Source: an uncultured Gemmataceae bacterium (GTDB lineage: Bacteria; Planctomycetota; Planctomycetia; Gemmatales; Gemmataceae). Taken from it: DNA of 64,000 bases. The translations under genes were made by a program, and so were the position numbers. Position 1 is the first letter of the stretch. Each line of letters starts with the position of its first letter. Shown here one piece after another: positions 1 to 64,000 of the stretch. Where the stretch lies: contig CAVVPN010000004.1 of NCBI GenBank assembly GCA_963750165.1, positions 64,001-128,000 of the forward strand. Reading direction: 5' to 3'. Under the pieces are notes generated by a model. It made no database searches, had not been told where the DNA came from, and worked only from the letters and a program-made list of their open reading frames with translations.

Positions 1-938
1 GACCGTCAGCCGCTGCCGGAAAAATTGATTGCATTGCGTGACCGACACACACACAGCTTCACGCCGGACTACCTCGACAGCGACCTGCCTGTTTTGCAGC
101 GGCTGGGCGATCAGGTGCGACTGGCGGCGCAGACGTGCGTGCCGGTGCTGTTTGTCGGCGAGACGGGCGCCGGCAAGCAGTGGCTGGCGCGGCTGGTCCA
201 CCAGCAGGCCGGCACGGATCGTCCCTTCGTGGCACTGGACGCGGAACGGCTGCCCACGGCGGTGCTGGCGGCGCTGCTGTTCGGCGAGCCGGGACTGCTG
301 CGCCGCGGCCACGCTGGCACGCTGTACCTGCGCGAGCCGGCGGCGCTGCCGCGCGACCTGCAGGAGCAGCTGAGTCAGTGGCTGCACGCCGGGACGGCCG
401 CCGACGCGCCGCGGCTGCTGGCCGGTTGCCGCGGCGACCCACGCGCCGACGTGGCCGAGGGCCGGTTGCTGGAGGAACTGTACTGCGGCCTGAGCACGCT
501 CACTGTCGCGGTGCCGCCGCTGCGCGACCGGCTCGCGGACCTTGACTGGCTGTGCGAGCGCTTGCTGGAGCGGGCCGCGGACGGCACCGGGGCAGTTCCC
601 ACGGTGTCGCCGGCGGCGCTGGACCTGCTGCGCGGCCACCGCTGGCCGGGCAACCTGCGCGAACTGTTCAACGTCCTGGCGGACGCGGCCGGCCGGGCTG
701 CCGGCCGGGCCATTGAGCCGGGCGATTTGCCGATGTATCTGCGGCCGGCGCCGCCGCCAGTCGAGCGGCGCTGCCGCTGGACCCGATTCTGGAGCAGGTG
801 GAGCGGCGGCTGTTACAGCTGGCGATGGACGCGGCCCGGCAGAACCAGACGCGGGCAGCGGAACTCCTGGCGATCTGGCGGCCGCGGCTATCGCGGCGGC
901 TGAAGGCGCTGGGGCTGGAAGGCAGCGAACCGGGCTGA
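1..938 (+). CDS. Sigma54-interaction-like AAA+ / Fis-HTH transcriptional regulator, degenerate; 5' partial; frameshift near 770
   Basis: Walker A GETGAGK, PPLRDR and WPGNLREL motifs. The Fis-type HTH (LEQVERRLLQLAMDAARQNQTRAAELLAIWRPRL) continues in another frame to TGA at 936-938. The frame is open to the window start. Confidence 0.85.
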
Positions 939-1083
939 TACACGGTCGGGTTGCTGCTGACCGATTGATCGGTTCGCGCTCGTGCTCCAGACACATGCGC
1001 GAACCGTCGGCATAGTCCGTCTTGCACCGCCGCAGTTCCGCGGGTAAAGAACGCCTCCTATCCGAAACACAGGAGGCGGAGTC

Positions 1084-2093
1084 ATGCGCAGGCGCATCCC
1101 GGGCTGGGCGGTGGCGGCAATCCTGGCGAGTCTGGGCATCCTGGGCGGCTGGCCAGCCATCGGGCCGACGCGCGCCGCGCCGAATTGCGCTTCACGCAGA
1201 CGACGTTCGAGGTGGGCGAGGTTCGCACCGGTGTCGTGCTGACGCCGCGCTTCGCCTTCAGCAACGTCGGCACCGCGCCCGTGGAAATCACGGAGGTGCG
1301 CCCCGGCTGCGGCTGTCTGAAACCACGACTGACGCGGCGGACGCTGGCCCCGGGCGAAACCGGACAAATCGACCTGGAAGTGGACACGCGCCGCGAGTCG
1401 GCAGGGCCGCACGTCTGGCAGCTGGGCGTACGCTGGCAGCGCGGCACGGCGGTCGAGGAAACCACTCTGCGTGTGGTCGGCCATGTGGTCACCGAGGTGA
1501 CGGTGCAGCCAGCGACCGTGACGCTGCTCGCAGACGAACCCGGCGACACCGCCGTCGTCGTCACCGACCTGCGGCCGACGCCGCTGAGCGTCCGGGCCGT
1601 GACAACCACGTCACCACGCCTGCAGGCGCTGGCCGGGCCGCCGCGCCAGTCGCCGCTAAAGCATCGGACCTGGAACATCAAGCTGGAAGTGGACGCCGCC
1701 TGTCCGCCGGGCCGGCACGACGAGGTGCTGACCGTCCACACCGACGACCCCGGCTATCCGACGCTGGAAGTGCCCGTCACGGTGGTCAAACGGGCGCCGG
1801 GGCGCGTGCAGGTGCAACCGAAAAGCATCGTGTTCCTGCTGGCCGCGGGGCAGGACAGCCGGCGGTCGGTAGTGCTGAGCGACGGCCAGGGCCAGCCGGT
1901 GGTCGTGGAAAGCGTCAGCGCCGACCACGAGGCGCTGGCGTGCGCGGTGTCGGCGGGGCCGCCGGCGACGGTGACCATCCGCGTGGACGGCGGCAAGCTG
2001 CCGGCAGGCGGCCTCAGCAGCACGGTGCGCGTGCGGCTGAGCGCCCCGGTGCGAGAGACGGTCGTCATTCCGGTGGATTGCGTGGTTGATTGA
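1084..2093 (+). CDS. Secreted DUF1573-domain (Ig-like) protein; frameshift near 1170
   Basis: Signal peptide from ATG 1084 (MRRRIPGWAVAAILASLGILGG), then the DUF1573 signature FSNVGTAPVEITEVRPGCGCL in ORF 1185..2093. Confidence 0.8.
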
Positions 2094-2239
2094 ACTGGGC
2101 CTCTCCGCAGCAGTCCGGGGCGCAGTTCGACCTGCTGTTGCGCCAGGTCCTCCAGGGTTCCAATGCAGTTCAGCCGTAACCGGCCCTGGGAATCCGCGTT
2201 GTGGAAGTCGGCATACACTTTCGGCTTGGGGTTCACCAT
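2090..2239 (-). pseudogene. Truncated small hypothetical protein (MVNPKPKVYADFHNADSQGRLRLNCIGTLEDL...)
   Basis: ATG at 2239 with GAGG upstream. About 45 protein-like codons, then the frame runs antisense into the DUF1573 gene without a nearby stop. Confidence 0.45.
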
Positions 2240-2571
2240 GTCGGCCCTCCGTTCGTCAAGTTTTTGGCGGAGCGCCCAGCCTTGTCCCCCGCCTTGCTTT
2301 GTTTGGACCACACCGCTACAATGCTAACAGCACCAGCTTCTCGGCTCCTTCGCATCATGTAACATCTATCCGGGGCACCAGTTAGGACGGCCCCTGGTGG
2401 AGTGTCAGCGCGAAATCGTTTGGACGAGGCACCCTCTCCCCTTCGTCCACCTGGCGGCTGGGTTGAATCGAACACGGCACTTGGATCCTCTAACCTTTGG
2501 CAATCTCCCTAACGTTGGCGGCCGGCCGCGCGGCTGGCTGTGGAAGAAACACTCAGGCGGAGACGGCTGGA

Positions 2572-5079
2572 ATGTATGAACGTTTTACCGACCGGGCTCG
2601 CAAGGTGATGCAGCTCGCCAACCAGGAGGCGCAGCGCTTCAACCATGAGTACATCGGCACGGAGCACATCCTCCTCGGCCTGGTCAAGGAGGGCTCCGGC
2701 GTCGCCGCGAATGTCCTGAAAAACCTGGACATCGACCTGCGGAAAATTCGTCTGGAGGTCGAAAAAATTGTGCAGGCTGGCCCCGACATGGTGACCATGG
2801 GCAAACTGCCCCAGACACCGCGGGCCAAAAAAGTCATCGAGTATTCCATCGAGGAAGCTCGCAACCTCAACCATAACTACGTGGGCACGGAACACCTCTT
2901 GCTCGGCCTCCTGCGCGAACAGGAAGGCGTGGCGGCTCAGGTCCTGATGAACCTCGGCCTCAAGTTGGAAGACGTGCGGGAAGAAGTTCTTAATCTGCTG
3001 GGGCACAATATGGACTCAGGTGAAAGCGGCGGCGGCGGCGAAAGGACTGCCAACAAGGGCAAATCCAAAACCCCCGCCCTGGACAGCTTCGGGCGTGACC
3101 TCACCGAGTTGGCCCGGCAAGGCAAACTCGACCCGGTCATCGGCCGGCAGAACGAAATCGAACGGGTCATTCAGGTGCTCAGCCGCCGCACCAAGAACAA
3201 CCCGGTGCTGCTCGGCGAGGCCGGCGTCGGCAAGACCGCCATCGTCGAGGGCCTCGCCCAGATGGTCGTGGACTCCAACGTCCCCGAGTTGCTGCGCGAC
3301 CGCCGCATTGTCGTCCTCGACCTGGCCATGATGGTCGCCGGCACCAAGTACCGCGGCCAGTTCGAGGAGCGCATCAAGGCCGTCATGAACGAGGTGCGCC
3401 GCGCCAAGAACACCATTCTGTTCATCGACGAATTGCACACCCTCGTCGGTGCCGGCGGTGCCGAGGGCGCCATCGACGCCAGCAATGTTCTCAAGCCCGC
3501 CCTGGCCCGCGGCGAGATCCAGTGCATCGGCGCGACGACGCTGGACGAGTACCGCAAGTACATCGAGAAGGACGGCGCCCTGGAGCGGCGCTTCCAGCAG
3601 ATCATCGTCAATCCGCCGTCCAAGGAGGAGACAGTCGAAATTCTGCGCGGCCTGCGTGATCGCTACGAGGCGCACCACCGCGTGCAGATCAAGGACGAGG
3701 CGCTGTCGGGGGCGGTCGAGCTGTCGGACCGCTACATCAGCGGCCGCTGCCTGCCGGACAAGGCGATTGACGTGATCGACGAGGCGGGCGCTCGTGTTCG
3801 GCTCAAGGCCATGACGCGGCCGCCGGATCTCAAGGAGATCGATGCCCAGGTGGAGCAGCTCAACCAGGAGAAGGAGGCCGCCGTCGCCGAGCAGGACTTC
3901 GAGAAGGCCGCCCACCTGCGCGATCAGGCCGACAAGCTCAAGAAGAAGAAGGAGCAGATTCAGCGCGAGTGGCGTGAGAAGGCCAAGGAGATCGATGGCG
4001 TCGTTGACGAGGAGGTCATTGCCGAGGTCGTCAGCAAGATGACCGGTGTGCCGCTCAAGCGCATCGGCGACGACGAGACGCAGCGGCTGCTCAAGATGGA
4101 AGACGAACTGCACAGGACCGTCATTAGCCAGCGCGAGGCGGTGTCGGCGATTGCCAAGGCGGTGCGCAAGAGCCGTGCCGGCCTGAAGGATCCGAAGCGG
4201 CCGATTGGCTCGTTCATCTTCGCCGGGCCCACGGGCGTCGGCAAGACGCTGCTGGCCAAGCAGCTCGCCAAGTTCATGTTCGGCGACGAGAATGCCCTGG
4301 TGCAGATCGACATGTCGGAGTACATGGAGAAGCACAACGTCAGCCGGCTCATTGGGGCGCCGCCGGGCTACATCGGCTACGAGGAGGGCGGCCAGTTGAC
4401 GGAGAAGATTCGCCGCCGGCCGTACAGCGTGGTGCTGCTCGACGAGATCGAGAAGGCGCACCCCGATGTGTGGAACATGCTGCTGCAGATCATGGAAGAA
4501 GGCCGGCTGACCGACAATGTCGGCCGGATCATCGACTTCAAGAACACGATCCTGATCATGACGACGAACATCGGGGCGTCGGAGATCACGGGCAAGACGC
4601 ACTTCGGCTTCAGCAAGAAGGACGACACGACCAACTACCTGAAGATGAAGGAGACGCTGAAGCAGGCGATGGAGGCCAATTTCCGGCCCGAGTTCCTGAA
4701 CCGCGTCGATGACATCATCGTCTTCCGCAGCCTGATGACCGAGGACCTCAAGCAGATCATCGGCATCGAGCTGTCGAAGGTTATCAAGCGGCTCAAGGAT
4801 AAGAATCTGACGCTGGTGATGACCGATGAGGCCAAGGAACTGCTGATCGAGAAGGGCACCAACACCGAGTACGGTGCGCGGCCGCTGCGCCGGGCGATCG
4901 AGCACTACCTCGAAGATCCGCTCTCGGAGGACCTGCTCCGCGGCGCGTTCAGCGGCAAGGACACCATCACGGTGCGTGTCGGCCCGAATGAGACGGGCGA
5001 GAAGAGGTTGACCTTCGAGGCGACGCAGGGTGGCGGCGTCCCGACGCCGGACCTGGCCACCGCCATCAAGGCGGACTGA
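2572..5079 (+). CDS. clpC: ATP-dependent Clp protease ATP-binding subunit ClpC
   Basis: [13 protein letters not shown] start, two Clp-N repeats, Walker A GEAGVGKT and [11 protein letters not shown] coiled coil, GARPLRR. Confidence 0.97.
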
Positions 5080-5096
5080 GCGGTTCGTTCGGATAG

Positions 5097-5141
5097 ATTC
5101 ACCACAGAGAACGCGGAGCGTTCTCTGTGGTGAATTTTTTT
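5097..5141 (+). terminator. Intrinsic terminator hairpin after clpC
   Basis: ATTCACCACAGAGAACGC-GGA-GCGTTCTCTGTGGTGAAT, a perfect 18-bp stem followed by a T run, between convergent genes. Confidence 0.8.
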
Positions 5142-5872
5142 CACCGAGTTAGTTCCCCGAGGTCGGCATGGGCGCGGCCTTGGCGGTGGTGCGCGCCGCG
5201 GCCGACAGCGCCTCGACCGCGGCCAGGCGCTCGACTCAGCGTCTGCACGCGCGTCAGCAGCTCGCGCCGCTCGTCGTCGAAGGATTTGCGCTGCTCGTCG
5301 ATCTTACGCTGCAGTTCGCGGCGGTCGTCGTCGCAGGACTTGCGCTGCTCGTCGATCTTACGCTGCAGGTCCGTCCGGTCGGTCTGGATGGCCTGGCGCT
5401 GCTCGGTCAGCGTCTGCTTGATGTTCGTGCGATCCTCCTCAAAGTTCCTGGCGACGTGGTTCACCTGCTGGTCGAGCACCTTGACGCGGTCGCCGACGGT
5501 GCTGAGCGCGCCGGTGGTGTTCTGCATCTCCTTGATGGCGGCCCACTGCGCGGTGGACCGGCTGGTGAGGTCGTCCTTGCGGGCGAACTCGGCGCGTTTC
5601 TCGATCTCCGTGTTGAGGTCGCGGCGCAGGTCGCTGATTGAACCGGACATGCTGCTGTAAACGGTCATGATGACCAGGGCGCCGATGCTCAGCAGGGTGC
5701 CGCCGAAGACACGCCAGAAAACGGAAATTTTCTCCTCGCCCCTGGCCTCCCTGGCGGGAGCCTCGTCCTTGGGGGCGCTGACACTGCGCAGCGTCTCGGC
5801 GACAACGAAGCTGTTGCAGCTGGGCGAACCGTCACCCTCCCTGTCCTCGTACTCGGGCCGATCCTTGGCCAT
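5141..5872 (-). CDS. Single-TM coiled-coil hypothetical protein; probable frameshift near the C-terminus
   Basis: TM segment ISVFWRVFGGTLLSIGALVIMTVY and a tandem 18-aa repeat LQRKIDEQRKS(C/F)DD(D/E)RRE. An alternative frame ERLAAVEALS...SGN* gives a more coiled-coil-like ending near 5149. Confidence 0.7.
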   Translation of the reverse strand: MAKDRPEYEDREGDGSPSCNSFVVAETLRSVSAPKDEAPAREARGEEKISVFWRVFGGTLLSIGALVIMTVYSSMSGSISDLRRDLNTEIEKRAEFARKDDLTSRSTAQWAAIKEMQNTTGALSTVGDRVKVLDQQVNHVARNFEEDRTNIKQTLTEQRQAIQTDRTDLQRKIDEQRKSCDDDRRELQRKIDEQRKSFDDERRELLTRVQTLSRAPGRGRGAVGRGAHHRQGRAHADLGELTR

Positions 5873-6040
5873 GACGTGCCTCCTTTCCATCCCCCACCAG
5901 GAAGCCCGGTTCCGTGTGCGGGATAGCGCCTGGGGCGGGGTTGACTGCGGGAAACCAACCGCACAGCACGGCGCTCAAGCCGGGCCGTGCGGTGGAGGGC
6001 TATAACGCGGCCGCGCCCGAATTACAAGGCCAGAACGCTC

Positions 6041-6069
6041 TTGACTCCAGCAATCATTATCGCTATGGT
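6041..6069 (+). promoter_or_regulatory. Putative sigma70-type promoter
   Basis: TTGACT-N17-TATGGT upstream of the 6178 ORF. Confidence 0.45.
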
Positions 6070-6177
6070 CCCGGCCCGTGCAATCGAGATGGTCCTGGGT
6101 GATTTCAACATTCACGCCGCGCCGGCCGGGGCTCAGGGGGAGCCCGCGGTTTGCCCGCAAGGGGGAGGAATCCTTAG

Positions 6178-7845
6178 ATGTCCGCGAAACGTCTATCCGC
6201 CAGCGCCCTGCGGCGGGCGCTGGCCGTGGGCCGAACCGCCCGCCGCCGCCTGGCCCTGCTCGCGCTGGCCGCTGCGCTGGCGGCGCCACTGGCCGCCGCC
6301 GCCCAGCCGCCGCCGTTCAGCCCGGCGCCGCCCGCGCCGACCAAGTTCTACTGGAACAAGAAGAGCTTCTCCTTGCCGGTCCAAATCGATGACCGCAACC
6401 GTGCCAATTTGGCCGAGGTGCAGCTGTACGTCAAGGATCACCCGACGCATCCCTGGGTGTGCTGCGAGAAGGGGCGGCCGAGTCAGAACGCCTTCAGCTT
6501 CCGGCCGTTGCAGGACGGCGAATACTGGTTCGTGGTCGTCACCGTGGACAAGCAGGGTCGCGCGACGCCGCCGGACCTGAACGCGCCGGGCGTCAGCATC
6601 ATGGTGGTCGTCATCGACACGCGGGCGCCGCAGATCGAACTGCTGCCGCAGGCGCCGGTCGGCGCCGGCCAGGTGGTCGAGTGCAAGGTCATCGACGCCA
6701 ACCCCGATCCGTCCAAGACGCACTTCGAGTACCAGACCTGGGACAGGAAGTGGCGGGCCGCCGAGCCGGTCGCCGACAGGCAGGAGTTGTACCTGATCCC
6801 GTCGCAAGCGCGGACCACCGGCCTGGTGCGCGTCACCGTCTGCGACCTGGCCAAGAACCCGAACGTGCGCGAGGCCAACCTCGCCAGCACCACGGTGCCC
6901 CTGGTCCACAACGCCGCCGCCCCGATGCCGCCGGCGTTGCGAACCGGCAACGGTACGCCGCCGCTGGTCTACAACCTTCCCACGCCACCGGTCGCCCTGG
7001 AACACTCGGGCTCGTCGGCACCGGGCAAGGCGCCGGAGGCGCCCGTGGCGGTCAACCCGCAGGCCCCGAGCGGCCCGCCGCTGCTGCCGAACATCGGCGA
7101 GGCGCACGTCGCCGCGTCGCCGGGCGTCGTGACGACGGGCCACACGGAGCCGGCACCGGCGGTGAAGGCGCTGGGCGGTTCGGTGACGACGCCGAACTGC
7201 AAGGCGCCGGGCGCGTGCCATCTGGTCGGCCACTCGCGGCTGGCGCTGGAGTACCAGGTCGAGAACGTGGGCCCGAGCGGCATCGGCAAGGTGGAGGTGT
7301 ACATCACCAACGACCGGGGCCGGAGCTGGCAGCGGTTGTGCGAGGATGCGGATCGCAAAAGCCCGGTGGAGATCGAGTTGACGGGCGAGGGCCTGTTCGG
7401 CGTCAGCCTGGTGGTGAGCAACGGTCGCGGCGTCGGCGATGGGCCGCCGCGCTCCGGCGACACGCCGGACTGGTGGATCGAGGTCGATAAGACGCGACCG
7501 GCGGCGACCCTGACGAGCGTGCAGGCGGGCGGCGACGGCAAGGCAGTGGCCATTCAGTGGGAGGCTCGCGACAAGAACCTGGGCGAGCGGCCGGTGGACC
7601 TGTACTTCGCCGCGAGCCTGCAGGGCCCCTGGACGCCGATCGTCCGGGGCCTCAAGAACGACGGCTCTTACAACTGGTGCTTGCCGCCGCAGGTGAGCGG
7701 CCAGGTGTACGTGCAGCTGGTGGTCACCGACCAGGCGGGCAACATCTGCCAGTGTGAAACGCCGACGCCGGTGATGCTCGACGACCAGACGCGGCCGCGA
7801 GCCCACGTCATCAACGTGGTGCAGCCGACGCCGCACGGGAACTGA
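6178..7845 (+). CDS. Secreted hypothetical protein with two beta-rich regions and a Pro-rich linker
   Basis: Signal peptide, beta-strand-rich N and C regions (VQLYV...W, VEVYITNDRGRSW) and a long P/A-rich linker. Codon usage fits the + frame. Confidence 0.75.
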   Translation: MSAKRLSASALRRALAVGRTARRRLALLALAAALAAPLAAAAQPPPFSPAPPAPTKFYWNKKSFSLPVQIDDRNRANLAEVQLYVKDHPTHPWVCCEKGRPSQNAFSFRPLQDGEYWFVVVTVDKQGRATPPDLNAPGVSIMVVVIDTRAPQIELLPQAPVGAGQVVECKVIDANPDPSKTHFEYQTWDRKWRAAEPVADRQELYLIPSQARTTGLVRVTVCDLAKNPNVREANLASTTVPLVHNAAAPMPPALRTGNGTPPLVYNLPTPPVALEHSGSSAPGKAPEAPVAVNPQAPSGPPLLPNIGEAHVAASPGVVTTGHTEPAPAVKALGGSVTTPNCKAPGACHLVGHSRLALEYQVENVGPSGIGKVEVYITNDRGRSWQRLCEDADRKSPVEIELTGEGLFGVSLVVSNGRGVGDGPPRSGDTPDWWIEVDKTRPAATLTSVQAGGDGKAVAIQWEARDKNLGERPVDLYFAASLQGPWTPIVRGLKNDGSYNWCLPPQVSGQVYVQLVVTDQAGNICQCETPTPVMLDDQTRPRAHVINVVQPTPHGN

Positions 7846-7914
7846 GACAGAATCCGCAGGATGCGTGCGCCGCACCGGTCAACCCGACGCAGCGCACGCA
7901 CCCTGCCGGCCAGG

Positions 7915-8084
7915 TCACAGAAGTTTGCGAAATGCGTCGTTCGTCAGTCCCGCGTCCCGAACAATGTTACCCATGGTGATCGCGTTGACCGGGTTGTGCC
8001 TTGGAATGGTCACCACCCGATTTCCGTCCGTCATCACGATGGGTTTTCCCTGGCGGAGTGGTTGACGCCCGGCAATTTGGGCAT
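7915..8084 (-). pseudogene. hicA: HicA-family toxin with an internal deletion/frameshift
   Basis: ATG 8084 gives MPKLPGVNH. Out of frame follows RQGKPIVMTDGNRVVTIPRHNPVNAITMGNIVRDAGLT, a HicA C-terminal part. The first helix is missing. Confidence 0.75.
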
Positions 8085-8086
8085 GA

Positions 8087-8282
8087 TTAAACTTCGACTT
8101 CTGCTTCACGGCCTGTCCCGCCCCGCGCTAGCTCCGCGGTGACTTCGGTATTCGCGGATGGCGTCGGTGATATTCTCCAGCGCTTCCTGTTCGGTAGCCC
8201 CCTGCGAATGGCAGCCGGGCAACCCGGGAACGGAGACGGCGAACCCCTCGTCGGACTCTTCCAGGATGACCTTGTATTTCAT
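8087..8282 (-). CDS. hicB: HicB-family antitoxin (short); probable frameshift near 8148
   Basis: MKYKVILEESDEGFAVSVPGLPGCHSQGATEQEALENITDAIREY with a GGAGG RBS. The in-frame stop is at 8106; the shifted frame ends ...REAEVEV* at 8087. Confidence 0.85.
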
Positions 8283-8322
8283 AACACCTCCCGCAACGGA
8301 TCGTTTGCTTCATTCTCCAGTG

Positions 8323-9864
8323 TCACGAGTTTTCTATCAACTCCGACAACACCCAGTGCTGCCAGTCCGCGGTCGGCCGCGCCCGGCCCTCGCGTTGCAA
8401 CTTCAGCAGCCCCGCCTGCGTCTGCAGCCGGGCGAAGCGCATCACTTCTTGCGGCAAACCACGGTACAACTCCGCCGTCAACTCGTCCAGCTCGCGCGGC
8501 CGCGCCGCCAGCGCCGCCAGCAACTGCTCCTCGCGCTTGCGGCGGTGCTCCACGCACTCCGTCAGCGTCGCCGCCGGCCGCGAACTCACGTTGCCGTGCC
8601 CCGGCAGCAGCAGCCGACAGTCGAACGTCTGCAACCGCCGCAGCGATTCCAGGTACTGCGTCAAATCCCCCTCCGGCGGCGCAATCACCACCGACGACAA
8701 CGTGGACACCATGTCGCCGGCGAACAGCAGTCGGTACGTCGCCTCGTAAAATGCCAGGTGACCCGCGGCGTGGCCCGGCGTGTGGACCGCCTCCAACTCC
8801 CAGGTGCCGACGCCGGAGGGGTGCGCGCCGAGCGGCAACCGTTGACCGTCTTCCAGGAAGCGGGTCACGTTGACCTTGCCGCGCAGCGCGGCGGCGGTCA
8901 GCGGGTGGGCGAACACGGGAACACGATAGCGCTCGGCACACGCCGCCGCCGCGCCGACGTGGTCGGGGTGCTGATGCGTCAGCACGACGCCCGCCAGGCG
9001 CTGCCCCAGGTCGCGCTCCGCGTCGAGCACGTCGAATAAGCACTCCTGTTCCCCTGGATCAATCGGGCCGGGGTCGAGCAGGTACGCGGGGTCGTGGCCG
9101 ACCAGATAGGCGTTGGTGTGCGTGCCCGGCGCCAGGGCCTGCGTGCGCAGCGGGATGAGCCGCACCTGCGGCGCGAAGAAGATGGGGTGCATGTCCCCGC
9201 TGGCCAACCGCTCCAGCAGCGGGCCGAGCCGGGCGGGCGCCTCGTCGGCGGCGCGGCCGCGAATCGACTCCAGCGTCATCACCGTCGGCGGCGACACCAG
9301 GCAGTCGCCGCGCTCCCAGCGCCGCAGCATGGCGTCGGCGCTGAGCCATTCCGCCTGGTCGAGTTCGCCGGGGATCAGGTGCGCGTCCTGGCCGGGCGGC
9401 AGGTGGGCGACGAAGAACGTCGTGTCGAAGCGCACCGGAGCGAAGGCGGGGGTGGTGACGTGGCCGATCAGCCGCAGGTCCGCGGCGTGCAGCGTGACGC
9501 CCAACTGGCGCAGCACGTCGGCGTAGGCCACGCGCTCGGCCAGCAGTTCGCCGCGCAGTGCTTCCAGTTCGGGGCCGGGCGGCGCGGCGGAGCCGTCGGG
9601 CCGGCGGCCGAGATGTACGCCGGTCTCCTCAAACAGTTCGCGGGCGGCGGCGACGCGGCGGAACGCGAGCCCGTCGGCAATGATTTCGGAGTCAATGTCC
9701 CAGACGAGCGGCACCGCGGCGTCGCTCGCGTGGACCTTGCCGCCGGGGAAGGCCCAGAAACCGCCGAAGAAACGCAACTCCGCGGCCCGGCGGACCAGCA
9801 GCACGTCCGGCGAATCCGGCCCGCGCGTCAGCAGCACACTGGCGGCCTCGGCGATGGCACTCAC
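8323..9864 (-). CDS. NUDIX hydrolase - MBL-fold metallo-hydrolase (LACTB2-like) fusion
   Basis: Nudix box FPGGKV...AAARELFEETGV, MBL motif THQHPDHVG, HTPGH, AGD, PGHG and a C-terminal winged-helix-like tail. The GTG start overlaps the upstream stop. Confidence 0.88.
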   Translation of the reverse strand: MSAIAEAASVLLTRGPDSPDVLLVRRAAELRFFGGFWAFPGGKVHASDAAVPLVWDIDSEIIADGLAFRRVAAARELFEETGVHLGRRPDGSAAPPGPELEALRGELLAERVAYADVLRQLGVTLHAADLRLIGHVTTPAFAPVRFDTTFFVAHLPPGQDAHLIPGELDQAEWLSADAMLRRWERGDCLVSPPTVMTLESIRGRAADEAPARLGPLLERLASGDMHPIFFAPQVRLIPLRTQALAPGTHTNAYLVGHDPAYLLDPGPIDPGEQECLFDVLDAERDLGQRLAGVVLTHQHPDHVGAAAACAERYRVPVFAHPLTAAALRGKVNVTRFLEDGQRLPLGAHPSGVGTWELEAVHTPGHAAGHLAFYEATYRLLFAGDMVSTLSSVVIAPPEGDLTQYLESLRRLQTFDCRLLLPGHGNVSSRPAATLTECVEHRRKREEQLLAALAARPRELDELTAELYRGLPQEVMRFARLQTQAGLLKLQREGRARPTADWQHWVLSELIENS

Positions 9865-10304
9865 GATTTGTCGTCCGCGCCGCCGGCCTTCTTCGGGGCG
9901 GGCTTTTTGGCGTCCGCGGCGTCCTCTTTCTTGTCGCCGGCCAGGCCGCGATGCACCGCCTCCATGAGCTTTTCCATGGCGAACGGCTTGCGGATGTACT
10001 CGACGACACCGAGGTATTCGGCGTAGGCCTTGTGGCGGCTGCCCTCGTTGGCGGTAATCATGATGATGGGCGGTGCCTCGGGCTTGTCGCGGAAGTGCTC
10101 CAGGACGGGATAGCCGCCCATGCGCGGCATCATCATGTCGAGGATGACCAGATCGGGCTGATGCTGATAGATCATCTGCTTGCCGTGCTGGCCGTCGCGC
10201 GCCTGCAGGACGCGGAAGCCCTGCCGCTCCAGCATGGTGCGCAGCCCGTCGCTCAACTCCATGTCGTCGTCCACCACCAGAATCGTCTTGTTTGCCTCGG
10301 CCAT
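9861..10304 (-). CDS. Single-domain response regulator receiver
   Basis: ILVVDDD, LDMMMPRMGG, IIMITA and KPF motifs. Confidence 0.93.
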   Translation of the reverse strand: MAEANKTILVVDDDMELSDGLRTMLERQGFRVLQARDGQHGKQMIYQHQPDLVILDMMMPRMGGYPVLEHFRDKPEAPPIIMITANEGSRHKAYAEYLGVVEYIRKPFAMEKLMEAVHRGLAGDKKEDAADAKKPAPKKAGGADDKS

Positions 10305-10470
10305 GTTCAGGGCCCTCTTGCTGGTGAAAAATCTTCAATGGTTTCAGAGTAACAGGCGAAGGCGGTCGCGACAAGTTGACGGCACCACTCCGACCGCGCA
10401 GCCGTGTCTGAGCACCAGAACCGGGTTGCCTGGATGGCCCCGGGAGTCGCCCGCTGGCTGCGGTTGTCAG

Positions 10471-10621
10471 AGCAAGGGGGCCAAGGAGGCCAAGGGGGCC
10501 AACTTTTTCATACGTCGAGATTTGGCGCCCTGGCAGCGTGCGGCTGGCACGGCGCGACCACCACCGGCGGCGGTTGCCACAGCAAGGACGCCAAGGACGC
10601 CAACTTTTTCATACGTCGAGA
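10471..10621. repeat. Intergenic direct repeat, 2 copies
   Basis: Exact 23-mer GCCAACTTTTTCATACGTCGAGA at 10498-10520 and 10599-10621, each preceded by short CAAGGnnGC units. Confidence 0.85.
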
Positions 10622-10685
10622 ATCGGCACCTTGCCCGACCTTGCAGGGCCGTTCGCTGTTTCCTGCTGCGGTCGGAGGCCGCTTT

Positions 10686-10745
10686 CGTGGGGCGGGCTTT
10701 CCAGCCTGCCGAGCCGCTACGGCAGGCTGGAAAGCCTGCCCCACG
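10686..10745. repeat. REP-like palindrome
   Basis: CGTGGGGCGGGCTTTCCAGCCTGCCG ... CGGCAGGCTGGAAAGCCTGCCCCACG inverted repeat. Confidence 0.8.
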
Positions 10746-10871
10746 TTCCCCAACCTGGAAACCGCGAACGTCCCTGCCGTGGGATACGATAATTCTTGCC
10801 CGGCGGGCGGAGTCGTGGAATGCTGGAGCAACCGTGAGAACCACCACACACTTCGCCCCGGAGGAACCCCC

Positions 10872-11873
10872 ATGAGCAGCGCCCACGCTTTGAAAGTCCG
10901 CTGGTTCGCCGGCGGCGTCGTGACCGCCGTGCTGGCTGCGGTCTTGCTGGGCGGCATGGCCGGCCAGTCGCAGCCGGACCCGAACGCGCCCGCCCCCAAA
11001 TTGCGGCAGCCCCCCGCCGCCAAAATCCCCGATGACGGCAAGCTGCGCATCATCGCCTTCGGCGCCCACCCCGACGACTGCGAACTGAAGGTGGCCGGCA
11101 CGGCGGCGAAGTGGGCAGCCCTCGGCCATCACGTCAAGTTCGTCTCGGTGACCAACGGCGACGTGGGCCACTGGGGTCAGGCCGGCGGCCCGCTCGCCAA
11201 CCGCCGCCGCGCCGAGGTCGAGAAATGTGCGAAAATCCTGGGCACTCACGCGCAGGTGCTGGACATTCACGACGGCGAACTGCTGCCGACTCTGGAACAC
11301 CGTCGCACCATCACGCGGCTGATCCGCGACTGGAAGGCCGACCTGGTGCTCAGCCATCGGCCCAACGACTACCACCCCGATCACCGCAACGTCGGCATTC
11401 TGGTGCAGGACGCGGCCTACATGGTCACGGTGCCGCACTTCTGCCCGGACACGCCGTACCTGAAGAACAACCCCGTTTTTCTCTACTACGAGGACCGCTT
11501 CACCAAACCGACGCGGTTTTCCGCGGACATCATCGTGGCCATCGACGACGTGATCGAGAAGAAGTTCGCGGCGGTGGCGGCGCTGGAGTCGCAGTTCTAC
11601 GAAGGCGGCTGCAACGGCGGCCCGCAGCTGGTGCCGGATCCCAGCAACAAGGCGGCCGTTGCCCTGCGCCGCAAGCAGGTACGCGATGGCTTCGACCAGC
11701 GCTTCCTGGCGACTGCCCAGCGCTTCCGCCTGCCGCTGCTGGAGTGGTACGGCGCCGATGCGGGAAAGCAGGTTCGCTACGCCGAGGCGTTTGAGATTTG
11801 CGAGTACGGCCGGATGCCGGGCAGGAAGGAGATCCGCAAACTGTTCCCGTTCCTTCCGGCGGCAGGAAAATAA
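10872..11873 (+). CDS. PIG-L/LmbE family deacetylase with signal peptide
   Basis: GAHPDD and HPDH metal motifs, AEAFE near the C-terminus, GGAGG RBS before ATG 10872. Confidence 0.9.
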   Translation: MSSAHALKVRWFAGGVVTAVLAAVLLGGMAGQSQPDPNAPAPKLRQPPAAKIPDDGKLRIIAFGAHPDDCELKVAGTAAKWAALGHHVKFVSVTNGDVGHWGQAGGPLANRRRAEVEKCAKILGTHAQVLDIHDGELLPTLEHRRTITRLIRDWKADLVLSHRPNDYHPDHRNVGILVQDAAYMVTVPHFCPDTPYLKNNPVFLYYEDRFTKPTRFSADIIVAIDDVIEKKFAAVAALESQFYEGGCNGGPQLVPDPSNKAAVALRRKQVRDGFDQRFLATAQRFRLPLLEWYGADAGKQVRYAEAFEICEYGRMPGRKEIRKLFPFLPAAGK

Positions 11874-11930
11874 AAGACGAATCACGAAAACACGACAGGA
11901 CGAAAACACGACAGAGAAAAAAAGGAGGGG

Positions 11931-12581
11931 ATGATGGACGTGCTGGCGGGGCTGCGCGCGGCGATGGTGGAGGTAGAGGCGTTCTACAAGGAGCGCGGCA
12001 TTTTTCAGGACAGGTTTGGCTTTGGCAGGCGACCGGCGCTGGTGGTCATCGACATGGCCTACGGCTGGACCGACCCGGCCTACGCCGGCGGCTCCGCCCG
12101 GCTCGATGCGGCGGTCGCGGCCCTGCAGCGGTTGCTGCCGGCGGCCCGCAGCAAGGACGTGCCGATCTTCTACACCACCTCCGCCGTGACCGGGCCGATG
12201 CTCAAGTCCGCCGCGGATTTCTCGCCGAAATTCCGGGCGTGGGATCAGCGCGCCTGTGAGATCGACGAGCGCGTGCGGCCGTTGCCGACGGACATCGTAC
12301 TGTTCAAGGAGCACGCCAGCGCCTTCGCGAGCACGCCGCTGGTCGGACACCTGATCGGCCACGGCGTCGATACGCTGCTCATCAGCGGCTGCTCGACCAG
12401 CGCCTGCGTCCGCGCCACCGCCACCGACGCCAAGAGCATGCAACTGCGGCCGATCATCGTCCGCGAGGCGGTGCAGGACCGCTCCGAGGTCGCGCACGAG
12501 TGGACGCTGTTTGACATTCAGGCGCGCTTCGCGGATGTGGTCAGTTTGGAGGAGACGCTGGCGTACCTGAAGGGATTGTAG
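11931..12581 (+). CDS. Isochorismatase-family cysteine hydrolase (N-carbamoylsarcosine amidase / maleamate amidohydrolase-like)
   Basis: GFGRRPALVVID, K..ASAF, GCSTSACVRATATDA. Confidence 0.88.
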   Translation: MMDVLAGLRAAMVEVEAFYKERGIFQDRFGFGRRPALVVIDMAYGWTDPAYAGGSARLDAAVAALQRLLPAARSKDVPIFYTTSAVTGPMLKSAADFSPKFRAWDQRACEIDERVRPLPTDIVLFKEHASAFASTPLVGHLIGHGVDTLLISGCSTSACVRATATDAKSMQLRPIIVREAVQDRSEVAHEWTLFDIQARFADVVSLEETLAYLKGL

Positions 12582-12648
12582 ATCGCTTGCCCGCTTCATC
12601 GGTTCGCGCTGGCCAGCGCGAACCGATGAATCGGGCAAGCGATCTACA
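12577..12648. repeat. 72-bp near-perfect palindrome (REP-like / bidirectional terminator) containing both convergent stop codons
   Basis: TGTAGATCGCTTGCCCG(C)TTCATCGGTTCGCGCTGG / CCAGCGCGAACCGATGAA(T)CGGGCAAGCGATCTACA. Confidence 0.85.
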
Positions 12649-14981
12649 GCCGCGCCCGCCGCAGCCGCAGCGCGTTCGCCACCACCGACAGCGAACTCAG
12701 GCTCATCGCGACACTGGCCCAGATCGGGCTGACGAGCACGCCCAGCACCGGATACAGCACCCCCGCCGCCACCGGCACGCTCACCACGTTGTACACGAAC
12801 GCCAGGACCAGGTTCTGCCGGATGTTGTTCATCGTGGCCCCACTCAGGCGGCGAGCGCGGGCCACCGCCCGCAGGTCGCCGCGCACCAGCGTGACGCCGG
12901 CGCTCTCCAGCGCCACGTCAGTGCCGGTGCCCAGCGCGATGCCCACCTGCGCCTGTGCCAGCGCCGGCGCGTCGTTGACGCCGTCGCCCGCCATCGCCAC
13001 GAAGCGGCCCTCCTGCTGCAATCGCCGCACCACCTCACGCTTCTCGGCTGGCAGTACCTCGGCGATCACCTCGTCAATGCCGAGTCGTCGCGCCACGGCC
13101 TCCGCGGTAGCGCGGCTGTCGCCCGTCAGCATGATGATGCGCAGCCCGTCCGCGTGCAGCAGCTGGAGGGCCTCCGGCGTCGAGGGCCGAATCGGGTCGG
13201 CGACGCGCAGCAGCCCGGCGAAGCGGCCGTCCACCGCCGCCAGGAGCACCGTCTCGCCGTCCCGGCGCAGGGTGTCCAGGCGCTCGCGCAACGGTTCGGC
13301 GTCAACGCCGTGCTCCGCCAGCAGGGCGGCGTTGCCCAGCACCACCGTGCGACCCTCGACCCGGGCCAGCACGCCCTTGCCCGGCACCGATTGAAAGTCC
13401 TGCGCCGTCGCGGGCTGCAGGCCGCGCGCTTCGGCACCCTTCACGATGGCCGCCGCCAGTGGGTGTTCGCTGCCGCGCTCCACCCCCGCGGCCAGGCGCA
13501 GCAGTTCCTCCTGCGAAAAGCCCTCGGCCGGCTCAACGCCCACCAGTTCGGGCTTGCCCGCGGTGAGCGTGCCGGTCTTGTCCACGACCAGCGTGTCGGC
13601 GCGGTGCAGCGTCTCCAGGGCCTCGGCGTTGCGGAAGAGCACGCCCGCCTCGGCGCCGCGGCCGGTGCCGACCATGACCGCCAGCGGCGTTGCCAGCCCC
13701 AGCGCACACGGACAGGCGATGATGAGCACCGCGACCGCGCTCACCAGCGCATGCGCCAGCCGCGGCGCCGGCCCCCACCCGGCCCAGGCCGCGAAGGTCA
13801 CGACCGCGACGCCGAGCACCGCCGGCACGAAAACGGCCGCCACACGGTTGACCAGGCGCTCCACCGGCGCCCGGCTGCGCTGCGCCTCGCCGACCATCCG
13901 GACGATCTGTGACAACAGGGTGTCACTGCCGACGCGCTGCGCTCGCATCAGCAGACCACCGCTGCCGTTGACCGTACCGCCCGTGACTGCGGCCCCCGCC
14001 GCCTTTTCCACCGGGATCGGCTCGCCGGTCAGCATCGACTCGTCCACGGCGCTGCGACCCTCGACGACGGCACCGTCCACGGGGATTTTCTCGCCGGGCC
14101 GCACACGTAGCAGATCGCCGGGCTTGACGCGGTCCAGCGGGATGTCTTCCTCGCGGCCGTCGGGGCGGACGAGGCGGGCGGTCTTCGGAGCCTGGCCGAG
14201 CAAGCGGCGAATGGCGCCAGTGGTCTGCGCCGCGCCCGCAGTTCCAGCACCTGGCCGAGCAGTACCAGCACCGTCACCACCGCCGCGGTGTCGAAGTACG
14301 GCTCGACGGCGCCGGCCAGCGTGCGGAAGCCCTCCGGGAAGGCGCCCGGCGCCACCGTGGCGGCGACGCTGTAGAGGAACGCGGCGCCGACGCCCAGCGC
14401 GATCAGCGTGAACATATTTGGGCTGCGGTTCACGACGGACCGCCAGGCCCGCACGAAGAACGGCCAGCCGCACCACAGCACCACGGGCGCTGTCAGCGCC
14501 AGCTGCAGCCAGTTGAGCGCCTGCATGTCGAGGTGGTGCAGCGGACTGCCCGGCAACATGCCGGTCATGGCGATGAGGAAGGCCGGCAGGCTCAGCATCA
14601 GGCCGACCCAGAAGCGCCGGCTCATGTCCGCCAGCTCGGGGTTGGGGCCGGCGTCCACGGTCGGCGTTTCGGGTTCGAGGGCCATGCCGCACTTCGGGCA
14701 GGCGCCGGGTGGTCCTGGCGTACCTCCGGGTCCATCGGGCAGACGTAGACGGTGCCGGGCGCGGGCGGCGGCGCCGGCGTGGCAGCGGCCGGGGAGGGGT
14801 GCAGGTAGCGCTCGGGGTCGGCCTGGAATTTCGCCAGGCAGGAGGGGCAGCAGAAGTAATAGCGCTGACCCTGGTACTCGGTGGACGCGCGGGCGTCGGC
14901 CGGATCGACCGACATGCCGCACACCGGGTCCGTGGCCAGGTTTGACGGGCGCAGCGACAGTTGCAGACGCGGCGGTTGCAT
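12644..14981 (-). CDS. copA: Heavy-metal (Cu+) P1B-type ATPase with YHS and heavy-metal-binding N-terminus; two frameshifts (~14710, ~14230)
   Basis: DPVCGM...YYFCCPSC (YHS), YVCPMDPEV...[30 protein letters not shown] and YN...MSLSS, spread over three frames. Confidence 0.9.
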
Positions 14982-15058
14982 GGCGGTCCTCCTCTTCCTG
15001 GGCGCGGGCGACGTGGCGCTCACACCGCCCTCTATCAGTGTAGGGGCCGCGCTGCTTG

Positions 15059-15082
15059 GTAGCGGAAGTCGCCAGACTTCCG
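15059..15082. repeat. Half copy of the REP-like element also at 55953-56022
   Basis: GTAGCGGAAGTCGCCAGACTTCCG is identical to the left arm of the palindrome at 55958. Confidence 0.75.
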
Positions 15083-15537
15083 GAGCGGCGCCGCACAGGG
15101 CCGAGTCGCGCAAGGGGTTCAAGGCGCTCGACGTGCGCGGGAGCCTCTGACTGAGCTTCACCCGGCGTCGTGAATTTGCTCTGACCGTCACGGATGGTGG
15201 GGCGGCCCTGTCTTTACGCCGAAGCAGTGGTGCCAGGATCTTTATTATGAAGCGGGAGGCTCGAGCCGGGTGATCCGGGGCGGGAGTTGGGGCGGCCATG
15301 GCGTGGACTGCGCAGCGTCGTACCGCAGCAGGGACGAGCCGGACGGCAGCAGCTACTTTGTGGGCTTCCGCCTCCTCGCAGTTCCGTCCGGGAAAAAGTA
15401 GAGCAAGCAGGGCCGCACGGAGCCTGGAGCGGAGGCCGCTGGTCGTCGCCGCGAGCGGAGCGAAGCCGACGACCAGCGTGCCGCAGCGACAGGCGGAAAG
15501 CGCCGCATAAGTGGTTCAGCCGTGCGGGGTCGGTGGA

Positions 15538-15566
15538 TTGCGGGGCAAGCTTGACCGCTATATACT
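15538..15566 (+). promoter_or_regulatory. Putative promoter for a leaderless transcript
   Basis: TTGCGG-N17-TATACT ending 6 nt before ATG 15573, with no RBS. Confidence 0.45.
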
Positions 15567-15572
15567 GGGCGA

Positions 15573-15869
15573 ATGAGCCAGGCCATCCGCGAGGTCGATC
15601 CGGGTGAGTTGCGGCTGCCGCCGAGCCGGGCCAGCGGCGCCGATCCGTGGAAACTGCACCAGCAAATCCGGAAGTTCGGCGCTTCCCGGGACGGGATGCC
15701 CCCCATCTTCGTGCAGGAGGATCCGGATGGCGTTCTGGAGATCTCCGACGGCGTGACTCGGGCCACCCGGATCGCGAAGCTCGCGCCGGGCGAGACGGTG
15801 CCCGTCGTGGTGATCGGACACTATCGCCGGAGCCGGGCCAGTTCCCCGCGCGTAAGGGACCGGATATGA
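15573..15869 (+). CDS. Small ParB/Srx-like protein
   Basis: GMPPIFV...EISDGVTRATRIAKL...TVPV resembles the ParB N-terminal DGxxR motif. Confidence 0.65.
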   Translation: MSQAIREVDPGELRLPPSRASGADPWKLHQQIRKFGASRDGMPPIFVQEDPDGVLEISDGVTRATRIAKLAPGETVPVVVIGHYRRSRASSPRVRDRI

Positions 15870-16100
15870 ACGAGAACGACATCCGGGCGGAGTTGTTCGC
15901 CGCCCTGCGAGAATTGTCCGAGGTCGTCCCCGAGATGCGCCGGGCAACTCGTGGCCGCCGTCGGGGAATTGTGTGCCGACCTCCACGGGCGCGGCCTGTG
16001 GGACGCCGCCGACGCCGAGTTACTGGAAGCCGTCTGGCAGTTCCGCCGCAATTTCGAGTCGGCCACGGCCAGCGCGGAAGGGAAAAGTGAGTCGGCGTGA
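15866..16100 (+). CDS. Small helical protein (YihD/DUF1040-like); frameshift near 15940
   Basis: ATGA overlap. MNENDIRAELFAALRELSEVVPEMR joins, after a shift, GQLVAAVGELCADLHGRGLWDAADAELLEAVWQFRR...ESA*. Confidence 0.55.
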
Positions 16101-16597
16101 ACTTGTCGCACACTTTACCCCAGGATGAGTTGCAACTGGCCCGGTTGACGGCCGCGAAACTGGCCCGGGTGATGCACGGCCTCATGTCGGTGGGCACGGC
16201 CTCTCTGGAAATGGCGTCGCCGACGGATTTCCTCGCGGGCCGGGAGCAGGTGCCCCTGGGCTTCCTGGAAGTGCTCCGCTGCGTCGGCGTGAAACCCGGG
16301 CATGCCGACAAGGTCGAATTGCTGCGGCAGCCGGTGCAGCAACTCACCGACCTGGCGAGGCAATTTCACGGCAGTTTCCTGGAACTGGCTCACTGGCGCA
16401 GCCTGCCGCCCGAGGATCTGCACGCCGCGCTTGACCGCCTTGGCGACTGCTACCTTCAGTTCTGCCGCGGGTTAGAAACGTTCTGCTCCCTGCTGGGGAT
16501 GGAGGCGAACTACTCCGATCAGGCACGGCAAGATCGCGCCCTGCTGGAAGGCTTTTTCCAGACACTCCCCGTGCCGCAGGCGGCACCCACCACTTGA
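16097..16597 (+). CDS. Hypothetical all-helical protein
   Basis: GTGA overlap with the previous gene; 166-aa ORF with amphipathic helices. Confidence 0.6.
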   Translation: MNLSHTLPQDELQLARLTAAKLARVMHGLMSVGTASLEMASPTDFLAGREQVPLGFLEVLRCVGVKPGHADKVELLRQPVQQLTDLARQFHGSFLELAHWRSLPPEDLHAALDRLGDCYLQFCRGLETFCSLLGMEANYSDQARQDRALLEGFFQTLPVPQAAPTT

Positions 16598-16661
16598 GGC
16601 GTCGCTCGGTAGCCCAAGTCGTGCGACCGCGGACAGCGCGTCCGAAGTCGCACGACTCCGG

Positions 16662-18035
16662 CTACCCGGGGCGCTGCTGCGGCGGCGGCGCCGGCGGCTG
16701 CTCCAACCGCACCAGCGTCCACTGCTGCGTGCGGTCGGTGCCGAAATGCACGAGCATGTTCGTCTGCGGCTGCGTCAGGTTGCCGATGCCCGTCTCGTAC
16801 ACCACGTCCTTGCGGTCGCCGATGATCCAGGCGGCCCGCTGCGTCTTCGGATCAACGCTGCCAAACACCGGCAATGAGGTGTCGCTCAGGGCGTTGTAGT
16901 AGTTGCCGCGGAGGACGCCGTTCGCGTTGATCGCCAGCTGGAAGATGTGCGTGGCCTCCTTCTCGTCGCTCTGGATGGCGCCGAAGACGCCCAGCGGCTC
17001 CCACGGCCCGTTGTCCGGCGCCGGTGCCTGCACGCCCTGCTGCGCCAGGGCGGCGGCCTGCTGGGCGTACTGGTCGGCGGTGGTGATCGGGGCGCCGTTG
17101 TAATATACGTTGTTGCCCTGATACACAAGGGTGCCGCCGTAGTCGTAATAGATGGGCACCACCGGGAAGCGGCAGAAGTTCACCAGCCGGTTCCAGTTCA
17201 CGAAGTTCCAGTAGGCCAGCGGGCTCCAGCCGAACGGCCGCCAGGCGCGCGGGTGAGCAGTGTACCACGTCGGCGAGAAGTAGTGGTAGTGCGCGAAGTT
17301 TCGGCGGACGTAGTTGGCGCGATTGTACAGCGCGTAGTTGTTGACGAAGGTGGTGTGGTGACCGACCGCGACCGGCCGGGCGATCGGGTAGTGGACACCG
17401 TGGTAGGGCCCGACGGTGACCCGCGGCGTGATCACGACATGGCTGCCCGGCCCCACTACCGCGGGCGGCCTCGGCGTGACCACGGGGCGCGGCGTGACCA
17501 CCGGCCGCGGTGTGACCACCGGCCGCGGTGTGACCACCGGCCGCGGTGTGACCACGGGGCGCGGCGTGACCACCGGCCGCGGCCCCGGCCCCACGACTGT
17601 GACCGGGCGGTGGACCGCGACGCCGCCGCCGTGGGGGCCGACCACGACGCCGCGGCGCTGGTGAACGACCGGGTGATGGACCACGACGCTGTGGCTCTCG
17701 TGAACGACTGGGTGGTGGACCACGACGTTGTGGCTCTGGTGAACAACCGGGCGGTGGACCGCGACGCCGCCGTGGGGGCCGACCACGACGCTGTGGCTCT
17801 GGTGAACGACCGGGTGATGGACCGCGACGCTGTGGCTCTGGTGAACGACCGGGTGATGGACCGCGACGCTGTGGCTCTGGTGAACGACCGGGTGATGGAC
17901 CGCGACGCCGCCGTGGGGGCCGACCACGACGCTGTGGGCCGGGCGGTGGACCACGCGCTGACCGCGCAGTTCCGCGTCCGCCGCGAAGAACGCCGCCGCC
18001 AGCAGCCCCGCCACCACGAGTAAGCGCTTGCTCAT
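16662..18035 (-). CDS. Secreted protocadherin-like planctomycete protein with His/Val-rich and VVTPRP repeats
   Basis: GAGG RBS and signal peptide MSKRLLVVAGLLAAAFFA. The C-domain reads YYDYG...WEPLGVF...FQLAINANGVLRGNYY...QRAAW...ETGIGNLT...QQWTLVRL. Confidence 0.8.
   Translation of the reverse strand: MSKRLLVVAGLLAAAFFAADAELRGQRVVHRPAHSVVVGPHGGVAVHHPVVHQSHSVAVHHPVVHQSHSVAVHHPVVHQSHSVVVGPHGGVAVHRPVVHQSHNVVVHHPVVHESHSVVVHHPVVHQRRGVVVGPHGGGVAVHRPVTVVGPGPRPVVTPRPVVTPRPVVTPRPVVTPRPVVTPRPVVTPRPPAVVGPGSHVVITPRVTVGPYHGVHYPIARPVAVGHHTTFVNNYALYNRANYVRRNFAHYHYFSPTWYTAHPRAWRPFGWSPLAYWNFVNWNRLVNFCRFPVVPIYYDYGGTLVYQGNNVYYNGAPITTADQYAQQAAALAQQGVQAPAPDNGPWEPLGVFGAIQSDEKEATHIFQLAINANGVLRGNYYNALSDTSLPVFGSVDPKTQRAAWIIGDRKDVVYETGIGNLTQPQTNMLVHFGTDRTQQWTLVRLEQPPAPPPQQRPG
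17473..17945. repeat. Coding tandem repeats (18-nt VVTPRP x6; 39-nt VVHQSHSVAVHHP-type units)
   Basis: Directly visible repeats such as GGCGTGACCACCGGCCGC and GTGAACGACCGGGTGATGGACCGCGACGCTGTGGCTCTG. Confidence 0.9.
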
Positions 18036-18060
18036 AGATTCCTCCGTTGGGGTTGGGGCT

Positions 18061-18977
18061 TCATTTGACGCGGGTGACCTTGACGGGCGCGATGTTCGGC
18101 AACTCCTCGCCATCGGAGGTGCGGTCGATGGACTGCCAGGTGAAGCTGTCGCGGTCGAGTGGGATCAGCAGGTTCGTGGCCTTGATCTCGGTGCCGTCGG
18201 CGTGGACGCCCGTGGCCTCCTGCGTCCAGCGTTTGCCGTCCCAGGTCCAGACTGCCTCGCCGAAACCGCCCTCGCTGTCAAACACCCACGAGCGCACCTG
18301 GCCGGTGCGCGGATCGCGGCCAATGCGCTGCGTGCCGGAGACGCTGTGGTCGGGGCCCTTGACGGTGAACTGCGCGATGAGGAATTTCTTGGGCTCGTCC
18401 CACGCATAGGTGGTCTTGACCTCCGTGTCCTTGTTTTTGGCGACCCAGCTGCCGACCAGCCAGTTCAGGTCGTTCAGGGAGTGCGGTTCGGTGGGCCAGT
18501 CGCGCAGCACCGCGATCAGCCATTTGCCGTTCTCGCGGACGTGCAGGATGCTGTACTTGCCGGAGGTGATAAAGTCTTTTTTGCCCTGGACGCGGGCATG
18601 ACCCTCCTCGATGGCACTGTCCTTGCTGACGAAGCGCACGGAGTCGGTGGTCATCTCGACCCGCAGACCGGGCGTTTTGGCGAAGTGGTCCTTGTAGGCG
18701 GCCTCGATGGCGGCGCGGCCGCGGATGGTGGCGCCGTTGTCGGCGATGTACTCGCCCTCCGCGGTCCACAGGGCGGCCAGCTTTTTGGCGTTGCTCTTCT
18801 CGACGGCGGCAGCGAACGCCTGCGTGGACTTGACGATGGCTTCACGGTCGGCCTTGCGCTCCTGTTCCTGGGCGCCGGCGCGGCCGTCGGGGGCGTCGGT
18901 TGCGGCAGGGCGCTCCAGCCAGCGGCCAGCAGGCCGACCAGCGCCACCACTGCCCACCTTGAACCTCGGGTGTTCAT
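18061..18977 (-). CDS. SgcJ/EcaC (SnoaL/DUF4440-like NTF2-fold) secreted protein; frameshift near 18880
   Basis: Signal peptide from ATG 18977, then DREAIVKSTQAFAAA...LWTAEGEY...GRAAIEAAY, LNWLVGSW and QVRSWVFDSEGG. Confidence 0.82.
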
Positions 18978-19007
18978 GACGATTCCCTCCGGGGCGATGG
19001 TGATTGT

Positions 19008-19056
19008 CCGAGCCCGAGCGCCAGCGCGGGGCCACCGCGCTGGCGCTCGGGCTCGG
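19008..19056. repeat. REP-like hairpin between co-oriented genes
   Basis: CCGAGCCCGAGCGCCAGCGCGG-GGCCA-CCGCGCTGGCGCTCGGGCTCGG, a perfect 22-bp stem. Confidence 0.8.
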
Positions 19057-19063
19057 CCAGGTA

Positions 19064-19492
19064 TCAGTCCCGGGGCAGTTCCTTGCCGTTGACGGTCTTG
19101 ATGCCGTCGCGACTGACGGCGCCGATGACGTATCGGAAGCCCGGCGCGAGGTCGCGGGTCGATAGGCCGAACGTTACCAGGTTGCCCTTGTCGTCGAGCA
19201 CGGGCTGCAGCGACAGCCTGCTGCCGCGCGTCGTGCTGACGACCAGGATTTCCTTGGTGAAGTCGATCTCCGGCACCTTGCCCGCGACCTTCCACTCCTT
19301 CCACACTTTTTCAAGGGTCTTCGGACCGACGATGACTTGCGGGGCCCCCTGCATCAGCTTCTCGTCCGCGACGGAACCCTTCCACTCCTTGCTGGGTTTG
19401 AGCTTCTTCTTCTGGGCAGGCGCCTCGGATGCCGCCAGCGCGATCAGCGCGACGGCACAGACACCGGCCAGCATGACGGACAAGCGCTTCAT
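19064..19492 (-). CDS. Small secreted hypothetical protein (PrcB C-terminal-like)
   Basis: AGGAGG RBS, signal peptide, KVWKEW...VPEIDFTKEILVV motif. Confidence 0.7.
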   Translation of the reverse strand: MKRLSVMLAGVCAVALIALAASEAPAQKKKLKPSKEWKGSVADEKLMQGAPQVIVGPKTLEKVWKEWKVAGKVPEIDFTKEILVVSTTRGSRLSLQPVLDDKGNLVTFGLSTRDLAPGFRYVIGAVSRDGIKTVNGKELPRD

Positions 19493-19727
19493 GATGCCTC
19501 CTGGGTTTGGATGGGGGAAGGGCCGCCCCTGGGGTGTGAGACAGGAACGATACCCGCGGTGACGATACGGATGGGATAGCGGGAACGGGGCGCTTTTCAA
19601 GGAGGAAAACGCCGCTGGCGGTGGGCACCGCTTGCCCGCGCCGGCCGGGGCGTATAATGGGACACCTTCGTGGCACGGCTCTGGAGAGCCGTGCCACGAA
19701 AAACCAAACCCACAGAGAGTCGCTCGC

Positions 19728-21509
19728 ATGGCCCACAGTTCGCGCCCCGAAACCGTCACCCTGGCGCAGGCCCGGGAAATCCTCCGCTGCATGGCCGACC
19801 AGCACAGCATCCTGTTGCTGTCCGGGCCGGGCGTCGGCAAGTCGGACATCGTTTACCAGGCGGCCGCCGATGCCGGGCTGCCGTGTCGCTCCCTCGTCGG
19901 CACGCAGATCGCACCGGAGGACGTGAGCGGCATTCCGCGCATCATCGGCGAGCGCTCGGTCTTCTGCCCGCCGCGCGTCCTGCTACCGGAGCAGCCCGAG
20001 CCGTTCTGCCTGTTCCTCGACGAACTGCCCGCCTGCACGCCGGACGTGCAGAAGGCGTTCTATTCGCTGCTGCTGGAGCGCCGCCTCGGTGAGCACCCGC
20101 TGCCGCCGGGCACCTGGGTGGTGGCCGCCGGCAACCGCGTCGAGGATCGCTCGCTGGTGCGTGCCCTGAGCAGCGCCCTGGTCAACCGCGTCATCGTCCT
20201 GCAAATCCGCGTCGATGTGGAGGAGTGGCTGGCCTGGGCGCGCGGCCAGAAACTGCGGCCGGAGGTCATCGACTTCATCGCGGCGAATCCGCAGCTGCTG
20301 CACCGGCCCGTGCCGGATCGGCCCGCACCGTTCTCGACGCCGCGGGCCTGGGCGTCGCTAGCGCAGGCGCTGGACCTGATGGAAGCGGCCGGTCATTTGA
20401 CGCCCGCCATCCGCCTCGCCCTGGCGGTCGGGCGCGTCAGCGCGCCGGACGCCGCGGCGTTCTGCCGATCCGCCGAGGTCAAGGACGCCGCCCAGGTCAC
20501 CATCAGTTTGGGCCAGGCGAAAGCGCTGTTGAAAGCGCTGGCCCACCAGCAGAGTTTGCTGTTGCAGGCGCCGCCCGGCGTCGGCAAGACCGCCATCGTG
20601 GCCCAGGCGGCGGCGGACGCGGCGCTGCCGTGCCGCTCACTGCTGGGCACGCAGATCGCGCCGGAGGACGTGAGCGGCATCCCGCGCATCGTCGGTGAGC
20701 GGTCCGTCTTCTGCCCGCCGCGCGTCCTGCTGCCCGAGCAGCCCGAACCGTTCTGCCTGTTCCTCGACGAACTGCCCGCCTGCAGCGCCGACGTGCAGAA
20801 GGCGTTTTATCCGCTGCTGCTGGAGCGGCGGCTGGGCGAGCACGCGCTGCCGGCCGGCAGCTGGGTGGTGGCGGCCGGCAACCGCGTCGAGGACCGGGCG
20901 CTGGTGCGCGACCTCAGCGCCGCGCTGGTGAACCGGCTGTTCCTGCTGCAAATCCGCGTGGACACCGACGAGTGGTTCCACTGGGCCGAGGCGGAGGGGC
21001 TGCGCCGCGAAGTGGTGCTGTACCTGCGGCACATGCCCGAGGCGCTGCTGCGGCCAGTGCCAGCCGAGCCGGTGCCGTTCTCGACGCCGCGCGCCTGGGC
21101 CATGCTCGCCCACGCCCTCGACCTGGCGGAGCGCGGCGGTATCCTGACGCGCGCGGTCCGCCGCGCCCTGGCGTTTGGCCGCGTCTCGCCGGAGGACGCC
21201 GCCATGTTCTGCGCCATGACCGAGACGCCCATCGCCGACCTGCGCCTGGCCGAGCACTACGTCGAGCACCCCGAAGAGCTGCCGGCCGCCGAGACGCCGC
21301 GGCTGTTCATCCTGGGTCGCATTCGCCGCCTGGCGGAGACGGGCAAGCTGAACGGCCACGCGCCGGCGGTGCTCAACCGCTTCCTGCGCGCGCTGTCGCA
21401 GGAGCACCGCTTGACCATGCTGGTGGACCAGGTGCCGCTGTGGGGCGCCCTCGGCGCCGACGATGCCATGCTGGAGACATTGTGGGAAGTCACGGGGGTG
21501 AAGCCATGA
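19728..21509 (+). CDS. MoxR-like AAA+ ATPase with two tandem near-identical AAA domains
   Basis: Two copies, 249 aa apart, of Walker A (GPGVGKS / PPGVGKT), GTQIAPEDVSGIPRI, Walker B LFLDE, AAGN, ALVNR and PFSTPRAW. TATAAT at 19653. Confidence 0.9.
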   Translation: MAHSSRPETVTLAQAREILRCMADQHSILLLSGPGVGKSDIVYQAAADAGLPCRSLVGTQIAPEDVSGIPRIIGERSVFCPPRVLLPEQPEPFCLFLDELPACTPDVQKAFYSLLLERRLGEHPLPPGTWVVAAGNRVEDRSLVRALSSALVNRVIVLQIRVDVEEWLAWARGQKLRPEVIDFIAANPQLLHRPVPDRPAPFSTPRAWASLAQALDLMEAAGHLTPAIRLALAVGRVSAPDAAAFCRSAEVKDAAQVTISLGQAKALLKALAHQQSLLLQAPPGVGKTAIVAQAAADAALPCRSLLGTQIAPEDVSGIPRIVGERSVFCPPRVLLPEQPEPFCLFLDELPACSADVQKAFYPLLLERRLGEHALPAGSWVVAAGNRVEDRALVRDLSAALVNRLFLLQIRVDTDEWFHWAEAEGLRREVVLYLRHMPEALLRPVPAEPVPFSTPRAWAMLAHALDLAERGGILTRAVRRALAFGRVSPEDAAMFCAMTETPIADLRLAEHYVEHPEELPAAETPRLFILGRIRRLAETGKLNGHAPAVLNRFLRALSQEHRLTMLVDQVPLWGALGADDAMLETLWEVTGVKP

Positions 21510-22744
21510 AGACCGACGCCGATCAGGCATTGCTTGAGAAAATCCAGGAGGGCTTCCGCCGGGTGGGGCTGACGTTCCCGTACCTGCAGGGGCTGATCGA
21601 GATTGTGCGCGCGCGTGTGCAACTGGATCGGCGCATCGAGACGATGGGCATCTTCGCGTCGGGCCGGTTGCTGGTGAACCCGGATTTCGCGGCGGCGCTG
21701 TCGGCGCGCGACCTGGTGTTTGTGCTGACGCACGAGCTGTTCCACCTGACGCTGCGGACGCACGAGCGCGGCGCGGGCACCGACCTGCGGGCGTTCAATC
21801 ACGCCCACGATTACATCATCAACGACCTGCTCCGCGAGGAGCTGCAATACGACCAGGTGCCGGCCGGCGGCCTGGACTGGCCGGGGGCGCGGCTGAAGTC
21901 GGCGGAGCAGATTTTGGGCGAGATGGAGCGCGAGCCGTGGCGGCAGTCGCAGGCGGCGGGGGGCGGCTGGTTCGTCGAGGGCCAGGGCGGCGACGGCCCG
22001 ACCCTCGACGCGCCGGGCGACGTGCTGGACGCCGCGACGGAGAGCCAGTTGTTCCCGAGCGACGCGCCGGGGGCGCGACAGGAAGCCACGCGCGCCGTGG
22101 AGGAGCAGGCGGCGCGGGCCACGGCGCTGCAGGCGCTGATGGATTCGATGCGCGGCCACGGGCGCGGCACCGAGGCGGGCGGTCAGCAAGATGCGGTCGA
22201 GGCGCTGCGCGGCCTGTACCGGCCGCCGTGGGAGCTGGCGCTGCAGCGCTGGCTGGAGTCGGTGGCGCCGGGCGCGCGCAGTTATGCGCGGCCGTCGCGG
22301 CGCGGCGCTGACCGCAGGGACGTGGTGCTACCCGGCCACAAGCGCGAGGGCTGGACGCTGCACGTCGTGCTCGACACCAGCGGTTCGATGGTCGAGGAGT
22401 TGCCGCGTGCCCTGGGCGCCATCGCCGACTTCTGTGAGGCGATGGGCGTCGAGCAGGTCCACCTGATCCAGTGCGACACGGAAGTCGGCAGCGATGAGGT
22501 GCTGGCGCCGGCGGAGCTGGCGCGCTGGCAGGTGACCGGCTACGGTGGCAGCAACCTCAGTCCCGCACTGCTGCGGTTGGCCGAGGACCGTGAGGTCGGC
22601 GCCGCCATTGTGCTGACGGACGGCGACATTGAGTATCCCGAGGAGCCGATGCCGTACAGCGTGCTCTGGGTGCTGCCGGCGTGGAAGCGGCCGGAGGAGT
22701 TTACGCCGCGCTACGGCAAGGTCATCGGCATGACGCACGGATAG
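21506..22744 (+). CDS. DUF2201-type putative metallopeptidase + vWA protein
   Basis: ATGA overlap, HELFH (HExxH) zinc motif, NHAHDYIIN, and vWA MIDAS residues DTSGS...GGS...LTDG. Confidence 0.88.
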   Translation: MKTDADQALLEKIQEGFRRVGLTFPYLQGLIEIVRARVQLDRRIETMGIFASGRLLVNPDFAAALSARDLVFVLTHELFHLTLRTHERGAGTDLRAFNHAHDYIINDLLREELQYDQVPAGGLDWPGARLKSAEQILGEMEREPWRQSQAAGGGWFVEGQGGDGPTLDAPGDVLDAATESQLFPSDAPGARQEATRAVEEQAARATALQALMDSMRGHGRGTEAGGQQDAVEALRGLYRPPWELALQRWLESVAPGARSYARPSRRGADRRDVVLPGHKREGWTLHVVLDTSGSMVEELPRALGAIADFCEAMGVEQVHLIQCDTEVGSDEVLAPAELARWQVTGYGGSNLSPALLRLAEDREVGAAIVLTDGDIEYPEEPMPYSVLWVLPAWKRPEEFTPRYGKVIGMTHG

Positions 22745-22867
22745 CGCGCTAACGCCGTCTACCATTAGCGCGTTCCTACTTCGCCGGGGGTTGCTGGGCC
22801 TTGCGCGCCTGGGGCCGAGGTCGAGCCGTCGCGGCTCTCCAGCCGCTGCGGCTCCCCATGTGGCCCC

Positions 22868-24686
22868 TTATTTTTCCGCCGACCACAACTTCACCGTCCT
22901 GTCCGCGCCCCCTGACGCCAGGGTGCGGCCGTCGCTGCTGAAGGCCACGCAGTGGACCACCCCCTTGTGCCCGGCGAGCGCCGCCAGCTGCTTGCCCGCA
23001 GCCACGTCCCACAGCCGTACTGTGCCGTCGTCGCCGGCGCTCGCCAGTACCTTGCCGGCCGGGTCCACCGCCAACATCCGCACCGGCCCCTTGTGCCCCT
23101 TCAGGGCCGCCCGTTCCTTGCCGGTGGCCGCGTCCCACAATTTCACCAGCCCATCCTTGTCCGCCGACGCCAGCGTCTTGCCGTCCGGCGTCAAGGCCAC
23201 CGCCAGCACCTCCGCCGCGTGGCCGCCGCGGAATTTCTCTTTTTCCTTGCCGCGCTCCCACAGCCGCACCGTCTTGTCGGCGCTGCCCGTCGCCAGCACC
23301 TGCTCGTCCGCGGAGAACGCCAGCGCGTGGATCACCCCCGTGTGGCCTTTGTAAACCTCGTTGGCACGGTTGGGCACCTCCCGGCCTTTCAGGGGACGCT
23401 CGATCAGGTGCAGCACGTGGTCCTTCGCGACGCCCGCCCAGACCTGGGGATCCTGCAGGACTGCCAGCAGTTGAAGTCCCTTGCCGCTGCCGCCGTTGCC
23501 CACATTTTTCGCCAGCTTGTAGAGCGCCAGGTTGAACACGTCTCCCCGTTGCCAGCCGACGCCCAGGTAGCGATCCTGGTCGCGCAGGGCCACCACACGA
23601 ATCACGCCGCGCTGCATCTTGCCGAAGAGGGTCCGTTCTTCCTTGCCGGCTCTGGCGTCCCACACCTTGACGACACCGTCCTGATCGCCGCTCGCCAGGA
23701 TTTTTTCCCCGAACGTCAGCACCTGTACGGCCTCCTGGTGTCCCTGGAGGGTGGCGCGTTCCTTCCACACCGGCGCCGGCTGCACGACAGGGGCCGCCGC
23801 GGCCGGCAGGATCACCGCGACCGGCGGCTTCTCCGCCCGTGCCGGCTGCGCCCGGGACGACACCCACAGGCCACACGCCAGCGCCGCCAGCAGTCCCAGC
23901 GCCGCCGCCAATTTGAGCTTGGTTAGCCACATGATTCGTATCACCCCTTCCGCCAGGGCAGCGACCTCCGCCGAGACCGCCGCGCTCCCCGTGTCCACCG
24001 CCGCCCGTGCCGTTGCCGCGGCCAGCGCCGCCGGCACCGCCGCCCCCGCGTGCCCCGCCAGCAGTCCCCCCAGGAGCCCGCCCGACACCGCCAGGCCGTG
24101 CTGCCGCAACCGTTCCGCCAGCAGCTTGCGGCCCGCGGCCAACCGGCTCGACAGCGTGCCCTCCGGCACCGCCAGCTGCCGCGCCGCCTCCTTGCGCGGC
24201 CGGCCCTCCAGGTCGCACAGCACCAGGGCGGTGCGGTACTTGTCCGGCAACCGGGCCAGCTCGGCGTCGAGCAGCGGTTGCAGGTCGCTCCAGAGGTCCG
24301 CCGCAGCGCGGGCCGAGTCGTGCGTCTCCCTCATGGTCTGCTCGTGAGTCCGCCGTCGGGCGTTCCGCTTGCGCGCCTCCAGGGCGGTGCGCCGGGCCAC
24401 GCCGTACAGCCAGTTGCCGACCTGTTCGCGCGGCCGCACCGCCGCCGCCCTGCGCCAGCACCAGGAATGTTGCCTGAAACGCATCCTCCGCGTCGTGGGC
24501 GTGGCCGACGATGCGACGACAGACGCCGAGTACCATCGGCCCATGGCGCCGCACCAGGGCCGCGAACGCCCCCTCATCGCGCCGGCGGACGAACGCCTCC
24601 AGCAGATCGCCGTCGGCGGCCGCGTCCCCACAGAGCGCGGCGCCGCACAGGTCCTGGATCACCCGTGTCAGGGAATGGGTCGCCAT
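22868..24686 (-). CDS. ECF sigma factor with TM helix and WD40 C-terminal extension; frameshift near 24453
   Basis: DGDLLEAF...[15 protein letters not shown]...[13 protein letters not shown] (sigma2), LPDKYR...EGTLSSRL (sigma4), a TM segment and GH...LWD WD40 repeats. Confidence 0.9.
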
Positions 24687-24803
24687 CGCGTTCGCTCCGG
24701 GGGCCGGCCGTGCTTCTGCCTTCTATTGGTCGGAAACCCGGCGGCGCGTCGGTGGGTGCGGGAATTTTATCGATTTGTTCCGCCAGCGGCGGAAGCGGGG
24801 AGA

Positions 24804-27480
24804 TCAGTCAGCCGCGTCGGGTAGCTCGCGCAGCCAGCTCAGCCGATAGCCCGCGGGCAGCACCTTGGCGGCCGCGGCCGCGCAGGCGGCGCGGGCGGCG
24901 GCCGCCGACACACCGGGGGCGAGGTTGGCGGTCACTGTCGCCATCGGCTCACCGTTGAAGCGCTGCACGACCATGGGGCAGGTGTACTCGCGGATGCTCG
25001 CCACGGCGCGAAGCGGCAACAATTTACCCTTGTTGGTGCGGACCTGGAGCGACTCGAGCCGCTCGGCACCCTGGCGAACCTCCTTCTTCACGCTCACGTT
25101 GATCTGCCAGGTGCGGCCGAACTTGTTGAAGTCGTTGATGTAGAAGGAGCCAAAGACGGCCTGCAGTGGCTTGATGACCTCGTCCATCGAGACGCCCAGG
25201 CTCTTCAGCTTTTCCGGGTCGATGGCCAACATCAGGTTTGGGGCCTCGCGGTCGCCGGGGCCGCAGCCCACGTCGGTCAACTGTTTGCTTTCGGTCAGCA
25301 GGGCGGCGAGCTGCTGCGCCAGTTCGTTTACGCGCTGCTCGTCGGGGCCGTGGACGGCCAGGGCGACGGCGTACCCTTCCTGCGACAGCTGGCCGGGTCG
25401 CGCCGGGTCGCCGACCCGCACCAGCGCTTCGGGAAGCTCGCGGCCGAGCAGCTGGCGGAGGGCGACCGCCACGCCGGCGCGGCCGCCCTCCGCCAGCTCC
25501 AGTCCCACCAGCACGCACCCCTGGTTGGAGCCGGGCGCCGCCGGCGGCCCGGACAGTTCCAGCACGTCGCACACCTCGTCCACGCGGGCCAGCAGCCGCG
25601 CGCACTTTTCCAGGGCTGATTGCGTGCGCTCCAGCGAGGCGTCGTCCGGCAGCCGCACGTCCAGCCGCAAATAGCCAGGCGCGGCGCCCCCGCCAGAGGC
25701 GTCAAAGCGCACAGCCAGGTGGACGCCCTTGGGCAGCTTTTCCCGGAGCTGCGCCAGCCGGGACCGCACCGCGGCGCTGACCGCGGCCGGCTGAGCCGTT
25801 GCCACGGGGGCGACGCCGAGGACGACCGCGGCCTGGCCGTTGCAGCGGGCCTTCCCCGCCGACGCGGTCGGGCCGCGCTCGATTGTGCCCACGTCCCGGA
25901 TACGGACCTGCCTGCCTTCCGGGTTGGTCTTCAGGGGGATGTTCTCGAGTTCGGCCGTGGTTTGTAGCGGGCTCGTCGTGTTCAGGGTGAAATCGAACCC
26001 CTGGCCGGCGGGGACCGGCGGTTGGCCGAGTTGGCCCGCAGCAGCCTGGGCCCCGTACTCCTGCACCACCAGCAGGACCTCCTGCACGGTGAGGTTCAAC
26101 GCCTGCAGCAGGTCCGGGTCCAGGTGGACGCGCACCGCCTGGTCGGGCGCGCCGAATAGCTGCACATCGCCGACGCCCGGCAGGCGCGTCAGGTCGCCGC
26201 GCACCATCTTGTTCGCGACCTCGCTGAGGGCGCGCGCGTCCTGCCGGCCGTCCGAGGTCAGCACGACGAACAGCAGCACGTCGCCGGCCTTCGGGCGGAC
26301 GATCAACCCGCCCTTCCAGACCGCCTCGGGCAGGACCGGCTGCAACAGCGTGACGCGGTTCTGCACCCGCACCTGGGCCTGCTGGGGGTCCGTGCCGGCC
26401 GCGAACGTGACGGTCAGGGCGTAATTGCCGGCGTGGTCGCACTGCGAGGTCATGTGCGTCATGCCCTCGACGCCGTGGACCTGCTTCTCGATGTGGGCGC
26501 CGACGGTGTCGGCGACGACCCGGGCGTTGGCGCCGGGGTAGGCCGCCTTCACGACGATGACGGGGCCGAAACCGGGCTGGACCGCGGCAGGCTGCGTGGG
26601 GCCTGGTTCCGGCGTCGGGTCGCCGAGGAGCGGCGGCACCACCGCGGCCGCGGCCGCGCCCAGCAGGCAAATGGCCAGCAGCGCCAGCGCGGGCAGCCGC
26701 AGCCGCGCCAGCAGTAGCCGCCGCAGCGCTCCCTGCACCATGGCCGCCACGGGCGCCGTCACGGCCTGGCCCGCGCCGGCCGGCAGCGCCGCCTGGAGGA
26801 TCGCCTGGACGAGCGCGGCCGGCACCGGCGCCAGGGCCGGGGCGGCGGGCAGCCCACCGACGGCCGCGGGCGCCAGCGTGACGCCGCGCCGGCTCAGCCG
26901 CCCGCGGAGCAACTGTTTGGCCCGCGCCAGCCGGCCCGAGAGTGTGCCCTTGCTCCAGCCCAGCAGTTGCGCCGCCTCCTCGTTGGTCTTGTGCTCCAGG
27001 AAGCAGTACACGAGCGGATCGCGGTACTTCTTCGGCAGCCGCTCCAGCTCCTCGTCGAGGACCGCGCAGGTCGCGCCGGGCTGCTTCCTCGGCGGGGTCG
27101 GCCGGCGGCGTCCCGGCGACGCGCTGCTCCCGGGCGCGTCGCCGGGCGGCACTGGCCCGCTCCTTGAGGGCGATGTGGGTCGCCACTTCGTGCAGCCAGC
27201 CGGCCACGGACATCCTGCCGTCCAGGGTACCGCCCTTGCGTGCCAGCACCAGGAACGTGGCCTGGCAGGCGTCCTCGGCGTCGTGGGCGTTGCCCAGGAC
27301 GCGCCGGCAGACGCCAAGCACCAGCGGGCCGTGCCGGTCCAGCAGCTGTTCAAAGGCGGCCTGGTCGTGCCGGGTGGCGTAGCTCCGCAGCAGCTGGCCG
27401 TCGGTCGCATGGCCGGCGACGGGCGTCCCGGTCAGCCGGCGGCAGTAGTCCACCACGTTATGCAATGGCTCGTTACTCAT
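24804..27480 (-). CDS. ECF sigma factor - TM - RND (AcrB/MexF-like) periplasmic headpiece fusion, paralog 1; 2-nt frameshift near 27065
   Basis: Sigma2 lies in the N-terminus of ORF 25702..27480; sigma4, TM and YPGANARVVADTV...GSFYINDFNKFGRTWQ...RFNG...LPAGYRLSW lie in ORF 24804..27410. Colinear with paralog 2. Confidence 0.87.
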
Positions 27481-27649
27481 GGCTCCCTACCTCCAGGGTT
27501 CGGCGCCGACGATACTGTCGCTTCCAACCGACCGTCACTTTACATCCACGCGCAGCAAACGCCGGCGACGTCTCGGCTGGTCCCTCCCTTCGCCGGCGTT
27601 CCCTCCCAGCTGGATCGTCGCCCGGTTGTGATGCACGGCCAGGCCGCCG

Positions 27650-30313
27650 CTACTCCGCCGTGGGCAGGTCGTGCAGCCAGTTCAGCCGATAGCCTGTGGG
27701 CAGGACCTCCGCGGCCAGGGCTTCGCACAGGGCGCGGGCAGCGGCCGGCGACACGCCGGGGGCGAGGTTGGCGGTCACCGTCGCCATCGGCGCGCCATTG
27801 AAGCGCTGCACGACCACGGGGCAGGTGTGCTCGCGGATGCTCGCCACGGCGCTGAGCGGGACCCATTCTTTCTTGTCATTGCGGACGAAAAGATTATCCA
27901 GGTCTTTGGGGAGACGGCGTCCCGCCGCGTAGACCTGATAGATGTGGCCGATCCTGACAAAACCCTGTTCCTCGGAGGAGCCTATGGTGATCTGCAGCGC
28001 GTCGAGGACCTTGTTTATCGAGAGGCCGTGGCGCTTCACCTTTTCCTCATCGATGTCCAGTCTAAAGACTGGGTTTTCGGTGTCGCCGGGGCCCCAACCC
28101 ACGTCCGTCAACTGTTCGCTCTTGTTCAATCGGTTGGCGAGTTTCTGCGCCAGGTCGCGCACTTGCCGCTCGTCGGGGCCGTGGACACCCAGGACGACGG
28201 CGTAGCCTTCCTGCGACAACTGGCCGGGTCGCGCCGGGTCGCCGACCCGCACCTGGGCCTCGGAGAACTCGCGGCCGAACAGGTTGCGGATGGCCGCCAC
28301 GCCGGCGCGGCCGCCCAGCGCCGGCCCCAGGCCCACCAGCACACACCCCTGGTTGGTGCGGCTCGCGACGGGCGGGCCGCACAATTCCAGCACGTCACGC
28401 ACTCCCTTGACGCCAGCCAGCCGCTGTACGCACTTTCCCAGGACCGTCTGCGTGTATTCAAGCGTGGCGCCTTCCGGCAGCCGCACGTCCAGCCGCAGGT
28501 AGCCAGGCTCAGAGTCGCTACTTGAAGCGTCAAAGATTACCTCCAGGCGGACGCCCTCGGGCAGCTTTTTCCGAAGCTGCGCCAGCCTGGATCGTACCTC
28601 GGCGCCGACCTCGGTCGGCCGGGCGCTCGCCAGGGGGGCGACGCCGAGGACGACCGCGGCCTTGCCGTTGTAGCGGGGCAGGCCCGCCGCCGCGGTCGGG
28701 CCGGTCTCGATTCTGCCCACGTCCTTCAACCGGATCAACTCGCCTTCCGGGTTGGTCCTCACGGGGATGTTCTCGAGTTCGGCCGCGGTTTGCGGCCGGC
28801 CCTTCCTGATCAGCGTCAAGACATTCTCCAAGCTTTGGCTTTTGACGCCCGTGGCCTGGCCGAGGCGCCCGGGCGAACCGATCACACTCTGTTCCGACAG
28901 TGCCTTCATGACGTCTTCGGAGGAGATTTTGTAGGCCCGCATACGGTCCGGGTTCAGCCAGACGCGCACCGCCTGGTCGGGCTCGCCAAACACCTGCACG
29001 TCGCCGACGCCCGGCAGGCGCGACAGTTCGTCGCGCACCCTCTTGTTCGTGACCTCGCTGAGGGCGAGCGCGTCTTGCCGGCCGTCCGAGGTCAGCACGA
29101 CGAACAGCAGCACGTCGCCGGCCTTCTGGCGGACGGTCACCCTGCCCTTCCAGACCGCTTCGGGCAGGACCGGTTGCAACAGGGCAACACGGTTCTGCAC
29201 CCGCACCAGGGCCTGCTCGGGGTCCGTGCCGGCTGTGAAGGTCACGGTCAACGTGTAGTTACCGGCGTTGTCGCACTGCGACGCCAGGTGCGTCAGGCCC
29301 TCGACGCCGCGGAGCTGCTGCTCGATGGGGACGGCGACGGTGTCGGCGACCACTCTGGAGTTGGCGCCGGGGTAGACCGCCTGCACGACGATGGCGGGGC
29401 CGAAGCCGGGCTGGACCGCGGCAGGCTGCACGGGGTTGTGCTCCGGCGCCGGGTCACCGAGGAGCGGCGGCACCACCACGGCGGCGGCGCCCAGCAGGCA
29501 CACGACCAGCAACACCAGCGCGGGCAACCGCAGCCGCGCCAGCAGCAGCCGCCGCAGCGCCCCCTGCACCAGCGCCGCCACGGGCGCCGACGCGGCCTGA
29601 CCCGCGCCGCCCGGCAGCACCGCCAGGGCGGTCGCCTGGACGAGCGCGGCCGGCACCGGCGCCAGCTCCGGGGTCGCGGGCAGCCCGCCGACGGCCGCCG
29701 GCGCCAGCGTGGCGCCGCGCCGGCTCAGCCGCCGGCGGAGCAACTCGCGGGCACGCGCCAGCCGGCCGGAGACTGTGCCCTTGCTCCAGCCCAGCAGCTG
29801 CGCCGCCTCCTCGTTGGTCTTGCCCTCCAGGTAGCAGTACACGAGCGGGTCCCGGTACTTCTCCGGCAGCCGCCCCAGCTCCTCGTCGAGGACCAGGCGC
29901 AGGTCGCGCCGCGCCGCTTCCTCGGCGGGATCGATCGGCGGCGTCCCGGTGACGCGCTGCTCCCGGAGGCGCCGCCGGGCGGCGCTGACCCGCGCCTTGC
30001 GGGCAATGTGATAGGCAACCGTGTACAGCCAGCCGGCCACGGACTTTTGGCCGTCGAGCGAACCGGCCTTGAACGCCAGCACCTGGAACGTGGCCTGGAA
30101 GGCGTCCTCGGCGTCGTGGGCGTTGCCCAGGACGCGGCGGCAGACGCCGAGCACCAGCGGGCCGTGCCGGCCCAGCAAAAGCTCGAAGGCGGCCTGGTCG
30201 TTCCGGGCGGCGAAGCTGTGCAGCAGCTGGCCGTCGGTGGCGTGGCCGGCCACGGGCGCGCCGGTCAGCCGGCGGCAGTAGTCCACCACGTTGTGCAATG
30301 GTTCGTTACTCAT
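27650..30313 (-). CDS. ECF sigma factor - TM - RND periplasmic headpiece fusion, paralog 2 (intact, 887 aa)
   Basis: One ORF carries sigma2/sigma4, one hydrophobic helix ([19 protein letters not shown]), then AcrB-like [61 protein letters not shown] and LPTGYRLNW. Confidence 0.92.
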
Positions 30314-30393
30314 GGCTCCTTACCCCAAAGCTCAGCCGCCGGACCGCCCGCCGGCACTCACCCGAAACGACCCGGTCCGGGTTCAACCCCTGG

Positions 30394-30702
30394 TCACTTC
30401 CTCTGCCTGCTCCTCATTTCCTGACTGAAGGCGTTCAAAATTTCAAATTCTTTCGCCCGTCTTTCCGTGAACTCCTTCGCGGCTTGCTCCGCGGCTCTCC
30501 TCAGTTCCCGTTCGCTGACCCGCTGCATGCGCTTCTCCATCCTCTGGACTTCTTTCTCCGCCTCTCGTTTGCATTCGGCCTGGAAGTGATTCCAGTACCA
30601 GATACCTCCGATGATCAACACGAGCAAACCAACGCAGCCCAGAAGCCACTCAGGCACCTCTGGTTCGTTCTGACCCGGGTCTTTTTTCATCGTGTCGCTC
30701 AT
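30394..30702 (-). CDS. Small single-TM coiled-coil hypothetical protein
   Basis: ATGA overlap with the upstream gene, TM WLLGCVGLLVLIIGGIWYW and a charged helix. The region is lower in GC. Confidence 0.6.
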   Translation of the reverse strand: MSDTMKKDPGQNEPEVPEWLLGCVGLLVLIIGGIWYWNHFQAECKREAEKEVQRMEKRMQRVSERELRRAAEQAAKEFTERRAKEFEILNAFSQEMRSRQRK

Positions 30703-31082
30703 GGTACTGTCCCCTCGTTCGATGAACTGTCCCTGACACGCTCCGTCCCCCCGACGTTCGTGGAGCTGACCAGCAAGCGTATCCCGCCGATAAACACCCT
30801 GAGCGCAAAGATACACATCGCTCCCTGACACGCCAGGCCAGCGATGCTAAACGGATTGATCAGGAGGGCGATGAGAACGAACCCAAGGATGGGCAGGGCC
30901 AATCCGGAGAGCACGAACAGGATGCCGCCCCAGACGGGAGTCGGAGGCGAATAGCGCCGGTGGCAAACCTTGCAAACGCGGTCGTCGGCAAAAGCGACGA
31001 ACGACTGAGGCTTCCGCAAGGTGTGCTCCTTGCTGCCGCACTGCGGGCAAACCCTGCTGACCGGGAAATTGGTCATGGGCAC
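30699..31082 (-). CDS. Zn-ribbon membrane protein
   Basis: CPQCG...CKVC followed by two hydrophobic helices. Confidence 0.65.
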   Translation of the reverse strand: MPMTNFPVSRVCPQCGSKEHTLRKPQSFVAFADDRVCKVCHRRYSPPTPVWGGILFVLSGLALPILGFVLIALLINPFSIAGLACQGAMCIFALRVFIGGIRLLVSSTNVGGTERVRDSSSNEGTVP

Positions 31083-31203
31083 AGCTCCACTTCGCCGAAG
31101 TCCAGTTCTGGGCCTTTTTACAGGTGCCGATCAGGTCGGCCCCTACTGGATACAGCCTGCCGCCGTGCCCACGCATACACTTTTTCGGAATTTTTTTTGC
31201 CGC

Positions 31204-32034
31204 TCACCCCGGCCAGCACTGCGAGCCGCCATCGACACGCAGCACCTGGCCGCTGACAAAGCCGCCCGCGTCCGACGCCAGGAACGCCACCGCCGCCGCC
31301 ACCTCCGGTGGCCGGCCGTAGCGCACCAGCGTCCCCTCCTCGACCAGCTTGTCCTGCTCCACGTCGTGGATGACCAGGAAGCGGTTCGTCACGGTGCCGC
31401 CGGGGGCAATGCAGTTGACCGGCACGTTGTACGGCCGCAGTTGCACGGCCAGGCAGCGCGTGTACTCGTGAACGCCCGCCTTGGCCACCGAGTAGATGGC
31501 GCCGTCGTCGCGGCCGAAGCAGCCGGCGATGGAGCCGATGGTGATGATCCTCCCCGATTTCCGCCGCATCATCTCCGGCGCGACCTCGCGGCAACAGAGA
31601 ATGCACGACAGCAGATTGCGGTCGAGCACGGCGCGGATGTCCGCCAGCGGGATGCCGACACAATCGTCCGGGCTGGGCCGGCCGCCGCGGCCGACGCCCG
31701 TGCCGCCCGCGCCGATGTCGCCGCCGGCGTTCGCCACCAGGATGTCAATGCGGCCGAACTGCGCCCGGACCGCGTCGGCCATGCGCTTGACCTCCGCCTC
31801 GTCCATGACATCGCCCCAGACCGGCATCGTCACGCCGCCGGCCGCGCGGGCCACATCGGCCGCCACCTGCTCCATCGTGTCGCCCTCGCCGAAGGACCGC
31901 GGCGAGTCGAAGCGCGTGCCGTGGAGCGCCACCCGGGCGCCCAGCGTACACAGCTTCGCCGCGATCACCCGGCCCAGGCCGCGCGACGACCCCGTCACCC
32001 ACGCCACTCGATTTTGCAAAGAAAGATCGGACAT
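31204..32034 (-). CDS. SDR family oxidoreductase
   Basis: TGSSRGLG, ANAG, YSVAK, NCIAPG, VDGG. Confidence 0.93.
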   Translation of the reverse strand: MSDLSLQNRVAWVTGSSRGLGRVIAAKLCTLGARVALHGTRFDSPRSFGEGDTMEQVAADVARAAGGVTMPVWGDVMDEAEVKRMADAVRAQFGRIDILVANAGGDIGAGGTGVGRGGRPSPDDCVGIPLADIRAVLDRNLLSCILCCREVAPEMMRRKSGRIITIGSIAGCFGRDDGAIYSVAKAGVHEYTRCLAVQLRPYNVPVNCIAPGGTVTNRFLVIHDVEQDKLVEEGTLVRYGRPPEVAAAVAFLASDAGGFVSGQVLRVDGGSQCWPG

Positions 32035-32053
32035 TGCCTGACCTCATTGCGTT

Positions 32054-32602
32054 TCAGCCCTTGCCCAGCCGCCGTTTTTTCGCGAAAAACTCCGTCAACA
32101 CGCTGGCGCAGCGCTCCGCCAGCACGCCGGAGACGACCTGCGCCCGGTGGTTCAACCGTGGGTCCGCCGTGATCTGGTACAGCGTGTGACACGCCCCCGC
32201 CTTGGGGTCGATGGTGCCGTAGACGACCATTGGCAGCCGCGCCAGCACGATGGCGCCGGCGCACATCGGACACGGCTCCAATGTCACATACAGGATGCAG
32301 TGCTCCAGCCGCCAGGAGCCGAGCGCCTGCGCCGCCTGCGTGATGGCGATCATCTCCGCGTGCGCCGTGGGGTCCTTCAGGCGCTCACGCTGGTTGTGGC
32401 CGCGGGCGATGACGCCCTGCCGCAGCGACACGATAACGGCGCCGACCGGCACCTCGTCCTCCGCTTCGGCCGCGGCCGCCTCCTCCAGCGCCATTTCCAT
32501 GTGCAGCACGTGGAACGGGTGGCGCGGGTCGGTCAGGGGCAGGTCGAACGGGGACAGTTCCAAGGGTCGCTCCTGGTGGGGTTCGCGAGCCGACGGTGCC
32601 AT
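32054..32602 (-). CDS. tadA: tRNA adenosine(34) deaminase
   Basis: [39 protein letters not shown]. Confidence 0.92.
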
Positions 32603-33492
32603 CACGGCGCCAGCGGTGTCAGCAGTTCTTGCCAGCTGGCCACATCGAGCAAGCGCTCCAGCAACGCTTCCAGCGTTTCCGGGCTCTGGATCGCCTCGAT
32701 GGCTGCCGCCGTCTGGGCGTCGGGCTCGCCGAAACGCTTGCGGCCCTGGAGCAACAGGGCCCGTTTCTCACCGACCAGGGTGCCCTCGGCGAGACCTTTC
32801 GCCTGGCCCTCCTTGAGGATCATTTGAAACGTCGAAGATTTGCTCAGATCGATCATAGCGATTACCCTTTCGTAAAGCGGCCGCGTCTGTTCCTCAGGAT
32901 AACGCAGGCCCATGAGCACGAACATGGCGGCCCGCAGTTTGTCGGCCGCGGCCGGCGCCATCTCCTGCCGCAACCGTTCGTCAATCCGGTCCACCACCGC
33001 CGGCAGGTCCGCGGCCGCCGCGTCGGTCAGCGGCGCCAGCGGTAGCGTGCCCACCGGCCCGGCCAGCAGCGCCGACAGCGGCAATTCCCAGACCCGGACT
33101 ACATGATAGCGAAACACCAGGTACGGCGCCGCGTCGCCCGGGTGCTGCAGCTGGTACACGCCCGTCAGGTTGCTGGCGTTGGCCTCGCGGCGCAGCAGCA
33201 GGAAGACCGAGCGCACCGGCAGTAGGTGCCGGTGGTGCAGCAGCGTCGCGTACAGGTGGCCGCGCCCCGGTAGGCCGAGCTCGTGGTCGGTCTGCGCCTC
33301 CAGGTGCAGCAACCACGGAGCGGCGGGCCCCTCGCAGCGCAGCACCTTGTCCGCCGCCGCGGTCACCGTCGAGACATCCGCGTCCACCAGCGTCACCTTC
33401 TCGACCGGCCACGGCCCCAGCACCGCCGGCCAGGCCGTCAGGTAGTCTTCGACCAGGTCTTTCAAGGTCACGTCAAACGGTCGGCTGGACAT
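32602..33492 (-). CDS. Rpn-like / DUF4351 hypothetical protein (PD-(D/E)xK-like)
   Basis: [36 protein letters not shown]-like segment and a C-terminal [10 protein letters not shown]...[11 protein letters not shown]. Confidence 0.8.
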
Positions 33493-33594
33493 CGGCGGCC
33501 TCCGCGGTCACGGGCTGGCTCTGGCGGACGTGGTTCCAGAGCAGTATAATTCCTCCCGGGGAGCATCTCACAGACCGGTTTGAGAGGATCAGCC

Positions 33595-34089
33595 GTGGCC
33601 AAGGATCGTCGCAGCCGCGACCAGAAACGCCAGGCCAAGCTCGCCGAGCGGGCCAAAAAAATTTCGTCTCAGGAAAAGCTGGCCTATTCAGGGAAAAAGT
33701 ACCAGGCCCCGCCCTGGACGCCGCACGTCTTCGCCACCGAGCGGGCCGTCTATCAGACCATCGTCCTGACCGAGCGCCGCCTGACCAACGCCCAGGTGGA
33801 GGCGGCCTTCACCCAGCTCATCGCCCGGCTGCGGCAGGGGCTGCCGGGGCCCTTGCAGGAGGGCGCGGAGGAAGTCCTCTTCAGCGAGGAGAACGCCGTC
33901 GCCTATCTCATGTGGAACATCCGCCGCAACTGGGCCTTGCTGGTCCAGGAGCAGGGCCCGGTGAGCACGGAAGACCTGATCGGCATCCTGCGGACGCTGC
34001 TGTACTCGATCATCGCCCACGCCTGGAACACCGGGCCGAGCCGTGGTTACGTGGCATTCCTGTACGACTTCCTGCGCGGGCAAGTGTGA
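33595..34089 (+). CDS. Hypothetical protein
   Basis: GAGG RBS before GTG, TATAAT at 33545, basic N-terminus and typical codon usage. Confidence 0.7.
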   Translation: MAKDRRSRDQKRQAKLAERAKKISSQEKLAYSGKKYQAPPWTPHVFATERAVYQTIVLTERRLTNAQVEAAFTQLIARLRQGLPGPLQEGAEEVLFSEENAVAYLMWNIRRNWALLVQEQGPVSTEDLIGILRTLLYSIIAHAWNTGPSRGYVAFLYDFLRGQV

Positions 34090-34212
34090 CCGCGGTGGGT
34101 CTGCGGCCCGGCTTTTCCTCTTGTGCCATTTTGTCCCGTTTGATAATGGATTAATATCTCCGCGATTTCGCCTGTTCCGACGCGGCCCTCCCCACGGTAC
34201 TTGGACCCAGGC

Positions 34213-34470
34213 ATGGATAGCCACTCCGTTCCGATTGCCAACGGCCCCGAGCACGTCGAGCCCGACGCCAGCGCCCCGGCGTACGTGCAGTTGGTCCAGA
34301 AGTTGCAGGAGAAAATGCGGGAGGCGCCGGATTGGACGCTGCGCCGCCAGGTGCCCCCGAAGACGGAAATTCGCAAATTCGCCGCGGCGGTGCTACAATT
34401 ACTCCAGATGGCAGCACCCCACCTTTTCGCAGACTACCAGCTTGTACCTTTGCCCAATGGCACCCTGTAA
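34213..34470 (+). CDS. Small hypothetical protein
   Basis: 85-aa ORF with plausible codon usage upstream of rho. Confidence 0.5.
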   Translation: MDSHSVPIANGPEHVEPDASAPAYVQLVQKLQEKMREAPDWTLRRQVPPKTEIRKFAAAVLQLLQMAAPHLFADYQLVPLPNGTL

Positions 34471-34614
34471 AGCAGTCACCAGCCAGCGCAAAGGGTAAGC
34501 TACCCCTCGTGTCGCATTTTGGAAAGGATGAAGGACGCGGGAGGAGGACGCCTTGCAGGCAAACTCGCGCCGCATCACCGGCCCGGGTGATCCTCCCCGC
34601 CGTTCCGAGTATCT

Positions 34615-35739
34615 ATGGCTCATGACAATGCGTCGGCCCAGGGCGTGCTTGAGTTGCACCCCAAGGGCTTCGGCTTTCTCCGCAGTCCCGCCCGCAGCTA
34701 TGTTGCCCAGCCGGCGGACCCCTTTGTGCCGCAGCAGCTGATTCAGAAGTATCGGCTGCGCGAGGGCGACCTCGTACGCGGCCCCACCCAGCCCAACAAG
34801 AAGGGCCAGGGCCCTCTCGTGCAGCGTGTCGAGGAGATCGAGGGCGCCAATCCCGAAACCTTCACGCGCCGCAAATTCGACGATCTCACCCCCATCGACC
34901 CCAGCGAGCGCATCGTCCTGGAAACCGGCCCCGAGCCGTTGACCACGCGCGTCATGGACCTGCTGACGCCCATCGGCAAGGGTCAACGCGGTCTGATCGT
35001 CGCGCCGCCGCGCACCGGCAAAACGGTCCTCTTGCAGCACATTGCCCAGGCGGTGGCCAAAAATCATCCCGAGATGCACCTGATGATGCTGCTGATCGAC
35101 GAGCGGCCCGAGGAGGTGACGGACATGCGCCGCACCATCCAGGGCGAGGTCATCGCCAGTAGCAGCGACCGCGACACCTCCGCTCACATCCGTCTGGCCG
35201 AGCTGGTGGTGGAGCGTTCGCGGCGGTTGGCGGAGCAGGGCCGGCAGGTGTTCGTGCTGCTCGACAGCTTGACGCGGCTGGCGCGGGCGTACAACAAGGC
35301 CGCCGGCAACAGCGGTCGCACCATGTCCGGCGGCATCGACATCCGGGCGCTGGAGGTGCCCAAGCGGCTGTTCGGCACCGCCCGCGCCTTTGAAGAGGGC
35401 GGTTCGCTGACGGTGATGGGCACCGCCCTGATCGAGACCGGCTCGCGCATGGACGACATCATCTTTCAGGAGTTCAAGGGCACCGGCAACATGGAACTGG
35501 TGCTCGACCGCAAGCTGGCCGACCGCCGCGTCTACCCGGCGCTGGATATTAGCCAGTCCGGCACGCGCAAGGAGGAGCGGTTGCTGCCGCCGGACGTGCT
35601 CAAGCAGGTGAATCTGCTGCGGCGCACGCTCGTGCAGATGAACCCCGTGCAGGCGATGGAAATGCTGGTCAAGAAGCTGGCCGAGTCCAAGTCGAATGCC
35701 GATTTTCTGGCGCGATTCAACCCGTCCGCGCGCGGCTGA
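34615..35739 (+). CDS. rho: Transcription termination factor Rho (short form)
   Basis: GVLE...GFGFLR, PIGKGQRGLIVAPPRTGKT, LIDERPEEVTD, LDSLTRLARAYN, EFKGTGNME, SGTRKEE. Confidence 0.95.
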   Translation: MAHDNASAQGVLELHPKGFGFLRSPARSYVAQPADPFVPQQLIQKYRLREGDLVRGPTQPNKKGQGPLVQRVEEIEGANPETFTRRKFDDLTPIDPSERIVLETGPEPLTTRVMDLLTPIGKGQRGLIVAPPRTGKTVLLQHIAQAVAKNHPEMHLMMLLIDERPEEVTDMRRTIQGEVIASSSDRDTSAHIRLAELVVERSRRLAEQGRQVFVLLDSLTRLARAYNKAAGNSGRTMSGGIDIRALEVPKRLFGTARAFEEGGSLTVMGTALIETGSRMDDIIFQEFKGTGNMELVLDRKLADRRVYPALDISQSGTRKEERLLPPDVLKQVNLLRRTLVQMNPVQAMEMLVKKLAESKSNADFLARFNPSARG

Positions 35740-35753
35740 CCTTCGGGGGCACC

Positions 35754-36422
35754 ATGATCCGGGCCGACTTCAGTTTCGACCAGCGTCTTCGGGAGATCGA
35801 CATATTCTTCCAGGGCAACAGTCCCGTTCACCACACGATGGCGCGGGTGGTCGAGAAACTCGAACAGGCCGGCATTCCGTACGCCATCGTCGGCGGCATG
35901 GCGGTCAACGCCCATCAATACGAGCGCACCACGAAAGATCTGGATCTGCTGCTGACTTCGGCAGGGTTCGCGGAGTTCGTGCGGCAATTTGTCCCGGGCG
36001 ATTTTGAGCAGTTTCCAAATCGCCCGCGCCGCTTCCGTGACCGGGCGAACGGGGTCACGTTTGACGTGCTCCTCACGGGCTATTTTCCGGGCACCGGACA
36101 ACCGGGGCCAATTTCCTATCCCGACCCCGCCTCGGTTAACGAGGTGATCGAACAAAAGCGCGTCGTCAACCTGCCCACGCTCATCGAATTGAAGCTGGCG
36201 GCCCGGCGACACAGGGATTTCGGCGACGTGGTGGAGTTGATCCGCGTTCATGACCTGGACGAATCCTTCCAGGCCAAACTGCACCCTTCAGTGCACCGCG
36301 ATTTTATCGAGTGCCTGGAAGAAAAGCGCCGCGACGACGAATACGAAGCGCGGTCCGACCAGAGGCTTGAGGATCAGAGAAAAACTGACCCTCCGCCCAG
36401 TCCGGGGCCGAGTTCATCTTGA
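35754..36422 (+). CDS. Nucleotidyltransferase-family protein
   Basis: YAIVGGMAV...RTTKDLDLL and LIELKLAA.R.RDFGDV. Confidence 0.8.
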   Translation: MIRADFSFDQRLREIDIFFQGNSPVHHTMARVVEKLEQAGIPYAIVGGMAVNAHQYERTTKDLDLLLTSAGFAEFVRQFVPGDFEQFPNRPRRFRDRANGVTFDVLLTGYFPGTGQPGPISYPDPASVNEVIEQKRVVNLPTLIELKLAARRHRDFGDVVELIRVHDLDESFQAKLHPSVHRDFIECLEEKRRDDEYEARSDQRLEDQRKTDPPPSPGPSSS

Positions 36423-36460
36423 CCCTGTCGAAGCAGCGATTATACTTTGTCGTGTAAAGT
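36419..36460 (+). promoter_or_regulatory. Promoter overlapped by a palindromic operator
   Basis: TTGACC-N16-TATACT (36419-36446) and ACTTT-GTCGTGT-AAAGT at 36444-36460. Confidence 0.6.
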
Positions 36461-36520
36461 TGGCAACGGGATTGGCCGATTCGGAACGGTAAGGAGGCTG
36501 GCGGAGCGGGGAGTGCGGGC

Positions 36521-37144
36521 ATGGACCTCCGGGAGGCGTTGACGCAGATTTCCGAAATCCGCGAGCAGGTCGCGCGCGCGGAGGTGTTCCGCGGCTATCG
36601 CGCCGTGCCGGTCGCATTCTCGGGCCTGCTGGCGCTGACCGTCGCCACCTTCCAGTCGGCCTGGCTCGGCGACCCGACCGCCCACGTTGAGACGTACCTG
36701 GCACTATGGGTCGGCGCCGCCCTGCTCAGCATGCTCGCCACCGCCGTCGAGATGCTGCTCGACAACAAACGCCGCCGTTCGCCCCTGGCCCTGCAAACCA
36801 CCTGGCTGGCACTCGGCCAGTTCATGCCGAGCGTCGTCGCCGGCGGGTTGCTGCTGCTCGTGCTGACCCTGCACGCGCGCGAGAGCCTGTGGATGCTGCC
36901 GGGATTGTGGGCACTGCTGTTCAGCCTGGGCATCTTCGCCTCGTACCGGCTGCTGCCGCGCGCCACCTTCTGGGTGGCGGCGTTTTACATGGCCGCCGGC
37001 GCCGTCTGCCTGGCCCTTGGCCCCGCGGCACTGTCGCCCTGGACGATGGGGGTGCCGTTCGGCGTCGGCCAGCTGTTCGCCGCCGCGGTACTCTACTGGA
37101 CCCTGGAACGCAACGATGCTGAACCCGAAGCAGAAAAACCTTGA
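36521..37144 (+). CDS. Multi-pass membrane protein paired with a winged-helix regulator
   Basis: MDLREALTQISEIR N-terminus and about 6 hydrophobic helices. Confidence 0.82.
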   Translation: MDLREALTQISEIREQVARAEVFRGYRAVPVAFSGLLALTVATFQSAWLGDPTAHVETYLALWVGAALLSMLATAVEMLLDNKRRRSPLALQTTWLALGQFMPSVVAGGLLLLVLTLHARESLWMLPGLWALLFSLGIFASYRLLPRATFWVAAFYMAAGAVCLALGPAALSPWTMGVPFGVGQLFAAAVLYWTLERNDAEPEAEKP

Positions 37145-37511
37145 CGCCATCGGCCGCTTCGCCTACGACCTGGATCCCGTCATCCACGAGAAGGCGCGGC
37201 TGCGGATCATCGCGTCGCTCTCGACGCATCCGGCCGGCGTGGTCTTTGCGGACCTGAAGGAGTTGTGCGCTCTGACCGACGGCAACCTGAGCCGGCACCT
37301 GCAACTGCTGCACGAGGAGCGGCTGATCGACATCAACAAGGGGTTCCAGAACAACCGGCCGCAGACGCTGTGCCGGCTCACCGCCGAGGGTCGCCGCCGG
37401 TTCCTGGAATACATCAACGTGCTCGAAGGCATCATCACGGATGGCCTGGGCTCGGTGCAGCCGGAGACGGCTCCCGGGCAACCGTTCTCGGAGGGCTGGT
37501 CGCCCGCCTGA
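37116..37511 (+). CDS. Winged-helix (HTH_34, MarR/ArsR-like) transcriptional regulator
   Basis: LDPVIHEKARLRI...FADLKELCALTDGNLSRHL...LTAEGRRRF. Confidence 0.88.
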   Translation: MLNPKQKNLDAIGRFAYDLDPVIHEKARLRIIASLSTHPAGVVFADLKELCALTDGNLSRHLQLLHEERLIDINKGFQNNRPQTLCRLTAEGRRRFLEYINVLEGIITDGLGSVQPETAPGQPFSEGWSPA

Positions 37512-37516
37512 ACGGC

Positions 37517-37541
37517 GGCCGTCACCGGACGGCCTTTTTTT
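37517..37541 (+). terminator. Intrinsic terminator
   Basis: GGCCGTC-ACCG-GACGGCC followed by T7. Confidence 0.75.
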
Positions 37542-37551
37542 CTACCCAAAA

Positions 37552-37568
37552 ACTTTACACGGCAAAGC
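37552..37568. promoter_or_regulatory. Second copy of the putative operator, upstream of ispH
   Basis: ACTTTACACGGCAAAGC; its reverse complement matches the 36444 site at 15 of 17 positions. Confidence 0.6.
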
Positions 37569-37661
37569 ACACGGACGGGCAAAGCCGCCCAGGGCGCCGC
37601 TCTTGCCGGCACCTGGGCTCGCGACACAGGAAGAGGTCGCCCACAACGGAAGGGGAAGGCC

Positions 37662-38575
37662 ATGAAAGTGATTCGCGCGGAAGTGCTGGGCCTGTGTTTC
37701 GGCGTGCGCGACGCCCTGAGCGCCCTGGACGCCATCGCGGAGCCGGCGAAGGTCACGATCCACGGCGAACTGGTCCACAATGACATCGTGCTGACCCAGC
37801 TGGGGGCGCACGGCTTCCGCATGGTCGGGGAGGCGGCGCGGCAGCTGATGCCGGAGACGGACATGGTGCTGATTACGGCGCACGGCGTCAGCAACGTGGA
37901 GCGGGCCCGGCTGGAGGCGGCCGGCAAGACGCTGGTGGACACGACCTGTCCGCTGGTGACGCGCGCCACCAGGCTGCGCAAAAGTTGCAGGAGCGCGGCT
38001 ATCACGTCCTGGTGATCGGCCGGCGCGGCCACGTTGAGGTGCAGGGCATCGTCGAGGACCTGCGGAGTTATGACGTGTTGCAGAACCTGGAGGAAGTGCG
38101 CCGCTTCCCACACGCACGGCTGGGCGTGATGTGCCAGACGACGACGCCGGCGCGGCACGTCGCGGCGATGCGGCAGGCGATCGCGCAGCACAACCCCGAC
38201 GCGGACGTGTGCTTCATCGACACGGTCTGCCATCCGACCAAGGACCATCAGGCAGCGCTGGAGCGGTTGCTGGAACAGGTGGGCGTCGTGGTCGTGGTGG
38301 GGGGCCGGCAGTCGAACAACACGCGCGAGCTGGTGGCGCGCTGCCGTGAAGCCGGGGCGACGGCGTACCATGTGCAGGGCGCCGCGGATGTGCGGCCGGA
38401 GTGGTTCGCGGGGGTGGACGTGGTGGGTTTGACGGCGGGCACCTCGACGCTGGACACGACGATTGACGAGGTGCAGGCGGCGCTGGAGGCCATCCGGGGC
38501 GAACGGCCTTGTCCGCCAGCCCTGCTTCCCCTTTGGCCCGCTGCAGGCACTCCTCGACCCGGTGCTACGCCTTGA
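37662..38575 (+). CDS. ispH: 4-hydroxy-3-methylbut-2-enyl diphosphate reductase; frameshift near 37970
   Basis: GLCFGV, LVHN, TAHG and DTTCPLV in one frame; HVEV, QTT, DTVC, SNNT and GLTAGTST in the next. All three Fe-S cysteines are present. Confidence 0.9.
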
Positions 38576-38962
38576 ACACCCGCGCGTACTCCGCCAGCGG
38601 CGTCGTCAGCGAGGCATTGGAGAGCAGGTAATCGTGCTTCCACGCGCCATCGCCTTGCCGCTCCCGGAACACCCCCAGAACCTCCGCTACCGCCGACGCC
38701 CGGCCCGCGGTGCGCGCCTGCACCAGCGTCCACACGGCCTGCACCTGCACCGGGCCTTTTTCCCCCACCCGAACCGCGATCGTCTGCCACACCGCCTCCG
38801 CCACCGCGGCGCACCAGCAATCCACACGCACGAAGGGCGTGCGCGGCCGACGGCCCCGGCCCGTGGGCGGCGGGTCGGCGGCGGCCAGGTCGCGCACCGA
38901 GGTGTTCGACGGCACGGCCAGCAACTAGCACTCGCCCCGCGCGCGCAACTGCTCGCGGAACC
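38500..38962 (-). mobile_element. IS701-family transposase remnant
   Basis: LAVPSN...GEKGP...HDYLLSNA...LAEYARVFKA*HRVEECLQRAKGEAGLAD, with internal stops and no intact ends. Confidence 0.8.
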
Positions 38963-39142
38963 ACGAACAGCCCGAAGTTCGCGGGGTTCGTGCAGCGGCG
39001 GCCGCGGCTCCCGCCGGGCGCTTGGGGGCTCATGGCCGCGGTACTGGGCCGACTGGTACGGCTCGACGACGCCTGGGGCAAGCCGGACGAGGCGGCGAAG
39101 TGGCGCAAGGTGCTGGCGGACGTGCCAAAGTCGGCGAAGTAA
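38963..39142 (+). pseudogene. C-terminal remnant of a TPR-containing Ser/Thr kinase-type gene
   Basis: RLVRLDDAWGKPDEAAKWRKVL* resembles the terminal motif of planctomycete kinase-TPR proteins. The upstream part is replaced by the IS fragment. Confidence 0.6.
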
Positions 39143-39152
39143 CGGCGCCCGG

Positions 39153-39182
39153 ACTTTTCCATACAATACTTTTCCATACAAT
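39153..39182. repeat. 15-bp tandem duplication
   Basis: ACTTTTCCATACAAT x2. Confidence 0.85.
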
Positions 39183-39266
39183 GCCGGTGGCAGACCGATT
39201 CAATACGGGGAGTCCCAATCTGGCCGCGCTATGGCAGCCCGGCTGTTTCCCAACTGGAGGTGCGTG

Positions 39267-39575
39267 ATGAGTTCCGCGTGGAAAGGTGCGTTGGCGCTGG
39301 CAGTGTTGCTGGCGCTGATCGGCGGCGTCGTGATTGGCGCCAACCTGTCGCAGCCCGCGGCCGCCCAGCAGGGCGGCGGTGGCGGCGGCCCGCGCTACAC
39401 CGTGGTGGAGACGCAGGGGCACAACCTGCTCGTCACGGACAACAAATCGAACACGCTTTACTACTACACCATCGACAAGGACGAGAAGGTCGGTGCCGAC
39501 CTGAAGTTGCGGGGGTCGGTCGATCTGACCCAGGTGGGCAAGGACACCATCAAGATCACCAAGGCAACCAAGTGA
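39267..39575 (+). CDS. Small secreted hypothetical protein
   Basis: GGAGG RBS, signal peptide and a beta-rich domain PRYTVVETQGHNLLVTDN. Confidence 0.75.
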   Translation: MSSAWKGALALAVLLALIGGVVIGANLSQPAAAQQGGGGGGPRYTVVETQGHNLLVTDNKSNTLYYYTIDKDEKVGADLKLRGSVDLTQVGKDTIKITKATK

Positions 39576-39658
39576 GCGGGCTCCCGGCAGGCCCCCGGGC
39601 ACCAACCGGGGCCTGCCGGACTTCACCGGATTCAGTCTTCACAGACAGGAGCACCTCC

Positions 39659-40147
39659 ATGAGACGCAACACGTTCCTGACCGCCGGACTGGCGCTGCTG
39701 GGCCTGCTGGTCACCGGGCCCGCAGTCTCGGCCCAGTACTACGGGAACACCGCCGCTTACAACCCCTACACGGGCGGGGCCTACACCAGGACTGCCGCCT
39801 CCAACCCCTATACCGGGACCAGTGGTGCGGCCACGACGGGCTACAACCCGTACACCGGGACGCACGCCGGCTCGGCCACGACCAGCAACCCCTACACGGG
39901 CCGGACCACCAGCACCCAGGCGGCGTACAACCCCTACACCGGGGGTGCCGCCGCGTCCCGGACGTCCCACAACGCCTACACGGGGGGAACCACCCAGCAG
40001 ACGGCATACCACAACCCCTACACGGGCGGCAACACGCACACGCAGTCTTACACCAACCCTTACACCGGCACGTCGGCACACGCCGCGGAGTACCACAACC
40101 CCTACACGGGCAGGACGGCCGTCCGGGCAGGCGGGTTCCGCCGCTGA
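39659..40147 (+). CDS. Secreted protein with nine 14-aa N(P/A)YTG repeats
   Basis: AGGAG RBS, signal peptide ending AVSA-Q, and an NPYTG-type motif every 14 residues. Confidence 0.8.
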   Translation: MRRNTFLTAGLALLGLLVTGPAVSAQYYGNTAAYNPYTGGAYTRTAASNPYTGTSGAATTGYNPYTGTHAGSATTSNPYTGRTTSTQAAYNPYTGGAAASRTSHNAYTGGTTQQTAYHNPYTGGNTHTQSYTNPYTGTSAHAAEYHNPYTGRTAVRAGGFRR

Positions 40148-40169
40148 GCGCCCGGGGTCGCACGTGCTG

Positions 40170-40813
40170 AGCGCACGCTCGACGGCTTCGTCGGCGACCC
40201 CTACGCCGCCGGCGCGGCGGTGCGCTGGCTGCACGAGAACGCGCCGGGGTTGCGCGCCAAACGGCAGCCGTTCCTGATGGTCGCCAGCTTCGTCAACCCG
40301 CACGACATCATGTTCGTCGATGCCAACGTGCCCGGGAAGCCCGCGGTGCAGAAGGCCCTCGCCCAAGGCGTGCTGGCGCCCGTGCCGCGCAGCGCCCTCT
40401 ACGAACGTCAGTGGGAACTCACGCTGCCGCGCAGCCTGCAGGAGTCGCTCAAGGCGCCGGAATGCCGGCGGCGCTGGCGGAGTACGACCGCGGTTGGTCG
40501 GGCTTCTTCGGCGTCATCCCGACCGACCGCAAGGATATGTGGTACCGCTACAACAACCACTACCTCAACTGCCTGCGCGACAGCGACCGCAGCATCCAGC
40601 CTCTGCAAGCACAACGACGTGCAGGTCTTCGACCTGAAGGAGGACCCGGACGAGATGCGCAACCTGGCCCTGGAGCCGGAAAAACACCAGGCCCTCATCC
40701 TGCGCCTCAACGGCCTGCTGAACGAGTACGTGGCCCGGGAAATCGGCGTCAACGACGGCGGTTTCCTGCCGAAAATCGTGCGCCCCAGGAAGGCGCCGCT
40801 GACGTTCGAGTAG
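40170..40813 (+). pseudogene. Sulfatase fragment (N-terminus missing, internal deletion)
   Basis: PFLMVASFVNPHDIM, YLNCLRDSDRSI and VFDLKEDPDEMRNLA lie in different frames. No catalytic N-terminus, and the mid-section is absent. Confidence 0.75.
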
Positions 40814-40855
40814 TGGTTTCTTGCAGCTGAGTTGTTGCGTAGGAAGGCGCTCCCC

Positions 40856-41317
40856 ATGAAAACCCGGTGGCTATTCCTCGTGACGGCGTTGGCGGAAGGG
40901 GGAACCGGGCTCGCCCTGCTTGTCACCCCCTCCGGCGTCGCGGAGTTGTTGCTGGGGGTCGGGCTCGATTCCCCGGCGGCCCTGGTCGTCGGTAGGATCA
41001 CCGGGGCCGCCCTGGTGAGTCTGAGTGTGGCCTGCTGGCCGCGGGACGGCGAACCCAGGGGACAGGTCGGGCTGCTCGTCGGCCTGCTCATTTACAACGC
41101 GGCCGTCCCGCTGCTGCTCATCTCGGCCGCCCTCTCCGCGGCGCTGCACGGGGTTGCCCTCTGGCCGGCGAGCCTGTTGCACACGGCCCTGGCCGTGTGG
41201 TGTGTCCTGTGCCTGGCCCTTCCCCGCCGCCGGGGGGCGCCGGAGGTCTACAGGCCCATTAGAGTCGTCATGAACTGGGGTTCACCCAGAGTTCATGAAA
41301 ATGGCCGCTACCACTGA
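40856..41317 (+). CDS. Small four-TM membrane protein
   Basis: LAEGGTGLALL...GLLIYN...LWPASLLH hydrophobic pattern. Confidence 0.7.
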   Translation: MKTRWLFLVTALAEGGTGLALLVTPSGVAELLLGVGLDSPAALVVGRITGAALVSLSVACWPRDGEPRGQVGLLVGLLIYNAAVPLLLISAALSAALHGVALWPASLLHTALAVWCVLCLALPRRRGAPEVYRPIRVVMNWGSPRVHENGRYH

Positions 41318-41574
41318 ACGTACTATCAGGAATGCGGCCTATTTACAGAGCAGTGGTTCGCAGACGACTGTAGCGGTCGTGTCTTTCGCCCCGAAGGGGC
41401 GGGACAACTTAGCGTACACCCGAAACCTTGCATTCTCATCAGGTCTGCGAGGCGCAGCGCGTCCCGCCTGCCGGCGTTCCCCAGAGTGGTTGGTCAGTTC
41501 GGGAGCGGATCGGGGTGTGGGAAGCCGGCAGCCCTCAGAAGCACAACACCCGTCTACGTCCCAGAGTTTCTGTT

Positions 41575-41690
41575 GAGGGGATGTTGGCCGGGCGGCGAGT
41601 CGGCCGATCCGGAACACCGCCCATAGTCCCAGGGGCCCACTGTAGAGTGCGGTGACGGGCCAGACGACGTTCATGATCCACATGCGCTCT
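41575..41690 (-). pseudogene. Fragment of a DUF4396-associated membrane protein N-terminus
   Basis: HMWIMNVVWPVTALYSGPLGLWAVFRIGR motif with no downstream continuation. Confidence 0.5.
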
Positions 41691-42578
41691 ACATCACCGC
41701 CGGCCTCACTGACCTGACCGAGGAGGCGATCGTTTACCTGTTCTGGTGGGGTCGGGGGAGACCGCCGGGTTCGGCGTCGGACCCTGGTCGCCTACCGTCC
41801 CTGGCTCGCATTGGCGTGCTGCTTGCAATCTGAGTCGGCTACCTTCTGAGCACGGTTCTCGGAGCACTGGCCGAGCGGCAGTGGCATTTTTCTGTCTGTT
41901 CGTCCTCATCGGCTGCCTGGCGCTGTTCGCCGTGATGGCCCTCGTCGCCCCGCTCGAGCGGCGCCCTACGACGGAGCCGAGTGAGCATCCTGTGGGGACC
42001 GGTCAGAAGGCCGCACTGTCCCAAGGTGATGCGATCCGTTCAACTCAGATCGTGGTGGACACTGCGAAGGCCCCGACAGGTGGACTGCAATTCAAAAATG
42101 CGGTGGCGACCAACTCGGGGGAGCGGATAACCAGAAAACCCCCTTGAACGATGAAACGGTGAGGATGAGCCAGTTCCTGCCCGCCGCAGTGCAATCCGTT
42201 GCTCAGGTGAGCCTGATTCGGGTCGAAAGAGCCCGTGGGGTGGGCTAATCCTGTCCGGCATCTCGCCAAAACCAGGTCAATAGAGTCAATTCCTTGCGCA
42301 ACAAAGCCAGCGACGCCAGGGGATAACAACAGCACGGCTACAGTCTCAAGGAGCAGGCTGTCTGAGGCCATACTTCAACAGCGGCTTCGGCAATGATCGC
42401 GGCACCGCTTTTGCTTTAACTACACAACAAATCGCAAGACCACGCCCCTCCTGAAACGCCGTCGATAACCGCCTTCGTCGTCACCCGGAAGCCAAGATGG
42501 ACCAATCCGCCCTCTCCTGGATCGCTTGATAGTCGTAGTTGCAGTGCGTGAAACTTCCAATGACGGAAAGGGGATAGC

Positions 42579-43238
42579 GTGGCCGCGCTCTTTCGCCCCC
42601 GCACCAACACCCTGGCCCGGGTCACCCTCTTTGGCGGCCCCCTGGCTCTCGCCTTCGTGCTCTGGGCCTGCCTGGTCTTTACGCGCTCCTCCTACGGGAC
42701 GGGCGCCCAGACGATTCGGGTGCAGCCCGTCCCGTTCAGTCACGCCCACCATGTGGGGGATCTCGGCATCGACTGTCGCTACTGCCACACCTCGGTCGAG
42801 CACGCCCCCAACGCGGGCATGCCGCCGACCGAGACCTGCATGCACTGCCACTCGCAAATCTGGGTCGGCAGTGACGAACTCAAGCCCGTGCGCGACAGCT
42901 ACCGCACCGGCAAGTCGATCGCGTGGCAGCGCGTCTACAACCTCCCGGGGTTCGTTTACTTCGACCACAGCATCCATGTCCACAAGGGCGTCGGCTGTAC
43001 CAGTTGCCACGGCCGCATCGACGAGATGCCGTTCACCTACCAGGTGCCGTCCCTGCTCATGGAGTGGTGTCTGGACTGCCACCGCCACCCTGAGCGGCAC
43101 CTGCGGCCGCAGAAGGACATCTTCAACATGAAGTGGCAGGCCCCCGAGGACCAGGCCGAGCGCGGTCGCGACCTGGTCCGGTCGTACCGCATCCGCGACA
43201 CTCACAGCCTAACCTCCTGCTCGGTGTGCCATCGATGA
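42579..43238 (+). CDS. actA: Alternative complex III pentaheme cytochrome c
   Basis: N-terminal TM, QPVPFSHAHH and five CxxCH motifs. Confidence 0.93.
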   Translation: MAALFRPRTNTLARVTLFGGPLALAFVLWACLVFTRSSYGTGAQTIRVQPVPFSHAHHVGDLGIDCRYCHTSVEHAPNAGMPPTETCMHCHSQIWVGSDELKPVRDSYRTGKSIAWQRVYNLPGFVYFDHSIHVHKGVGCTSCHGRIDEMPFTYQVPSLLMEWCLDCHRHPERHLRPQKDIFNMKWQAPEDQAERGRDLVRSYRIRDTHSLTSCSVCHR

Positions 43239-46200
43239 ACCCACGCAAGGATCTCCCCCCCAAGCTCGCCGTCCTGCAGCAGCGGTTGGGCGACGCGCGG
43301 GGCAAACAGTTCTGGCGCACGCTAGAGGAGGCGGCCGACACGGAAGCCTTTCAGGAGTTGTTGCGTCAGGAATTCCCCGAGCAACCGCTGCCGCCCCCCG
43401 GGCTGAGCCGGCGCCGCTTCCTGACGCTCATGGGGGCGTCACTGGCGCTGGCGGGGTTGGGCGGCTGCTCGGTGCGACCGGCCCCCAGCGGGACGATGGT
43501 CCCCCAGGCCCGCGCCCCGGAGACCTACGTCCCGGGCCGGCCGCTGTTCTTTGCCACCGCGATGTCCCTGAACGGCTCGGGCGTCGGCTTGCTGGTCGAG
43601 TCCCACATGGGCCGGCCCACGAAGATCGAGGGCAACCCCAACCACCCCGCCAGTCTGGGAGCCACCGACCCGTTCCACCAGGCATCCATCCTGACGCTCT
43701 ACGACCCCGACCGTTCGCAGACCGTCACCCACCTGGGCCGAACCGACACCTGGCAGGACGCCGTGGCAGCCCTGCGCGGCGTCACCCAGCGCCACCGCTC
43801 GCGGGACGGGGCCGGGTTGCGTCTGCTGACCGAGCCGGTCGCCTCGCCGACTCTCGGCGAACAGGCTCGAGCGTTTTTGCGGGCCTTTCCCCAGGCTAAG
43901 TGGCACCAGTACGAGCCACTGGCCCGGGACAATGCCCATCGCGCGGCGACCCTGGCGTTCAGCGAACCCGTCAACACCTACTACCGCTTCCACAATCTGG
44001 AACGCGGCGATCGGCTGGCCGACGTGGTCCTGGCACTGGACGCCGACTTTCTGACCTACGGCCCCGGCCACCTCCGCTACACTGCCGAGTTCATGGCCGG
44101 CCGTCGTGTACGGACGACGGGCGCCGGCGCCGGCCAGACCCAGATGAACCGGCTATACATGGTCGAACCATCGGTCAGCTGCACCGGGGCAAAGGCCGAC
44201 CACCGGCTCGCCGTGACCGCCTCAGAGGTGGAGATGATCGCCCGGGCAATCGCGGCTCGTCTGGACGTCCCGGGGTTAAGCCGGGACGCGGGTCCGCATG
44301 GTCACTGGGTCGATGCGGTGGCCCGCGACCTGCGACGGCACGGCGGTCACTCCGTCGTGCTCGCCGGGGACCGCCAGCCGCCGGCCGTCCATCTGCTGGC
44401 GCACGCCATGAACCACCGACTCGGGAATGTCGGGGCGACCGTCTTCCACACCGACCCGGTCCTTACCGACCCCGTCGATACCTCCGCGTCCCTGGCCGAA
44501 CTGGTTGAGGACATGCACCGCGGCCTGGTCGAGTCGCTCGTCATCCTGGGCGGCAACCCGGTGTACACCGCCCCCGTCGATCTAGGGTTCCGTGAGGCCC
44601 TGGAGCGGGTGCCGCTGCGCTTCCACCTGAGTCTGTACCAGGACGAGACCTCGCGGCAGTGTCATTGGCACCTGCCCGAGGCCCATTACCTGGAGGCGTG
44701 GGGCGATGCCCGCGCCTTCGACGGCACCGAGGCCATCGCCCAACCGCTCATCGCCCCGCTCTACGAGGGGATGTCCGCCCTGGAAGTGCTGGCGCTGTTG
44801 CGCGACGGCCGGCGCACGCCCGGCTACGAACTCGTCCGAACCCACCGGCGACAACGCCACGGCGGCACCGGCAATTTCGAGGAATTCTGGCAGTCGGCGG
44901 TGCATGACGGCGTGGTGCCGGACACGCTCCTCTCAGCAAGAAATGTCTCGCTGGCCACGGGGTGGGAGGGCCGGATTCCAGCGGCCCCGGCGGGCGGAAA
45001 TGTCGGGCAGGGGAACTACGAGTTGGTGTTCGAGCCGGACCCGACGATCCTGGACGGCAGTTTTGCCAACAACGGCTGGCTGCAGGAACTGCCCAAGCCT
45101 GTAACCAAGCTCACCTGGGACAACGCCGCTCTCATGAGTCCGGCAACGGCCCGGGCACTCGGCGTCGGCCTGGGCAGCTATGCCCACGGCGGCGAGCACG
45201 GGGGCTATCACCCCGACATCGTCGATCTGCGGCTCGGCGACCGCACCGTCCGCGCTCCCATCTGGATCGTGCCCGGCCATGCCGACGGCTGCATCATGGT
45301 ATCGCTCGGCTACGGCCGGGAGAGTGCCGGGCGGGTGGGTGGCAACGCGGAGGAGTCGGTTGGCTTCAACGCCTACCTGCTGCGGACTCGGACACGCCCA
45401 TGGTTTGCCCCGGGGCTGAGGGTCACCCCGACCGGAATCCACACGCGCATCGCCTGCACGCAGCAGCACCACCTGATGGAGAACCGCCACCTGGTCCGAA
45501 GTGCCACACTCGGTCACTACCAGCGCACGCCGGGCTTCGCCGCCGAACCCGAGGAGGAGGAGTTGCGTGAGCAGACGCGGCGCGGCGTGCGGCGGCCGCT
45601 CACCCTGTACGAGCCCTACGAGTACACCGGCCACAAGTGGGGCATGGCCATCGACCTGACCACATGCACCGGCTGCAGCGCCTGCGTCGTCGCCTGCATG
45701 GCGGAGAACAACATCCCTGTCGTTGGCAAGGACCAGGTGGCCCGCGGCCGTGAAATGCACTGGCTGCGCATCGACCGCTACCTCTCGGGCCCCGTTGAGG
45801 CCCCGCGCGAGTTCCACTTCCAGCCGCTGCCGTGCATGCACTGCGAACACGCCCCGTGCGAGTACGTCTGTCCCACCGAGGCCACGGTCCACAGCGCCGA
45901 GGGCCTGAACGACATGGTGTACCAGCGCTGCGTCGGCACACGGTTCTGCTCGAACAACTGCCCCTACAAGGTCCGCCGCTTCAACTTTTACTTCTACGCC
46001 GACTACACGACCGAGTCGCGGCGGTTGCAGTACAACCCCGACGTGACCGTCCGCAGTCGCGGCGTCATGGAAAAGTGCTCCTACTGCGTGCAGCGCATCC
46101 GCCGTGCCGAGATTGACGCCCAGGTCCAGAACCGGCCGATCGCCGATGGCGAGATTCTCACGGCCTGCCAGGCCGTCTGCCCGGCCGGCGCCATCGTCTT

Positions 46201-46348
46201 CGGGGACATCAACGACCGCACCAGTGACGTGCGGCGCTGGAAGGACACGCCCCTCAACTACGGCCTGTTGACCGAACTGAATACCCAACCGCGCACAACG
46301 TACCTGGCCGCGCTGCGGAACCCGAACCCTGATCTGGAGGCGGACTAG
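43235..46348 (+). CDS. actB: Alternative complex III molybdopterin-oxidoreductase-like / Fe-S subunit
   Basis: Tat motif SRRRFL followed by GC, GRPTKIEGNPNHP, and C-terminal ferredoxin cysteines (CTGCSACVVAC, CMHCEHAPC, CVGTRFC, CSYC). Confidence 0.95.
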   Translation: MNPRKDLPPKLAVLQQRLGDARGKQFWRTLEEAADTEAFQELLRQEFPEQPLPPPGLSRRRFLTLMGASLALAGLGGCSVRPAPSGTMVPQARAPETYVPGRPLFFATAMSLNGSGVGLLVESHMGRPTKIEGNPNHPASLGATDPFHQASILTLYDPDRSQTVTHLGRTDTWQDAVAALRGVTQRHRSRDGAGLRLLTEPVASPTLGEQARAFLRAFPQAKWHQYEPLARDNAHRAATLAFSEPVNTYYRFHNLERGDRLADVVLALDADFLTYGPGHLRYTAEFMAGRRVRTTGAGAGQTQMNRLYMVEPSVSCTGAKADHRLAVTASEVEMIARAIAARLDVPGLSRDAGPHGHWVDAVARDLRRHGGHSVVLAGDRQPPAVHLLAHAMNHRLGNVGATVFHTDPVLTDPVDTSASLAELVEDMHRGLVESLVILGGNPVYTAPVDLGFREALERVPLRFHLSLYQDETSRQCHWHLPEAHYLEAWGDARAFDGTEAIAQPLIAPLYEGMSALEVLALLRDGRRTPGYELVRTHRRQRHGGTGNFEEFWQSAVHDGVVPDTLLSARNVSLATGWEGRIPAAPAGGNVGQGNYELVFEPDPTILDGSFANNGWLQELPKPVTKLTWDNAALMSPATARALGVGLGSYAHGGEHGGYHPDIVDLRLGDRTVRAPIWIVPGHADGCIMVSLGYGRESAGRVGGNAEESVGFNAYLLRTRTRPWFAPGLRVTPTGIHTRIACTQQHHLMENRHLVRSATLGHYQRTPGFAAEPEEEELREQTRRGVRRPLTLYEPYEYTGHKWGMAIDLTTCTGCSACVVACMAENNIPVVGKDQVARGREMHWLRIDRYLSGPVEAPREFHFQPLPCMHCEHAPCEYVCPTEATVHSAEGLNDMVYQRCVGTRFCSNNCPYKVRRFNFYFYADYTTESRRLQYNPDVTVRSRGVMEKCSYCVQRIRRAEIDAQVQNRPIADGEILTACQAVCPAGAIVFGDINDRTSDVRRWKDTPLNYGLLTELNTQPRTTYLAALRNPNPDLEAD

Positions 46349-46349
46349 C

Positions 46350-47762
46350 ATGGCGACGGACACCTCTTCGCCCCCGGGCGTCCCCGGAGAGCCTCCCGTA
46401 CAGGGAGAGGCGTCCCCGTTCGCCCCGCACGGCCACACTTTCCGTTCCGTCACGGACAAGATCAGCGCGATTGTCCTGGGTCGCGCTGCGGACCAGGGCT
46501 GGAAGCTGTCCTTCGGTGCCAGCACCCTGCTGTTCCTGGTCTTCGTTGGCGTCATCATTTACCTGATCTCCGTCGGCGTCGGCATCTGGGGCATCGACAT
46601 CCCCGTCGCCTGGGGCTTCGCCATCACGAGCTTCGTCTGGTGGATCGGCATCGGCCACGCCGGCACCCTGATCTCGGCCATCCTGCTGCTCATGCACCAG
46701 AAGTGGCGGACGTCGATCAACCGCGTTGCGGAGGCCATGACCATCTTCGCCGTCATGTGTGCCGGCGTTTTCCCACTACTCCACCTGGGTCGGCCGTGGT
46801 TCTTCTACTGGCTGTTGCCTTACCCCAACACGATGGGCCTGTGGCCGCAGTTCCGCAGTGCCCTCATCTGGGACGTGTTCGCCGTCAGCACCTACTTCAC
46901 CATCTCGTTGCTGTTCTGGTACATGGGTATGATCCCCGACCTGGGCACGCTGCGTGATCGTGCGAAGTCCCTGCGGGCGCGGCGCATCTACGGCGTGCTG
47001 GCGATGGGCTGGCGCAACTCCGCCCGACACTGGCAGCGCTACGAGTCGGCCTATCTGATTCTCGCCGGCCTGGCGACGCCGCTGGTCGTGTCCGTACACT
47101 CGGTCGTCAGTTCCGACTTCGCCATCTCGCAGGTCCCCGGCTGGCACGAGACCGTCTTCCCGCCCTACTTCGTCGCCGGGGCCATCTTCTCGGGCTTCGC
47201 GATGGTTTTGGTCCTGGCCATCATCCTGCGCCGCGCCTACGCCCTGCAGGACTTCATCACCACCAACCACCTGGAGGTGATGGGTAAAATCCTGATCGCG
47301 ACCAGTCTCCTGACCTCCTACGGCTACATGAGCGAGCAGTTCATGGCCTGGTACGGGGGAGACCTCCCGGAGTCGTACCAGTACCTGTTCCGACTCATCG
47401 GCTTCGGCCAGTACGCGGTGCTTGCCTGGCTCATCCTGCTGTGCAACACCATCATCCCGCAAGTGCTGTGGATCCCGTCGGTCCGGCGCAGTCCGACGGC
47501 CCTGTTCCTGGTGTCCCTGGCCGTGCTGCTGGGCATGTGGCTGGAGCGTTATTTCATCATCTGCTCCAGCCTGAGCCGAGACTTTTTGCCGTCGTCGTGG
47601 GGCATGTTCTATCCGACCATCTGGGACTTCCTGACGTTCTTCGGCTCAGTCGGGATGTTCCTGGTCCTGTTCCTGCTGTTCCTGCGCCTGGCCCCGGTGA
47701 TCTCCATCGCCGAGATGCGCGGCCTGGTGCCGGGGTCGCAGGCCCACGAGGAGGGGCGATGA
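46350..47762 (+). CDS. actC: Alternative complex III NrfD-family quinol-binding subunit
   Basis: FVWWIGIGHAGTLISA, HLGRPW, SVHSVVS, GMWLER. Confidence 0.95.
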   Translation: MATDTSSPPGVPGEPPVQGEASPFAPHGHTFRSVTDKISAIVLGRAADQGWKLSFGASTLLFLVFVGVIIYLISVGVGIWGIDIPVAWGFAITSFVWWIGIGHAGTLISAILLLMHQKWRTSINRVAEAMTIFAVMCAGVFPLLHLGRPWFFYWLLPYPNTMGLWPQFRSALIWDVFAVSTYFTISLLFWYMGMIPDLGTLRDRAKSLRARRIYGVLAMGWRNSARHWQRYESAYLILAGLATPLVVSVHSVVSSDFAISQVPGWHETVFPPYFVAGAIFSGFAMVLVLAIILRRAYALQDFITTNHLEVMGKILIATSLLTSYGYMSEQFMAWYGGDLPESYQYLFRLIGFGQYAVLAWLILLCNTIIPQVLWIPSVRRSPTALFLVSLAVLLGMWLERYFIICSSLSRDFLPSSWGMFYPTIWDFLTFFGSVGMFLVLFLLFLRLAPVISIAEMRGLVPGSQAHEEGR

Positions 47763-48369
47763 AACCGCGCACCCCGATCCACGGCGTGATGGCTGAGTTC
47801 GAGACGCCGAAGGCCGTCCTGGAGGCGACGCGCCGCGCCGCGCGGCGGGCTACTGTGACATGGACGCCTACACTCCCTACCCGGTCGAAGGCCTGGCGGC
47901 CGAACTCGGACTGCGGCGCACCCGGGTCCCCTTCGTCGTGTTGGTGGCGGGCCTGGTCGGGGCGGCCTCGGGCTACTTCATGCAGTGGTATTCGATGGCG
48001 GTCGATTACCGCTTTAACTCCGGCGGTAAGCCGCCGAACAGCTGGCCCGCCTTCCTCCCGATCACGTTCGAGGTCATGGTGCTGGTGGCGGGCTTCGCAA
48101 CCCTGTTCGCCATGCTGTTGCTCAACGGCTTGCCGCAGCCGTATCACCCTGTATTCAACGTGCCGTACTTCGTCGAGGCCAGCCAGTACCGCTTTTTCCT
48201 GTGCATCGAGGCGACCGACCCGAAGTTCGACCGCGAGGCGACCCGCCAGTTCCTCGCGGGCCTGGGTCCCATGCAGGTGCTGGAGGTGCCTCACTACGAA
48301 GACACGGTGCGGGCCGAGGCCGAGGCGGCGCTGGCCGCCGCGAGCGGCGACGGGAGGGCCATCCCATGA
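47759..48369 (+). CDS. actD: Alternative complex III DUF3341 subunit; frameshift near 47845
   Basis: GVMAEFETP then, in another frame, DAYTPYPVEGL...GGKP..SWPAFLPITFE...LNGLPQPYHPVF. Confidence 0.9.
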
Positions 48370-49085
48370 CCACCCCCCGCCGACTCGAACTGCTGCTGCC
48401 GGCGCTGGCGTGCGTCCTGCTGCCCGCGTGTCAGCAACGCATGGCGAGCCAGCCGAGTTCTCGGCCGTATGAGCCGAGTACCTTCTTCGAGGACGGCCGC
48501 GCCGAACGGCCGCGGGTGCTGGGCACGGTGGCGCGCGGCCATCTGCATACCGACTCCTACCTGTTCAAGGGCCGTCGCCCCGACCCGGTCCGTCGCCCCG
48601 ACTTTGCCGCGACCGTTGTCGGAGCGTTCGGCGGCAACCCCCTGGGTATCGTCACCCTCGCGGTCGCCGAGCGGGACACCGAGGACGAGTTGACCCTTGT
48701 CACTGAGTTCCCATTCCCGGTCAACAAATCGACACTGGAGCACGGCCGTAACCGCTTCATGATTTACTGCTACGTCTGTCATGACGCCCTTGGCACCGGC
48801 CACGGCATGATCGTGCAGCGCGGCTACACACCGCCGCCGTCCTACCACAGTGAGCGGCTGCGCAAGGCCCCCGTCGGCCACTTCTTCAAGGTCATCACGC
48901 ACGGCTACGGCTCGATGCCGTCGTACCGCAATCAGGTGCCGCCGCGCGACCGCTGGGCCATCATCGCCTACATTCGCGCCCTGCAGCTCAGCCAGCGCTA
49001 TCCGGCCGACCAGCTGACGGAGACGATGCGCGCCGAGTGGTCTGAGCAGCGCCGGGCCGACGCGGCAGGAGGGCAGGCGCCATGA
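48366..49085 (+). CDS. actE: Alternative complex III monoheme cytochrome c lipoprotein
   Basis: Lipobox LPAC, CYVCH, GYGSMPSY, DRWAIIAYIRALQ. Confidence 0.92.
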   Translation: MTTPRRLELLLPALACVLLPACQQRMASQPSSRPYEPSTFFEDGRAERPRVLGTVARGHLHTDSYLFKGRRPDPVRRPDFAATVVGAFGGNPLGIVTLAVAERDTEDELTLVTEFPFPVNKSTLEHGRNRFMIYCYVCHDALGTGHGMIVQRGYTPPPSYHSERLRKAPVGHFFKVITHGYGSMPSYRNQVPPRDRWAIIAYIRALQLSQRYPADQLTETMRAEWSEQRRADAAGGQAP

Positions 49086-50305
49086 CCACGCTGCCCCAGG
49101 AACGCCGGCGCGACCTCACCCGGGTGCTGTGGGCGGCCCTGGCCGTCGGCGTCATCGCCTCCGGCGTCTGTGTGGTTGGCCTGTTCGCCAACCCGATGCA
49201 GTTCTGCCGCGCCTACCTGGTCGCCTACCTGTTCTGGCTGGGGATTGCCCACGGCTGCTTCGTCGTGCTCATGATCTATCACCTCACCGGCGGGGCGTGG
49301 GGCTACCTCATCCGCCGCATCCTCGAGGCGGCAATGGGGACAATGCCGCTGCTGGCCCTGCTCTTCCTGCCGATCGGCTTCGGCGCCGCCGAGTTGTATG
49401 ACTGGGCCCGGCCGGAGGAAGTGGCGGCCAGTCAGAGCCTGCAGCACAAGGAGATTTACCTCAACGTGGTCTTCTTCTGGGTCCGGGCCGGCATCTACTT
49501 CACCCTCTGGGTGGGGACTGCCTACTTGCTCGGCTCGTGGTCGCGGCGGCAGGATCTCACGGGCGACCCGCTGTTGACGAAGCGGATGTGGCAGCTGAGC
49601 GGGCCGGGGCTGGTGATGTTCGGCATCACCATCACATTCGCGTCGGTGGACTGGGTGATGTCGCTGCAGCCGGGCTTCCGCTCGTCCATCTTCGGGCCGC
49701 TGTTCGCCAGCGGCGAAATCCTCTCGGCCTTCGCCGGCGTTCTGATCGTGTTCGCCTGGCTGGCCCTGCGCACCCCCCTCGGGGAAGCCCTCTCGGTCGA
49801 GGCCCTCAACGATCTCGGCAACCTGCTGTTCACCTTCCTGATCATCTGGGCGTACCTGACTTTCTTCCAGTTCATGCTCATCTGGATGGCCAACCTGCGC
49901 TATGACGTGATCTGGTATCTGCCGCGCGTCCAGGGCGGCTGGCGCTGGGTGGCGTGGGCCCTCCTCTTTTTCCACCTGATTTTGCCGTTCTTCCTGCTGC
50001 TGTCGCGCGACGTGAAACGCAACCCGCAGGCGCTGGGGTGGCTGGGTGGGCTCCTGTTCGTTATGCACCTGGTCTACGTGTACTTCCAGATCCTGCCGGT
50101 CTTCCCCGGCACGACACTGGCCGACTACTGGATGGACTTCGTCGCCCCGTTCGGCGTGGGCGGGTTGTGGCTGACGTACTTCCTGTGGAACCTGATGGCC
50201 GCGCCGGTGCTGGCGCCGCACGACCCGAACCGGGAGACGGCCCTGCATTACGAACGCCACGACCTGGAGGAGGCGGCCCGGGAGCGGGAGGTGCAGCATG
50301 GTTGA
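49082..50305 (+). CDS. actF: Alternative complex III membrane subunit
   Basis: LTGGAWG, DWVMSL.P.F.S, DLGNLL, QFMLIW.ANL; about 10 TM helices. Confidence 0.92.
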   Translation: MTTLPQERRRDLTRVLWAALAVGVIASGVCVVGLFANPMQFCRAYLVAYLFWLGIAHGCFVVLMIYHLTGGAWGYLIRRILEAAMGTMPLLALLFLPIGFGAAELYDWARPEEVAASQSLQHKEIYLNVVFFWVRAGIYFTLWVGTAYLLGSWSRRQDLTGDPLLTKRMWQLSGPGLVMFGITITFASVDWVMSLQPGFRSSIFGPLFASGEILSAFAGVLIVFAWLALRTPLGEALSVEALNDLGNLLFTFLIIWAYLTFFQFMLIWMANLRYDVIWYLPRVQGGWRWVAWALLFFHLILPFFLLLSRDVKRNPQALGWLGGLLFVMHLVYVYFQILPVFPGTTLADYWMDFVAPFGVGGLWLTYFLWNLMAAPVLAPHDPNRETALHYERHDLEEAAREREVQHG

Positions 50306-50819
50306 CATCGTTCAACAAGATGGGCCGCCCCGACACCCCTCGGTTCGCTACGAGCCGAAGGACGCCAACTTCCGCTGGATCATCGGCCTGATCCTCGCGG
50401 CGATCACGTTCGGGGTCTTCCTGCAGTTTACCGTCTGGGACTTCTTCCGCGGTGAGCGCGACCGACTGGCCGACACGCGGCGGTCGAAGTACCCACTGGC
50501 CCCCCGGCCGTCCACCGCCCTGCCGCCCGAACCGCGCCTGGAGCAACTCGACCGCCTCCGGGGTGATGAGGTGGTGAACGTCTACGTCCGGCAAGAACTG
50601 AAGCTGGACCGACTCAGCCGCTACGGACAGGCCGACGAGAAGTGGTACGTGCATATCCCCATCGACCGGGCGATGGAGGTGTTGGGGACCGGGAAACAGT
50701 TGCCGGCGCGGAGCGAACAGGCGGGGGGCAAGCCGCGCGACCTCGGACTCGTGGACGGGGGTGAGCCGAACTCAGGCCGCATGTTCAACCGGAGGAAACC
50801 GCGATGGTCCGTCCCTTGA
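50298..50819 (+). CDS. ActG-like single-TM subunit
   Basis: YEPKD, a TM segment, PPEPRL and HIPIDRAM; position after actF. Confidence 0.75.
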   Translation: MVDIVQQDGPPRHPSVRYEPKDANFRWIIGLILAAITFGVFLQFTVWDFFRGERDRLADTRRSKYPLAPRPSTALPPEPRLEQLDRLRGDEVVNVYVRQELKLDRLSRYGQADEKWYVHIPIDRAMEVLGTGKQLPARSEQAGGKPRDLGLVDGGEPNSGRMFNRRKPRWSVP

Positions 50820-51619
50820 TCGCCGCCCTCATCCTGACACTCGGAGCCGGCGCCGTGTGGGGTCAGTCCGCGCTGCCGCCCGCCCTCCGCGGCGTGGACT
50901 TCGAGCAAAAGCTCGACGCCCAGCTGCCCCTGGACCTGGCCTTCCGCGACGAGGCTGGGCGCGACATCACCCTGCGCGAGTACTTCGACGGCAAGCCGGT
51001 GATCCTGGTGCTGGCCTACTTCCGCTGCCCGATGCTTTGTGACCAGGTGCTCAACGGAATGGCACGGGCGATGCTCGATCTGCCCTTCGACGCCGGCAAG
51101 GAGTACCGCGTCCTGACCGTCAGCTTCGACCCGGAGGAGACGCCGGAGATGGCGCGGGCCAAGAAAAAAACTTACCTCGATCGCTACGGCCGGCCCGGGG
51201 CCGCTGACGGCTGGCACTTCCTGACAGGCTCGGCCGAGTCGATCCGACGCCTGACCGACGCCGTCGGCTTTCGCTACCGCTGGGACGAACGCCACCAGCA
51301 GTATGCGCACGCCGCCGGCATCGTCGTGCTCACTCCGTCCGGCAAGGTGTCGAAGTACTTTCGCGATGTCCGCTATTCGCCGCGCGACCTCCGACTCGGA
51401 CTGGTGGAGGCGTCGGAGAACCGCATCGGCACGCCCGCCGACCAGGTACTGCTGTTCTGCTTCCACTATGACCCGGAGGAAGGCCGCTACGGGCCGGCGG
51501 TCATGAACTTCGTGCGGCTTGGGGGCGTGCTGACGGTGCTCGGCGTCGGCGTGTTTGCGCTCGTGCTCTGGCGCCGTGAGTGGCGGCGGGCCCGGCGGCC
51601 GGCGGTGGAGGTGAAGTGA
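50804..51619 (+). CDS. SCO/SenC family protein
   Basis: CPMLC, SFDP, HAAG. Confidence 0.92.
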   Translation: MVRPLIAALILTLGAGAVWGQSALPPALRGVDFEQKLDAQLPLDLAFRDEAGRDITLREYFDGKPVILVLAYFRCPMLCDQVLNGMARAMLDLPFDAGKEYRVLTVSFDPEETPEMARAKKKTYLDRYGRPGAADGWHFLTGSAESIRRLTDAVGFRYRWDERHQQYAHAAGIVVLTPSGKVSKYFRDVRYSPRDLRLGLVEASENRIGTPADQVLLFCFHYDPEEGRYGPAVMNFVRLGGVLTVLGVGVFALVLWRREWRRARRPAVEVK

Positions 51620-52623
51620 TGTTCGCCGAGATCATCTGGTTCCCGCGGCAGGGCTCGACCACCGCCCACGATGTGGACGCGCTGCTGATCGGCTTGCTGA
51701 CCGTCACCGGCGCGGTGTCGCTGCTGGTGGCCTGTCTGCTCATCGGTTTCGCCGTCCGCTACCGCCGCCGGCCCGACACCCCGACCCCCGACCCGCACCA
51801 ACCGAACGTCTTGCTCGAGATGTTCTGGACCCTGACCCCCCTGGCCATCTTCCTGTTCTTCTTCGCCTGGGGCGTGAAGGTCTACTTCGGCGCCTACCGT
51901 GCCCCGGACGACGCCCAGGTGGTCTACGGCGTCGGCAAACAGTGGATGTGGAAGTTCCAGCACCCCGGTGGCCAGCGCGAGATCAACGAACTGCATGTCC
52001 CAGTCGGCCGGCCGGTCAAGGTCGTGCTCACCTCCGAGGACGTGATCCACAGTTTCTACGTGCCCGAGTTCCGCGTCCACATGGACGTGCTGCCGGGCCG
52101 CTACACGACCGTCTGGTTCGAGGCGACCGAGCCCGGCACCTACAAGCTGTTCTGCTCGCAGTACTGCGGCACCAACCATGCCGGCATGATCGGCACCGTC
52201 GTCGCCATGAAGCCGGCCGACTACGAGGCGTGGCTGCATGGCCGGGCCGAGGGGTCACAGGCTCTGGAGGGCCGCAAGATTTTTCTCAAGTACCGCTGCC
52301 TCAGTTGCCACAGCGCCGACGAGTACGCCCGCGCCCCGGTGCTGGAGGAACTGTACGGCAAGCGCATCCCGCTCACCAACGGCGCGACGGTCCTCGCCGA
52401 CGAGGACTACCTCCGCGAGTCCGTCTACGAACCGGGCAAGCAGATCGTGGCGGGCTGGCGCAACATCATGCCGAGCTTCAAGGGCCAGGTGACCGAGTCC
52501 GAGATGGTCGAGTTGATCGCCTACCTCCGTTCGCTGCGCCGCGGCCAGACGCCCCGCCGCGTCGAGGACTATCCGCCGCCCGTGACCACGCCCCCCATTA
52601 ACCCGAAGGGAACCCGGCCATGA
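51619..52623 (+). CDS. coxB: Cytochrome c oxidase subunit II with fused cytochrome c (caa3 type)
   Basis: DVIHSF, CuA motif [12 protein letters not shown] and C-terminal CLSCH. Confidence 0.95.
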
Positions 52624-54275
52624 GCACGGCGCAGGCAGAAGCCCGGCACTTCACCCCGCCGCCCCGACCCGAGCCGCCGCGCGAGACATACCTCAACGTC
52701 GCGCACGGCGTGCTCTCCTGGCTGCTCACCAAGGACCACAAGCGCATCGCCATCCTCTACCTGGTCACGTTGACGGTCACGTTCTTCATCGGCGGCGCCT
52801 TCATCACCGTGGTGCGGCTGAACCTGATGACGCCGGACGGCAGCCTGGTCACGGCGGACACATATAACCGACTGTTCACGATGCACGGCGTCATCATGGT
52901 GTGGTTCTTCCTGGTGCCGGTGGTGCCCACCGTCCTGGGCAACTTCATCCTGCCGCTGATGATCGGGGCCAAGGATCTGGCCTTCCCGCGGATCAACCTG
53001 CTTAGCTGGTATCTGTTCACGGCCGGGGCGGCCTACTCCATGATCGCCATGCTCGCCGGCGGCCTGGACACTGGCTGGACGTTCTACACGCCCTACTCGA
53101 CACAGTTCTCCAACTACAACGTCGTCCATGTGCTGATCGGCATCGTCATCTCCGGGTTCTCGTCGATCGTGACGGGGCTGAACTTCATCATCACGATCCA
53201 CCGCATGCGCGCCCCGGGACTGACCTGGTGGCGGCTGCCGATCTTCGTCTGGACGCTGTACGCGACCAGCTTCATCCTCATCTTCGCCACCCCAGTGCTG
53301 GCCATGGCTCTCACTCTGCAAATCGTCGAGCGGCTGTGGGGCATCGGCATCTTCGACCCGGCGCTGGGCGGCGACCCGCTGCTGTTCCAGCATTTGTTCT
53401 GGTTCTACTCGCACCCGGCCGTCTACATCATGATCCTGCCCGGCATGGGGATCATCAGCGAGGTGATCACGTGCTTCTCGCGCAAGAACATCTACGGCTA
53501 CACGATGGTGGCGCTGTCGAGCTTCGGGATCGCCATGGTAGGGTTCCTGGTGTGGTCGCACCACATGTTCGTCGCCGGCATTTCCGTCTACGCGGCCATG
53601 ATCTTCTCGCTGCTCAGCTACTTCGTAGCGGTGCCGTCCGCCATCAAGGTGTTCAACTGGACGGCGACGCTCTACAAGGGTTCGGTGTCGTTCGAGGCGC
53701 CGATGCTGTACGCGCTGGGCTTCATCTGCCTGTTCACGGCGGGCGGGGTGACGGGGCTGTTCCTGGCGTGCCTGGGTATGGACATGCACGTGCATGACAC
53801 CTATTTCGTGGTGGCCCACTTCCACTTCATTATGGTCGGCGGCATGGTCCTGGCCTACATGGCGGGACTGCACTACTGGTGGCCCAAGATCACGGGCCGG
53901 ATGTACAACGATTGGTGGTCGAAACTCGCGGCCATCATCATCTTCGTCGGTTTTTTCCTGACGTTCCTGCCGCAGTACCTGCTCGGCTACGCCGGCATGC
54001 CGCGCCGCTACCACCATTACCCGGCGGAGTACCAGGTGTGGAACGTCATGTCCTCGGCCGGGGCGTCCATCCTGGGCGTCGGCTATGTACTACCACTGTT
54101 CTACCTGCTCGGTTCGCTGGTTTGGGGCAAGAAGGCGGGGCCGAACCCGTGGCACGCGACCGGCCTGGAGTGGCAGACGCCATCGCCGCCGCCGCGCGAC
54201 AACTTCGCCGAAACCCCGACCGTCGTCCGCGGGCCGTACCAATACCATCTGGAGAAGGCGCAAAATGAGCCGTGA
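52620..54275 (+). CDS. coxA: Cytochrome c oxidase subunit I, A2 type
   Basis: [20 protein letters not shown] (A2 YS motif), WSHHM, AHFH, GMPRRY. Confidence 0.97.
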
Positions 54276-54993
54276 TCTGAGCGTCCTGACGCCCGAGGAA
54301 CGTGACGAACTGAATCTGACCGTCCTGGTGCGCGACCAACTGGAGGAGCAGTATGCGGACCTTGGCCAGCAGCACGAGACGGCGTCGCTGGGCATGTGGG
54401 TGTTCCTGGCCAGCGAGGTGCTGTTCTTTGGCACGCTGTTCCTGGGCCTGTTGACGTACCGCTACCTGTACGCCGAGGCGTTCGAGGCGGGCAGCGAGAA
54501 GCTCTGCTGGCAGATCGGTGGCGGCAACACCATCGTCCTGCTGGTCAGCAGCCTGACGATGGTGCTCGCCATGCACTACGCCAGGCTCGGCAAGCGCACG
54601 CCGTTGCTCTGGTTCCTGGCGCTGACGGCCCTGCTCGGCCTGACCTTCCTCTGCCTGAAGGGCCTGGAGTATTACATCGACTTTCAGGAGAACCTGGTTC
54701 CGGGCTTCCAGTTCGACGAGTCGGAGTGGACGCGGCAGGGGCTGGAGCCGCACCAGGTACAGCACGTCAAGCTGTTCCTGATCTTTTACTGGGTGATGAC
54801 CGGGCTGCACGCCCTGCACATCACCGGCGGCATCCTCACTCTGGTGGTGCTGTTCGTGCTGGCCCGCAAGAACTACTTCTCGAAGGAGTACTACTCGCCC
54901 GTGGACGTGGCCGCCCTGTACTGGCACTTTGTGGACATGGTGTGGATCTTTTTACTGCCGTCACTGTACCTGCTGGGCACGCACCACCTTTGA
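54265..54993 (+). CDS. coxC: Cytochrome c oxidase subunit III
   Basis: [27 protein letters not shown]. Confidence 0.95.
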
Positions 54994-55007
54994 GCGGGAG
55001 GGTTCCC

Positions 55008-55313
55008 GTGGCCGAGAAAATCATCAGCGTCCGGACGTACTCCCTCGTCTGCGGAGCGCTCATTGTGTTGACGGTGGCGACGGTGGCGATCTCGTTCGCG
55101 CCCCTGCTGGGCATCTGGCACCTGCTCATCGGCCTGCTGATCGGTCTGACCAAGGCGGTCCTGGTGGCGGCGTTCTTCATGCACCTGGTGTACGGCAACC
55201 GCCTGACGTGGATCGTCGTCAGCGTGACGGTTTTCTGGCTGGCGATCCTGGTGTCGCTGACGCTGACGGACTATTTCAGCCGCGGCCTGGTGCCATACAT
55301 GCCGGGACACTGA
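55008..55313 (+). CDS. coxD: Cytochrome c oxidase subunit IV
   Basis: Three TM helices, KAVLVAAFFMHL; GTG start after GGGAGG. Confidence 0.9.
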   Translation: MAEKIISVRTYSLVCGALIVLTVATVAISFAPLLGIWHLLIGLLIGLTKAVLVAAFFMHLVYGNRLTWIVVSVTVFWLAILVSLTLTDYFSRGLVPYMPGH

Positions 55314-55329
55314 TTCGGAGGGGTGGCCC

Positions 55330-55737
55330 ATGGCCCGACTCGTTGGCGACCAGGTGAAATCCAGGTGGGTCATCCTGAGGTGGCTGGCTCACGCCGACAC
55401 GCCACTCCCTGGCCTGGGCATGGCGTCGGTGTGCCTTGGTCTGATCGGGCTGCTGCTCTTCTTCCTGCCCATCCTCGGCATGCCAGTCAGCCTGTGTGGC
55501 TTCGTGGCGGGGGTCGTTGGGCTGGTCGTGGCCCTGTTTACCGGCGGTCCGTCGCTGCGCTGGAGCCTGGGCGGCATCGTCGTCTCGGCCGCGGCCTTCG
55601 GCGTCGGCCTCGTCATGTACGCCACACCGGAGGGCTACGTGCCCGCCTCGTCGAAGTCCCAGCCCTGGCGGACGCCGAACGACCGGCCGTTCGTGGCGCC
55701 GCCGGCGGTCAACTCCCACGCCGCCGCGCAATGGTGA
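55330..55737 (+). CDS. Small membrane protein at the end of the respiratory operon
   Basis: GGAGG RBS and three hydrophobic helices. Confidence 0.65.
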   Translation: MARLVGDQVKSRWVILRWLAHADTPLPGLGMASVCLGLIGLLLFFLPILGMPVSLCGFVAGVVGLVVALFTGGPSLRWSLGGIVVSAAAFGVGLVMYATPEGYVPASSKSQPWRTPNDRPFVAPPAVNSHAAAQW

Positions 55738-55952
55738 GTCTGTTTCGGTCACATCGATGAATGGCACGTAGATCTCCGCACGGATCGATATGAAAATGAG
55801 ATAGGCAAAAGGGGACTCCGCTGCGAGGATGGAGTTTGCCAACAGACGCATTCCCGGCAAGGAGGCTCCGAGGATGCCATGTGATCGAAAAAGTTCTTGT
55901 CGTCTCAAGCAGGTGCCAACCGCTCGGATACGCTTTTATTGCAGATTGCGAA

Positions 55953-56022
55953 TGGGTGTAGCGGAAGTCGCCAGACTTCCGAGCAGCACCGGACGGAAGT
56001 CTGGCGACTTCCGCTACACCCA
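55953..56022. repeat. REP-like palindrome
   Basis: TGGGTGTAGCGGAAGTCGCCAGACTTCCG ... CGGAAGTCTGGCGACTTCCGCTACACCCA, perfect 29-bp arms. Confidence 0.85.
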
Positions 56023-56167
56023 ACTGCGAACCGCTTTAGTTGTGTGGCGGTGAAACGCTTGATTGAGAGAGAAACTCCTTGTTCTGCTAATGGTCTATCC
56101 CGAACGGACTCTTCGTGGTACACTCCTGTAAGGAAGGGAGCACCCCGTTCAACAAGGATGTGCGATC

Positions 56168-57682
56168 ATGAAGCGTCATGTGCTCCTCACCGGCTCCACC
56201 GGGTTTCTCGGCCGCTATCTTCTGGGAGAACTGCTCCGCTGCGACACCCCGGTTGCGGTTCTGGTACGTGACGGCTCCGGCCAACCCGCCCGGGATCGGT
56301 TAGCCGCCATCCTCGAAGACTGCCATCGGAGATACGGCCGACGCTTCCCCCCTCCCGTCCTCCTGTGCGGCAAACTCGTCCCCGAAGCAGTCGGCCTGGA
56401 CGCCACGGATCGGCAGTGGTTGGGCCGGCACATCAGGGCCGTCCTGCACGCGGCCGCCAGCGTTGCCTTTCGGTCCAACTCCGAAGGCGAACCACGGCGG
56501 ACCAACGTCGAGGCGACACAAGCCCTGCTCTGCCTGGCGGAATCCCTGGGCATTCGCGAATGGCACCAGGTCTCCACCGCCTTTGTTTGTGGGTGCCGCG
56601 GCGGCGTGATCCGTGAGGATGACCTGGGGTGCGGTCAGCAATTCCACAACGCTTATGAGCAGAGCAAACACGACGCCGAGGTGCTGCTCCGCCGTGCGCC
56701 CGGCGTATGCGTCACGGTGTATCGCCCGTCCGTGATCGTCGGCGACCACCACAGCGGGGCCACCAGCAGTTACGAGGGTTTTTACCGCTTCCTCGCCCTG
56801 GCCGCGCGACTGGCCGGGCCGCAGGCTGCTCAGGGAACCCGCCGGCCGTTGTCGTTGCGCCTGCCCGTCACGGGGGACGAACCGTGCGACCTGGTGCCAG
56901 TGGACTGGGTGGCCCGCGCTATCGCGGAACTGCTGAGGGACTGCCGCCACCACGGCCGCACCTTCCACCTGGTGGCGCGGCCCCCCACGCCGGGTCGCCT
57001 TGTGCAGGAAACCGCCGTCGAGGAACTGGGTCTGGAAGGGGTGAGCCTGGTCGGGCCCGGGGGGGTAACCGGCCCGAGCCGACTGGAAGAGATGTTCCTG
57101 GACGGAATGGGCGAGTATTGGCCCTACCTGACCGGCTCCGCCCGGTTCTGCGACCGCAACACCGCCGCGGCCCTGCCGCACCTGCCGCCGCCGCCGGTGG
57201 ACCGCCCCGCCCTCCAGCGCCTGATCCGCTTCGCCGTGGCCGACCACTGGGGCCGCCGGGGGCCGACTGCCGAACCTTGCTCCACGTCGTTTTGCACACG
57301 TTACCTCGAACAGACCTTCCCCGAGCTGGCCCGTCATTCACCGCTGGCCCGGGCGGTTGGCCTGGAGGTGGCGGTCGGCTTCGACGTGCGTGGCCCGGGC
57401 GGCGGCCGGTGGTCCTGTCGCTGGGAGGGCGGCGAGTTCCGCGGGGTGAGCCGTGGCCTGGGCCCCAATGCGGCAGCGGTCTACCACACGGACCCGGCGA
57501 CCTTCGAGGCCGTGGCCAGCGGCCGCTGTGCCGCCCAGCAGGCGTTCTTCGAGCGGCGTATCGAGGTCACCGGGGACCTGGAAACCGCCCTCAAGCTGGT
57601 AGTACTCTTCGAGCAATTTCTCCGTGAAACCGGAAACCCCGTCGCCCCCCCTGAGGAGGCGGTGCGTGCCACCTACGCTTGA
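56168..57682 (+). CDS. Thioester/acyl reductase-type extended SDR fused to a C-terminal SCP2 domain
   Basis: TGSTGFLG, HAAA, VSTAFV, YEQSK, RPSVIVG and LVPVDWVA; SCP2-like GFDVRGPGGGRW...AQQAFFERRIEVTGDLETALKL. Confidence 0.85.
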   Translation: MKRHVLLTGSTGFLGRYLLGELLRCDTPVAVLVRDGSGQPARDRLAAILEDCHRRYGRRFPPPVLLCGKLVPEAVGLDATDRQWLGRHIRAVLHAAASVAFRSNSEGEPRRTNVEATQALLCLAESLGIREWHQVSTAFVCGCRGGVIREDDLGCGQQFHNAYEQSKHDAEVLLRRAPGVCVTVYRPSVIVGDHHSGATSSYEGFYRFLALAARLAGPQAAQGTRRPLSLRLPVTGDEPCDLVPVDWVARAIAELLRDCRHHGRTFHLVARPPTPGRLVQETAVEELGLEGVSLVGPGGVTGPSRLEEMFLDGMGEYWPYLTGSARFCDRNTAAALPHLPPPPVDRPALQRLIRFAVADHWGRRGPTAEPCSTSFCTRYLEQTFPELARHSPLARAVGLEVAVGFDVRGPGGGRWSCRWEGGEFRGVSRGLGPNAAAVYHTDPATFEAVASGRCAAQQAFFERRIEVTGDLETALKLVVLFEQFLRETGNPVAPPEEAVRATYA

Positions 57683-58376
57683 CCTGATCCCGGTCGTGGA
57701 AGACCTCTTGTTCTCGTCCGGGCCGAATCGACTGCACGGCCGGCTGGCCTACCCCGAGGACGGACCTGTCTGCGGCGCCGCGGTGCTGGCCGGTCCCCAC
57801 CCGTTGCTGGGCGGCCACATGGACAACAACGTGGTGCGTGCCCTGGCGGAAGGGCTGGCTTGCCGTGGCCTGGCCACCCTCCGGTTCGACTACCACGGGG
57901 TCGGACGCAGCGAAGGGCCACCGGCGGACCTGACGCGGCACCTGGCCGCGTTCTGGCGGACCGGGCACGCGCCCGACGAACTGGGTATGGCCCGGGAGGT
58001 GGAGGCCGCCGCGGCGCAACTGCGGCAGGCCACCGGACCCAGGCCGCCACTCGCCTTGATCGGCTACAGTTTCGGCTGCGCCCTGCTGCCCCACACCCAC
58101 CTGCCCGGCACCGAGTCTCGGCCCCCGCTGATCCTCATCGCCCCAACCACGGCCCGCCACGACTACTCCCCGTACCAGTCCCTGGAGAACCCCATGCTGG
58201 TGATCGCTTCCGCCGGCGACTTCGCCTCGGACGCCGGCCGACTCCGACACTGGTTCGGTGGCCGTCCGGCCCCGAGCCGACTCATCGAGCAGCCCCTGGA
58301 CAACCATTTCTTCCGCGGCCACGAGGCGTGGCTGGTCGAGACGGTGTCCGAGTATCTCAACGGCCTGTGGGGGTGA
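57666..58376 (+). CDS. Alpha/beta hydrolase
   Basis: PHPLLGGHMDNNVV, LRFDYHGVGRSEG, nucleophile motif GYSFG, HFF. Confidence 0.88.
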   Translation: MPPTLDLIPVVEDLLFSSGPNRLHGRLAYPEDGPVCGAAVLAGPHPLLGGHMDNNVVRALAEGLACRGLATLRFDYHGVGRSEGPPADLTRHLAAFWRTGHAPDELGMAREVEAAAAQLRQATGPRPPLALIGYSFGCALLPHTHLPGTESRPPLILIAPTTARHDYSPYQSLENPMLVIASAGDFASDAGRLRHWFGGRPAPSRLIEQPLDNHFFRGHEAWLVETVSEYLNGLWG

Positions 58377-58380
58377 TTCC

Positions 58381-59484
58381 ATGCCAACACAGATTGAGCC
58401 GCCCGGAACGCTCCCCGACACCCGTCTGCGGGAGCTGCTGGGCCTGCACTTCCACCCGGAACTGGGCAGCAGTTACTGGCTGGACCGTCAGGATCGTCTC
58501 GGCTGGGACATCCGCGACCGCGTGCGCACGCTGGAGGACCTGTGGCTGCTCGGACCGACGCCGCCCGGGGACCTGCGCCGATACCCGGTCAGCGCCTTCA
58601 TCCCGCGCGGCCTCCACGCTCAGCGTTTCCGCTTCATCGTCGGCGAGACCGCCGGCACCAGCGGCGGGCCATGTGGGACGGCGTACCGGGACGACGAGTT
58701 CCAGGCCGCCTTCATCGACCCGTTCCTGCGTGTGGCCGCCGCCACCGGCTTCCCGCGCGGCGAACCGTGGCTGTGGGTCGGCCCGTCCGGCCCGCACATC
58801 ATCGGCAAGGTGGTGCGCAAGTTGGCCCGACAGACGGGCAGCATGGACCCGTTCAGCGTGGACTTCGACCCGCGCTGGGCCAGGCGGCTGGCCGAGGGCA
58901 GCGTGGCCCGGCAGCGCTACCTCGACCACGTCACCGACCAGGCATTGGACGTTTTCCGCCGTGAGGAGGTCGGCGTGCTGTTCATCACGCCGCCGGCACT
59001 GAGTGCCCTGGCCGCGCGGCTCACGGACCGGGAGCGCGAGGCGATTCACGGTGTCCACTACGGCGGCATGAGTCTGGCCCCCGAGGCGGTCAATCGCTTC
59101 CGCGCGCAGTTTCCGAACGCCGTCCATCTGGCCGGTTACGGCAACACCCTGTTCGGGGTGGTCATGGAGGTGGCGGACGTGACCCGCACCGCCCTCGACT
59201 ACTTCCCCCTGAGCGACCGCCTGAGCTTTCACGTCGTCGAGTGGTCCGAGTCCGCGACCAGGACCCCGTGGCCGCCGCGGCCGTGTCGGCGCGGGGAGAC
59301 GGGCCGCGTGGTGTTCCATCGCCTGGATGAGAGTTGCCTGCTGGCGGGCGTGCCGGAGCGCGACCAGGCCGAGCGGATCAGTCCGAGTGCCGCGGCCCGT
59401 GCCCTCGGCGGCGCGGCCGAGGGCCTGCGCAACCCTCAGCCCCCCGCCCACCTGGCCGGTCGCTTGCAGACCGGGATTTACTGA
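58381..59484 (+). CDS. EhpF-like / PaaK-like adenylate-forming enzyme
   Basis: HFHPELGSSYWL...VRTLEDL, P-loop ETAGTSG, GPSGPH, DFDPRW, YGNTLFG, ERD. Confidence 0.7.
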   Translation: MPTQIEPPGTLPDTRLRELLGLHFHPELGSSYWLDRQDRLGWDIRDRVRTLEDLWLLGPTPPGDLRRYPVSAFIPRGLHAQRFRFIVGETAGTSGGPCGTAYRDDEFQAAFIDPFLRVAAATGFPRGEPWLWVGPSGPHIIGKVVRKLARQTGSMDPFSVDFDPRWARRLAEGSVARQRYLDHVTDQALDVFRREEVGVLFITPPALSALAARLTDREREAIHGVHYGGMSLAPEAVNRFRAQFPNAVHLAGYGNTLFGVVMEVADVTRTALDYFPLSDRLSFHVVEWSESATRTPWPPRPCRRGETGRVVFHRLDESCLLAGVPERDQAERISPSAAARALGGAAEGLRNPQPPAHLAGRLQTGIY

Positions 59485-59511
59485 GCGCCCGCCACGGTCA
59501 AGGAGGATGGC

Positions 59512-60408
59512 ATGCCGCACACGAGGCCGCTGAACGTCGCCTACACCCCGGACAGTGACGACGCCTTCTACTACGACGCTCTGGAGTCGGGACGGGTGAC
59601 CCTGCCCGGTTATCGACTGTGCTTCCACCGCGCGCCCATGTCGGTGCTCAACCGCGCCGCCCTCCGCGGCCGGTACGAGGTGACGGCCATCTCCTCGGTT
59701 GTCTACCCGCAGATCGCCGAGCGCTACAGCATCCTGAGTGTCGGAACCAGTGTCGGCCGCGGCTACGGCCCTGTCCTGGTGGCCCGGGAGGCTGTGCCCC
59801 TGCCGGACCTGGCCGGCCGCCGAGTCGGGGTGGGCGGCATCCCGACCACGGGCTGGTTCCTGCTGCGCGTGCTGTGCCCGGACGCGGTCGCCGTGGAACT
59901 GCCCTTCGACGAGATCGCCGACGCCGTCGCGGCCGGCGAACTGGACGCCGGCGTGATGATCCACGAGGAGTTGCTGTATTACCCGAAGCTCGGTCTGCAG
60001 CGCGTCGCGTGCCTGGGGGCGGAGTGGTGCCGGCAACACGGACTGCCGCTGCCGGTCGGTCTGAACGTCATCCGCCGCGACCTCGGCGCGGGCCCGATGC
60101 AGCGCGTCGCCGCCGCCCTTCGCCGCAGCCTGCGGCACGGCCTGGATCACGCCCGGGACACCCTCGGCCGCGTCAACCGCTTCGGCCGCGGCCCGGTGGG
60201 CGGTGTCACGGAGCAGTTCGTGTCGATGTTCGCCAACGAGGACTCGGTGTGCATGCCGGCCGACGTGCGCAACGCCCTGCGGGTGCTGTTCAACCAGGTC
60301 GTGGACCAGGGCCTCGCCGCGACCGTGCCGCCCATCGACATCATTGAGGGCATCACCCCGGCCGTTCCCTGCGACGCGACCGTAGTCAGCCACGGGAGGG
60401 CTTCGTGA
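59512..60408 (+). CDS. MqnA/MqnD family protein (MqnD-like)
   Basis: AYTPDSDDAF, LN.AA, GRGYGP, TT, IHE, LPLPVG.NVIRR. Confidence 0.85.
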   Translation: MPHTRPLNVAYTPDSDDAFYYDALESGRVTLPGYRLCFHRAPMSVLNRAALRGRYEVTAISSVVYPQIAERYSILSVGTSVGRGYGPVLVAREAVPLPDLAGRRVGVGGIPTTGWFLLRVLCPDAVAVELPFDEIADAVAAGELDAGVMIHEELLYYPKLGLQRVACLGAEWCRQHGLPLPVGLNVIRRDLGAGPMQRVAAALRRSLRHGLDHARDTLGRVNRFGRGPVGGVTEQFVSMFANEDSVCMPADVRNALRVLFNQVVDQGLAATVPPIDIIEGITPAVPCDATVVSHGRAS

Positions 60409-61640
60409 TGAACCTGGCGCAACAGTTGGTGGCCCGCAAGCGGGAGTACCTCGTCCCCTGTGTGTATCACTTCTACCAGCGGCCGCCGGTGCTCGTGCGC
60501 GGCGAGGGAGCCTATCTCTTCGACGCCGCGGGCCGGCGCTACCTGGATTGTTACAGTGGCGTCAGTGTCGTGAACGCCGGCCACTCGAACCCGGACATCA
60601 TTGAGCCGGCCATCGAGCAGCTGCGACGGCTGCAGCACACGACCACCATTTACCTGACCGAGCCGATGCTGGAGTTGGCCGAGGCCATCGCCGGCCTGGC
60701 CCCTTCCCCCCTCCGCCGGACGTTCTTTTGTGCCAGCGGCAGCGAGGCCAACGAGGGGGCGCTGCTGCTGGCGTCCCTGGCCACGGGCCGCAAGGAGTGT
60801 GTCTACCTCCGGGAGGGGCTGCACGGCCGGACCAAGTGGGCCATGAGCGTCACCGGCCTCGACCTGTGGCGGACGGACCTGAACCCGCTGGTGACGGCCC
60901 ACGGCGTCCCCGGCCCGCGGCACCCCGAGAGTCTGCCGGCGGTGGAGCGACTGCTGAGCCGCGGCACCGTGGCGGCGGTGATCGCCGAGCCGATCCAGGG
61001 CAACGGTGGCATCGTCGTGCCGCCCGAGCACTACTGGCCGGAACTGCGCCGCCTGTGCAGCCGGCATGGCACGCTGCTGATCGCCGACGAGGTGCAGACC
61101 GCCTGGAACCGCACGGGCCGGTGGTTCGCCACCGAACACTGGGGTGTCGTGCCGGACGTGGTGACGGTGGCCAAGGCCCTGGGTAACGGCTTCCCCATCG
61201 CGGCCTACCTGACCAGTGACGCCGTCGCCGCTCACTATACCCGTCCCGGGGCCGCCACCTTCGGCGGCAATCTGGTGTCCTGCCGTGCCGCCCTGGCGAC
61301 TCTGGACTATCACCGGCGTCATGGCCTGGGAGAGCGGAGCCGTGCCCTGGGTGCTCGGCTGTGCGAGTGCCTGCGAACGCTGCAGAACCGCGTACCTGAG
61401 ATTCATGAGATCCGGGGCCTGGGTTTGATGGTCGGCGTGGAACTGCGGGACAGCTCCGGCGCCCCCGCGGCTGACCTGCTCGACCGCGTGCTTGAGGCCC
61501 TGAAGGATGCCGGGTTCCTGGCGGGCAAGACGGGGCCTGGCCGCAACGTGCTCACCCTCATGCCGCCCCTGGTGGTGGAGGAGGTGGCCGTGGACGAGTT
61601 GGCTGATGAGGTGGGTCGCGTCCTGGCGGCACTCCGATAA
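60405..61640 (+). CDS. Class III PLP aminotransferase
   Basis: SGSEANE, HGRT, EPIQGNGG, ADEVQT..RTG, AKALGNG, RGLGLMVGVE. Confidence 0.93.
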   Translation: MMNLAQQLVARKREYLVPCVYHFYQRPPVLVRGEGAYLFDAAGRRYLDCYSGVSVVNAGHSNPDIIEPAIEQLRRLQHTTTIYLTEPMLELAEAIAGLAPSPLRRTFFCASGSEANEGALLLASLATGRKECVYLREGLHGRTKWAMSVTGLDLWRTDLNPLVTAHGVPGPRHPESLPAVERLLSRGTVAAVIAEPIQGNGGIVVPPEHYWPELRRLCSRHGTLLIADEVQTAWNRTGRWFATEHWGVVPDVVTVAKALGNGFPIAAYLTSDAVAAHYTRPGAATFGGNLVSCRAALATLDYHRRHGLGERSRALGARLCECLRTLQNRVPEIHEIRGLGLMVGVELRDSSGAPAADLLDRVLEALKDAGFLAGKTGPGRNVLTLMPPLVVEEVAVDELADEVGRVLAALR

Positions 61641-61793
61641 CTGCCAGTCTTGACTGAATCCCCGACTCCGCCACGGCGACCCGCCCCGCCGTGGCGGAAT
61701 TCGGGGTTGACGCCATCCCGGATCCAGGCTATTCCCCCTTCACCAAAGTCAATAGCCCGGTTCGCTCCTCGCCACACTCCTCGCCGGGAGGCG

Positions 61794-62924
61794 ATGATCA
61801 TGAATAGTCAGGGGGCGCGCCGCTGTCGGCGTCTCGTCACCGGGATGGTGCTGGGGTTGGGACTGCTGGTCTGTGGCTGCAAGGCCATCACGGAGCACTT
61901 CTCGCAACGGCTGACGCACTGGAAAATGCTGGGGGACGACGCTCTGGAAGACCCCGTCAAGGCGGTCGGCGGCGACGCCCTGGTGTTCGTGCCCCGGGAA
62001 TTGGACCGGCCCCTGAGTCGCCAGCAACTCCGGACGGCACCCCCGGAAACACTGGTCAGCTACTACTCCCCCGTCTTCGTGCAACAGCGCATCGACACCC
62101 GCGCCCAGCGCTTCCCGTACCCCCCGGAGTACGACACCATCGGCGAGGCCCGGTTGAAGCGCGAGCCCGACGGCAAGCTCAAGTCCTACGTGACCGGGCA
62201 GCCGAAGGTCTACGCCATCTGCAAGCAGACGCTCATTGAGGGGCGGCCGCACTTCCAGCTGACCTACACGGCCTGGTATCCCGCCCACCCGCGCATGAAG
62301 ACGCTTGACGTGGAGGAGGCGGACATCGACAGCTGCGTCCTGCGCGTCACCCTGGACACCGACAACGCGCCGCTGTTCTACGAGACCATCGCGGCCTGCG
62401 GCTGCTTCCACAAGGTCTTCCTCCCGCGCCGCCTTGAGATGGGCGCCCGGGAGGCGTACGGCACCCCGCAGCAGGGCAAGAAATACTGTGCCGAGCGCGT
62501 CGTCGAGAACGCGGTGGACTGGGAGGTGGCGGGCCTGGTGGACGAACCGCCGGACCAGCCGCGCCGGCCCGTGGTCTTCCTGAAGGCGGGCGACCACAAG
62601 GTTATCGGCATGGGCAGCACCGCCCGACTGCGCATGCCAGCCGAGAAGTACAGCACCCCTTATGAAATGACCTCCTACGCCGACCTGTACGCCGTGGCCA
62701 TCGACGGCACTCAGGAGACGGCCGCGTTCTTCGACATGGACGCGGGCGGCAAGGTGCGCGGCGGCGAGCGCAAGCGGGAACGGTTCCTGATGTCGTTCAT
62801 CGGCGTGGAAGACGCCGGCCGGCCGCGCGCCGACGACCAGATCAAATTGCACTTCGACCAGAGTACCTGGAACGACCCGACCGCCTACGGCAAATTCCTT
62901 CGTCTCGCGCCCGGGGCCCTGTGA
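61794..62924 (+). CDS. Putative lipoprotein, hypothetical
   Basis: GGGAGG RBS, lipobox-like LLVCGC, and a CGCFH motif. Confidence 0.75.
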   Translation: MIMNSQGARRCRRLVTGMVLGLGLLVCGCKAITEHFSQRLTHWKMLGDDALEDPVKAVGGDALVFVPRELDRPLSRQQLRTAPPETLVSYYSPVFVQQRIDTRAQRFPYPPEYDTIGEARLKREPDGKLKSYVTGQPKVYAICKQTLIEGRPHFQLTYTAWYPAHPRMKTLDVEEADIDSCVLRVTLDTDNAPLFYETIAACGCFHKVFLPRRLEMGAREAYGTPQQGKKYCAERVVENAVDWEVAGLVDEPPDQPRRPVVFLKAGDHKVIGMGSTARLRMPAEKYSTPYEMTSYADLYAVAIDGTQETAAFFDMDAGGKVRGGERKRERFLMSFIGVEDAGRPRADDQIKLHFDQSTWNDPTAYGKFLRLAPGAL

Positions 62925-62961
62925 CCTCGAAAAGAAACTCCCCGCCGTCAGGAGGTCGCCA

Positions 62962-63705
62962 ATGTCGCAGGCATTTCGGACCGAGGATTTCACCCAGGCG
63001 CTTTTGGTCGTCCGTGGACTGAGCCGTGAACACGGTTCAGCGGCGACCCGGGTCAGCGCGCTCCGCGGGGTGGACCTGGACGTGTACCCGGGCGAGTTCG
63101 TGGCGGTCACCGGCGCCTCGGGCTCAGGCAAGAGCACACTGCTGCACCTCGTCGCTGGGTTGGACCGGCCGACCGCAGGCAGCATCCGACTGCGGGGCGT
63201 GGACGTGGCGGCCCTCGGCGAGGACGACCGGGCACGTCTGCGGCGCCGGCACATCGGGATGGTGTTCCAGTCCTTCCACCTGCTGGAGACGCTTACCGCC
63301 GAGGAGAACGTGGCCCTGGCCCTGGCCATCGCGGGCCGCCCGCCCGTGGAGGCGCGGCGGCAGGCAGCGCGGTGGCTGGGTTACGTCGGGCTTGCTTCCC
63401 GGCGCACGCACCGGCCGCACGAACTCTCCGGGGGCGAACAGCAGCGCGTCGCCGTCGCCCGTGCCCTGGTGATCGAACCGACCTTGTTGCTCGCCGATGA
63501 ACCCACGGGCAATTTGGACAGTCACCAGGGCGAGCGCGTCCTGGACCTGCTCCGCCAGGTGACCGACGAACGCCGGCAAACTCTGATCCTGGTGACCCAC
63601 GACCCGAGGCACGCCGCCCGGGCGGACCGTGTCATTTTCTTGCACGACGGCCGTATCTCCGCCCCGGCAGGGCACAGCCTGGGTTTGCCCGCCACCGCGG
63701 CCTGA
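62962..63705 (+). CDS. ABC transporter ATP-binding protein (LolD/MacB-like)
   Basis: [32 protein letters not shown]. Confidence 0.95.
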
Positions 63706-63732
63706 GCGTCTCGGGGACGGAGGCCCTCCCTC

Positions 63733-64000
63733 ATGAGACTGTGGACATTCTCCGCGCGCGAATTCGGGCGGCGGCGCGGCCGCATGCTGCTGACCCTTGC
63801 CGGCATCGCCCTGGGCATCGCGGCCGTGGTGGCCACGCGCCTGACCATTCACTCCGTCCGCGCTGCCTACGCGGACCTGTACGGGACCACCGGGCGGGCG
63901 CAACTTGAGGTGAGTGCCCTGGGCGGGGGAGGCTTCGACGAGGCCCTCGCCGACACGTGCTCCTCGGTTCCGGGAGTCGGAGCGGTCGTGCCCCGTGTTG
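63733..64000 (+). CDS. ABC transporter permease (FtsX/MacB-like), 3' partial
   Basis: MRLWTFSAREFGRRRGRMLLTLAGIALGIAAVVA; runs off the window. Confidence 0.8.
   Translation, partial: MRLWTFSAREFGRRRGRMLLTLAGIALGIAAVVATRLTIHSVRAAYADLYGTTGRAQLEVSALGGGGFDEALADTCSSVPGVGAVVPRV

Follow-up and report, generated by a model that had tools for sequence, protein, structure and literature searches.

An ECF57-type sigma factor fused to a transmembrane-less RND pump head, a putative periplasmic receptor in a Gemmataceae bacterium

Two tandem genes of an uncultured Gemmataceae bacterium raise the question of whether the periplasmic head of an efflux pump can be turned into the receptor of a sigma factor. 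Efflux pumps are usually under the control of cytoplasmic repressors or of two-component sensors unrelated to the pump. Here we report the analysis of both genes, which are located in a 64,000-nt stretch of contig CAVVPN010000004.1 (the window; all window coordinates given below are on the minus strand). A sequence-only reading had described them as paralogs of about 890 aa, each with sigma2, sigma4, one TM helix and both periplasmic loops of an RND permease, joined by a short linker and followed by a stop.

Copy 1 (P0001; 27650..30313) is intact and encodes an ECF57-type protein of 887 aa that agrees with this description. Pfam detected sigma and ACR_tran families only, namely sigma2 (PF04542, Sigma70_r2; aa 47-112, 29978..30175) with the conserved Cys58, sigma4 (PF08281, Sigma70_r4_2; aa 141-192, 29738..29893) with the conserved Cys160, and ACR_tran in two stretches (E 8e-96). 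Hydropathy yielded the one peak expected of a single TM helix (aa 263-281, 29471..29527; KD 2.93, best window further downstream 1.58), which closes a long stretch predicted to be helical (aa 243-280) and is preceded by basic residues that predict an N-in, C-out topology. Periplasmic loop 1 (PN1, PN2, DN; aa 306-597, corresponding to AcrB 41-331; 28523..29398) is connected by a short linker in place of TM2-TM7 (28499..28534) to loop 2 (PC1, PC2, DC; aa 603-880; 27674..28507), after which the protein stops directly, so that the alignment to AcrB jumps from 331 to 572 and ends near 870, and TM8-12 are absent. Searches with phmmer returned two stretches against natural pumps and one (aa 306-880) against the engineered AcrB periplasmic construct (5EN5, 7B8R). 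The predicted monomer has the expected fold of the AcrB headpiece, with the porter and docking domains of HAE1 RND permeases (superposition on AcrB: Z 45.7, rmsd 3.3 Å over 538 residues), and the top Foldseek matches were AcrBper structures (PDB 5EN5, 7B8R-T; TM 0.71-0.74). A search of the ESM Atlas returned generic ACR_tran clusters only.

Copy 2 (24804..27480) has the same architecture, and both of the proposed linkers lie at the proposed places (copy 2: FDASGGGAAPGY, 25671..25706). Between its sigma2 and sigma4, at about 27063, 2 nt are deleted and the frame is shifted (P0002 is the part after the shift); because of this deletion and the start at 27480, the 868-aa ORF from 27410 has a wrong N-terminus. 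The claim of two tandem paralogs with this architecture is confirmed, with an open frame in copy 1 and a shifted one in copy 2. A third tandem ECF57-type sigma gene (22868..24686) combines the same scaffold with a different, WD40 extension and is frameshifted near 24450. The other neighbours of the window copies are a small membrane protein, an SDR and a deaminase; no efflux operon was found among the called neighbour genes of these copies or of a CusA-head copy in the same genome.

The frameshifts in copy 2 and in the WD40 gene would be expected if the locus consisted of decaying pseudogenes or had been misassembled. Frameshifts are, however, common throughout the assembly and affect ordinary RND genes and further ECFs as well, and the shift in copy 2 is probably an assembly error. 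Ten complete-head sigma fusions with the architecture and junctions of copy 1 occur in other assemblies; since the junctions recur in assemblies made independently (JGI and Logan), the architecture cannot be a product of misassembly. This explanation is refuted for the architecture and extremely improbable overall, and the original argument that the shared junctions speak against random decay was borne out by these intact homologues.

The sigma part has two features of ECF57, a Cys pair with one residue in sigma2 and one in sigma4 and a TM-bearing C-terminal extension, here with one helix. C58 and C160 are invariant in 10/10 aligned fusions, their conservation in a set of 35 sequences is 90% or more, and the charge before the TM helix is net positive in 21/24 sigma fusions. 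Release of ECF57 factors from the membrane has been proposed, and promoter motifs are reported as not conserved in the text on this group (PMC7826278); in the literature we found no ECF57 member with a tested input and no description of a sigma factor fused to an RND head. The 267 Pfam families listed for planctomycete ECF extensions include HlyD and OEP but not ACR_tran (PMC7671368, supplementary file 18). ECF57-type genes of this genome also carry WD40, LRR, cytochrome c peroxidase, DUF1501, TIGR03067 and an OEP fragment. In the sigma tree (all supports are FastTree local values), 11/11 complete-head fusions fall into one clade (0.96), together with one CusA-head fusion and one WD40 ECF. The head has therefore been kept long in one sigma lineage, and since five of these fusions group in both the sigma and the porter tree, the pairing has lasted through 38-53% identity.

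By sequence comparison, the periplasmic part is a member of a planctomycete family of about 150 natural TM-less RND heads, mostly exported alone or fused to pump adaptors. The equivalents of AcrB 328 and 574 are separated by a median of 18 residues in the family as a whole vs 302 in pumps. Among 149 non-redundant heads, seven cleanly lack DN and/or DC and one lacks porter parts; the smallest sigma fusions retain the porter alone (P0210, P0269) or PN2-DN-PC1 (P0035, P0081), and two fusions (P0016; G213, L178) keep only the PN1/PC2 half, without the deep pocket. Named close relatives of the head and of its pumps are Planctomycetota/Gemmataceae. Complete fusions were found in 1/267 genomes of the order, and the commoner stand-alone heads in at least 19/251 genomes at the level of Gemmataceae. 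Of 80 related loci returned from genome contigs, none had a match span of TM-less length, and they served as outgroups; a degenerate junction motif had two matches in metagenome contigs, neither inside a called head gene. Sigma-head fusions derive from at least three pump lineages, one of them CusA-type in this genome. The P0018 group is nested within a full-length pump subfamily, so that its TM loss was a separate event, and P0249, also TM-less, is placed among pumps. When rooted on heavy-metal pumps, the porter tree has its root inside the TM-less set, which we treated as long-branch attraction, and the unrooted split alone was used.

Because this large family mostly lacks a sigma factor, the TM deletion probably predates the sigma fusion, the primary job of the head need not be signalling, and the published model of fortuitous capture (PMC7671368) has to be taken seriously as a rival. 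In this model, a sigma-TM cassette of ECF57 type would, in duplicating, have landed before an already existing gene for an exported TM-less head and acquired it as its extension; the head would be a passenger that is tolerated, or a bulky, protease-sensitive anchor of a generic kind, without specific ligand input. The model was proposed for planctomycete ECFs, and the 267 families of extensions, the varied extensions in this genome, the greater frequency of stand-alone heads and their intermingling with sigma fusions in the porter tree, and the weak dN/dS between copies 1 and 2 (porter 0.60; by region 0.37-0.82) are all in its favour. We nevertheless consider it unlikely, given the retention of the full head in one sigma clade, the separate TM loss of the P0018 group, the replacement of an HAE1-type by a CusA-type head within the sigma clade (P0017 sister to P0010, 0.92), and the docking replacements in copy 1 described below.

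Head-MFP fusions, in both orders, account for 14/36 proteins scanned, and at 5/20 genomic loci the head has an MFP gene fused to it or next to it on the same strand; a scan of 53 neighbours revealed no other conserved gene neighbours of stand-alone heads. These adaptor fusions and the complete porter and docking fold would also suit a split transporter, with the TM domain supplied in trans, or a ligand-delivering pump subunit, the sigma part being incidental. This is very unlikely. In this genome, each of the five TM-domain ORFs without a head match overlaps or directly adjoins an RND ORF that has one, and a free gene for the TM domain alone was therefore not found; no RND pump gene is present among the called genes of 20 stand-alone loci; and the base of PN2 that faces the TM domain has residues unlike those of pumps.

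The porter core is kept across the family, with family-specific residues that in loop 2 of copy 1 are C628, P648, C657 and C863; a family-specific cysteine occupies the position of AcrB I626. PN2 and PC1 form the deep binding pocket of RND pumps (PMC8277102). Compared with pumps, the family has more uniform pocket columns on the PC1 side (0.69 vs 0.49) and less uniform ones on the PN2 side (0.37 vs 0.46); overall, its pocket columns do not exceed other porter columns in conservation (0.51 vs 0.54). The phenylalanine cage of AcrB is not kept (aromatic residues at 2/7 positions in the head, on average 2.6 in planctomycete-type pumps), and AcrB-type drugs cannot be assumed as ligands. Disulfide pairing of the family cysteines is not supported, since their co-occurrence corresponds to chance (e.g. 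68 seen, about 70 expected).

The design, which recurs in many related bacteria, suggests that the chamber in which a pump binds its substrates may have been put to new use as a receptor for signals. The reading that we favour, with slightly less than even confidence, is that of a membrane-tethered one-component sigma factor of ECF57 type whose porter chamber is a putative receptor of a periplasmic signal. Lacking TM2-7 and TM8-12, copy 1 has no proton relay, and the head therefore cannot pump. The sigma domain would be held at the cytoplasmic side of the membrane, and the four-subdomain chamber, with its remodelled PN2/PC1 pocket, its PC1/PC2 cleft and the cysteine at the I626 position, would bind a small hydrophobic or reactive compound. 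Binding would shift the conformation or stability of the head, so that proteases of the periplasm and the membrane could reach the helix and the Pro-rich juxtamembrane stretch (aa 282-305) and, by cutting there, release the sigma factor. The docking domain would be an optional accessory that may set the oligomer state or the choice of partner. A precedent comes from an engineered protein in which both periplasmic loops of AcrB are fused: it is soluble, forms trimer crystals with DARPins, and binds doxycycline, fusidic acid and levofloxacin (PMC8617272). The fold, the single TM helix with N-in topology, the long-lasting pairing in one sigma clade, the origin of fusions from at least three pump lineages, the porter parts kept by the smallest sigma fusions, the uniform PC1 side of the pocket, and the membrane release proposed for ECF57 and shown for IutY speak for the favoured reading. 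Counting against it are the conservation of the pocket columns overall and on the PN2 side, the two fusions that lack the deep pocket, the absence of a neighbouring efflux operon, the dN/dS of the two copies, the rarity of complete fusions in the order, and the many family members that carry no sigma factor.

In the family, the docking domain is, as judged from alignments and trees, degraded or deleted; in copy 1, segments of a resident-pump subfamily have taken its place in both halves. The DN tract of copy 1 (aa ~454-502, including the inter-protomer loop; 28808..28954) is 80-83% identical to the pump at G000:C11:1712906 vs 20-27% to copy 2, with 79% DNA identity over 126 nt, and the DC tract (aa ~763-818; 27860..28027) is 47-54% identical to the same pump vs 23-30% to copy 2; the trees agree in both cases. 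The copy 1 porter is sister to that of copy 2 (support 1.0), and none of 2390 pump pairs of similar porter identity has such a docking gap. The DN of copy 2 groups with a pump of its own genome (0.96), with identities of 59-68% to two different pumps, which would fit a docking swap and also slow evolution. HAE1 permeases are obligate trimers held by the DN loop and the DC socket; both window copies retain the full-length DN loop and the equivalents of G217 and R780, which the family often loses.

The two matched replacements in copy 1 look selected, and they span the inter-protomer loop and its socket (PMC3230630). Together with the head-MFP fusions, they would accord with a monitor of pump assembly or envelope traffic, in which the docking domain binds MFP or co-assembles with resident RND protomers and the sigma factor reports free or stalled parts. 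In the case of copy 1, the pump watched would be that of the MFP-RND-OEP operon from G000:C11:1711793 onward, whose subfamily is the source of both docking halves. Against this stand the decay of trimer determinants in the family relative to pumps (P223 34% vs 93%; R780 39% vs 98%; at least eight loop columns missing in 40/152 vs 0/178) and the state of the copy 1 DC, whose identity to the donor subfamily is no more than 50%, as against 77% among the members of that subfamily, and which has lost four residues near AcrB 773-777. Homologous genes can also undergo gene conversion without any selective effect. DC or both docking subdomains are absent from four sigma fusions, and pump assembly, which the sequence-only reading had put forward beside efflux substrates, cannot be the general signal. 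We regard an assembly monitor as quite unlikely.

A broader version of the receptor reading, which we advance with considerable doubt, is that pump heads were domesticated several times in planctomycetes, HAE1-type heads for organic compounds and the CusA-type head for metals. A substrate chamber cut free of its motor and tied by one helix to a sigma factor would read pump substrates directly in the periplasm, and a docking domain re-copied from resident pumps would match each sensor to the adaptor or protomers of one pump. If true, transporters would have a new way of giving rise to signalling proteins, through a receptor made from the head of the pump itself. The window proteins give ECF57 a candidate input domain that is soluble, has a known fold and can be compared with an engineered ligand-binding precedent, which makes the activation mechanism directly testable. 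The roughly 150 natural TM-less heads, with clean deletions and swaps of subdomains, show which RND head parts fold and assemble without the membrane domain. Public databases annotate them as 'multidrug efflux pump subunit AcrB', and because they cannot pump, counts of resistance genes are inflated.

Copy 1 shares the order and fold of PN1, PN2, DN, PC1, PC2 and DC with HAE1 RND permeases (AcrB, MexB, OqxB, BpeF; TIGR00915, NF000282), but has one TM helix instead of twelve with the D407/D408/K940 proton relay, scores far below the family cut-offs (NF000282 369.6 vs 1250; TIGR00915 335.7 vs 940), and lies outside any MFP-RND-OEP operon. In IutY, a sigma/anti-sigma hybrid of Pseudomonas putida (ECF243), the periplasmic domain of the fused anti-sigma factor is FecR-like. 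IutY resembles copy 1 in combining a cytoplasmic sigma factor, one TM helix and a periplasmic domain in one chain, and its release by proteolysis has been shown (PMC8999054); its extension is an anti-sigma factor signalled by an outer-membrane receptor, whereas no such domain or receptor was found for copy 1. As described for ECF57 (Casas-Pastor et al. 2021, PMC7826278; Marcos-Torres et al. 2022, PMC8999054), the window proteins have the Cys pair, the TM-bearing extension, tandem paralogues and a proposed membrane release in common with the group, which averages about two TM helices; the extension here is an RND head. AcrBper (PDB 5EN5, 7B8R-T) has the same two loops and a short linker and matches copy 1 in one continuous stretch, but it is engineered, whereas the window head has a remodelled pocket (2/7 aromatics; new Cys and Pro), belongs to a family with a variable trimer loop, and is natural, anchored by one helix and fused to a sigma factor.

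Copy 1 occupies 30313..27650 on the minus strand as an open frame of 887 aa, in which Pfam recognises Sigma70_r2 (aa 47-112), Sigma70_r4_2 (aa 141-192) and, in two stretches, ACR_tran, with a single hydropathy peak at aa 263-281. All three domains, the one TM helix and the intact ORF expected by the sequence-only reading were thus found. Copy 2 (27480..24804, minus strand) has the same layout, with a 2-nt deletion at about 27063, where copy 1 reads CCTGG. Sites of this type are error-prone in long reads. Frameshifts also affect the adjoining gene, an ECF with WD40 repeats, and several other ECF genes and ordinary RND genes of the same assembly; that of copy 2 is likely an assembly error. The proposed headpiece fold was borne out by an AlphaFold2 model of copy 1 aa 300-887 (18 sequences; pLDDT 77, pTM 0.70), which superposes on AcrB over 538 residues (Z 45.7, 3.3 A); Foldseek ranks AcrBper structures first (TM score 0.71-0.74, rmsd about 12 A there). 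The model of aa 1-290 (pLDDT 82) shows an ECF sigma factor, then a long helix (aa 243-280) terminating in the TM segment.

An initial protein search returned nine more sigma + ACR_tran proteins (864-910 aa; 38-53% identity in the alignment) from JGI and Logan contigs. These are intact and share the junction and end of the window copies, in line with the earlier argument against random decay; P0198 is a tenth complete-head sigma fusion outside the window. The total of sigma-head fusions came to 24, of which 21 lie outside the window's genome. In a head profile search, 136 of 263 proteins were TM-less at first classification, and the set comprised 152 heads after genomic loci were added and redundancy was removed. 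Most are 600-640 aa long, with an N-terminal signal or anchor as sole addition, and where pumps have a median of 302 residues, including TM2-7, the heads have a linker of 18 at the median (range 8-24, n=151). Taxonomically named relatives are Planctomycetota, several of them Gemmataceae. Among 251 other genomes of the same taxonomic family, TM-less heads are present in 19 or more, a lower bound because four candidates were scored per genome and 587 matches lay beyond those listed. A sigma4-TM-PN1 query of 267 genomes of the order recovered complete fusions in the window's genome only, and one half-head fusion (G213). The TM-less RND head is a family rather than an accident.

Several relatives differ in their additions. 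P0011 and P0012 are similar sigma-head fusions whose longest contigs have the same length (45,918), so that they probably form another tandem pair; the inter-protomer loop is missing from both. P0014, P0015, P0027, P0122 and P0251 have two or three TM helices ahead of the head, two of them with a Cys-rich N-terminus that we take to be zinc-ribbon-like, and may represent a second kind of cytoplasmic partner. An RND adaptor (MFP) is fused to the head, on either side, in 14 of 36 TM-less proteins scanned (L126:8131-10974, L128:6253-9144, L129:7950-10814, L122:6792-9588; P0125, P0129 and others); a large part of the trimer loop is missing from 8 of these 14. They are possibly a motor-less pump base or adaptor scaffold.

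A tree of porter domains covers 271 sequences, made up of 152 TM-less heads, a sample of 90 from the 178 pumps plus own-genome pumps, 8 partial fusions and AcrB. With the single exception of P0249, the main TM-less set and the HAE1 pumps lie on opposite sides of one branch (length 0.52, support 1.0). P0018, P0035, P0059, P0075 and P0081 nest apart from this set, within the subfamily of the resident pump G000:C11:1712906. P0017 (G000:C11:1472288-1475482; L149:7001-10078), the third sigma-head gene of the window's genome, carries a CusA/CzcA-type TM-less head on a sigma core sister to that of an HAE1-head fusion and is a candidate metal-sensing counterpart. As judged from this tree, the P0018 group and P0017 are two further origins. 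A tree of sigma cores unites all 11 complete-head fusions sampled in it, together with P0017 and a WD40 ECF, in a single clade (0.96), and heads are also borne by three further, separate sigma lineages; P0001 (copy 1), P0004, P0005, P0006 and P0198 group together in the sigma and the porter trees alike. The stand-alone head P0150 (L115:7803-9713; G140), whose first residues resemble an ECF57 protein start and lead directly into a TM helix, is surrounded by sigma fusions in the tree of porter domains, which suggests that its sigma core was lost.

The main rival to a functional reading, fortuitous capture of adjoining genes as ECF extensions, seems to us fairly unlikely. It accounts well for the origin of the fusions: planctomycete ECF extensions have been argued to be sequestered neighbours (PMC7671368), and ECF57-type genes of the window's own genome bear WD40, LRR, peroxidase, DUF1501 and OEP pieces. 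It accounts less well for long retention of the head, for the HAE1-to-CusA exchange inside one sigma clade, and for the matched docking swap in copy 1 described below.

Compared with pumps (152 heads vs 178 pumps), heads have fixed residues of their own, the majority of them in PC1 and PC2. They include Cys at AcrB positions 626 (76% vs 0%), 844 (84% vs 0%) and 594 (61% vs 1%), Pro at 616 (88% vs 0%) and Arg at 664 (82% vs 1%). Subdomains were scored with boundaries that we assume from AcrB; among 149 heads with intact ends, 7 cleanly lack DN and/or DC and 1 lacks porter parts. Some sigma fusions are reduced: P0266 and P0267 lack DC, P0210 and P0269 keep the porter alone, P0035 and P0081 keep PN2-DN-PC1, and P0016 and the G213 fusion keep the PN1/PC2 half. 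The kept pieces are structural units of the porter, whose deep pocket sits at the interface of PN2 with PC1 (PMC8277102). The AcrB aromatic cage is not preserved, with 2 of 7 positions matching (average 2.6 in the pumps of the set), but the pocket is still hydrophobic at 9 of 11; overall, pocket columns are conserved no better than the remaining porter. P223, R780 and the inter-protomer loop are trimer determinants (PMC3230630). P223 is found in 34% of heads versus 93% of pumps and R780 in 39% versus 98%, and at least 8 of 28 loop columns are missing in 40/152 heads and 0/178 pumps; in these alignments, trimer determinants decay in TM-less heads. Within heads, docking columns (0.47 and 0.45) are less conserved than those of the porter (0.54), a difference that pumps do not show (0.67 and 0.63 vs 0.63), absolute diversity not being comparable because the heads are largely 50%-identity representatives and the pumps top hits.

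The DNA of the two copies is 74-93% identical outside two tracts, at aa 451-510 (54-59%) and aa 751-810 (49-70%). The first tract of copy 1 is 80-83% identical to the G000:C11:1712906 pump and 20-27% to copy 2, the second 47-54% and 23-30%. In trees of DN and of DC, copy 1 belongs to that pump subfamily (local supports 0.69-0.90), and in the porter tree its partner is copy 2 (support 1.0). A comparable docking gap occurs in 0 of 2390 pump pairs (porter identity at least 0.60) and 1 of 13 head pairs, copy 1/copy 2 itself. Because two separate tracts, the docking domain only and one source subfamily are involved, the swap suggests selection for a coherent docking surface, with neutral conversion as the alternative. 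The DC of copy 1 has since drifted (50% vs 77% inside the donor subfamily). dN/dS between the copies (0.37 in the sigma2 region, 0.60 in the porter) is weak evidence, probably inflated by a GC3 near 90%. The donor-type pump sits in a complete MFP-RND-OEP operon; an orphan adaptor of that operon's MFP type (G000:C3:2664833-2666283; L154:8833-10284), which carries an additional helical region at its N-terminus and has no pump gene in its vicinity, is a candidate partner for copy 1. Sensing of pump assembly by the head would be consistent with copy 1 and the adaptor fusions, and is inconsistent with the docking-less sigma fusions; we regard it as unlikely. No efflux genes flank the window copies.

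The charge pattern is positive-inside in 21 of 24 sigma fusions, which predicts sigma on the cytoplasm side. A single helix leads to a periplasmic head that is folded but unable to pump, and a search of the window's genome gave no separate RND gene consisting of the TM domain alone. An engineered two-loop AcrB fusion is soluble and drug-bound in crystals (PMC8617272). Release from the membrane has been proposed for ECF57 (PMC7826278 supplement) and shown for IutY (PMC8999054), a sigma/anti-sigma hybrid of Pseudomonas putida. The porter chamber would bind a periplasmic signal and proteolysis would then liberate sigma, a joint reading we hold tentatively, at somewhat less than even confidence; a putative sensor function of the head is plausible.

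Two other ECF57-type genes were noted, one whose extension has a weak OEP (TolC-like) match (L134:3136-4449) and another, bearing TIGR03067 domains, that lies immediately downstream of an MFP-RND-RND operon (L135:3001-4914). The window also encodes a divergent pair (19632-22744) of a tandem-duplicated MoxR-like AAA ATPase and a DUF2201 metallopeptidase-vWA protein, and a 483-aa exported protein (16662-18113) with His/Val-rich repeats (VAVHHPVVHQSHS) and VVTPRP repeats, for which Pfam gave no match.

The sigma-head fusion is real and recurrent, and apparently undescribed in print. A literature search found no description of the architecture, although the Wiegand 2020 and Jogler 2012 supplements could contain one. 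In the available parts of the sources, the Casas-Pastor supplement (PMC7826278) mentions AcrB once, for ECF16 neighbours, and the Pfam list of planctomycete extensions (PMC7671368 supplementary file 18) includes HlyD and OEP and lacks ACR_tran. The sigma core of the fusions has the Cys pair and TM-bearing extension that define ECF57 (PMC7826278 supplement), traits which that group and the window copies have in common. The fusion is an ECF57-type variant and its module a natural AcrBper-like head: in a PDB search with copy 1, AcrBper gives one continuous match (aa 306-880), unlike natural pumps, which align in two pieces.
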